Of a DNA stretch of 64,000 bases, positions 1-64,000 are shown one piece after another. The stretch spans positions 2,108,001 to 2,172,000 of the forward strand of contig NC_079240.1 of the NCBI RefSeq assembly GCF_027921745.1, given 5' to 3'. How positions within the stretch are numbered: position 1 is the first letter of the stretch; each line of letters begins with the position of its first letter. The notes under the pieces are model-generated. The model saw nothing but the letters and a program-made list of their open reading frames with translations, was not told the origin of the DNA and did no database searches. The stretch is from Schizosaccharomyces osmophilus. Taxonomy: Eukaryota. The translations under genes and the position numbers were made by a program.

Positions 1-949
1 TTTTTATTTTCAACGGAAAGCAGACTTTTGTTTTAGAATTATTATAGAAACTTTTTGGTTACCCGTACAAGAACGGGCTGTTTTTGCAATGAATTAACTT
101 TTTCAGCTTGCTATTAAGAAATTGCGTGCATTAGAGACTTCAGTCTTCCAGACTTAACTACTTTGAACGTAAAGATATAGGCAAAAAAGCAAGTATACGT
201 TTTCGCACTATTCTTACTTCACAGTTTTACACTCCAGGTACAGCTATTAGTTGATGCGTCCTACTTTTGATATACAATTAAACTGCGCTCTCTTCCTACT
301 ATGGTATTACTTCGTCGGTGTCGTTGCAAGTACCAGAACTTGAAATTTCCAATTGCACTATATCCTTTTGTTGCTACCAAAGAATAGGATAATCTTATCC
401 GCTAACATAGTTGCTTAGCTTTGCTTTTTTTTTCGTTTTCTTTATGAATTGATACTCGCCAAGTTTATTCCAAAGAAATTCGGTTTGCAAGATAAGTTTC
501 CAGTGGAAACATCGCTTTCACATTTCAACCGATTTCGGAGCTTATTCTATATTTGGTATAAAAACGATCTTGGTATTTTCTGTGGGCAACAATAATTTAT
601 TGCATCTTACGTTCAACTGAATTCGTAACGACATGGTTCAAGCTCAACAACATTGATAGCCCTACCCTGATGGTATCATTGGAATTAAAAATCCCAGGTA
701 TTTTGATGGCCAAAAAGACTTGTCTTTTCTTATTGAAGTCATAAATACGTTCACCGAAGATGATCATATTTGATTTCATGGAAAACTGACAAACGTCGGT
801 TTGTTAAATACCAAATCGTCGCTTTTCAATTAAGAACATAGGTTTATATACATTGTCAATCCAATTGATTCGGCGACTCGATTTCCTTAAACTTTTGTGG
901 TGTTCTTATCGCATCTTTCTCATTCTGTTTGCTATTTTAAACATTTGTT

Positions 950-1609
950 ATGTATGCCTCTAGGTCTTCTTTACGAAGCTCGATTGATAATCTTGACTGG
1001 ATCGACCTTGCAGATGCCATGGAAAGTACCTTTGGGTCTCCAGTACCTTCGCCGAATACAGAAGCTCCGCCACAAGAAAAGTACAAAGAAAGAAGCGAAA
1101 GACAGAGCTCATTTTCATCCACATCTGGACACGAAATACAGCCCCCAACAACCAATTCTAATTCCACTTCAAAGTCCATTCTGGCCTGGATCCATTTTTT
1201 CGTAACGGGCGGGATTTTCACTTTGATGATTGTCAGCTTTGCTGATATTTACCACATGTTTCGATTCAAAGAAAAGCTTTTCATACGTTATATGACGTCC
1301 GGGCGACTTGAGTTTTTTTCTTGCGGCATTGTTTTACTTGGCTTGTATATAGCAATTCTTTGTAAGCGAGTTCTATTTTTATACAAGATGCATTTACTAA
1401 CGAATATCTCTTTATATAGGGGGTCTATTGGTTTCTTACGTCGAAATACTGGAAGCAGAAGAGCTAAGTCGAAATCGACTTCTCTATAAAACACACAGAT
1501 GTAAGAGATTTCACGTGAGCATGATTGAATTATAGAAACTAATTGTTCTTGAATAGATTTCTTGCAAACTTATTGTGGACTACGACCGTATATGACTTTG
1601 GCTCGATAA
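950..1609 (+). CDS. Three-exon orphan membrane protein (~181 aa, about 2 TM segments)
   Basis: Exons 950-1361, 1420-1500, 1557-1609. Introns GTAAGC..TACTAAC..TAG and GTAAGA..ACTAAT..TAG splice in frame to TAA at 1607-1609. S/P-rich N-terminus followed by hydrophobic segments. Confidence 0.7.
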
Positions 1610-2314
1610 TATCCAAAACCCAATATACTTCTAACGTCAATATCAAATCTTGTCTTCCTCCTCGTGGGCGAAGAAAACAATTGTCATTTAAAATAGCCTT
1701 CGTTCAAATCTTATATCCATTTTGCCATACTCTATCGCGCTGCTAGGACCCGCTTCTTTGCTAAGTGCATTCACGCACATCTGAGTTCACTTTATTTGAA
1801 ATAAACAGTTATCACTATATACCATTGAACTTGATGCCTTTTGAATTCACGGAAATGTACGGAAATGTATTCTTTGACCCAATATAGCAACTATTGATGA
1901 TGAAACACAATTTGTACAGCTAATACCGCACGCCTGTTTCGATTAAAGTTGTACTAGAATTAAGATATGATTGCAATGTACATATTTCCTAAACTTGCCA
2001 ATTATTAAAACACTAAAATATATGAAAGCACTTGAAGAACTTATTCGCTCAAACCATATATACCCATTTCAATCTAGTATATCTCTGGGATAATGAGGAT
2101 TCCTCGACCTAAAGCACATTCATTTCGTAATCATTAAATGTCGTTTTCTACCATAAAACAAGGGAAATGAGAGACGTATCTTTTTATTTCTAACAACTTG
2201 TACATCCAAGTCGTAGAAAGCGTAGTTTCGTTATTAAGTTATCACACTTGCTGTATCTTTTTCACCGTATAGAGCAATAATTGCCTGGGGCAGAAAACTA
2301 GATTGAAGTCTCCA

Positions 2315-2893
2315 TCAAAAATTGAGGTCTGTCGTTGCATCGCTCCCTTTATCATTAGTAGATTGACCAAAATTAAATGGAGAATCAGCTTTAGGACGTG
2401 TAGTTTCATCTTCCCATTTCTCCTGATTAAAATCCACTTCAGGAGTCAAACTGTTAAAATCTCTATTTAAACGTCCTTGATCCTCTTGCGCTACTGACAA
2501 TCGACGATTCAATCTCCTGGATGCTCCTCGAGGAGGTACTTGCTTCCCAGGACTAAGGAACTGGTTCTCGTTTCCTAGGTGTTCGTTTTCGTTTGACATT
2601 TAGGTAAGGAGAAAAATTATTAATGCTGACAATACAAACACACCTGCTCCATCGGAGAGAGTATATATACCTCTAGATTCAATTCCCACTTCAACGTCAT
2701 GATACTTTACGATTTCGCTTGTCGCCTTCGTCAATGGCCAAGTGTCATCAATCCATTCATTGCGAATTAGCGCCTCTGAGCCTTCGTTCGCAATCCTTTT
2801 TTGAAGTCTCAAAAAGAGGCAAAATCCTAAATCGGCGTGACGTAGATATTAACACTTCGCTGTTTCAGCATTTGTCCATCGCATTCTTGACAT
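2315..2893 (-). pseudogene. Possible spliced orphan gene with a premature stop
   Basis: MSRMRWTNAETAKC*YLRHADLG... with TAA at 2849-2851 continues in frame into ORF 2600-2812. A 96-nt GT..TAG intron (2575-2670) joins it in frame to ORF 2315-2599. Confidence 0.35.
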
Positions 2894-3192
2894 GATATCC
2901 TTGTTATGTAAACGATACAATAAGAATGGTTGAATTTACTAAGTACCTTCTGGAAACGACCATATTTGAGACCCTTCTTTCTTCCGCTAATAACAAGTTT
3001 AATGACATGAAGGTTCAAACGATTCCTGTAATAAAGTAGCAAGTTATATATCTCTCGTTTTATTTTGCTTTCATGTTATTTGTAGGAATAGACTTTAAGG
3101 CCAATCAGTTTTATAATTATATTTATAGACGTTTTCTTAAACCATTGATCTTCTATCTCGTAAGCGAGTTCAGGGAATTATAGGGTAGGAGA

Positions 3193-3822
3193 TTAGGTAT
3201 CGCTAGTCGTAGAAATGATATTATGGATGGCTTCAACGAGAATTTTATGTTCCACACCGTGAATCTTGTCTTCTAGGGTTTCAACGGTGTCTGAAGATTC
3301 TATAGGAATTTCCTGAATCAAAATGGGTTTTCCTCCATCTACCTCCGTAACGACCCAGTGTACCATAGCCCCTGTTTTTGTTATTTTTCCTTGTTGGGCA
3401 GCTTCGAAAGCTCGCTCAATCGCATGGATCCCGTTAAAGGCACCAGGAAGAGCAGGATGAAGATTTATGATTCCAATGTTTCGTCTTTCTAATGGGCCTA
3501 GAACCTCGGGAGACAAAATGTGCATCCAACCTGCACAGACAACCAATGAAGGCTTCAAAGCGATAATTCTCTCTGCCAAATCCGTGTCGTACTTATTCCG
3601 ACCAAGATCATTCCCGTATTCTTTTTTATAAGGAAGTAAAGGATGCACTGACGTTGGAATTCCGACTTTTGATGCCCGTTCTAGTCCATACGCATTTTTG
3701 CGATTAGACAGCACATGACTGACAATAGCTTCTCCTTTTAAAATTCCATTTTGTGTAGCATCAATTATTGACTGAAGATTCGATCCTGAACCAGAAATTA
3801 ATACAACTAAGGATGCAACCAT
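3193..3822 (-). CDS. ade5: Phosphoribosylglycinamide (GAR) formyltransferase
   Basis: VLISGSGSNLQ and INLHPALP motifs; start taken at MVASLVV (3822). Confidence 0.96.
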   Translation of the reverse strand: MVASLVVLISGSGSNLQSIIDATQNGILKGEAIVSHVLSNRKNAYGLERASKVGIPTSVHPLLPYKKEYGNDLGRNKYDTDLAERIIALKPSLVVCAGWMHILSPEVLGPLERRNIGIINLHPALPGAFNGIHAIERAFEAAQQGKITKTGAMVHWVVTEVDGGKPILIQEIPIESSDTVETLEDKIHGVEHKILVEAIHNIISTTSDT

Positions 3823-4377
3823 TGTAGGAGGTAGCTGGTAGTCGTTAAGTAAATCTCTTATCTTCAGAGATTCCATCCAAGGTCCAAACGTTTACTTTCC
3901 TTATTAGTTTACAGACAAAATCGTATTAAAACATTGCAATTACCCCTTAAGCCTCTTTAATACTTCAAACAGACTTTGAAAAAAATATTCCAGAATTCTG
4001 TTGATGATCAGGTTTCACTACTCCTTGTGGACTTGACATTCTTTAGATTCAATAAATTCCCAAGTAGCCTTAAACACCCGTTTCAAGAGTTTTGCATATA
4101 ATCTCACTTCATGCCTTTTAACTCATTTCCAAAAACTCTTTTCTTTTTTCCATTTTAGTTTTAATCGATACCATAGCAATCAGATAAAATTTTTTCAGCC
4201 TCCAAATTCATCTGTTCTTTAATTCCACTTGTTTCATCCACCATATCATATTAGGTTACTACTTGACAATGTTTTAGCTTTTCAAGTTCATCAGCAGAAA
4301 ATCCACTTTAATATTCCTAAAATCCAATAGATAATATTTTTACCCGGTTAATCCCACATAACTATTTTTCAAAATTA

Positions 4378-6303
4378 TCAAAGCATTTCCAAAAGTTTTT
4401 GTGTTCCACGAAATTCTGACTTCTTCAATGTCTTTTGATGCTTCTTCAGCTGGTCCAAAAACTTCTTTCTTTCTTTTTCATCCAACGTTTCCAAAACAGC
4501 AAGAACGACGAATGCTCCATCTCCAGTAGCCCACTCTACCAAGTGTTCACTGATTACATCTTTCAAGCCTTCAGCTACACCTAATTCTTCTTCTGACTTC
4601 ACGACACGCTTTTCTGTTCCATTCCAATGTCCGTTCTGAACAAGGGTTTTCAAGGCACGAGAACAGTGAATTTGGTGTACCAAATGCGTTTCATCAGCGG
4701 GGTTTCCTTCAAATGCTCTTAAAACCGCATTGACTGCAGATTCTTTATCGCCAGGCACGGTCAATAAAGTATCAACAACCACTTGAGAGCTCAAAGATTC
4801 AGCCAACAACTCGCCGGCAGCATTACTAATCACATTTAATAACATAGGTCCGATAGCGGCCTTTAACTCATTTCTACGCACAGCTGGATCCTTTTTCGAG
4901 GTGGCGGCTTTAAGCGGTTCTAAAGAAGCTAGCATTGTGCGGTTCTCTTTACTGAAGTATCGAGCATCTTCCCAGCCAACTAGTACGTACAACAAAACTC
5001 TGCGGGAAAATTTATGTACAGATAACTTGATAAGTTCGTTTTCAAATTCTGCTTGGAGCAACTTTCCAGTCATAATAGTATCATCAGTACAGTCTAGAGC
5101 GGTGACTAAAACTAAATGACCATATGAGTCTTTAGCCGTTTCTACAAAATAGGGACGTAACACTTTTAGCATGGCCTTACGGTCCTTAGCATTTGCAATG
5201 GCGAATAGCTTCATAGCAACTTGTGAACCATCTCTTGTATGCACAAACTCGTAGATTTGCTCCTTCGTAGCTAACAATAGGTCCTTTGCTTCGTTTGAGC
5301 TAGCATGTTGGATAAACTCTAACATGGCTCTATGAACCATTGTGAAACCAATCGAGCCTTTGGCAATTGAGCCCTCAATGGTTTTCCATAAGTTATTCAT
5401 GACGCTTGCACGCTTCTCAGGGTGTTCTTGCAAAATCTTGTCTATGTGCATATCCTGCGTTCTTTCCTTAAAAACTTGAAATTCTGGTCCATAAAACTCG
5501 CAAATTAAGGCAGTTTGTTGTTGTAGATTGGTATATTCACGGAAAATGTCTTCAACAACATAGGCAGCTTCTCGGTGTCTAATCAATTTCGTAACATGTC
5601 CATACAATTCTCCTAGAGCTCCTTCTTTCATTTTTGGAGTTCCATACTTGAAAAGCTTAACTGCGAGGTATTTTCCGTAAGGGCTCTTGCATAGTTCAAC
5701 AAAGCTACCACTAAGTTCACTAGCAATGATTTCGCGTTGCTGTTTAGAACCATACTTGACACATGTTTGGATAACACGGGACATATCATGCTTGAATACT
5801 ATCTGCTTTACGTTTGACTTGATCATGTCAAAAAGTTCAGATACTAACGTTTTGCGTTCATCGGCCTTTATTGATCCTTTTTGACGAAGTTTATCCCATA
5901 AGGTTTTAGCCTTCGTGCTAACATCAGCAAAGGGTTTTGAAGCTTTACGGTCCTTTTGTAGCTTCTTTTGGTTAGCATGAGCATCTTTAGATTTTTTCTT
6001 GCTTTCCTCGGACTTTTCTTCTCCGTCCTCTTCTTCGTTATCTAGCTCGTCTTCATCTTCAAAACCAGTGAATTCATCTCCTCCCTCGCCCTCACTTTCT
6101 TCAGCAACATTATTATCTTCATCGATTTCAGAATCGGAAGAAATGGGGGAGCCGGATTCCGAGGGAGATTCTTCTGGAGAAGCAACTGCTTGCTTCTTGG
6201 ATTTAACCTTCAATTCAACTGAATCAGCAGGTTTCGATCGTTTATTATCTGTTTTATTTCCATTTTTCAATCCGGTATTTGCTTTTCTCTTTCCAATAGC
6301 CAT
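4378..6303 (-). CDS. puf6: Pumilio-family nucleolar RNA-binding protein Puf6
   Basis: Acidic/basic N-terminus, Puf repeats (HDMSRVIQTCVKYG), CPL-like C-terminus. Confidence 0.92.
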   Translation of the reverse strand: MAIGKRKANTGLKNGNKTDNKRSKPADSVELKVKSKKQAVASPEESPSESGSPISSDSEIDEDNNVAEESEGEGGDEFTGFEDEDELDNEEEDGEEKSEESKKKSKDAHANQKKLQKDRKASKPFADVSTKAKTLWDKLRQKGSIKADERKTLVSELFDMIKSNVKQIVFKHDMSRVIQTCVKYGSKQQREIIASELSGSFVELCKSPYGKYLAVKLFKYGTPKMKEGALGELYGHVTKLIRHREAAYVVEDIFREYTNLQQQTALICEFYGPEFQVFKERTQDMHIDKILQEHPEKRASVMNNLWKTIEGSIAKGSIGFTMVHRAMLEFIQHASSNEAKDLLLATKEQIYEFVHTRDGSQVAMKLFAIANAKDRKAMLKVLRPYFVETAKDSYGHLVLVTALDCTDDTIMTGKLLQAEFENELIKLSVHKFSRRVLLYVLVGWEDARYFSKENRTMLASLEPLKAATSKKDPAVRRNELKAAIGPMLLNVISNAAGELLAESLSSQVVVDTLLTVPGDKESAVNAVLRAFEGNPADETHLVHQIHCSRALKTLVQNGHWNGTEKRVVKSEEELGVAEGLKDVISEHLVEWATGDGAFVVLAVLETLDEKERKKFLDQLKKHQKTLKKSEFRGTQKLLEML

Positions 6304-6760
6304 GTTTTTCAAAGGTTTTCAAAAAGATGAAAAAGGCTGGTGTTGGTAGAGGAGGAAATTTGCCGACCTGATCATTGCTCCGTTAATTTCAATGCCATCT
6401 CCAAACTCAGTAGTAATTTTTTTAATTTTTAAATAAAAATAATAAGTATTTTTTAATTTCAGACAGGAATAAAGTTGAAAATGCCACAACTGCGTATATC
6501 AGATTTTGCTTTCTACACAAGAAATCATTAAGTAGTAATTGCCGTACACTGTTGAAATAACTGTGAAGGAAGACTTTATAGAGTAGGCATTTGCTTGGTT
6601 GGGCCCATTGATGAGAACGTTACTTTGAAACAAGTCAGGATGACAGGAAATGTCAAACTGCATGATATTAAAGCATAAAAAAAAGAAAAGAATAAAAGAC
6701 TAAGAAAAATCAACCAATCGTTCTTTTTAGAGACCAGCTATAGATTTACTCAAGCATCGT

Positions 6761-7496
6761 CTATTGTTCGCGAGATCGAACATTCCTTTCAAAATGTTCA
6801 GAAAAAGCTCCTTGAAGTACTTCACGTAATTGATCATCAATGTTGACGCCGCTTTCTCTAAGTGCCAGGATTCGGTCTATTTCTGCTTTCCGATTTTGAT
6901 CAAGCAAAGGCTGTCCAGCAGCCTCATCCATTTCCTGAGGACTTAAGTACTGGGCATACTCTAACTTCGTATCCTTGGGCATATTGCCATTATTAGGTTC
7001 TAAATCACTAAACGTGTAAAGGTAGGAGGCCAGCTCGGGAAACTCCCCATTTTCTTCAACAACTTGCGCGGCAATCAAGCCATCGTTGTTTTTAGCACAA
7101 GCATCCGCTTTATATTTTTCAATTAAATCTTGAGCAACTTCTATCTTTTCGCAAACAAACAAGGGCGTCTCTCCGTCCTGATCATTAACATTAGCATCTC
7201 CCCCATGTTCGACGAGGATTTCTAGTAAATCGCGATGGCCTGAACATTTAGTATACAAAGTCAAAAAAAAAAAAAAAAAAGAACTTACCGTAAGATGCAG
7301 CTGCATGCATAGCAGTATATCCATTTTCATCGGGTTGATTTGGAGATACTCCGTTTTGTAAATGTTTCTGTTGTGTAAGCAAGATAACTTCAAAAGCAAA
7401 CTTCTTTTTTTAAGGATTAAGCAGACTTCTTACCAATACAATTTCCGCGTTGCCGTCAGAAGCAGCAATCCATATATTTGGACTGATTGTCGCCAT
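6761..7496 (-). CDS. Ankyrin-repeat protein (3 exons)
   Basis: Exons 7434-7496, 7289-7367, 6761-7239 give NIWIAASDG..DENGYTAMHAAASYGH..DGETPLF ankyrin repeats. Confidence 0.88.
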
Positions 7497-7993
7497 ATTG
7501 GTAATTGGTAAGTTTTGAAAGGATCGCTTTTATGTTGAATAGAATAATTACCAGTTCAGAGCAGAATCCGGAAAGCATTGACAATATATATGAAATAAAT
7601 AATAAATAAATACAACAGTTTGTTCCAAGGATCGATATTCTTCGAATAATTATTACGTTTGGAGTTTCCGACATGAATTGAATTTTTCCCTTTCAATTGA
7701 TAAGGACTATTCAACTTTGATTCTTCTTTGTAATTGATCATCTCTTTTTTTTTTTTTTATTGTTTTGTGCTTAGACTTTCCATAATTGGCTTCATCAACT
7801 TTTCCTTTTGGTACTTCATCAAGCCAGACCCGTATGAACCATTTTCGCTTTTATGTAACCCATTAACAACTTAAAGAAAACGTTTGACAGATCACCGAAT
7901 TCATCAAAAAGACTTTTTTTAGACAATTCAAGTCTTTTGTTTACATTTCAATTAGCACACTCGAACGATATGTAATGAGAAAGTCAATTTCAA

Positions 7994-8001
7994 CAGTCAC
8001 A
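7994..8001 (+). promoter_or_regulatory. Homol D box upstream of the P1 ribosomal protein gene
   Basis: Exact CAGTCACA about 90 bp before ATG 8090; known fission-yeast RP promoter element. Confidence 0.8.
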
Positions 8002-8089
8002 TAAAATTTGGGTCAAATCAATTTTGCACGAGATTGACTAGCCCTTTCAAACATCCTTCTTCACAACAAAACACGAAAAGGCAATTAAA

Positions 8090-8535
8090 ATGTCTGCCTC
8101 TGAACTCGCTACCAGTTACGCTGCTCTCATTTTGGCCGACGAGGGAATTGAAATCACCGTATGTTGAACTATCAAGTGAACCTTACCTCCAAATCATTCA
8201 GTAGAAATACTGTGCTATCCGTTACTGAAGGAAGCTTGTCCACTTGGTAAAAATGTAGAAGAAATATACTAACAAGTACTTAGTCCGACAAGCTTTTGTC
8301 TTTGACTAAGGCTGGTAATGTTGAAGTTGAACCCATTTGGGCTAGCATCTTTGCTAAGGCCCTTGAAGGCAAAGACCTTAAGGAACTTCTCTTAAACATT
8401 GGCTCCGGTGCTGCTGCTGCCCCTGTCGCTGGTGCTCCTGCCGCCGCTGGTGAAGCTCCTGCTGAAGAGAAGAAGGAGGAACCCAAGGCTGAGGAAGAAT
8501 CTGACGAAGACATGGGCTTCGGTTTGTTCGACTAA
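8090..8535 (+). CDS. rpp103: 60S acidic ribosomal protein P1
   Basis: [15 protein letters not shown] start, intron 8159-8283, C-terminal [13 protein letters not shown]. Paralog number assigned from recalled synteny. Confidence 0.93.
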
Positions 8536-9034
8536 ACCCAAAAATATACGATTTTTTAGTCTTGTATTAATTAAAGTACCTTCCATTCATTTTTGTGTCT
8601 TCGTACGTTTGTTTGATTTCCTGTAGTTTCTTTTTTGTTTCATTTTATACCTGTTTTTTAGAATGGTAGTTCATATGTAACTGTTCATTGGCAACTGCTT
8701 CATAATCCTAAAAAAGCAACGTTTCATTTGTCATGAAAAGAATCATATTCACTCTTTATTTTTATCATTGTTTCAAGTTTTGTGACAGACAACGAACATT
8801 CAATTTTCACGAGTCAGAGACCACGAGATACATGTACTCATATTATTAACCATACCATACACCAGAAACTAGCTAGTAGTAAGTACCAGCTTAAATAAAA
8901 TTTTAAGGATCCCAAATGAGTTGAACGTAAATCCCAAGAATACTAAACAAACTTTCAAAAATTCTAGTACAAGACGCCATAACATTAAACGCTTCCTATG
9001 CAGAGAGCGCATGACTCCCAAAAGATATACATAT

Positions 9035-10002
9035 TTAAGTTAAAAGAAGAGCATTTACACAACCATCCATTTCAGGATTGTTGGTAATTTGTGCATATTT
9101 ACCCCAAACAACTTTACCACCAGAAGTTACCAATCCGAGTTCACTAACATTGACCTCCATGATGGTACCCTTGGTGAGAACACCCAACTGGGTGTATGTA
9201 GGGTTTTGGGGGTTCTTCTTCACACCAATAATGGGTAATTGCATTGTGACACCGAGTTCCTTATGCGTAACATTGGCTTTCTTTTGACGAAGAGCCATAG
9301 GACGAATGAAACGCTCATATTTAACGGGACGACGGGTGAAGCCATCACCAACAAAAGTAGCTTTCGTAATCATACGCTTCCACGACTTATCCTTACTTTT
9401 ACCGGTCTTAATCACCTTGAACATTTCGTCCTCAGGAACACCACGGACCTGGGGCAAAGGAACAGAATATTTGGCAGCCTTTTCCTTACGCTTTTGCTTA
9501 ACGGCACTAGAGAGCATCTTCGCTTGCGATTCCTGTTCACGATCAAGCAAATAGGTAGGAACAGCACCGGGTGCAGGAGCTTCAGAACCGCGTTGAGTGG
9601 TATTACGCTCTTCATGCTCCTTCATACTAAATATTATTAGTTAGTAGCCTTTCAATAAAATTCATGATGATAGATAGAGTCACTGAGGTGGCATATTTTA
9701 TCACCCACCTGTCTAGCGGTATCTATCCATTCGCTGAGTCAAAGTCATCACATACGTCTTCTTCATTTGAATCTTTTCTTTACGTCTCTTATTTTGGTGT
9801 AGCTTGGCCTTCAAACCACGAACCTTTTGGGAATAAAGGCTTGCATCGTGAGCTTCACGAGCTGATTTTTTACGACTAAACATTACGCGTTAGAACCAAC
9901 AACTCTTTAGCCAATTTCTTTTTCTAGTTACCTTCTCTCTTCATGATCGAAACGACGACCATGCTTACGAATTGATTCCTCAATATACTCGTTTTGAGGC
10001 AT
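9035..10002 (-). CDS. nsa2: Ribosome biogenesis protein Nsa2 (3 exons)
   Basis: [17 protein letters not shown] start at 10002; conserved C-terminus [16 protein letters not shown]; intron 2 is 9627-9755. Confidence 0.95.
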
Positions 10003-10431
10003 GCTATATTTGACTTGGTAGAAGACAAGTTTTTTCCACCAGTTTGCCTCTTACTGTTTCTGTGAGATATTTACTGAGTATTTTCGCAGTCGTTATTATG
10101 CGTAGTATATCGGTATAAGCCATTAACACCTTCCTGCATATCCCTAAACCGCTTTGTACTGAACACTAAAGGGAAGTAGCTTTCTTTGGAAATTACAGTT
10201 GGCTGGTAGAAATAGAAAAGAAAGGTTTGTTATATAGTACTTTTCCATTGGTATTACTTATAGAAGTGGACGCATTGGCATTCTTCTGTTTAGAAACGAA
10301 CAACAGATTATTTCTCAGCACAACCCGGACGTTGTTTAAAAACGCTGAAGCGGAGCCTTTATGAAATTTTGATTCATCCTTGCTAAAGAACTTTTTTTTT
10401 TGTATTAATTGGAATAGGAGATCATAAGGAA

Positions 10432-10884
10432 ATGTCTTCGTTGGATGAATCGGCAGAATTGAGAAAACAGCGGTTGCGCGAGTTGCGAAAAATTAAAGAA
10501 TCACAAGCAACTAAAGAAGCTCCAGATACGGAAAGAAAAGAGGAATTGATAAAACACCGTAATTATGATCCAGAAGCACAGGCTCCTCGTATGGGATTTG
10601 TTGAGCCCCCGAGAGCAGACGTTACAGTCGAAACTATATCAAAGGACATCGAAAACGAAACAAAACGAAGAATTCGAGAGCAAGAAAGCATACCTGAGGA
10701 AGAGTTAGACTTGACTACGTTAAGGCCAAAGAAGCCTACTTGGGATTTGGAAAGAGACTTAAAAGAGAGGATGGCTATTTTGGAGCCAAAAAACCAAAAT
10801 GCTCGAGCATACTATGTCCGACAAACGATCGCCGATAGAGAAAAGAAAAAGCAACAGCAACAAGAACAAGAACGTACAACTTAG
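10432..10884 (+). CDS. cwf18: Splicing factor Cwf18
   Basis: RNYDP and LRPKKPTWDLERDL motifs. Confidence 0.92.
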   Translation: MSSLDESAELRKQRLRELRKIKESQATKEAPDTERKEELIKHRNYDPEAQAPRMGFVEPPRADVTVETISKDIENETKRRIREQESIPEEELDLTTLRPKKPTWDLERDLKERMAILEPKNQNARAYYVRQTIADREKKKQQQQEQERTT

Positions 10885-11199
10885 AGATTCTGTTATCCTT
10901 GATACAATTGTCCCAACTTTTATGTTCACATTTTGGTATTTCTTTTAGTTATTTCATTATGTTCATTTTTTTATGCTTCTATAAATAATGATCCATACAA
11001 AAGTTCATAACCGTTGATTGTGATTAGGTTGTTTCCTAAGCATACTCAAAAGTAAAAGTTTATTAATTCCAATCCATTGCCTCATGCGGATACCATTATA
11101 GACAAGTAGATATATTCATTAGCCATTAAAAAGTTCATGGATCATTGAAACCGCAAAAGACAATAGAGACGCATTTGCAAACCATAAATAACGAGTTAT

Positions 11200-13692
11200 C
11201 TAACTTAAAAGATCCGAAGGTAATTTGCCATAGTCAATTTGATCTAGAATTCCAGCTTCGCCTTCTCTAGTTACGGATATCCGCAACCTCAACTTGACCT
11301 GGGTATCTTTAGGTCCTTGAATTCGCATAGTCTGAGAAGTTTCCATCCCAGGATCCATACTTGTCGATCGAAGAGGTTGAAGTCGTAGTTTTTGAGATTT
11401 TGGGACTGCTATTTCAAGATGCACTTTTTCAACTCTTGATACTATGCTTTTATTCTTGAACCTTGCTTCTATGATAGCAGTTTTTGTAGCTTCGTCTCTT
11501 GAAGGATACAACGACAATGTAACATCGTGCTTATCATATACAAGGAGAGGTTCGTATTGCTTACTTTGAGGAGGAGTAGAGGCTGTCTGCGAATGATTAG
11601 AGCCACTCATGTCCAACGAGGCAAAGCTGTTGGCTAAAGTGTTAGCTGCCGGTTCTGCTGCAGGTGCAGGCGTGCTAAATAGCCCTAAAATATCATCAAC
11701 TTGACTCTTTTTCGGTACCGAAGTTATATTTGCAAGATCGTAAGCTGCAGTGGTATTAGCAGATGGAGTTTCATTGATAAGGGTTTCTGCCTGAGAAGCA
11801 CCTCCTAAACCAATAAGGTCTAAGAGGTCGTTAGTTTCTTCAGTTTCTTTCACCGGTTTTTTAGATGCGTTCAGTTTTTGTTCAGCGTTTTGGTAAGGAG
11901 TAATTCGTGCTGGCGGAGAAGGTGCGGGTATGGATTGCATCACAGTTCTGTCTAAGGAAGGATCTTCAATAACATGTTGGTACTCAACTGAGCGCTGTTG
12001 GACTTCAGTGTTTCTATGCTTGCCATAAAACTCGATTAGCCTTTGTATTTTGGATAATGAAGAAGAAGACTGAAAACGAGTGCTAAGTTTAATCAAAGTA
12101 TTTAGCCCATACTGAATGACAGTAGCTTGCGTGAAGTTGGTCCCTATCAATACCTCCTCAACTAGGTCCAAAATATCGTCTTCAGATATGCTTTTTGGCA
12201 AAGTATCATCGTCAAAATTCATGGAAGGAGATAATAAATATTGACCATACTCACCAATGACCCACAAGGAGGCCATGATTAAGGCCTCTTGGGAAATGTC
12301 ATCTTTCAATGCAGCATAAAGTTTGAAAATAGCGTACTCGTGGAGGTCTGGAGCACTAGCAATCAATCGAAGAAATGTTGATAAAGCAGTCTCGGATAGG
12401 AAATTACCTGCACTTTTAAATACACGTAAAAGTGTATCAAAATGCCATCTTTTGTTTGGGGCAAAAGCATTTGTAACCTCGGTGATATACTGGGCAGTTC
12501 TTGAGCGCATATCATCTGATACGGTATCTAAATACGTTAAAAGTTCACGAACCATAAATCGGACGTTGGTTTCATTCACAAGGAAAGTAGAAAGTTCTAA
12601 AGCGCGAGCTTGAATAGAGATGTCAACGTCGTAAAGGCACGAAAGAATAGTAGAACGATGACGTTGAACAGCGTTTTCCTCTGTATTTACGACACGCTTC
12701 AACATATTGAGCGCGACGTACCGGGTGTTGTTATCACGATTTCCTAAAAATTTTGCGAGAATGTTAACGCCCAAAACACGAAGGCTGCTATCCGAATCGA
12801 CATCTAAGATGGTGCGGACTGCTTGATAGAGGATTGCATTTCCAGCGTTTCGGGAAGAGTCTGTGTTACTGCAAACTTGAGCCAATATATCACTGATGCG
12901 ATCATTGACGGAAGCATCGTGTTGTGCGAATACGGATAATATTTGGAGTATTTTTATTTGCAAAAAGGGGTCAGAAACATTGCCGATATTGAGTTCAGAT
13001 GAATAGGTATTGGAAGAAAGTTGACGGAGACGGTGAATGAGGCCATCAGTATGCTCAGCAAAACGGGGAATGAGATCGGGATGGATTCTACATAATCCCA
13101 TCACAAGTGAAATATCGGACATTAGTACACCGTGACTTTTGGAATGAAGAAGCTTTTCAGCATCCAAAAGATACAGTTCAGCCAACTCTGGTTCCTTTTG
13201 TACCACACGTAAAGCACACAGAAGGGCTTTCTTGCTGACATAATTATGTGAACTGGCACAAAGCTTGGAGATAATGTTTGAAAGATCACGAGCCAATTCA
13301 GGACTGGCGATGTTGCCAAAAGCCGACAATGCAAGACTAACGATGAATTTGTTGGGTGATTGTAAATCTTGTTGAAGGGAATTCGTAAGCAAGGTTAAAA
13401 CTTCTTGATTTTCGTCTAGCAATAGCATAGCACCCAAGTATCCTAATCGTTTGTCCATAAACTGGGCACTTGAAAGCAATTTTAAGCATTCGATTTGTCC
13501 AAAATGAGTCGGTTCTCCTAACAAATACAAATACAATAACTTTGCAACATTTCTCCTCCGCATTCGCGTATCCGCTGATCCTTGGCGAATGTTTTTACGT
13601 ATCTGTGCCGATTCTTTACGAATTGCACTGTTTTCTTCCGCCGTCGTCTTCGACGCGCGCACGGCTTTAATAAACGTCTTCAAACTTGACAT
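11200..13692 (-). CDS. apl4: AP-1 adaptor complex gamma subunit
   Basis: MSSLKTFIKAVRA..HFGQIECLKLL adaptin trunk, hinge and C-terminal ear (AVPKSQKLRLQP). Confidence 0.96.
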   Translation of the reverse strand: MSSLKTFIKAVRASKTTAEENSAIRKESAQIRKNIRQGSADTRMRRRNVAKLLYLYLLGEPTHFGQIECLKLLSSAQFMDKRLGYLGAMLLLDENQEVLTLLTNSLQQDLQSPNKFIVSLALSAFGNIASPELARDLSNIISKLCASSHNYVSKKALLCALRVVQKEPELAELYLLDAEKLLHSKSHGVLMSDISLVMGLCRIHPDLIPRFAEHTDGLIHRLRQLSSNTYSSELNIGNVSDPFLQIKILQILSVFAQHDASVNDRISDILAQVCSNTDSSRNAGNAILYQAVRTILDVDSDSSLRVLGVNILAKFLGNRDNNTRYVALNMLKRVVNTEENAVQRHRSTILSCLYDVDISIQARALELSTFLVNETNVRFMVRELLTYLDTVSDDMRSRTAQYITEVTNAFAPNKRWHFDTLLRVFKSAGNFLSETALSTFLRLIASAPDLHEYAIFKLYAALKDDISQEALIMASLWVIGEYGQYLLSPSMNFDDDTLPKSISEDDILDLVEEVLIGTNFTQATVIQYGLNTLIKLSTRFQSSSSLSKIQRLIEFYGKHRNTEVQQRSVEYQHVIEDPSLDRTVMQSIPAPSPPARITPYQNAEQKLNASKKPVKETEETNDLLDLIGLGGASQAETLINETPSANTTAAYDLANITSVPKKSQVDDILGLFSTPAPAAEPAANTLANSFASLDMSGSNHSQTASTPPQSKQYEPLLVYDKHDVTLSLYPSRDEATKTAIIEARFKNKSIVSRVEKVHLEIAVPKSQKLRLQPLRSTSMDPGMETSQTMRIQGPKDTQVKLRLRISVTREGEAGILDQIDYGKLPSDLLS

Positions 13693-14121
13693 TTTTCAAG
13701 CCCAAATCAATTCTATGAAATTCCTCAAAGATCACAACTCCCCAATGTTTTGGCAAACGACAGGTTTCGTTCTGTCGCGTTTGTTGATTCGAAGAATTCC
13801 AAAATAACGCACTACGTTGGAGTATTTATATAGTGTAGTAGTTACCAGTAGGTCAATTCGTGTTGTATACTGATAGAATACTATTATGAAATTTACTGTA
13901 TGTTACCGCAGAATAATAGACAGAGAGTCGATGTAAACAAACCATTGATTGAGTAGTAAATTCATCAATTGTGAAACAAAGAGCACCTGAATTTCACATT
14001 GATCTTAAATCCTATTCACAAGATCAATGATCGAATAGGTCGTGGCATCGGACGTTATAATGTATGAGCAATTAAAGAGAGGGATGCAGAATATAAGGAT
14101 TTAGTTTACTACGACTACTTT

Positions 14122-14231
14122 GTCTACAAAAATGTCGATGCGAAAACATGGTGGTTCCCGTCTAATGCAGCAGAGGAGAATAGTTAGTAGAACGGTTGAA
14201 AAAGACATGAAATTCCGGGGTGATGCAGGCC
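14122..14231 (+). pseudogene. Degenerate 5S rRNA gene copy
   Basis: Ordered blocks GTCTAC, GCGAAAACA, GTTCCCGTC, TGCAG, GTTAGTA, GGTTG, ACATG, TCCGGGGTG, TGCAGGC match recalled fission-yeast 5S rRNA, with many substitutions and an internal deletion. Confidence 0.8.
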
Positions 14232-14381
14232 TATTTCTGCGTTGGCTTTTCAAAAGAAAACTTATAAGCTGATCGCTTCTTACTTTTGATGATGGACCTG
14301 CCTATGGTTTGTTAAATATAGTAAAGAAAGGGCTGTCATTAACGAAATAAAGTTCAATGAAGAACACAGGAGTAGCATATA

Positions 14382-14402
14382 ATATATATATATATATATA
14401 TA
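14382..14402. repeat. (AT)n microsatellite
   Basis: About 10 AT units, seen directly. Confidence 0.9.
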
Positions 14403-14624
14403 ACGAAAGGCAATCACAATATGCTCTACTGATTTGGCTCGATGTTTCCATCTTGATAGTTCAGTGATCAAAACTATTACGCACAGCCGTGCTGGGATTA
14501 GTGTATCTATGTATGTAAAAAGGAAGAACTTGAATACTTTTGATTTCAATATGCTATACATCCGTTTCACGACTTGTAAATATATGCTTGCGTGTGTGTG
14601 CGTAATTGTATACGAATTTTATGT

Positions 14625-15251
14625 TCATTGGAATCCAGAAAAACAAAACGTTATATCATACGGGGAAATTAAACCAACTGCATCACGAAGCCGTTCTTTC
14701 AATCGAATGGTTTCATTGTAGTTGTAAGGAATTTCGTATCCATCAAGATATCGAGTGCATTGGTCTCTAGTCAAGCGATCTATATCTTCAACCGAGGTAA
14801 TGCCAGGCAAATCATCATCAGGTTGGTCACCATGTAAAAATGGAATAATATTGGCTGAACATCCCATGGATCTTCGCTGAATGTTTTGTGATCTTGAAAA
14901 ATTCATCTCCAATCGGTCAAATTTCATTTCCAATCTGTCAAGTCTTCCCTCTAGTCTATCAACTTTTGCCGTCATAGCATTTGGGTCGTTCAACCAACTT
15001 TGAAACCAATGTGGAGGTTGGTTTGGAGCTTGTTCTTCTCTTTCATTCAATTGTCTTGCAAAATTGCAAATCCTATGAAATTTCTCAAGTTCATTTCGTT
15101 TATATTCAGGAGTCTGTATTTCCATTCGTCCATCTTTGTTTTCCATTTCAATTGCAAAAGCCCCCAAAAATCTATTTACTTCTGCAGAGTTTTCTTGTGC
15201 TGGTGGCGGAATGTTATAATCATTTGCAAACAATTCTGCTATTTCTTCCAT
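14625..15251 (-). CDS. Mug2/Mug135/Meu2 (DUF1773) family protein, Tdk1-like candidate meiotic driver, 208 aa
   Basis: Intronless. PPHWFQSW motif, short heptad stalk (DRLE x3), C-terminal NIQRRSMG..IPFLHG..LPGITSVEDIDRLTRDQC..YLDGY..LKERLRDAVGL typical of DUF1773. Confidence 0.88.
   Translation of the reverse strand: MEEIAELFANDYNIPPPAQENSAEVNRFLGAFAIEMENKDGRMEIQTPEYKRNELEKFHRICNFARQLNEREEQAPNQPPHWFQSWLNDPNAMTAKVDRLEGRLDRLEMKFDRLEMNFSRSQNIQRRSMGCSANIIPFLHGDQPDDDLPGITSVEDIDRLTRDQCTRYLDGYEIPYNYNETIRLKERLRDAVGLISPYDITFCFSGFQ
14908..14970 (-). repeat. Three degenerate 21-bp coding repeats (coiled-coil stalk)
   Basis: Encodes AKVDRLE/GRLDRLE/MKFDRLE. Confidence 0.75.
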
Positions 15252-17186
15252 TTTAAAGAATTTCAGTTGAATGAACTGCTACCGTAAGCATCCTCTTGTA
15301 GTTGGTTGGAAGTAGACAGATGACGATGGAACTGGTGTTTGTTTGGATTCGAGTAGTATTATATATTTTTTTTGTTTGTAGCTTTAAATCGTCGAGGCAA
15401 AATAATCGGTAATGTATAATATTATTGTAAGTTGGAATCCAATTATGAATGGCCTCACTTGTTAATACAGTAGAATGAAGTTAGTTAGAAAATATCTTCA
15501 GTAACGTCTCTGGTTATACTGGTAAAGATGTAGTTGAACATGTTGGTTAGTTCATCTGGCAAACTCTTGAGATAGGAATAGTTCGTTTTGGGGACAACTC
15601 GCACTTTGGTAGTGATTTCAAACTAACAAGGAAACAAGCAATATGCCTAAAGAGACCAAGGCAAAATTACATCTTTACGACTAATTTTTTAGGTTGATCC
15701 ATTTTTCAACGTAAGATTTTTTTTTTGTTTTCTTGTTTAAATTCTTTAGCAAGCTAACTTTGGAAATCATGACCGCCATTCATTGTCATCCATACTTCAT
15801 GTTATCGACCTAATTTCATTTTCGATTCGTAAACAAACAGCCTAAATAGAACCTAGAATTCGATCCATAGTAAATAAATTATTCTAATTCTTTCGAATTA
15901 TGTAAGTGAATAATTCGGAGTGTAAACAAATCAGAAAAAGTCAATTCTGAATAGAAGGATTTCTTTGCAACCCTTCACATTTATCCTTGGTTAACTCAGT
16001 GCATCCATTCGTATCTGACATTTCGGAATCATAGACGAACCAATGCTTTCAGCTGAACAGTCGACCTTGGACAAAATATTTCAAAGCACTTTGATAAGAG
16101 CTTGTACATATAGGCAATAAAGAAACTGCTGTTGATGATGGACAATTAAAAACGTATGGAACAACTAAGTCATCGTCAGGAAAGTGAGCTGTACAGACCT
16201 TTTCTGGGAAGCTACGAAAAAAGGCAAGAAAAGATGTTCTTTCTTTAAAAGGAATCCAATTGACGTGTTTGTTTCAACGATGCTGTTTCTAGAGGAAGCA
16301 CTTTTTCATCCACGATATTCCAAGCAGTAGGATAATTGCATACAGGAGAGTCACCTGAATCTAATTGTTTACTTTTTTGAAACGTTTCATGTCGCGTAAC
16401 AGAGTTCAGCAATCGTGTTTCTTTCACAGACGAGCTCGTAACCGACACGAATACCAAATAGAAAATAGAAAAAATAAAATAACTTAGATACTCATTTCGA
16501 ATCAAAATAAAACCATTCAGTCCAATTGGAAGGAAAATAACAAAAAACATGTTGCTCTACCAGAAAGAAACGCATCGCTTACGCAATTAAAAGTCACAAA
16601 GTAACAAATCCTTGATTTCAGTTTGTTTATTTACAAACAAGAAAAGAAGGCCTTTTCTAAAAAATAAGAAAAAAATTATATTTTCCATGAGAGACGCTTT
16701 GGACAAGTATAATAAATATGTCAGTTTTTTTAAAATGGATGTTTCTCCCTCTTGAGCTGTTATTCCATATTGAACAAAAATTCCTCAAAGTGTATAGTGC
16801 GATGAGCAGAAATATGTTTGAAGCTTCCTTGGACTAAAATTAGCCTGTAATGAAATACAAAATACATCATCGTATACTTTCCTTGTCATATTTCATTTCA
16901 CTAGACAAAGCAAGATCCTTCATCATTTTGCATTTCCCTCGCTCAAGGGTTCTTTTTCTACCTAATGAATGGTTCATAGCGCTAGTTGGTAAGATACAGC
17001 TTACTTTGCCAACAGCAGATGCCATTTTAGTTCCGTATGCATCCCTTCAAAAAAACTTTCCTTTTTCGAGAAGGGAAAGATTAGTCAAAGAATTTACCAT
17101 CAAACTGTTCTTCTTATTAAACCAGTTAACAACAAATTTCTTATATGGTATACATATAATTGTGATCAACATTCTCGACAGATCAA

Positions 17187-17258
17187 GCTCTTGTAGCTCA
17201 GTGGTAGAGCGCTTGCCTAGTAAGCAAGAGGCCCAGTGTTCGAGTCACTGCTGGAGCA
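17187..17258 (+). tRNA. tRNA-Thr(AGT)
   Basis: Cloverleaf; CTTGC-CT-AGT-AA-GCAAG anticodon arm; GTTCGA T-loop; T-run terminator. Confidence 0.97.
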
Positions 17259-17595
17259 ATCATTTTTATGAATTAATTCCAACCTTTCTTTTGATGAAGG
17301 TCATATCTATTCAGTTTTTTGTCTATTCTTTTTAAAAGGCTTGATTTCTCTTCCCTACAAACGCTTCCTGGACCAAATTGACTGAACCCTGCGATTCAGG
17401 TTTCCAGCTCGATGCTTGGTTCTCTCACTCAGTCTGCACAGACGCTGGAGGCGATCGGTTAAGATACATCTTAAAATGGAGCTAACTAACTAACTTTGTC
17501 TTTTAAAATGTAATTGACAACTCGACGTCTCAATGAACAGAATTACTCGGCTAACGAATTTCAAATGTAATAATAAACAAATCAATCTCCAACTT

Positions 17596-17613
17596 TTAGT
17601 AAGCGTGACGTCA
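17596..17613 (+). promoter_or_regulatory. Adjacent Pap1-type (TTAGTAA) and CRE/Atf1 (TGACGTCA) sites upstream of gpx1
   Basis: Exact motifs at 17596-17602 and 17606-17613, about 100 bp before ATG of an oxidative-stress gene. Confidence 0.65.
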
Positions 17614-17707
17614 CCGACAAAAAACCTTCAAATAGACTAGCTTCCGCAAATACCAACTTGACTTCTACCATACCTAAAGGAACGAAAGAAGCTTAGAAAT
17701 AACCGAA

Positions 17708-18289
17708 ATGGTCTCTCACTTTTACGATTTTGCACCTCTTGATAGAACTGGTAAGCCCTTTCCTTTTAGTGAATTGAAGGGAAAGGTTGTCTTGATTGTC
17801 AACACTGCTAGCAAATGTGGCTTTACTCCCCAATTCCAGGGCTTGGAGACATTGTACCAGAAATACAAGGAGCGTGGCTTGATGATCGTTGGTTTCCCTT
17901 GCAACCAATTTGGTGGCCAAGAACCTGGTAACAACGAAGGTATGGAATGAACTCGTTTGGTTGCAGTTGGAGTTTGTATCTTTGAACTGTAGCCAAAATG
18001 TTCGATAAAAAGTATACACAAGCTAACGAGTATAATAACAGAAGTTGCTGACTTTTGCCAAAAGAACTATGGTGTTACATTCCCCGTTTTGTCAAAGATT
18101 AACGTCAATGGTGACAACGTTGACCCCGTTTTTCAATATTTGAAGAGGGAAAAGAAGCAACTTGGTCTTGAAAGAATCAAGTGGAACTTTGAAAAATTCC
18201 TTGTTAACCGCCAAGGTCAGGTCATCGAACGCTACTCTAGTATCAGCAAGCCTGAGCATATCGAAAACGATGTTGAAAGTATCCTTTAG
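17708..18289 (+). CDS. gpx1: Glutathione peroxidase
   Basis: [24 protein letters not shown] motifs; intron 17940-18041. Confidence 0.96.
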
Positions 18290-18636
18290 ACAGTGTCCTT
18301 TGCTTCTTTTATATATATTCCCTATTGACGATTTTCCTGACCTATTTCCTCTTTGAATAGCGCGAGGATTGGCTTAATCTTTATATTATTTTTTTCGGAT
18401 GTGTATCTTATAGAAAGAAAAGAAAATGATAGTTTTCGTATTTATTTCATTTTATCCATTTTGGTTTTTTATGAATTTTTTGTACTTTGTACTTGAAAAA
18501 GTTGGCTTCTCTATTAAATCTCTTGAACACTGAAATTGAAATGCAAAACACATGAACCATGGTCGTGAAGTAGTGCACTGGAGATTTCAGAACTTCCTTT
18601 TCTGTTTTCATGCTAAACCTCGTCTTTGTGTTTTAT

Positions 18637-18912
18637 TTAAATTTCTCCTTCTTCCTGTTGAAGTATATATTCAATGTTTGCAATATCGCCAGCTCGAACC
18701 ACTGCCTTGTCTACTATACCCCAATCAGTATGAAGATGGGAGACTGCGACTTTTGATTCTGAGCTGTCTATGCCGCTAAATTCTGCTTGCAATTCTTTTT
18801 GATCATGCAGATACAGAACTACGGCCGGTGTAGACGAACTCATTTTTCGATAAAACCTAAGTGTCCTCATTCTTTGCTGGAATGCCAGACTATTGTCACT
18901 GACATCAACCAT
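18637..18912 (-). CDS. gem7: Gemin7 ortholog (SMN complex, Sm-like fold)
   Basis: Aligns by eye with Gemin7: LHD..AEFSGID..VSHLHTDWG..AVVRAGDI. Confidence 0.82.
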   Translation of the reverse strand: MVDVSDNSLAFQQRMRTLRFYRKMSSSTPAVVLYLHDQKELQAEFSGIDSSESKVAVSHLHTDWGIVDKAVVRAGDIANIEYILQQEEGEI

Positions 18913-19512
18913 TTTGAAACCAATTTTATCAAACTGTTTTTTTTTTTCTCAATCCTAAATTTTTACGAATTCGTGACGACAAATTTTCATTAGTATCAAC
19001 TCTTGACTTGTTAAACGTCAAACTGAATTGATCAACTATACAAAGTATGTTTGCAGAAATGTGCTTTTTATGTTTGAGGTAGTGTATGAATAGGCTAGGT
19101 AGGGAGCCTTCCAACCGATGGGATTCCCTAAACAAACAAAAAAATAAATATGTTGAATGAAAGTTCAACCCTTAAAAATAGACAAGAAAAGCCAATGTTT
19201 ATAGTGGTAACCTTTTTAGTTTTAATGTAATGATATATTTCTTCTACTTTAGTAAGCCTATATTGGTATTCGTTCCAGGTCGTTGTTTACAGATACGATG
19301 CATCTATGGTTGAAAACTTTTTTTTTTTTTTTTTTTCAATCTATATTCTCAATCTCATTGTTTTACTTTCTTCTTTCTGTACAATCCACACTCCACAAAT
19401 TCATGAATGTGAAACTCTGGGTATGTTTATTACAATATCATAGCATAAAGACTTTTTCCGTGCATCAAAGACAAAAATACTCCTTCTCCATTCTTCTTCT
19501 TCCATGAAGATT

Positions 19513-20471
19513 TTATTCAGAAGCGGCGGCTCTGTACCAAAGAATGCTCCTGTCGGCACCAGCAACTGCAAATCCATTGTTGTACCAAGCTACCGCCCAG
19601 ATGCCGCCGTCAACTTCATTTTTTGTACTAATACATTCCATTGTATCCATATCCCAAACCTTAACACGGCCTTCTATGTCAGCTGACAAAAGCAAGTCTC
19701 CAACAGGATTAAACGCCAATGCAAAGATCCAGGCACTGTGACCACGAAGTTGGCCTACTTGGTCTCCTGAAACAACATCGTATACTGTAATCATTTTGGA
19801 GTCTCCTGCTGCAGCTAGCAAGGAGGAACCAGGTGAAAATGCTAGACTTCGCAATGGGAGCGTGTGTCCTGACAGAGTATGGAATAATCGACCTGTTTCC
19901 GTGCTAATTAAGAATAATTGTCCTGTTTGATGTCCTGACGCAATGAATCTCCCATTTGGCGAGTACGCTGTACACAAACCGAATTTTCCTTTGGTGTCCA
20001 AGTCGGCCACCTTGATATTGCTATGTGTGTCCCATACACAAACATGTCCATCAACAGTAGTAAAGGAAATAGTTTGTGCGTCTGGACTTATACAAGCAGC
20101 CCAGCATTCTCCTGGATGTTCTACAGAATCACCTAAACACACCAAAGTTAGATACAAATAAACAAGAACGTAACGACTTTACCTAGTGATCGAGACGAAT
20201 TCGTGCTTGGGTCCCACAGGTACACGTCTTGTCCGAAACCACACGAAACGACTAGCCGTTCATCCAACGAGGTAGCCATATTATGGATTCCAATTTTGTG
20301 AGGAGTATCTATTTCTTCAACAAGTTCATGTTCTGCGCTATCCACATTCCATTGCTTAATTTTTGAATCCCCAGAACAAGACCACAATCGTCCTGAAATG
20401 ACACATAATGAATAAATATCAGCTTCGTGAGCGTTCTCTTGAATATGGCTAACTAAATACTCTCTTCTCAT
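19513..20471 (-). CDS. rec14: WD40 protein Rec14/Ski8
   Basis: MRREYL..ENAHEADIYSL start, intron 20133-20182, WD repeats, WYRAAA C-terminus. Confidence 0.93.
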
Positions 20472-21734
20472 AACCGGCAAAACAGTTTCAATGTAATAAT
20501 GTCTTTTAAATATAAAAAATTGTCTATTGTTACACGGACTTGCAATTATAGGAAGAGTTGAATCAAATACGTGCACGTTGTGTAGCTCTGGGCAAGCTCA
20601 TAGAAAGTGATACTGAATTGGAAATGAGAAGGAATATCACCGAAATTTGCAAGTTTAACAAGTTTTGAAGAAAAAAGAATAAAAGAATAGAAACGATAGT
20701 AAAAAATGGGCTAAGAAAAGACCCTTTTCCAGTCATATATTCCAATGGTTCAACAAGTGATTCCCTTTTGTACCTAAAAGACAGTAGGCTATTCTCATGA
20801 TTGTTTTTCCCTTAGCAAAAGATGTCTGCTCCTTTTTTTAAGGTAGACGTTCAGATTGTATTTCTTGGGAAATTAGTCCTTCTGCTGAAACCTGCTCCAT
20901 TTTCCTCCCAATTGTCTGAGCAATTCGATGCTAAATCTATTCTACTGAACAATTCTTTTTCTCATCATCATATCTATCATACTTATACATTAAAAATCGA
21001 ACAATGTTGACAACTTTTGTCATTGCTATTCAGTCTTCTTCTGACTATGGAAACTCTTTTTCGACAACTAAGGATAAAGAAAGCCAAAAAGAGAATGAAA
21101 GTATCGTTTCTTTTATAATATAAATCTTCTTTCCTGAACCCTTCCTTGTCAAAGTGTTTCTGCACAAACACATTCTTCAGCCATTACAATATCATACTGA
21201 CCCTATAATTCAATACGTGAGCGGGAAGAACCATCCATTAACACACCACTTTTCAATTGATCAATTGTCTCAAATTTACTGAATTTTAAGTGATTTGAAT
21301 TTGCTTCTCTACAAGAATCACAAGGGCCGAGTAAGTTTTATATCTACAAAGTTGGAAAGAGAAATTCCCAAGAATTGGTTCTTGTGCTACTCGGATTCAA
21401 ATGTGCATTTTTAAAAACCTCCAAAACAAAACGAATGCTACACTTATTTCGTTAGCATCTTTATAAATTTCAATTTGGAGCGATGGGTGTATCTGAAAAT
21501 ACGTACATGCGATTTAAGAGAACTATTTTGGCTACTAATCTTATTCAACATTTGTTTTTTCTTTCGTCAAAGACTCAATTTGTTTATTAACACATTTCTA
21601 TAGACCTTTTTCAAGGAAACCCTCCGAAAACGAGTCACTTAATAAAAGGTCAATTTGAGTACTGTGTCTCATTGACTGTTTCTATACACCTATTCACCTC
21701 ATCAAATTAATTTCCCTGTAACGCAGTTGGAAAT

Positions 21735-34199: not shown

Positions 34200-36508
34200 T
34201 CACTCAGTGGACACTTTGAAAAGACCATTTGCAGATCGAGAGATAGTAGGAGAATAATGATTTTTCAAGAGAAACGTTTCATAAAGCATGGCAGTCGACG
34301 ATTTGCATAGCTCCGGGTCTTCAACGAACGGTTGATAAATGCCATCACCAATTTGCTCTTCTGAGGTAAACATCCTATGCAACTTTGTGTACCGCGACAC
34401 CAGTCGAGTTAATAGTGCAATTGCTGCCATGGTCGAGTGTTCTGGGAGCTGCAAACTAGAAATAGCTAACCTCTTTGAAAATGCTGCAAGGCGAGCCGGA
34501 CTTACACTCTTACTCTTGAAAAAGAAGGATTGATAGCATTTAAGTATCATTTCCATTTGGGTAGAAGCGTTAACAACGGTTTTCTTTGTAGGTGCATCTG
34601 GATCCCGAAGCCGATTTACCTTGTAAGTCAAATCGGCATCCGGATTCAATGAAAATGGAAGAATTAGTCTGTAAAGTCGCTGAATAAAAATGCTTAAATC
34701 CAAATCCAAATTTAACTTGTTAACTCCAGGTGCAGATGTAATTTCAAAAGCCGTACTAACAGTCAAAAGAGCTTCTCTTGTTGTCTGCACTGCAGGCTTG
34801 CCTTCTGCCAATAGCATATTATCATCCAAGACAAGTTCACGCAAGACCTGCAATAGATCACCAAAAAATTCAACATTAATAAGCCGAGATAATCTAGCCA
34901 ACCCTTCCAAAGCATTGCCTAGTAACTTGCTTCTTGCCTGCAATGTCTTGAAATACGTAAGGAAAACCATTTTCAAGACTTCAGCCTGAAACCTTTCGCG
35001 ATCTTCAGCGGATATAACGGCGTCAGCTTCCTTCATTTCTTTCTCAATTTCCTTAGTTTCCTTTAGCGTTTTCCTCGCTTTTTTCGTAAGATGAGGACGA
35101 TCCTGTTTTCTCTTTTTCAATTTAGTTGGCTCATTAGAGCTATCCTTTAGTTCCATATCGGAAAGGATTTGGATATTTAAAAACAAGTCGTATACATCTG
35201 GAAGAACATCATAATTACGATGCTTAAACATCTTTGACAATAATTTCACACAATCCAACGACACACGTCCAAGGTTATCCTCCTTCAAGATAGTACCTAA
35301 ACTTTTCATTAACATATCAAAATTGTTTCTCTTGGACTTGTGACTTAGTTGCTGTACTGCCAAAGTTAACAATTTATCATGGTAATTAAAGTGTGGTACA
35401 TGCTCAATTAATCGAGACACGCAACGCACTGCAACTTCATAAAGCGACTTTTGTACATCGTTTTCTAGCGAAGGGTACGATTTGAAGATGAACTCTAAAA
35501 TCTCAATGAACCGCATATAATGTTTCAGAAATGTTTGTTCATACGACCAGCGTTGTGCGACTTCTTTGGATAGTTTTGTGCTTTCTTCTTCATCCGACAA
35601 AGGACGAATACGGTAACCAGGAATCAAATCCTGGAAAACCGCAAGAGCAGTCAAAAGACTCAACTTTTTCGTGGTAATCAATGGCGACTGAAATTTTCCG
35701 AAGATACTTTTGAACACGTGTAGAGATTCTTCCGGTTCTTCCAAAAGCTTCTGAGCAAAGGAAGCCAATTCTTCTTTGTCCAATTGTATTTGCTGTCTTG
35801 GTGGAATTTGAGGTTCTTCAACCGAAGGAACATTCGAAGTGTCATCCTCGCTCGCTCTTTCTTCTTCCTTTTCCTCAGAAGAATCTTCACTTTCTATTTC
35901 TTCTTGGTCATCCTGTTCTTTGGCTTCAGTGGCATCTTCCTTCACAGCGTGTAAATGTCCTTCTTTTGTCTTAATGGGCAAACGATTTGAGTCAGCCGTA
36001 TTCCATGAACTAATGGATCTTGGACGAAGCTCATAATCCTGTTCTTGATCGGAATCATTTGAATAATCAATGCCTTCATCAGAATCATAGGAATCGAACC
36101 CCTCATCGCTGCTAATGTCATCTTCTTTGGAAGGCCTCTGGTCATAAATTTCTGGACGAGGTCCTTTTTCTACTTTCTTTGTTAATTCATCTGGTTTGAC
36201 TTTTGCGAGAAACTGCAGTGACGTTGAATTTTCATCCAACATTGCAAAATCCTCCTCAGTCAATTCTCGTTCAGGAGTTTCAGGAACTGGTACTCCCTTC
36301 TTCCCTTTGGTCCCATTTCCTTTATCATCCTGCTTATTATTTCTTCTCTAATGTTAAGTTAGCAAAATTGTCTTTTTACTTTTGTTCACCATACCAATTG
36401 CTTCTTTTCTGACGCATTCTTTTTCTGCTTAGAGCTCTCCTTTATGTTTTTAATTTTAGAGGAAGCCACTTTCGGCTTGGTTGATCCGGAGCCTTTTTTT
36501 GGCGCCAT
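34200..36508 (-). CDS. noc3: Nucleolar complex protein Noc3
   Basis: FQDLIPGYRIRPL motif and CBF domain; intron 36348-36394 links MAPKKGSG in frame. Confidence 0.93.
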
Positions 36509-36876
36509 TTCTTCGTGCTGAGAGAAAGACAACTTCAGGATTGACCTGGAGATTTTGGAATTATCGGCAAATAGTGATGTTGAATGTACTGTTGTTAAAC
36601 GATATCATAATATGAAAAATTGGTAAAAAGAATGGAAAAAAATAAGAAGGCATAAAGAATATGAATGGTTGGAGTGAAAGAAGGAGACTTGACTATTATC
36701 CACTATGAGTGCCCCATCCTCTATAAACATGAGATTGTGAATGTGATCTACAAATGAAATAGCAAAGCGTTGGGGACAGTTTGTGAAAAAAGGTCTTAAA
36801 TGAGAACAAGAGCAACCAAAAAATCTACAATTTGAACTATAAATATCATTAGCAGTATATATGAATTGTGTCACTC

Positions 36877-39148
36877 TCAAGTCGCCTTATCCAAGAGGGC
36901 AAAGAACTGATCTTTTGCTTCTGGGAAACGGGACTCTTGCGAAAACGTCTTTGAAACTTTTTCGGTCACTTTGCGAACATCATAAACTTGTGATGCTGCT
37001 ACGGCAACGTTAGGAAGTGTGCACAGACTACCCAATGCCATAAGAGTCCGGTAGCAGGACTCACTCTCAGAAGAATCTGTAGCTAAAAAGTTCGTCAAGA
37101 CTGGTAAAAGCTCAATCGCTGCTTCCTCAAGATTTTTCTTAATATATAAGATTGACAGGTTCATGGCGAGCGTCGCAAAGGCAACTTTGTAATCTTTTGG
37201 ATATTCGGCTTGTGGTGTGGTCTTATATAAGCAGTTGGCTAACTTTGCAATGTCTTCTTCAGATGACACATTTGGCACGATATTGGCTAGGCCCCGAAGC
37301 GTCAGCATACTATTAATCGATTCAAATTTCCCAGTAACTGTGATTGATTGAGCAAGCTGAGCAAACACTTCCAAGAGAACTGCACAGAGATCCTGTGGAC
37401 ATTGAATTGCTAATAGTCGTAAAGCATCTAGAGCAGGAAATCGTTCGGATAAATTAAAACGGTCCAATACGTTGAGACAGACCTCAATCGCAACTTGACG
37501 ATCAGAATCATTCACAGACTTCATTGATAATATACGTTGCAATTTATCCAAATCCCCTTGAGGAAGAGCATTAGCGTGTGTAGTATTTAGACTTAGTAAT
37601 CGGTTACACATAGCAGAGACATTTGCAGTGGTAAATAAGAGATAACCAACTGGAAAAATCGTTACATTTTTAGTAGAAGTAGATGAATTTGTGGATTGGG
37701 AGGTTGACGATGTATCAACTGTATGCCCTTGGGTATTTTTCTGAATGAATTGGACTACCTCATCCGTATATGACGCTGGTAATTGATTCGTTTCCAAAAA
37801 TCGAATAGCAGCTTGAAACGGATTCTCAGTCACATTATAAGGCAATTTCAAAGGAGCCAGTCCTTCAGCTACGTCAACATCAAACACGTAGTCATATTCT
37901 TGGCCGTTGTATAGTTGCTTACGATTGCTTCCAACAGCATCAACAACTTGGCCAACCTTTTTCCAGTCTCCCTCAAGTTGTGACCATTGATAAGCCTCTA
38001 CATCATTGTTTACTCTGACCATGACCACGTCTCCTTCATTTTTTCCAGGGGTTGCCAGAATTTCAAGACCCGGCAAAGAACCCTTCTTCACATCACCCAC
38101 TTCTTGAGTAGAGATTGCGTATTCACTCACCCGTCCATTAAAACTTTTCAATTCTGCTTCAGGAGCCATTCGTCCTTTTTCTGTCGTGAAAATTCGCACA
38201 GCACCATCACTCGACCCACAAGCAATGTCACCATTTGGAAGAGCGGCAACAGACCATATACTTGTAGTTGGTAAGGCAATACGTTGAACGCATTTGGAAT
38301 CCTTCCAAACGCGTACAGACTTGTCTTCACCACAGGAAACTAACAAATTTAGCGTAGGTACGTATGTAAGCGAATAAACAAAGGAAGTGTGTCCATGTAA
38401 TTCATGTAAAAGATGTCCATCTAAAGTCCACAATTTTATAATGCCGTCATTTGAGCAAGAGGCGAAACCTTGGGGAATTTTACAAATCGATCGTACACAA
38501 TCAACGTGTGCCACAAACGACTTCACTACTTTTTCACCCTTCCAAATCTTGATTGTTTTGTCAGCAGAGCCGGTGACAAACGAATCCTCTCCTAAAGCCA
38601 AGACAGCCCAGACCGAAGATTCATGTCCGCGTAAAACAATTCTGCATTGTCCGTACGACCACACGCGTGCTGTCGAGTCCCAACTTCCGGTGATGATCGT
38701 AGTGCTATTAATTGCGTGAACTGAGCATATATTGGATTCATGTCCGAATAGATAGTAAGCAGGAGAATCGCCCTGGATTTCGTGGAGAATACCTGAACAG
38801 TCTTGTCCACCAGAAAATAGGAATCCTGAGCTTGTTAGCAATCTTATTTTTCTTAATATATATACAAACCTTTTGTACTAGGATCACTCGGGGGAACATA
38901 GCATATGGAATTTACGAATCCTTCATGAAACTCATAGAATTGTGGAGTCCAATTGTCACCATCTTTTTTCCATATACCATATTTTCCGTCTCTTGAAGCA
39001 GATCCTATTAATTCATCTGAAATTGAACATACTCCTCGAACCTGAACTGTTGTTAGTCATCGTACATTCCGTACTTTCAACACTTGCTTCATTTCCTTAC
39101 ATCTTGTTCGTGTTCCACTAGTTCTTTTGAAAGGACATAGGAAGCCAT
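36877..39148 (-). CDS. lub1: WD40-PFU-PUL ubiquitin homeostasis protein (Doa1/Ufd3/PLAA)
   Basis: WD repeats, YDYVFDVDV..LKLPYN PFU domain, RFPALDALRL PUL domain; two 5' introns. Confidence 0.93.
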
Positions 39149-39567
39149 ATTTTTATCTTTCTAATTGATTGACTTGAATGCTGTTAAATCCAAGATGATC
39201 TCTTCGTAATCCAATGTCTCAACTGACGCTACGCTGTATGTTCCCTGTCTTTCGTTACTTGACTAGTAATATGATAATTAGTTACTTACTATGTTAAAAA
39301 TTAAAACTAAGAATTCAAGAAAGAAACCAAGGGAAACATTTCAGACCTCATTTTATTAAATTTATTTCTATTTTTATAAGCTAATTTAATGAATAGAATA
39401 GATGGTGAAAGTAACGAATTATTATAAGAAGAGAAGCTGTGTATACTTAAGGTAAAGAGATGATATTCTTTTTCTTTATTGATATTAGGGATGAAAAACA
39501 GTTGCGATTGATCCAGTATTCTTTATGGTTACTGGTGGTAACCCTTGTTGCATGCGGAAACAATGTT

Positions 39568-40363
39568 TTAGTTTGGAGGTAAAGACTCATCACGATGTCT
39601 ACGATGAGTTTGCCGGCGATGTCGATGCCTGTCCGAGCGGTGATGCCGTGAACGATCACTGTTGGTGTGAGAAGAGCGATGCTTATCATCTAGCTTTCTC
39701 CGCTTTTCATTTTTGATGTATTCGTGCATTGGATCCAACAAATCCTTTTCATCCAACGGCTCAGTATGCTCTTCAGGAACAGGTGGCCGTTCCGTTAACC
39801 CTTGATCAATTTGAGGGGCAGCAGGAGGATACAAGGCATCTAAATTTGGATTATTTGCTTCAGAAGGAATGGTTCCATCTTCTGATTCCTTTTTGGGAAC
39901 TCGATAACTAGCAACATGGTCGACTCGAACTAATCGATCCAGTAACTTGACATTTGTCATGTTATCAACTGCCAAAATCGTTGAACGCTGATCAGCATAT
40001 TTTAAAAAACAATATCCTTTCGATTTCTTCGTTTCTTTATCGCGAACCAAGTTTATGTCCGTAGGCTCGCCAAACTCTGAAAAGACGTTAAGTATATCCT
40101 CTTCGTTCAAGTCATAATCCAAATTCCCAATATAAACGTAGGCACTATCCTTGTAATCCAGATGCCATGAGCTGCTTAGTGGTTTATCCATTTCCTGCTC
40201 ATTTAAGCGTTCGATTTGTCGAATGGAACTAAAAAATTAGTATCAAAACCCTTAAAAAACTCATTTTTTCATAAAAAAATGAATTGCAATGGTTGGAAAT
40301 CCAGACAGTATCAAGTATTCCTTGCAACCTCTAATAAGCACCCAAACAACAAACGTACTTCAT
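39568..40363 (-). CDS. cwf29: RES complex RRM protein (Ist3/Snu17/RBMX2)
   Basis: ATGAA|GTACGT first exon; SWHLDYKDSAYVYIG and DQRSTILAVDN motifs. Confidence 0.92.
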
Positions 40364-40520
40364 TTTCGTTAATAGTTGTAAATTTTTATCTAATCATCCA
40401 ACATGGAATAAACTAACATGAATAATTTCAAGAAATTCAAAGCAATGAGATTCGCTTTATGAGTATGTGGTTTATCGTGCTTGTAGCAAGGAAAAATCAG
40501 CGAACGGGCCCTCGGGCATA

Positions 40521-41115
40521 TTATATGGTAGGGTGAAATTCTTGGTTCTGGAGAAATGAAGAAAGTATACGAGAATGTGTTTGAATAAGCGGATGGCCAG
40601 CGACACTAAAGATAGTTTATGTTAGTAGACTGACATTTTACGCTTCGTTCAATATTACGCTTTAAGAAATGTTTCGAGGCCTTGTCTGCGTTCCTCTATC
40701 ACGTCTTCACGAAAGCGGTTTGTAAAAACTTTTCCTGGCAAGGGAGGAATGGACACACGTCCAATTTCGTGTTCTAGCATGTCGCGAAACCTTTCAAATT
40801 CACTATAACGGCGACGAACACTGGAATATCTCAAGCGAAAGTAGGGCATATTCGTCTGCATTCATTAGCGAGATTAAAAAACCAAGACTACAATATTCAC
40901 AAGGAACATACCCGACATTGAATTTCAAAGGTAGTAAACATGCCTCTTCCAACACCATGATTTTGAGGATTTACAACCTAGTAGAAAATACTGATTAGTT
41001 GAACCCAAACAATTCTCATAGAACTACGTACTTCAATCTCCAAAATGTTTTCCGGAACACCATACATTTGTTGGGTTGTCTGTTGACGAATTTCTGGCCT
41101 ACGCAGTTTGTCCAT
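40521..41115 (-). CDS. snx3: Sorting nexin Snx3 (PX domain, 4 exons)
   Basis: [34 protein letters not shown] across exons. Confidence 0.93.
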
Positions 41116-42412
41116 TTACAAATCCTTATTTTACAAGAAGAAATAACTGAATATAACAAAAATAATGGGGTTTGATACTAAAATTGGGGTTCTTAAATCT
41201 CAGAACAGTTTAGGAGAAGGCAGCTGTTGCTGTGGGCAATTGAGACGAGAAACAAAGCCGAATTATAAACCCCCTTGTCTTTCTTCTCTTGTAAACAAGA
41301 ATTCACTCAAATGAGTTGAAAATAAAGAGACAAGCGATATTGCTATTAATGACAAACAATTCTGTTGCTTTCAATTGAAGTTGACTCGTTGCAACAAAAA
41401 TATGATATATTGCTATACTCTTGTTAAAAGCATTCGTTCTTTATGGAATGATATAAATGATCTCTAAATCTTTTACGTTCAGTACGATTTCTGCTGACTC
41501 CTCGTTTTTTGCATAACACAGGATGGATAGGAAAGAAACAATGCCAATTTATCTGCATCGTTTCCTTTATAAGAGACGTTTAGCCTACATAAAGCTGAGG
41601 AACGAAAGAAGTTCTAATAGTGGACTTCTCTGCTGTTGAAATGTGTGCCATTGTGAAAAAGTTATCAGAAAGATGTGCAAGCTTTTTATGCTAAATAAAG
41701 GGAAAGATTTTAAAAAAAATTGTCTACTTTATTCATCTTGGAAAAGAGAGAAGCCAATTGTATCTATATCTCCTTGATTGAACAAACAAAGGCACCGAAA
41801 GTCAAAAATCTGCCAACGGTAAATTGAAATGCAGGTTGAAAATGGACTGATATATCTATATCCAAAATCGAGGATCAATGGAAGTTGTCGAGCATCGTAC
41901 CGACGGGGGAATAAAGGTGACGACGAAAATACTCGTGATAAGAACTGCATTCATAGAAGCATGTCAGGAAAAGACCATTGCCAGCCTTCAAGGATCCTGG
42001 AAACCCATTTGCTAAGACTACTACACTTGTTGACAAGAGTTACCCAAATATAGAAACGTATGCTATCCTGTTTCTTGACGGAATTACTCAATATTTATCA
42101 ATTGCATTCCAAGAGGGATTTTAGATCCTAGAATTTCCAAGAATACGAGTATCCAGGTTTATCCAACCAAATTCTTCAAACTGACACGGATTATTTCTCA
42201 ATTTAATAAATCCTTTCGATTCAACATAGTGGAAACAAAAAACAAACGAAAACTCGAATATATCTGAATTTCACATACTTTCTAGATGCTTATATGCTTA
42301 TAGAGAGGTGCTAATAAAAATATGCTTTTGTGATCAAATTTTTACAAGCAAGCATTTTTCGAGACATTTAAGAATATCCTAATACCACAACGCATTCCAT
42401 GAAGCATGGACA

Positions 42413-43996
42413 ATGACGGCTATACGGACAAGAATAACGGTTTCTGGAAGAGAAAAGAAGGCATTACGGGCTTTTTATTATAATCAAAGAAAAAAACCTA
42501 CACAGATTGAAGTTGCCGATTGGTTCAAAAGTGAATTTGGAAAACCAATTGCTCAGTCAACATTATCGAGAATTCTTTCAGACAGGTTTGCATACTTGGA
42601 CGATACCGATCAAAATCTGCATGCAAAAAGGAATCGCTCACCAAAATTCCCTGCACTCGAGAAGGCACTGTATAACTGGATTCAGGATTCTCATCTAACA
42701 AGGACGAAAGCCACGAATGATATACTGAAAGCAGCGGCGACGAAGCTATGGGGCGCCATTCCCGAATATAGAGAATCCTCTATGCCTGAATTTAGTAATG
42801 GCTGGGTTGAAGGCTTTCGAAGACGATACCTGGAGCGCGCGGACGAGCCTTCTGGGGGGGAATATTATATCGATGTTGAACAGCTTGGCGACAGCATGGT
42901 GCGTATTCAAGATGTTGCAAGCTTTTTTCCAAAAGAAAACATATTCAACGTGGATGAAACTGGGCTATTTTGGAAATTATTACCGAACCAAACCCCTTCT
43001 ATCGAAAACTGTGGGTATGCAAAGCGTTATAAAGCTAAGATAAGCATTGTAATGTGCGCAAATGCAACCGGAAGTGAGAAGCTCCCCTTATGGGTTGTCG
43101 GATATGCGAAACAACCAAGAGCTTTTCATTCGACCGGTACTTATCCTGAAAATATTGGTATACATTGGCGCTGTTCTGGGAAAGCGTCTATGACACTCAC
43201 CATTATGGAGGAATGGCTCCGTTGGTTTGATTCGAAGATGGAAGGACGAAAGGTATTGTTGGTTCTCGATAATTCCGATGTACACCGGCTTGCGGTTGAA
43301 AGCATTCGTTGTTCTAGTCATTCATTCCAAAACACCACAATAGTCTTTCTTCCTTCCAATTCGACGAATGTCTACCAGCCATTTGAATTGGGCGTTTTTA
43401 ACGCATTTAAGGTTTTGTATAGACTGCAATGGACTCGATACTGGAAAGCGCACCTGTCAAATGGACTATCACCACAAAGCAAGATAAACATTGTTTCCGC
43501 CACGAAATGGATTTCCTCTTCATGGAACATTTTATTGTCCGAAACTGTCATTGACCATGCTTTTCGCCGGTCGGGAGTGTTGAGTATAGCCGATGAGAAT
43601 GAAGCTGCTTCACAGGTCCCTTTCATGTCAAACGAAATAAAAGAAATCGTTGATTTGATTCAAACAGTTTTGGGAAAAACAGAATTCAAGCTGGAAAATT
43701 ATTTGAACCCTTTCGAAGAAAGTTTAGAAGAGAACACGAAAAATTTACAGGATAACGAGATAGCCGCAGAATTTATGAACGATAAGGAATTTGAAACAGA
43801 TGAAGAAGAACAAAGTCTTTCTCTTATTCCTCACGAAAAGGCACTCCAAGCTATTCAGTTGCTTCTATATTTTGAGGTTCAACGATCAAATAAAGATGAT
43901 ACGAAATATCCTCAGATTGAAAAGCATCTATCGATAATCCAAAGTCGGCTACAGAGAAAACAGACTAGCCTAATAAGGCAACAAGAAAATTCTTAA
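42413..43996 (+). CDS. CENP-B/Cbp1(Abp1)-family protein derived from a pogo-like transposase, 527 aa
   Basis: Bipartite HTH (QSTLSRIL; KFPALEKALYNW; FSNGWVEGF) and DDE-type domain (FNVDETGLFW, CANATGSEK, LVLDN, QPFE); intronless. Confidence 0.92.
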   Translation: MTAIRTRITVSGREKKALRAFYYNQRKKPTQIEVADWFKSEFGKPIAQSTLSRILSDRFAYLDDTDQNLHAKRNRSPKFPALEKALYNWIQDSHLTRTKATNDILKAAATKLWGAIPEYRESSMPEFSNGWVEGFRRRYLERADEPSGGEYYIDVEQLGDSMVRIQDVASFFPKENIFNVDETGLFWKLLPNQTPSIENCGYAKRYKAKISIVMCANATGSEKLPLWVVGYAKQPRAFHSTGTYPENIGIHWRCSGKASMTLTIMEEWLRWFDSKMEGRKVLLVLDNSDVHRLAVESIRCSSHSFQNTTIVFLPSNSTNVYQPFELGVFNAFKVLYRLQWTRYWKAHLSNGLSPQSKINIVSATKWISSSWNILLSETVIDHAFRRSGVLSIADENEAASQVPFMSNEIKEIVDLIQTVLGKTEFKLENYLNPFEESLEENTKNLQDNEIAAEFMNDKEFETDEEEQSLSLIPHEKALQAIQLLLYFEVQRSNKDDTKYPQIEKHLSIIQSRLQRKQTSLIRQQENS

Positions 43997-44424
43997 AGTA
44001 GCTTGCTATCCTTCATGATATATAATTAATGTTCACCTATTTTTGATGTCTAGGTTAAGGAATAAGGTATGAAGTTTTTTATTAGCAATCGTTCTTTTGC
44101 AAATGCCTATCGCATATACTTAAAATCTGTAAAATCCTGAATTAATTCTTGCAAATGCCTATGCTAAGAAGAGTTTTTTTTTTACTTGGTTCACAAAGCT
44201 CTCGATCATCATTGCTACTTGACGCTTGTAGACTCGTGTTAACATTTGTAGTTTACATGCTTTTAAATTTAATTTTGTAACATTCATTCATGTGTTGCTT
44301 TTATTGTTGTTTTTTTCGTAATATATTTCTGTGAAGTGCTCACATGTTTACTAGTGAATTTCAGTGACACGTTATCCATTGAACCATCAAGCTCAGACTT
44401 GGGTATATGCTTTTGCTTACAACA

Positions 44425-44899
44425 ATGATCGGTTTGAAAGGTATGTTAAAAGTAATTGACAATTCGGTAAGAGATTTCAAATTTGCATGTTACGGAGTGT
44501 TAATGTTTGAACAGGGAGCAACTCTCGCGGAATGTATTCGCGTTGTACGTGCTGGTCAGTTCGCATCAGTTGGTATGTAAAGTTTGCACATTTCTGGATT
44601 TAACACATATATGTACAGGAGATGAAGTTGTTGTTGTCGTAAAAAAGTCACGAACTGGTCCCAATATCGCTACCGCGAACAAAGTAAAACGAGGTGATAT
44701 TCACCATGCCGTCGTCGTCCGTACAAAGTTTCCACTGCGACGTGCTGATGGACGTTATGTTCGCTTTGATGATAATGCTTGTGTCCTCGTAAATAAGGAC
44801 AGAGAGCCCGTTGGCACTCGTATCTTAAGTGTTGTTGCCAATGAGTTGCGTATGAAGAACCATACAAAATTGGCTTCTTTGGCTCCTAGAACTGTATGA
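44425..44899 (+). CDS. mrpl38: Mitochondrial ribosomal protein uL14m (3 exons)
   Basis: MIGLKGMLKVIDNS|GA.. and RFDDNACVLV motifs. Confidence 0.93.
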
Positions 44900-45183
44900 A
44901 AAGTTGAATGCGACCCAAAACATCCTTCTTTTAATTTAGGATCTCTACAGCTTCTGTAACTTGCAGCTCTTCCAAAACTCGTTCTATGGCCATACTGTGT
45001 CCTTTAGTCTTAGAAAACGACCAATAAGCTCAGCTTTGTCTGAATACCGCTACCACCACTTATTTTAACAAAATAGCAATTTTTTTGTGAAAAATTAATT
45101 AAAACCTATATTTTGTTGTTGTTTAAGTTGATACAAACCGGTGGTAACGGTCGTTTGAAAAATTTTCTGTCTTTCCTTTTATT

Positions 45184-45608
45184 ATGGATTTATTCGCTAT
45201 TGATTTAGATTTTGAACCATCTGAGGCAAAAACCCAGAGAGAAAAACGATTAGAAGCAAAAGTTACTTTTGACCCAAAAGATTGGACGCCTAGAATACAA
45301 GATTTTGGTGTACGTGACTAGACTTGAATAATTCACCGTGTATTCCCGTTACTAATTCTATGTAGCACTTAAGCAAAGATGGTGTTGTTTTAGGAGATCC
45401 CGTCTATATACAGGAACAGTCCAAGTTTGCTGCCGAAGAACAGTATTACCTCTGCAACTATCAGCTTGCAAAAACCTTTGCTTTACAGGCCATGCAAAAA
45501 CCAACTGATACCTCACTAGAATATCACCGATTGACAGGCGGTGAAGTGCACGAGTTGGAAGATGTTGTTCGCCGTAGCGAAAAAAAGCTTCAGCATTCTG
45601 GAGCTTAA
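45184..45608 (+). CDS. Small two-exon protein (122 aa) missing from the ORF track; function unknown
   Basis: Exon 45184-45309, intron GTACGT..TACTAAT..TAG (45310-45365), exon 45366-45608 in frame: MDLFAIDLDFEP..EEQYYLCNYQLAK.. Confidence 0.8.
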
Positions 45609-45859
45609 ACCAATAGAAGGAGAAAAAAGTTCATCTGGGCACTCAGGACGTATATAATTTGGGAAAATTTTGCATTCGTTGATGATTGTTGGAAATATCC
45701 TTTGTAATTTTAGATGAAAAAGACTAATACAATTTTTTTTGTGGTAAACCTTTTGTTATTTATTTTTCTAACGATTTTATTTTGTCTAAGATATAGAATA
45801 AATAGCACATCATGTAAATTATATCTCATAACTAAATTTAAATAAATAGATATAATCAT

Positions 45860-48445
45860 TCAACGTTGTAAGGCCTCCAGGTCTCCGTCAGTAAAATAAT
45901 CTGTTCTATGCCCGCCACTTGGAACTATAGATGGCGACATAATCAAAGGAGTTATTGATTGCGCAGCTGAACCTAACGCTGCGGATAAAGGTGTAGCTGG
46001 TACCCTCATAATTGGCGACAACGCTGTCATTGCTGCGACCGAAGCAGAATCTGCTCCATGGTTAGAGTGATGCGAAGAAGATGATATTAATATTGTCAAG
46101 TCCTTCGTAGATCTGGTAACAGCGGAAAGACCAGAAATGATATTCTTCTGAAACGTATACTCGCTAGACACTGTTTTAGCTAAATTGGCGACAGCTATAA
46201 TTGATTTCACGAACATCTGTGTATCGTCTAACAGCCTTTGCCATTCATTTTCATCACTCGAACTTTCTTGATATGCTTTGGAGTGACCTTTAAGCTTTCT
46301 TGTAACTTCACTTGCAGAATTTGACAGCATCGCAAGCTCTTTCAATTTAGCAACGGTGTTGGATCCAAGATTTTCATTAGAAACATCCGAAGGTAAAGTG
46401 TTTTTTTCTATGGATTCAACCAGTAGACACAAAACCGATGTAGCACTGCTGGTTGCTAGTTCAATCTGTTCCTGGAGTTGTTTCGCAAAATCGGATTTCA
46501 GTGCCGTGGTCGGCTTTTCTAAATTAAACCGACTACTGGTTGCAGACATGGGAGGATTGTTTCTAGCAGGATTTGTAGGAGACTGCTTGAGAGGGTCTTG
46601 AGCTCCTAAACAAAGCTGCTGATAAGAATTTTGAAGCTCTTTGGTAGCACCAAATAGTACCAACAAAAATAACCTTGTATATCGTAAATCTGAAAAATTT
46701 ACAAATTCGCTGGAAAACTTTTTGGTAACGTCAATCAATTTGCGAAAAGATCCAATACAAGCAAGACAAGTGTGTATAACCGGACTAGCATTATATATCC
46801 CATCATTCATGAAAGTAATCTCTTCGAAACTTCGAATCAATCGTTTGATGTGCGTGTTTGTGGTAAAACTAACATGGCGCATGGTGTCAAGAATTATCGG
46901 GCTATTACAGAAAAGTAGTTGTTGACGAATGCTTTGTTGAACTTGGGACAGGGCAAAAAGAATGCCACGACAAGATTCCAAAACTTTTTCTGAATAGGAT
47001 GGTCGAGTAATAGGTTCTCGAGCAAGAGCCCTTGTGCTAAAATAGGCATTCACATTTTCGGTGCCCTCCTGAAATTCTTCTTTCTTGAGACGATTTACTC
47101 CTGGCAAATGTGAATCATGGGATAAGTTTCTAGTAAGTGGATGGTCAGTCATATTTCGATGTTCTTTCAATCCCTCGACTCTATGCAATACTGAAGAAGG
47201 CATTCTAGCATTGTACAGTTCATCATTAATACTATTACTGCGAATGCGTTCTGTTGTTTTTCTCTCCGGAGAGCTAGTCGGTGTTGATTGACCAAGTGGG
47301 GCTGACTGGTGAGGAATGCTTTTCAGGGTAGGAGTAGAGCTACCAAACTCATTAGGGGATTCAATAGTAGGGGTTTTTTGTCCAGATCCATCTGTGAAAT
47401 TAGAATTATGAGGGGAATGTGGGATATGGTCATTTAGCATAGGAACCGGTTTACTGAGGGACGACGAACTTAGTCCTGTTGCAAGAGAAACAGAGCGTTT
47501 GGGCCGAGCTTGTATTTTGCTTCCTTCTAGCCTGTTATTTAAAAATGGTGACATGGGTGACACGTTCTGTTCATTTCCAATAGTAGAAAGAAGTTCATTG
47601 TTGCTAGAATAGATAGATTGAGGTACGTACTGATCTTTAGGACTAAGCCTAGAATTGGAAATTGCTTTTGGAAAATTGTTGGAAGAATTGAAAAAAGATT
47701 CAGAAGTCAAATAATGAGACGAATGGGATGAATGGCGAGGGTCAGCGGTAACAGTAGTCAATGAACGAGTCATAGGGGCAGAAGATGGTACGGGGATATC
47801 CGTATCATCAGCATAGTAATGATTAGAAACTAAATTGGGGGAAGATTTGTTGTATGGATGACTTCGTAATAAAGATTCATTTCTAAGGAGGTAACCTTTT
47901 ATATTTGCAATAAACATGGGCATGTCATGTTCCTGAAGCTCATTGTTAACGATGTGTGGAGGAGGATAGATGATATGGTTACTTTCCAGTTTCAAGATTT
48001 CCAAATTTGGCATATAAGAAAAATACGAGGGTAATTCTATCAACCGATTTTTAGAAATTGATAGCACTCTTATATTCATCAGATGGCCAAATGATTGAGG
48101 GAGCTCTCGAATTTTGTTTCTAGATATATCCAGGATTTCGAGAGATTCAAGTCGGCAAAGCACCTCTGGAAATTCACGAAACGCATTCGATCGTATATTT
48201 AAGTAACGTAACCTTGTGAAGTTGAGTATCTCTGGACCGATGGTTCGCAGTAAATTGTGGCCTAGTGCAAGACGAGAAATCCGATTTTGTATCCTTTCTA
48301 ACTGTGCATACGGCACTTCTCGTAGATTTAGATGTGACAAATCCAAAGTCAAAGCATTTTCAGGGCCTGCTTCTTCAGCTTCCAGTATGATTTTATCTAT
48401 CTCCACATTGACCATTGAAAAAGATCTTTCGTTTTGGCTGGACAT
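45860..48445 (-). CDS. sog2: Leucine-rich-repeat MOR/RAM network protein Sog2 (Lrp1)
   Basis: N-terminal LRRs (LRYLNIRSN, LEILDISRNKI), RIRSNS motif, C-terminal VPATPLSAALG. Confidence 0.92.
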   Translation of the reverse strand: MSSQNERSFSMVNVEIDKIILEAEEAGPENALTLDLSHLNLREVPYAQLERIQNRISRLALGHNLLRTIGPEILNFTRLRYLNIRSNAFREFPEVLCRLESLEILDISRNKIRELPQSFGHLMNIRVLSISKNRLIELPSYFSYMPNLEILKLESNHIIYPPPHIVNNELQEHDMPMFIANIKGYLLRNESLLRSHPYNKSSPNLVSNHYYADDTDIPVPSSAPMTRSLTTVTADPRHSSHSSHYLTSESFFNSSNNFPKAISNSRLSPKDQYVPQSIYSSNNELLSTIGNEQNVSPMSPFLNNRLEGSKIQARPKRSVSLATGLSSSSLSKPVPMLNDHIPHSPHNSNFTDGSGQKTPTIESPNEFGSSTPTLKSIPHQSAPLGQSTPTSSPERKTTERIRSNSINDELYNARMPSSVLHRVEGLKEHRNMTDHPLTRNLSHDSHLPGVNRLKKEEFQEGTENVNAYFSTRALAREPITRPSYSEKVLESCRGILFALSQVQQSIRQQLLFCNSPIILDTMRHVSFTTNTHIKRLIRSFEEITFMNDGIYNASPVIHTCLACIGSFRKLIDVTKKFSSEFVNFSDLRYTRLFLLVLFGATKELQNSYQQLCLGAQDPLKQSPTNPARNNPPMSATSSRFNLEKPTTALKSDFAKQLQEQIELATSSATSVLCLLVESIEKNTLPSDVSNENLGSNTVAKLKELAMLSNSASEVTRKLKGHSKAYQESSSDENEWQRLLDDTQMFVKSIIAVANLAKTVSSEYTFQKNIISGLSAVTRSTKDLTILISSSSHHSNHGADSASVAAMTALSPIMRVPATPLSAALGSAAQSITPLIMSPSIVPSGGHRTDYFTDGDLEALQR

Positions 48446-49546
48446 TCCAAACGAGCCACTATATAAAAGCTAAAATTACCCTTCTCAGGTAACTGTTTAA
48501 TCAACAACAGTGTTGCAGAGCAAAAATAGAGCGAGCAATTGCACTTTGAACAAGAAAGAAGATGTCAAAGATCACAACATCGAATGAACCCCGAAAAGGA
48601 AGGATACCGACAGATCCGACTGAAAAAAACACAACATACACACGCAAAAATAAACTGTTTAAATAGGAAACCCTTCCTTTTTAATCCTTGGCATGAATAC
48701 AGAGAGTAAGGTGAATAGCAGAAAGCAGCAGGTTTAGGGAGTTGGAACGTTTTGTTTAAAGCAATTCTATATTGTACTATTCCAGAAACACTCCGAGCGT
48801 ATATTATTACAAGGAGGGTATAAATAAAAATTGTTACTTGAACCGACATTACATCGTATGGAAATAAAAAATTTTTAATGAAGACTAGAAAATGAAAGGA
48901 AATGGATTCGAGGATGTTTGTATTAAGGTTCCCCCATTTCAATAAATGTTTGCCAACTTTTTTTTTCGCGAACAGCAAGTCTAAGGATCCATATTAGTCA
49001 AGCAAGATAAATGCTGATGATGACACATTGCATCGGCCTATTACGGTTTTCTTTCTTTCTAAACAAGTGAGAAGCAGAAAAAAGCGCACTAGAAAGCCAT
49101 TTCACTACTTTGAGTTCGATTCTCCATTCTATTATGCTTTTAGATCGCTTTTCTTGTTGCAGCGAAAAAAATTCTTCATCCAAATTATGATACAATGCAA
49201 ACAAGGGTGTAATATTCTTCAGATGTTACTTTGTTTCGGAAAACATGCCAAAACACAAGTAATTTCGTTTTCTATTTTACTTTTTTATTGCTTCTTTCTG
49301 GAAAAAAAGACCAATTTCAAAGATAAAGTTCATTCTTCAATGATTTTATCATCATTCGTAGTACTTATTATAACTTTATATAAGCCTAAAGAGGGATGAT
49401 GGCAAGAAGGAACAACCCGTTTTCAACGACAGTTCGTTCATCTTCTTATATTATAAACCCGATTATCGCTTGGTCTTTCTGGATTAAACAGAGCAATAGT
49501 TCTTTCTATTGTTTAGTGGGTGTTTGTTGTGCTTGAAAACGTAGAA

Positions 49547-50416
49547 ATGGAGCAAACGGAAGGCGCGCCATCAAATACGACGATTCAAGAACAGCGCCAA
49601 GAAATTGAGCGATTGAAACAGTTGACTGGTGCCGAAGAGGTCAAGGTTGAAGGCTCATTAGCAAATAAACGAAAGCGTGGTCAGCTCGACAACTCTGAAA
49701 TTACCAAAGACTATATTGAATATGATTTTTCCAAAATAGAAGACACCAAGGGTGGTTACCTAGTGGAAGAAAACAGACAAGCAACTGACCTTCGTGAAAA
49801 GCCAGCGGAGCGAGAACTTCGTGAACAACAAGAGCGGCAGAAAGCCCTACGCAAAGAACCTTTGAATTTGGATCCGGAAACAGCGCCCAAATGTGAAGAC
49901 TGTGGATCCATTGAGCTCGATTTGCGATACTTGGACGTATTCAAGTGTAAAGTGTGCCATACTTGTCGTGAAAAGATACCAGACAAGTATTCCTTGCTTA
50001 CGAAAACTGAGTGTAAACAAGATTACTTACTGACGGATCCGGAATTAAGAGATGCAGAAGTGTTACCACATCTGTTAAAGGCAAATCCACACCAACAAGG
50101 ATGGTCGAACATGATGCTTTATCTTCGTTTTCAGGTGGAGAAATTTGCTATAAATAAATGGGGGTCTTTAGAAGAGTTGGATCGAGAGTTTGAGCGAAGA
50201 GAAGTTCAAAAACAAGAACAAAAGGAAAAAAAGTTTGAAAAGCAATTACTCGAGCTACGAAAGAAAACAAAGACCAGCAACTATAGTAGAATGAGCATAC
50301 GTGAAAAGAAAAAGCATAAACATTCATACGACGAAGCCTTTGAAAGACCCGATCAGCCAGGGATTATTGTTCAGCGATGTGAATGCGGCCTTGAAATAGA
50401 ACAGCTGGAAATTTGA
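49547..50416 (+). CDS. rhp14: XPA/Rad14 nucleotide excision repair protein
   Basis: YIEYDFSKIEDTKGGY, C4 zinc finger, YSLLTKTECKQDYLL, NPH..MMLYLR. Confidence 0.95.
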   Translation: MEQTEGAPSNTTIQEQRQEIERLKQLTGAEEVKVEGSLANKRKRGQLDNSEITKDYIEYDFSKIEDTKGGYLVEENRQATDLREKPAERELREQQERQKALRKEPLNLDPETAPKCEDCGSIELDLRYLDVFKCKVCHTCREKIPDKYSLLTKTECKQDYLLTDPELRDAEVLPHLLKANPHQQGWSNMMLYLRFQVEKFAINKWGSLEELDREFERREVQKQEQKEKKFEKQLLELRKKTKTSNYSRMSIREKKKHKHSYDEAFERPDQPGIIVQRCECGLEIEQLEI

Positions 50417-51320
50417 TTGAATGTTCCTTTACAATGATAATAGCAATTAAGAAAATCGGAAACGGTTATGGCAGGAATGGAATTGGAGAACAATCATTTA
50501 TTTATTTTTTGGATGAAATTGCTTATAATGAATTAGACCCTGATAATACCAAGATAGATGTTTCAATTGGCATGAGAAATTCGATCCTACTGATCAGTCA
50601 CGTTGGATCTCGTCAAAAACTGAAGGGACTGCTTACCTCATGGATTTGTAATTTGCATATTTTCCAAGATGGGCTTGGATACTAATAACCTACCAAGTAA
50701 TAGTGTCAAGATGGAAAGACGACGAGTAGTCAAATAGTCATAGCAAGATAAAGAAAGCGTTTTCCCAAGATTATGTTTAAAAAATTATTTATTTTCATGT
50801 ATGAGTTCAAAGCCAGGTTTACAACTTCATTCACAGTTTGAATGCGCGTTAATGAACCCATACCAGTCATTCTTGACCAAACCTGGCATTTTGTTCTTTC
50901 ACATGTAAGCTAAAGGATGATCCATCGATGCTCTCATGTCTATTGCAAATAGAGAGATGGAGTCTAAATCAACTGCATCCGGAAAACCTCACTAACCTTT
51001 GAACTTCTCGTTTCTCTCACGGGAAGATGTCACATACCTATCTTGTTTCTCTTAGTAATTTATATTTGAAAAATTTTTTTATTCTCTTTCATTTTTCTTC
51101 GTCTCCTTTGTAGACGAACATTTCTTTTTCCTCTTATATGCCAAAGAATACAATTCACTTCGTCACCTAAACATACAATCCTTGACAGACAAGTTGTCCG
51201 CATCGAGAGAAAACGACAGCAGCTTAGTTGACTCAGGAATTGGGTCAGGAAATTTCACGAATCTTTTCTCCTGTAAATAACTAGATGTGTTTTTAGAATC
51301 TATGAAAAGTGCTGAACATC

Positions 51321-51342
51321 ACGCGTAAGAATCCAAACGCGT
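51321..51342 (+). promoter_or_regulatory. Paired MCB elements (ACGCGT-N10-ACGCGT) upstream of wpl1
   Basis: Exact hexamers at 51321-51326 and 51337-51342, about 70 bp before ATG. Confidence 0.65.
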
Positions 51343-51413
51343 TGACGCTAAAAAGCAACTTCAATTGACTCATATTCTACTTAATATTGTAAATAATTTA
51401 AGAACTATCCAAT

Positions 51414-53298
51414 ATGGGAAAGAGGAAATCAAGTACCAATGCTCAAGATGGATTACAAAGAAGTTATTCGGAATCCAAAGTTTGGGACTTTTTAGACGCA
51501 ACCGTGGATCGACATTTTAAAGAACAACGGCCATCAATGGATGCTAAAGTTACTAAACAATTGCACAAAAGAAAGAAAGAAAATGGAGGATTTTCTCGCA
51601 GAAATGACAATCCAGAAACCAAATATATCTCCGGACCAGATTTACAAAAGGCAGCACAGGTCTCACAGTACCCTAAATCATCAAATGGACCAAATAGATC
51701 CCACAGCCTGACTACTGGAATGGATTCTGGCAGTTCTACTATGAGTGTTACTTATCGAGAGCAACGTTCGTATGTCGCCGAAACCAATAATACGGGAGAT
51801 GAAAATGGTATACTCTCAGTAGAATACCATAGCGAGGCTACGGATGTAGACGAATCTGAGGATGAAAACACTCAAATGAAAAGCATCCATGAGCTTCGGT
51901 TCGCAGGTGAAAAACAAAGAAATATGGATGAAATAGAATACCTGATAGATGGGATATCTTCGAAAACCAACTCTGCAAACTCAAGATACAATAGTTTTTT
52001 GGAAATATGTGAAAAAATATACGAACGTATGTTCCGAATTTGTTTGAAATCGTCGCAGGATTTCCAGCAGCGCATTTTTTCGGAAGTTTTACCAGAAGAC
52101 AAGCTACAGATAATTTTACAGACATATATCTTTTCCTCCATGGCAGACGAAAATGACTTTTCCCAGTCTCTCTTGGAAAACTGCTCTGACGGCATTTACG
52201 AACTATTCTATTCAGCCATAACTGAACGCGATCAACGACCAATACAATCTTTAATTGGAGCTTACTCCAAAACCATTCAATCATCATTTTGGGAACTATT
52301 CAACCATCCATCTCCACTGACAAAAGAATACAGTAATGAGACTTTATTGTCCTATAATTTACTATCATTGGCCGGTATTGCATTGATGAAAGCTTATGAT
52401 GGTCCTTTAGGCAGTCATGATCTCTTTTTCAAATTAATGAAGCTAGAAGTGGAACATGCCGTACCGTTTCTCTTGAAAAATGGAGCCCAGCAAACGTTTC
52501 TTCTATTTTCTCTCACGAGTACTCTTGATAAAGTGGAGACTTGTACCTGGGACGATGATGTTTTAAATAAAATTTATGATCTGTTGTCCTTTCTTCTAAA
52601 ATCTATACTCAAGGACAATGAGAAATTGAAAAGTATGGAATCAGGTGATTCAATTTGTTTTCTAATGATTGCTTCCTGCGAAAAACTGCTTCGGACCTTG
52701 ATCCGTTCTGTCAATTCAGACAGTCCTTCAGTTTCCACATTTTGTAATTCTGGGCTTCCAAAACAACTCTTTGAGGTATTGAATAACCAAGCATTCGTTA
52801 AGAACAAGTCCAATGTGGAACTTCTTATGATGAGTTTAGGCCTTCTGCTAGAAATCAGTGAAGAATCTGAAGCGTTTGTCAGGAGTCTTCCAAATATCCA
52901 AGGTAATACACATTAATGAGTACTTCATTTATTAACTTTCAAATTAGTGAGTACATCTCAAACTATGTTAGACGTCTTGCTTCAGTTTTATAAAGATCAG
53001 GTAAGCTAACAGTTGGCGAATGCTAAATGACCATGAATTCTAATTTTATTTCTTACAGAAATCAAAAGTTGAATTAAGTGGTTATGCTGCTATGCTTTTA
53101 ATTCATTGTATCGTTGCTGATTCACGGGCATTCGAACAAATCTTACCCATGGCACCTCAGCTAAAAACGACTCTTATTGAATTTAAGAGGTTCCATATAA
53201 GTTTGAAAGAAGAATTAATGTTATTTGGTACACAAGGTCTTGCTATAGTTTCTATAGTTGATGATACGTTAGACTCCCTCGAGAAGACCTTAACGTAA
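51414..53298 (+). CDS. wpl1: Cohesin release factor Wapl (3 exons)
   Basis: VTYREQRSY and MKSIHELRFAGE..DEIEYLIDG WAPL motifs; last exon ends at 53298. Confidence 0.88.
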
Positions 53299-53431
53299 CA
53301 GACGTCTAGGATCTCAGACCTAACTTTTACGTGTTTCGCCTTGAGTTTATTCAATTTTGCGCACAACACATATATTTCAGTTTTATTTCTCGAATTTTTT
53401 ATATAATTTCCGATTATCTTTCTGAATTACT

Positions 53432-54104
53432 ATGGCTCCTGTGAAATCAAGAAGAATCGCTGTTCTGGGAAGTCGTTCAGTTGGAAAATCAAGGTAAGTT
53501 ATTGTGATCGATATCTACGTATTTAATTAATGTTAACAAAAAAAAAAAAGCCTTACTGTTCAGTACGTCGAGAACCATTTTGTTGAATCGTACTATCCCA
53601 CTATTGAAAATACGTTCAGCAAAAATATCAAGTACAAGGGCCAAGAATTTGCTACCGAAATAATTGACACCGCTGGACAAGATGAATATAGCATCTTGAA
53701 CTCAAAGCACTCGATTGGAATTCACGGTTATGTCCTTGTCTATAGCATAACTAGCAAGTCTTCCTTTGAAATGGTCAAAATTGTCCGCGACAAAATTCTC
53801 AATCACACGGTATGTTTTCACCATGTTAATTTAATAATTTCAAATAGCTAATTACATTATGAACTAGGGCACAGAATGGGTTCCTATTGTGGTTGTCGGT
53901 AACAAAAGCGATTTGCACATGCAGCGTACTGTTTCCGCTGAAGAAGGCAAGCAATTAGCCAGCGAATGGAAATGTGCTTGGACGGAAGCCTCTGCTCGTC
54001 ATAATGAAAATGTTGCTCGTGCTTTTGAGCTGATAATTAGCGAAATTGAAAAGCAAGCCAACCCCTCTCCACCTGGCGATGGAAAGGGCTGTGTTATTGC
54101 TTAA
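53432..54104 (+). CDS. rhb1: Rheb GTPase (3 exons)
   Basis: GSRSVGKS, YYPTIEN, DTAGQDE, NKSDL, CAAX motif CVIA. Confidence 0.97.
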
Positions 54105-54311
54105 AGTTGAACGCAGTTTCTCTTTGATAACGATTCTATACTTAATACCACTAGCATGTTAGTTAACTTTGATGGTACCTATTACTGTCTTAAATTTCAT
54201 TTTTACATATTTTTCCCCTTCCTATCCGTCATATCCATTCTAGAATAGATATTAGAAAAGGAATAGTAAAAGTCGTTCATTTCATTCCTTTTCTCTAGAC
54301 ATGACGGTACC

Positions 54312-55538
54312 CTAAGAATCCTTTCGCAGTCTAAAACTCAAAATATCATTTTTTCCAGCAATAATAGGATCCGATTCTCCCACATTTCCATTGATCCCAA
54401 TTATAGACATGGCCTCGCCTCCCAAAACTATTTGGGCTACTTGCCCAGCTGTAGTTCCTTGCCTTACCAAAACACAATCCTTAAAGATACCATCATTAGG
54501 ATTATTAGCAAAGTTATGAATATTCTTAACAGAATATACTGGGATCAATTCCAGCAATTCAATGGCTCTGGCCAATACGTTACAGACGCCAGTTGATCCA
54601 TGTCGAAACAGGACCATGTCTTGAATGTCTGTGATTTTTGTGCGAAGACTCTCGCTTAAGGGTTTCAACTCGGAATCAGGAAACTCATCTATCGTATCGA
54701 CAAACTCTGAGCCCTCTTCGTACTTTACAAACCCTTGTTTTGCAAGTCTTCTTAAAAACACCTCAGAAACGGCAGAGGCCAAAACGAGTCGCTTTGGATC
54801 TTCTCGTCTTGCGATTTTCGAAATGTTAGCATCGGCGTCAGGATGATCAATCTTGTTTAAAGCAATTACAGTCGGAAATTTGATGTCAACAAAGCGACTG
54901 ACAATACGATCTAAAGTTGCTTCGTCCCAACTTTCTAAAGGAACATTTAAATGTAGAGAATCCAATACTCTGGCTGTAGTTGCCGGGTTGCTTCCGTAAC
55001 CCGAAAACTGATTTTGCAAGGTATGAACCGGATTGGCTTTTGAGGCTATATGACGACGACGAGTATTTGGCCATTTTTCCTTGAGGTTCGTGCCAATCCA
55101 AGCAGTCATTTCGTTGTACAACCATTCTATGTCTACAGAAGGATCATACCCGCGACAAGCCTTACCTTCTGAATCAGTTGTTCCTGATACATCCACGACA
55201 TGTACCAATGCATTTGCATGTCTTAAATCATCCAAAAACTTATTTCCCAATCCTTTTCCGGTGTGTGCTCCAGGAATCAATCCAGCGACATCCAGCAGCT
55301 GAATGGGAATTGCACGTTTTCCCTTTTTACAGCCTCCATAAATAGGTCTACATTGGCCTTCTAATCCAAAACGAGAGCAAGCACAGTCTACTTGAGCATA
55401 TCCAATGGCCCGGTTTGGCTCTATAGTTGTGAAAGGGAAGTTTCCTGTTTTTGCAGTGGCATCAGTCAATGCATTTAACATTGTTGATTTACCACTCGAC
55501 GGTTTACCGACAAAACCAATTAAGATATCTCTTCCCAT
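54312..55538 (-). CDS. Obg/YchF-like GTP-binding protein (YGR210C-like)
   Basis: GKPSSGKST, FPFTTIEPN, DVAGL, NKID motifs. Confidence 0.92.
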   Translation of the reverse strand: MGRDILIGFVGKPSSGKSTMLNALTDATAKTGNFPFTTIEPNRAIGYAQVDCACSRFGLEGQCRPIYGGCKKGKRAIPIQLLDVAGLIPGAHTGKGLGNKFLDDLRHANALVHVVDVSGTTDSEGKACRGYDPSVDIEWLYNEMTAWIGTNLKEKWPNTRRRHIASKANPVHTLQNQFSGYGSNPATTARVLDSLHLNVPLESWDEATLDRIVSRFVDIKFPTVIALNKIDHPDADANISKIARREDPKRLVLASAVSEVFLRRLAKQGFVKYEEGSEFVDTIDEFPDSELKPLSESLRTKITDIQDMVLFRHGSTGVCNVLARAIELLELIPVYSVKNIHNFANNPNDGIFKDCVLVRQGTTAGQVAQIVLGGEAMSIIGINGNVGESDPIIAGKNDILSFRLRKDS

Positions 55539-55996
55539 TTTTAAAAAAAGAGTCAGAAAAATATATTCTTACTATTTTTTGAGTTTTCTGAGAATTTATG
55601 GCCCTTGCTCGATTTTCACCCTTAATGCAGTAGTAAAAAGAATATACTCATAGGCCAACTAAAGCACAATATAGTAATATATAATTTGAGCACTTCGAAG
55701 ATTTAAATTATTCTTATTGAAAAAGAAACAATATAATACGTAAAAATTAAATATCGCGAATAACCGCTTCATTTCTATTTCTTGAAAAGACCAAAGGAGA
55801 TCTGATCTTTGTTTTAGCAAGGCTACTAAACCAAAACATGACAAAAGTAAAAACAAATAGTGGGCCATCAAACGCAAATAGAAATTGATAAGATGAGCAG
55901 GTTACGCTTTAAGAAATCCGATCGCCTACTATGTATTTAAATAATAGTAGACGCTACCAAATGCCCATGGTAAATTCAGTCTATAACAATGGTGAT

Positions 55997-57043
55997 CTAA
56001 AGAAAAAGAGAAATGAGAAAGAATACGGCAAAACACGTGAACAGGACCGAGAAAAGATACAGAATTTCAAGACGTGATTTGAGGCGAACAGTAGTATTCA
56101 ACCGCCTAGGGCCAGGAAAGCTTCCTGTTTTTTGAAAATCTTCTATGAGTTGATCTTTTTCATACCAGCGTTGGTATAGCCATTTTGTAAAAAGTTTCTC
56201 CTCCAAAGGGATGTCTGAAATACGGAATCTACGAACATGGACATGCATGCGACGAAGGCGAACACCTTCAAAGAATAACTGCTGAAGAGAAAATGCCTCT
56301 GCAGCATATTTCTTAGGATAATGATCAGAAAAAGCGAATGTAAAATCATATAAGTAATTCATGGAATCTCGTAATTGGGTGATACTGTAAAATAAGCCCC
56401 GAACACGTGGAAGCATTAGATTTTTGGGCATGGCAACACCTGCCTTGTCAGCATAAAGCTTGCTACGTTCATACGTGTTTTGAACAAGGTTGGTTCCCTC
56501 AGGAAACATTAATAAGCTGGCGGGCTCGGGAACTTTATTAATAAACCTGAATTCGCGCTCCATTGTAGCAGCATCCTTATTCCATTTTCTCGAAAGGAAA
56601 ACGAATCGGTACAACTGCATACCCCAACCTAGAATAGGGACCCATTTTAAAGAATCTTTCAAGACGATATAGATAAAGCCATGCTGTTTTGCAGTGTACG
56701 CTAACCACCAGATGTACATCCAATCTGTATAAAGTTGATGGTTCGCCATTACTATATTGCGTTCCGATGCGATTGTTTCTAAGCAACTATTTCGATCGAG
56801 ATAGAAAAGGTTTCGCAGCTCAGGGTCATATGTTAAGGTCACAGGAGTAGGGCTAAAAGATTGAACGAGGAATACAAACAGGATACCTGCGAAAGTTTTC
56901 GTGAAAGATATATACTTGTTGTATAATTTTTTGCTGATTAAAATGAAGGGTGTTCCAAGCACCTCTGAAATACAAATGCTGACTGTACCAACAGTCAAGC
57001 AGAAGATAAACAGGTACTTTCTGAAAAGGGTTTTTAATGTCAT
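55997..57043 (-). CDS. Lysophospholipid acyltransferase (Cst26-like)
   Basis: NHQLYTDW and FPEGT PlsC motifs; terminal TM segments. Confidence 0.9.
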   Translation of the reverse strand: MTLKTLFRKYLFIFCLTVGTVSICISEVLGTPFILISKKLYNKYISFTKTFAGILFVFLVQSFSPTPVTLTYDPELRNLFYLDRNSCLETIASERNIVMANHQLYTDWMYIWWLAYTAKQHGFIYIVLKDSLKWVPILGWGMQLYRFVFLSRKWNKDAATMEREFRFINKVPEPASLLMFPEGTNLVQNTYERSKLYADKAGVAMPKNLMLPRVRGLFYSITQLRDSMNYLYDFTFAFSDHYPKKYAAEAFSLQQLFFEGVRLRRMHVHVRRFRISDIPLEEKLFTKWLYQRWYEKDQLIEDFQKTGSFPGPRRLNTTVRLKSRLEILYLFSVLFTCFAVFFLISLFL

Positions 57044-57848
57044 GTGGGATGTGAGTCGAATTGCAAATTATCGATCTATGCAGTATCAGTGGAATATAAC
57101 AAAATTAAACGGTCTGCTCCTTTTTCTGTTATGTTAAGAAAGAACAACGAAGAGCCCTGTCAAAATAAATCTTTCTTATTTAGTAGACTGCAGCAGCCAC
57201 AAATACCAATAGTTTTTCTTTTTTATATATTGTGAACGTAATAACTTACTGTAGAGCTTGAAGAAACCAAACTTGACAGCCTTTAGCACCAATTCTTTTA
57301 AAAAAAAATTGGTGTTAACAAACTTATTTGTAAAGAACGACTCTCGGTGGAGGATATGCCAAAGGAAGTGGGAAAACGCGAAGTTTCGAGTAGAAACCTA
57401 AGAAGCCACTGCAAGTGATAAATTAATGCTTCTGGGTAAACTTAGCTATAAGAAAAAGATAAAAGAACTCAAATTTTTTTACTATGGCTCCTAAATCATT
57501 CAATTTCACCAGGTTTTGGATAAATTTAGCTGGCTGATGGTTGGGATAAGCAGACGGTAAGGTGATTATACGAGAACGCATAGAAGATTTTAACTTCCCT
57601 CCGGATGAGGTTTAGAGCCTTGTTGTTAATTGAAATTATACTTAGCTCAAGTTTTTTATATACCAACTTAAATTAGCGGCGTGTTTTCCACAGGAAATTG
57701 TAGAATTCTTTTGTTTACATGACAGACACTACAGATTCCTCTTATGCGCTCTTATATGCCGCGAATCCTTATTATATTATCGTATAGAGTTACATATAAG
57801 TAGAGTGAAGAACCACATCTTTACAAAACATCAAGTGGATTCAGTATC

Positions 57849-58604
57849 ATGTTTGGTTTTAATAATAACACGGCAGCAAAAACGTTTCGTATTCGCAAGC
57901 CAGAGACTGGCACAAAACATTACCAGCTGCGCCAGTATGCGGAAGCGACTTTGGGATCAGGATCCCTAATGGAAGCAGTGAAGCTGCCAAAAGGAGAAGA
58001 CGTGAATGAATGGATTGCCATGAACAGTAAGTTAACATAAGCTGTTGGGAAACGTACAGTGATGTTCGATACCATGATGGGGAGTGACTGGGCTAACTAT
58101 TCAGCGATGGACTTCTATACCCAAATAAATATGCTTTATGGAACAATTACCGAGTTTTGTACAGAGAAAACGTGTCCCCAAATGAACGCAGGACCCAATT
58201 TTGAGTACTACTGGCAAGATGAGAAGGTATACGTGAAACCAACGAAAATGAATGCCCCGGATTATATTAATACACTCTTGGAATGGGCACAAGAAAAGCT
58301 AGATAATAAGCGATTGTTTCCAACGGAAATCGGTGTTGAATTTCCACGCGAGTTTAAAAAAATCGTCCAGCAAGTCTTTCGACGACTTTTCCGAATCTAC
58401 GCACATATTTATTGCTCTCATTTTCATGTTATGGTCGCTCTAGAATTGGAAAGCTATTTAAATACTTCATTTAAGCATTTTGTGTTTTTCTGCAAAGAAT
58501 TCAAGTATGGATTGCTTTTGCTTCCTCATTCACTAACTGATTTTAGCCTTTTGGATGGCAAGGAATATGCCCCAATGGAAGATCTAGTAGAAAGCATGGT
58601 TTAG
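57849..58604 (+). CDS. mob1: Sid2 kinase activator Mob1 (3 exons)
   Basis: EATLGSGSLMEAVKLPKGEDVNEWIA and RLFRIYAHIY motifs. Confidence 0.96.
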
Positions 58605-58984
58605 ATGCATTCGTTCATAAAGAGCGTTTCTTACTTTTGACGAGCGAACCTCTAAACTTTTTTACTCATCACCTCTTGTTCATCAAGCGTTCCATATGCC
58701 TTACCGCTCGTCAATTTTTATTTTCATGAATTTCATGAGCCCGGATCTGATATTATGACACTAAAAACTCAAATTGTCTTCCTCTGGCATCTTTTTCAAT
58801 CGTTTCATACATACATGCTCTTTGTTGACTAACGCACTTTTTTGCCCCTCGGTATTTTCTTAACCAGCTGGCATTACGAACATATACAATTCAGTATGTC
58901 TTATTTCTTCGTGTAAAAAAGCCTTCTTGTTCTGCGTATAAACTATCGCTATATTGTTTCTTTTCAAAGTATTGATAAAGAAAC

Positions 58985-59548
58985 ATGGCTGACCGTCGAA
59001 AAGCAACGATTCACTTAGGTAAGTATTGCTGGGATGCGACAAGAGCTGTTTAACAAATCCTTTTTCATTGACGAAGATGTGAGTTGTTCTTGTATTCTTT
59101 GCAAAACAAAAAAACTCAGCTGGTTTGCTAACGTTCATACGTTTAGGCAATCTTGCTCCAGGTGTAACAGAAAATGTCCTCTACAACGCTTTTATACCAT
59201 TTGGTGAAATTATAACGGTCGCACTGCATAACAAAGAAAAAGGTACGTAGGAGACAGATGGATATTGAAACAACGCTAATACATTTTAGCGGATCGCTGC
59301 TTTGCATTTTTAGAGTTTGAAAGTTCTGAGGATGCAAAAGAGGCTATAGCCAACATGAACTATTCCGTTTTGTATGACCGTGTGATTCGAGTTTCACCAG
59401 CAAATTTCGCATTATCTACCGAAGAAACCCCCGTTCCTGACTCAGGTATGATTATACCTTTTTTGGTTTCTAGTATTTTCCTCAACTGACCATTTTACTA
59501 GCTATGATTACTTCCTCGGGTACGCCTCCATCCGTTTCAAACTCTTAG
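58985..59548 (+). CDS. Stand-alone RRM protein resembling the cyclophilin E (PPIE) RRM (4 exons)
   Basis: MADRRKATIHL|GNLAPGVTENVLYNAFIPFGEII..EDAKEAIANMNYSVLYDRVIRV; canonical introns. Confidence 0.82.
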
Positions 59549-59817
59549 ATTCATTCTACGCATTCCCTAAATCTGAATATGTCATGTTCCTCCTCCATTT
59601 TGTTCAACTCGAACGGGATGAAACCAAGTATATAGTCTTCACACGTCTCTAGGATTCAATTTACGTATTTAATAAATACTTTCTTTACTTAAACAACATA
59701 AATGGCTTAATATATCTCCCTTTTATTTACTTATCCTTTTCTGAATCCCGCTTTAGCAAATAAACCCATACCGTTGCTAATCCATATTGCGCAGGTTTTG
59801 GTACTTCGTTATTTGTT

Positions 59818-59841
59818 AGGGTAGGGTTTGATTTGTGACTG
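59818..59841 (+). promoter_or_regulatory. Homol E (AGGGTAGGGT) plus Homol D (TGTGACTG) promoter of U4 snRNA
   Basis: Exact motifs at 59818-59827 and 59834-59841, followed by TATATAT and U4. Confidence 0.75.
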
Positions 59842-59887
59842 CTCGCAAGATGTTATATATACGCTGTCTTGGGCTTCACCGTTCCCC

Positions 59888-60015
59888 ATCTTTGTGCACG
59901 GGTATTACGCTTATCAGTGAGGAGCTTTTCCTAGATGGCGTTATTGCTAGTTGAAAACTATAACCCTGACCGCTCCAACTCGTCGTGAGACGTTTTGGGA
60001 ATATTTGGAAACCAA
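59888..60015 (+). ncRNA. snu4: U4 spliceosomal snRNA
   Basis: ATCTTTGTGCACGGGTATTACGC..TGAGG..TTGCTAGTTGAAAAC matches recalled S. pombe U4 (U6-pairing stems); 3' Sm-like AATATTTGG. Confidence 0.93.
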
Positions 60016-60297
60016 TTCTTTGCTATAATTCATATGTCCAAGATGTGTGATTTTCGCAGTTGTTGGTTCGTGCTTATTGTCTTGATTTTGTAATGTATAC
60101 TGTGCTTGCGTGTTGTGAGTGGTGAATTAAGTCTTTGTTATTCGTATTATCAATTGAACATTGTAGTAACTCGTAAACTCTTAGCTGCTAACAATATTCG
60201 TTTGTTTTCTAAAATTATGGGGATTCATTGACTTGTAGAATTGAAGTAAGAGATAGAAATTTACCGATTTCAGTCCAGGAATAGTTCATTAAATAAA

Positions 60298-61677
<1,380 letters not shown>

Positions 61678-62922
61678 CTATGTCTACTTTATGTAAGTAT
61701 TTTTAAATTTCAATTTACTAAAAAAAAGTGTCAAACCCTTCGACAAAAGTATTTAAAACTTTTTCCAACGGCCATAAAACTTTCCAATTTATAGGAAAAA
61801 TTTATTGACTCATTTTCTTCATCAATTTCAACATTTTGTCCTTCTTTGGCGTGATATCAGCAACAAATCTATGAACGAGCTACTGTTGTGATCAAAGGAC
61901 AACATTACAGTCCATACGGGCATTGCTTCCCTGGTCTCCTCTTTAAATTTTTTTCGCTCGATGAATGCTGCTGATTTTACAAAGTGTCTATGTGACCCAA
62001 AACCGTCTTGGAAGAGAAATTGACTATCAAATATAACAAAAGGTATTTTCCAACTCTTTCTTGGTGGCTTTCAAGAATTTGTTGTTTACGGTCTGTTCTG
62101 TTAGCATTGTGAAAGTACGACTTGAAATGAATCAACTATCACAGCATATGGATCCAGCCGATACTATAAGGTCAATTGAAAGATGGAATTTTTAGTCGCC
62201 AACATGGGAAAAAGCGGAATCTGCTTCATTTTTAACTCCATTCTATTAGTACCGTTTTCATCGTTGCCTTTAATGTCTCGTATTGATCATGTTTTCCAAA
62301 AAAACATCCGTAAAGGTAGAATGAAGATTCTACTTGTATACACTTGTTTGTTCATTCTTACGACAGATATATTTTCAACATTCTATTCACCACAGTATCC
62401 AGTGCTACTAGAACATTACAAGACTAAAGAAGAGACATATTACAAATGGTATGCAAACTAAAGGTGAAGGGGAATTTTAGAAATGTGATTATCCTTTCGG
62501 AGATGATTTCAGGAAGGAAGATGGAGAAGGAATAAATTCTATTTCTGGCAATATTCAGTTTAATTATTACAGTTTATGGAAGATGTGTAATAACACCAGT
62601 AAGTACTCTCATTGATGTTTGAATATGTAAGTAATAATTAAGAGGTGTTGTTCTATACGTGATCAAAATGACAATGACTAATGCGTAAATAACAATGCTA
62701 TGAAAGGAAAAGTGAAACGAATTAAAAGATTCACAAAAGAGAGAACGGAAAGCAAATAAACAATGACACATACAATCTGTCCTTGCTTGCTGCGTGCTAT
62801 CCTTTTGGTACAAATATAAAAGCTTGAAGGCTTGCGTTTAGCACCACTATTCCCATAGATGGCGCGAAATTAAAAAGTAGTAAACCAGGTTCGGAGAGAA
62901 TAAGAAAAAAAGGACAGAAACC

Positions 62923-63990
62923 TTAAACTTCACTTCTCTGCTCAGCAAGAGGTTGAAGTTTGATCTCTTCGTTTTCAGGTACTTCCTCTCTCTCATTTAT
63001 TTGTTCTAAATAGGTTAATGAGATGCTATGAAAGAAAAAACTACAAAACGTACATACCTGAAGTATGAGTCAAAAAGTTTCCTAAATAGCATAAGCCTTT
63101 TCCTATGCCTTTTCCTAAGCCGCTTACGCCTGTTTCTATGCCACTTACTAAATCAACGAAGATGAAGCCCATGCTTTTTATGCGTGCTTGGTTTTGCTAG
63201 GACAGTTAGAATAATTCGCAGATATATGACATACTCGTCAAAACAAGAAATAAGGCTATGCCAATGACACAAATAAACCGGTAACAAAAAGAATTCATAT
63301 TGTCAAACCCTATTAACTTTTTTATGTAATAGTATAAGACAAAACCGAGAACAATGAGTGTACCCAAAGAGAATGCTGCGATACACATATTGCACACAAG
63401 CTTTATGATTGCTCTTCCAGCTTGAGTGAACCATCCCGGATAGGTTATGAACGTCACAATTTATAAGTCAGTAGTTCAGAATTAAGGCATCGTTGACTTA
63501 CCAATTGCAATGGATTCAATAGAACTGCCAGCAAGCCCATTAAAAAAACTTTCGTATGCACAGAAACGTTGTAACCAAAAATTACGGCAAGAAAAAAATA
63601 TTGTTAATAATAGCTAGAGTAGCCGCTATGCCTCTGATAATGTGGTTCCAAAACTTTTGAGTCTCAGAAGGATCCGAGCTAGTATTATTAGCGGATTCTT
63701 GAGCGGATCCATCAGCCATTTCCAAATTAATGGATTTATACGAATCTAGTGGATGTATTTGAAGCAATTCTTTTCGTTGTATGCAAGAAGGATAAAGGTG
63801 TTAACCATGTTTGTTGACAGAGAACGGGAGCCAACCTTAAGCAAAGTGAAACAATTGACCTTTTCTGTTACATCTTACCTGAGTACGGAGGATGTGTGCC
63901 ATCTGTAGGGGACTGACTACCTGACTTTTCATCATTGAGCGTTTTAAGGGAGGCTTCCGAACTCGAAACAGGAGTATAACTATTCTTCAT
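62923..63990 (-). pseudogene. wtf: wtf meiotic driver family gene, five exons, apparently disabled
   Basis: Exon 1 63879-63990 encodes MKNSYTPVSSSE..HPPYS; second in-frame ATG at 63719; TM-rich exons 2-3; exon 4 GLGKGIGKG repeat; exon 5 ends QRSEV*. Two frameshifts and a non-AG acceptor at intron 2. Confidence 0.88.
63808..63818 (-). promoter_or_regulatory. FLEX-like (Mei4/forkhead) motif GTCAACAAACA in wtf intron 1
   Basis: One mismatch to GTAAACAAACA, about 90 bp upstream of the internal ATG at 63719. Confidence 0.65.
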
Positions 63991-64000
63991 CTTTACAAAG

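Follow-up and report, generated by a model that had tools for sequence, protein, structure and literature searches.

The window analysed here, a stretch of 64,000 nucleotides (64 kb) of Schizosaccharomyces osmophilus DNA, contains an open reading frame related to the driver gene tdk1 of S. pombe. It raises the question of whether this gene is a killer meiotic driver or has lost the capacity to kill. An earlier note on this DNA had described an intact, intronless ORF of 208 aa in an accessory island and proposed an uncharacterised spore killer or a suppressor of related drivers. The frame is indeed unbroken, with 627 nt and 208 codons plus a stop on the minus strand (see the table). That it is intronless rests on this continuous frame and on a 627-bp entry in the curated table of PMC12930445. 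An in-frame stop seven codons 5′ of the ATG rules out a longer N-terminus. No variant letters were observed over the ORF among the contigs of one sample.

Features of the tdk314 locus and its surroundings (positions are those of the 64-kb window)
Feature	Position	Strand	Basis
tdk-family ORF, 208 aa, matching tdk314/SOMG_04991	14625..15251	-	ORF, Pfam and Tdk1 matches; published table coordinates
PF08593/DUF1773/IPR013902 C-terminal domain, residues 122-194	14670..14888	-	Pfam; fold match to 9ja5/9ja6
Stalk helix, residues 81-128	14868..15011	-	AF2 model, heptads; break at Asp89-Pro90
21-nt (heptad) direct repeat in stalk, 3 in-register copies	14891..14962	.	Period 21, score 67
PPHWF hinge, residues 79-83	15003..15017	-	Aligns with PPAWF (Tdk1) and PPLWY (Tdk210)
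Z-shaped-domain-like N-terminal segment, residues 11-41, IPPP..E.S..E..RFL	15129..15221	-	Tdk1 alignment; AF2 model
Three FLEX cores (GTAAAYA) in a 100-bp stretch, a full GTAAACAAACA being the first; candidate Mei4 sites	15829..15928	+	578-671 bp 5′ of the ATG
Two more FLEX cores, including GTAAATAAACA at 16624-16634; may belong to the divergent tRNA/gpx1 side instead	16366..16634	-	Motif scan
apl4 (AP-1 gamma adaptin), conserved flank and synteny anchor	11200..13692	-	Pfam; homologues
tRNA-Thr(AGT); genes for glutathione peroxidase and Gemin7 come next	17187..17258	+	tRNA/Rfam and Pfam searches

Supplementary Data 1 of the preprint PMC12930445 lists 93 tdk loci, exactly one of which, tdk314 (SOMG_04991), has a length of 627 bp. 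It is entered as an intact S. osmophilus gene on the minus strand of chr3 at 2122625-2123251, and subtracting the window coordinates of our ORF from these gives 2,108,000 at both ends. Gene order points the same way. In S. cryophilus, apl4 (EPY51135) lies on one contig with EPY51068, a protein of 234 aa that agrees in sequence with Tdk210. The two are 67 accession numbers apart, which fits the published spacings of 134 kb between tdk210 and tdk211* and 137 kb between tdk314 and tdk315* (PMC12930445) and supports the identification. The ORF is thus almost certainly tdk314, on the basis of length, strand, coordinates and synteny rather than a letter-by-letter match. It is an already known gene, named and tested in print (PMC12930445), and the description as uncharacterised does not hold. 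A full-text search found tdk314 named in that work alone, and the S. osmophilus tdk meiotic-drive literature since 2024 added one resource paper; a drive test in the native host turned up in neither search. In the PMC11551393 supplement, neither the gene id nor two peptide words gave a match.

The protein is a member of the tdk/Mug135 (DUF1773) family, with the C-terminal domain, a Z-like segment, the PP motif, a stalk and an intact frame. The Pfam/HMM search for DUF1773 suggested by the earlier note yielded PF08593 (Mug135_C) with E=3.7e-19 and a score of 69.2 bits, the cut-off being 23.8. Additionally, the Tdk1 constructs 9ja6 (E=7.4e-27) and 9ja5 were the best two of four sequence matches among solved structures, and the former also covered residues 4-54 and the PPxWF stretch. 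The N-terminal segment aligned without gaps to Tdk1 residues 15-45, with 10 of 31 positions identical and both IPPP and RFL kept. The heptads of the stalk (L/F-D-R-L-E) extend across residues 93-127 and are partly coded by the 21-nt direct repeat. From the PP motif to the conserved Asn123 the stalk measures 44 aa, compared with 69 in Tdk210 and 33-98 in three non-driving relatives.

An AlphaFold2 (AF2) model built from an 11-row alignment (pLDDT 81.6, pTM 0.48) shows an extended N-terminal segment, a helix at 22-41 and a second helix, the PPHWF loop, a long helix and a small C-terminal head. The hinge sits in the loop between helices 48-74 and 81-88. Only two of the 76 Foldseek matches to this model had E<0.001, and both were Tdk1; in VIA-align, 9ja5/9ja6 reached Z 17 over 133 residues (rmsd 5.4-5.7), while the next chain reached Z 5.3. 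Tdk1 is thus the top match in both sequence and fold, as the family assignment in the earlier note would have it, and the N-terminal domain, PPxWF motif, heptad stalk and DUF1773-type C-terminus listed there were each confirmed in the sequence and the model. We discarded as chance an Rfam match to MIR4240 within the ORF, which scored 23 bits where the gathering score is 200, as well as those of the 62 matches of the HMMER protein search that were coiled-coil only.

Whether the gene kills has been addressed in print. Among 21 homologues expressed in S. pombe, drive was observed for tdk210 and tdk203 only, the other 19 giving none; all nine intact S. osmophilus tdk genes were without drive in this assay (PMC12930445). 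With tdk314 expressed from the tdk1 promoter, 82 spores from 24 tetrads (96 spores) were viable, 42 of them carriers and 40 noncarriers (PMC12930445), a ratio with a binomial P=0.91. The ectopic assay in S. pombe proposed in the earlier note was therefore already published, with the Mendelian transmission which that note had itself named as speaking against a killer, but in a foreign host.

We favour, at a probability of about 70%, the reading that tdk314 is a non-killing relic of a selfish gene which likely kept its self-assembly scaffold. In vegetative cells Tdk1 is a harmless tetramer, held in that form by its N-terminal region. In spores it converts to nuclear assemblies that bind Bdf1, grip chromatin and block chromosome segregation in the first mitosis after germination, and Tdk1 newly made in germinating carrier spores dissolves these toxic assemblies (PMC11551426, PMC11551393). 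Tdk210 and Tdk203 kill by the same route independently of Bdf1; protection requires homotypic binding, and family members about 27% identical do not cross-protect (PMC12930445). The resistant non-killers tdk1-HT3 and tdk315ra are intermediate in decay (PMC12930445, PMC11551393), and tdk315ra lost the toxin and kept the antidote before it decayed (PMC12930445). With the Z-like segment, hinge, stalk and head present, tdk314 would still oligomerise with itself. Like tdk1-HT3 and tdk315ra, it could act as an antidote to no killer allele but its own ancestral one, and the surface by which the stalk recruits a host factor would no longer work. If that surface is dead, heterozygous crosses would segregate 1:1, and the gene may be heading to the pseudogene fate of its syntenic partners. 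The state we propose, an intact scaffold without killing, is that of the two resistant non-killers, whose protective effect was shown by crosses.

That tdk314 is instead a weak or host-restricted killer driver seems rather unlikely to us. Spelled out in detail, such a driver would involve meiotic induction through FLEX sites and Mei4, toxic nuclear assemblies formed via an S. osmophilus factor other than Bdf1, and rescue of carriers by protein made at germination. The intact frame and the whole tdk architecture speak for such a driver. So does the closeness of its DUF1773 domain to that of the active driver Tdk203, with 48 of 72 positions identical when counted by eye in Supplementary Fig. 3f of PMC12930445. 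The outcome of the cross speaks against it: the 42:40 ratio arose under a meiotically induced promoter on which tdk210 and tdk203 drove. On the tdk1 promoter both of these killed noncarriers and tdk314 did not, with 40 of 48 noncarriers surviving for tdk314 compared with 38 of 84 for tdk203 (P=2e-5) and 2 of 48 for tdk210. Nevertheless, the marginal driver tdk11, at 80.8%, falls within the 95% interval of noncarrier viability for tdk314, 70-93%, so this single negative assay is compatible with drive at the tdk11 level. Spore viability in the tdk314 cross was also slightly low, at 85% compared with 97% for the empty vector (109/112; Fisher P=0.002), although the vector cross used a different partner strain. 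It was the second-lowest value among 17 of the 19 non-driving crosses. The deaths were even by genotype, with six carriers and eight noncarriers.

The choice of host bears on the same question. Across its seven supplementary files, PMC12930445 has tdk314 in a single S. pombe strain and a single cross of 96 spores, expressed from the tdk1 promoter, and its authors caution that heterologous assays may miss species-specific drive. S. cryophilus and S. osmophilus, however, are equally distant from S. pombe, and the S. cryophilus drivers were nonetheless active in that host; self-killing variants of these drivers act even in S. cerevisiae (PMC12930445). This indicates broad conservation of the host factors. 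Under P.adh1, two closer relatives of tdk203 were inactive (PMC12930445), which also weighs against a driver. The narrower proposal of a minimal killer with a 44-residue stalk, induced by Mei4, independent of Bdf1 and needing an S. osmophilus host factor or native expression, is doubtful too, if anything more so. Were it true, tdk314 would rank as the first active tdk driver from S. osmophilus, and the S. pombe screen would under-count live drivers. Drive in a native cross would add a third host species for the tdk family and a caution on heterologous screens, and would provide a short scaffold for finding the Bdf1-independent host target.

Comparison with the known tdk proteins is consistent with a non-killing relic. 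The nearest named relatives found, by local identity, are tdk201 (SPOG_05058, 49%) and tdk205 (SPOG_03626, 44%) of S. cryophilus and an S. octosporus protein of 303 aa (43%), which we took as tdk606 by its length; tdk201, tdk205 and tdk606 are non-drivers in the same S. pombe assay (PMC12930445). Their DUF1773 domains share 46-49 of 72 residues with tdk314, compared with 38 of 72 for the active Tdk210 and 33 of 72 for Tdk1. They differ from tdk314 in lying at other loci and in their stalks of 33-98 aa. In a tree of 12 rows picked from the HMMER matches, with long-branch and fragment rows left out, tdk314 joined these three proteins with a support of 77/89 that is not firm. The phylogeny suggested in the earlier note thus groups the gene with tdk homologues but gives no firm placement, and a position beside Tdk1 and Tdk210 stayed compatible with the data (p-AU 0.064). 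A separate cluster of ENA/Logan/JGI records (P0013, 213-220 aa) represents full-architecture Tdk homologues 37% identical to tdk314, carrying a Z-like segment, an MPLWF hinge and DUF1773.

S. pombe Tdk1 (Mug135, SPCC330.04c) resembles tdk314 in its Z-like N-terminus, PP hinge, coiled-coil stalk, PF08593 head and upstream FLEX motif. It differs in length (357 versus 208 aa) and in the long repeat stalk, which tdk314 does not have, and overall identity is 23.0% (PMC12930445). The Bdf1-binding region is not kept in tdk314, nor does tdk314 drive where Tdk1 drives. When Asn269 is aligned with Asn123, Tdk1 residues 233-255 correspond without gaps to tdk314 residues 87-109, with 4 of 23 identical and I235, V236 and R255 replaced by D89, P90 and M109, respectively. 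Judged from this alignment, tdk314 would not use Bdf1. The loss of the site is not diagnostic of a non-killer, because the active Tdk210 keeps just 3 of the 23 residues. Tdk203 and Tdk210 of S. cryophilus, which are active and independent of Bdf1, share the architecture of tdk314.

A further feature in favour of a live driver lies upstream of the gene, where FLEX sites, the binding motif of Mei4 targets that is conserved in S. osmophilus (motif definition in PMC9562144), occur 578-1383 bp from the ATG, the full 11-mer being the nearest. The 1.9 kb upstream hold five FLEX cores compared with 0.87 expected, a number reached in 3 of 2000 shuffles. Two are extended GTAAAYAAACA sites, which appeared in none of the 2000 shuffles and are the only ones in the 64-kb window (0.14 expected). 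One other 2-kb tile of the 32 (28001-30000) has four FLEX/forkhead cores, near a 40S ribosomal protein gene named from its translation. Other forkhead factors bind the same FLEX core, and the interval that bears the sites also serves divergent genes. Read as motifs, the cluster suggests meiotic induction of tdk314. The promoters of tdk203 and tdk210 have no Mei4 sites, in contrast to the region upstream of tdk314, and Mei4 control was found dispensable for drive (PMC12930445), which lessens the weight of the cluster for a killer. Neither a Ste11 TR-box in the gap nor the T[TC]AAAC DSR core on the sense strand gave a match.

The surroundings of the gene are those of a lone intergenic ORF rather than of an island. 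It is the only gene in the 3.5-kb gap that separates apl4 from tRNA-Thr(AGT), about 220 kb from the contig end and with conserved genes on both sides (identity to S. octosporus and S. cryophilus is 93% and 89% for Apl4 and 95% and 90% for Css1). Pfam gave no match for any of 54 stop-to-stop fragments of at least 30 aa in the gap, and Rfam found no 5S rRNA there. A tblastn search with tdk homologues found no second tdk piece in the 64-kb window: 119 of 121 hits fell on the tdk314 ORF and two weak ones (E 0.002-0.004) within other genes. The accessory island was thus overstated. Nothing of an island with wtf, wag, 5S rDNA or extra tdk pieces was found in the gap, wag and LTRs having had no dedicated search.

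A stretch of 39 bp at 15502-15540, 250 bp 5′ of the tdk314 ATG, recurs, apart from two differences, on a further contig of the sample mentioned above. It gave no Pfam or Rfam match and may be what is left of a repeat or of a duplicated segment. Two S. pombe synteny blocks, one with apl4-cwf18-nsa2 and the other with gpx1-gem7-css1, seem to meet in the interval with tdk314 (13692-17708). Orthogroup numbers around the tdk211*/tdk314/tdk411* set jump from 3326-3329 to 2825-2828.

The history of the locus appears to be one of decay. The genes tdk211*, tdk314 and tdk411* form one syntenic set that is absent from S. lindneri and S. octosporus; the partners tdk211* and tdk411* are pseudogenes, so that the locus is broken in S. 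cryophilus and in a second S. osmophilus lineage (PMC12930445). In the family as a whole, 49 of the 93 loci are pseudogenes (PMC12930445). That the tdk314 frame is intact although both syntenic partners broke is a point against a relic. We give hardly any credence to the idea that the host has taken the gene over for a meiotic or sporulation function unrelated to drive: the FLEX sites and the position among conserved genes far from the contig end would suit such a role, and they are set against breakage in two lineages, absence from two sister species and the high share of pseudogenes in the family. As a non-killing relic, tdk314 would exemplify an intact-but-silent stage in driver decay, with its orthologues broken or deleted. 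Its present significance is small, as the family, the mechanism and the gene are in print and the sole test was negative. Outside the window, a 113-aa S. osmophilus protein (P0035) groups with Tdk210 (support 96/91-98/89); it is likely a truncated product of tdk315*, still annotated as 'cell surface glycoprotein'.

The retained frame might also reflect selection for protection alone. Under this explanation tdk314 would be an antidote-only suppressor, a harmless oligomer that dissolves the toxin of a related active driver in the same genome or population. There is precedent, since Tdk11 binds Tdk210 (51% identical) and protects against it (PMC12930445), and tdk315ra and tdk1-HT3 resist without killing (PMC12930445, PMC11551393). 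We nevertheless consider it very unlikely. None of the nine intact S. osmophilus tdk genes drove, and there is no cross-protection at about 27% identity (PMC12930445). Two assemblies of one sample held no second copy of at least 80% nucleotide identity over the ORF, and the closest named relative among those found, 45-49% identical, belongs to another species. Additionally, tdk314 appears in no resistance cross across the seven supplementary files of PMC12930445.

Some further features of the window are unrelated to tdk314. We observed a tRNA-Arg(ACG) at 30221-30293, a longer and probably intron-containing tRNA at 25370-25478 that ARAGORN missed, and a U4 snRNA at 59888-60023, all on the plus strand. 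An ORF of 179 aa at 950-1489 (plus strand), hydrophobic in its C-terminal half, gave no Pfam match and no exact match in the protein collection searched; it probably represents a single exon of a membrane-protein gene that is spliced. Finally, positions 42413-43996 of the plus strand encode a CENP-B-like protein of 527 aa with HTH_ABP1_N, HTH_Tnp_Tc5 and DDE_1 domains, which is likely the domesticated pogo transposase of the Abp1/Cbh family.
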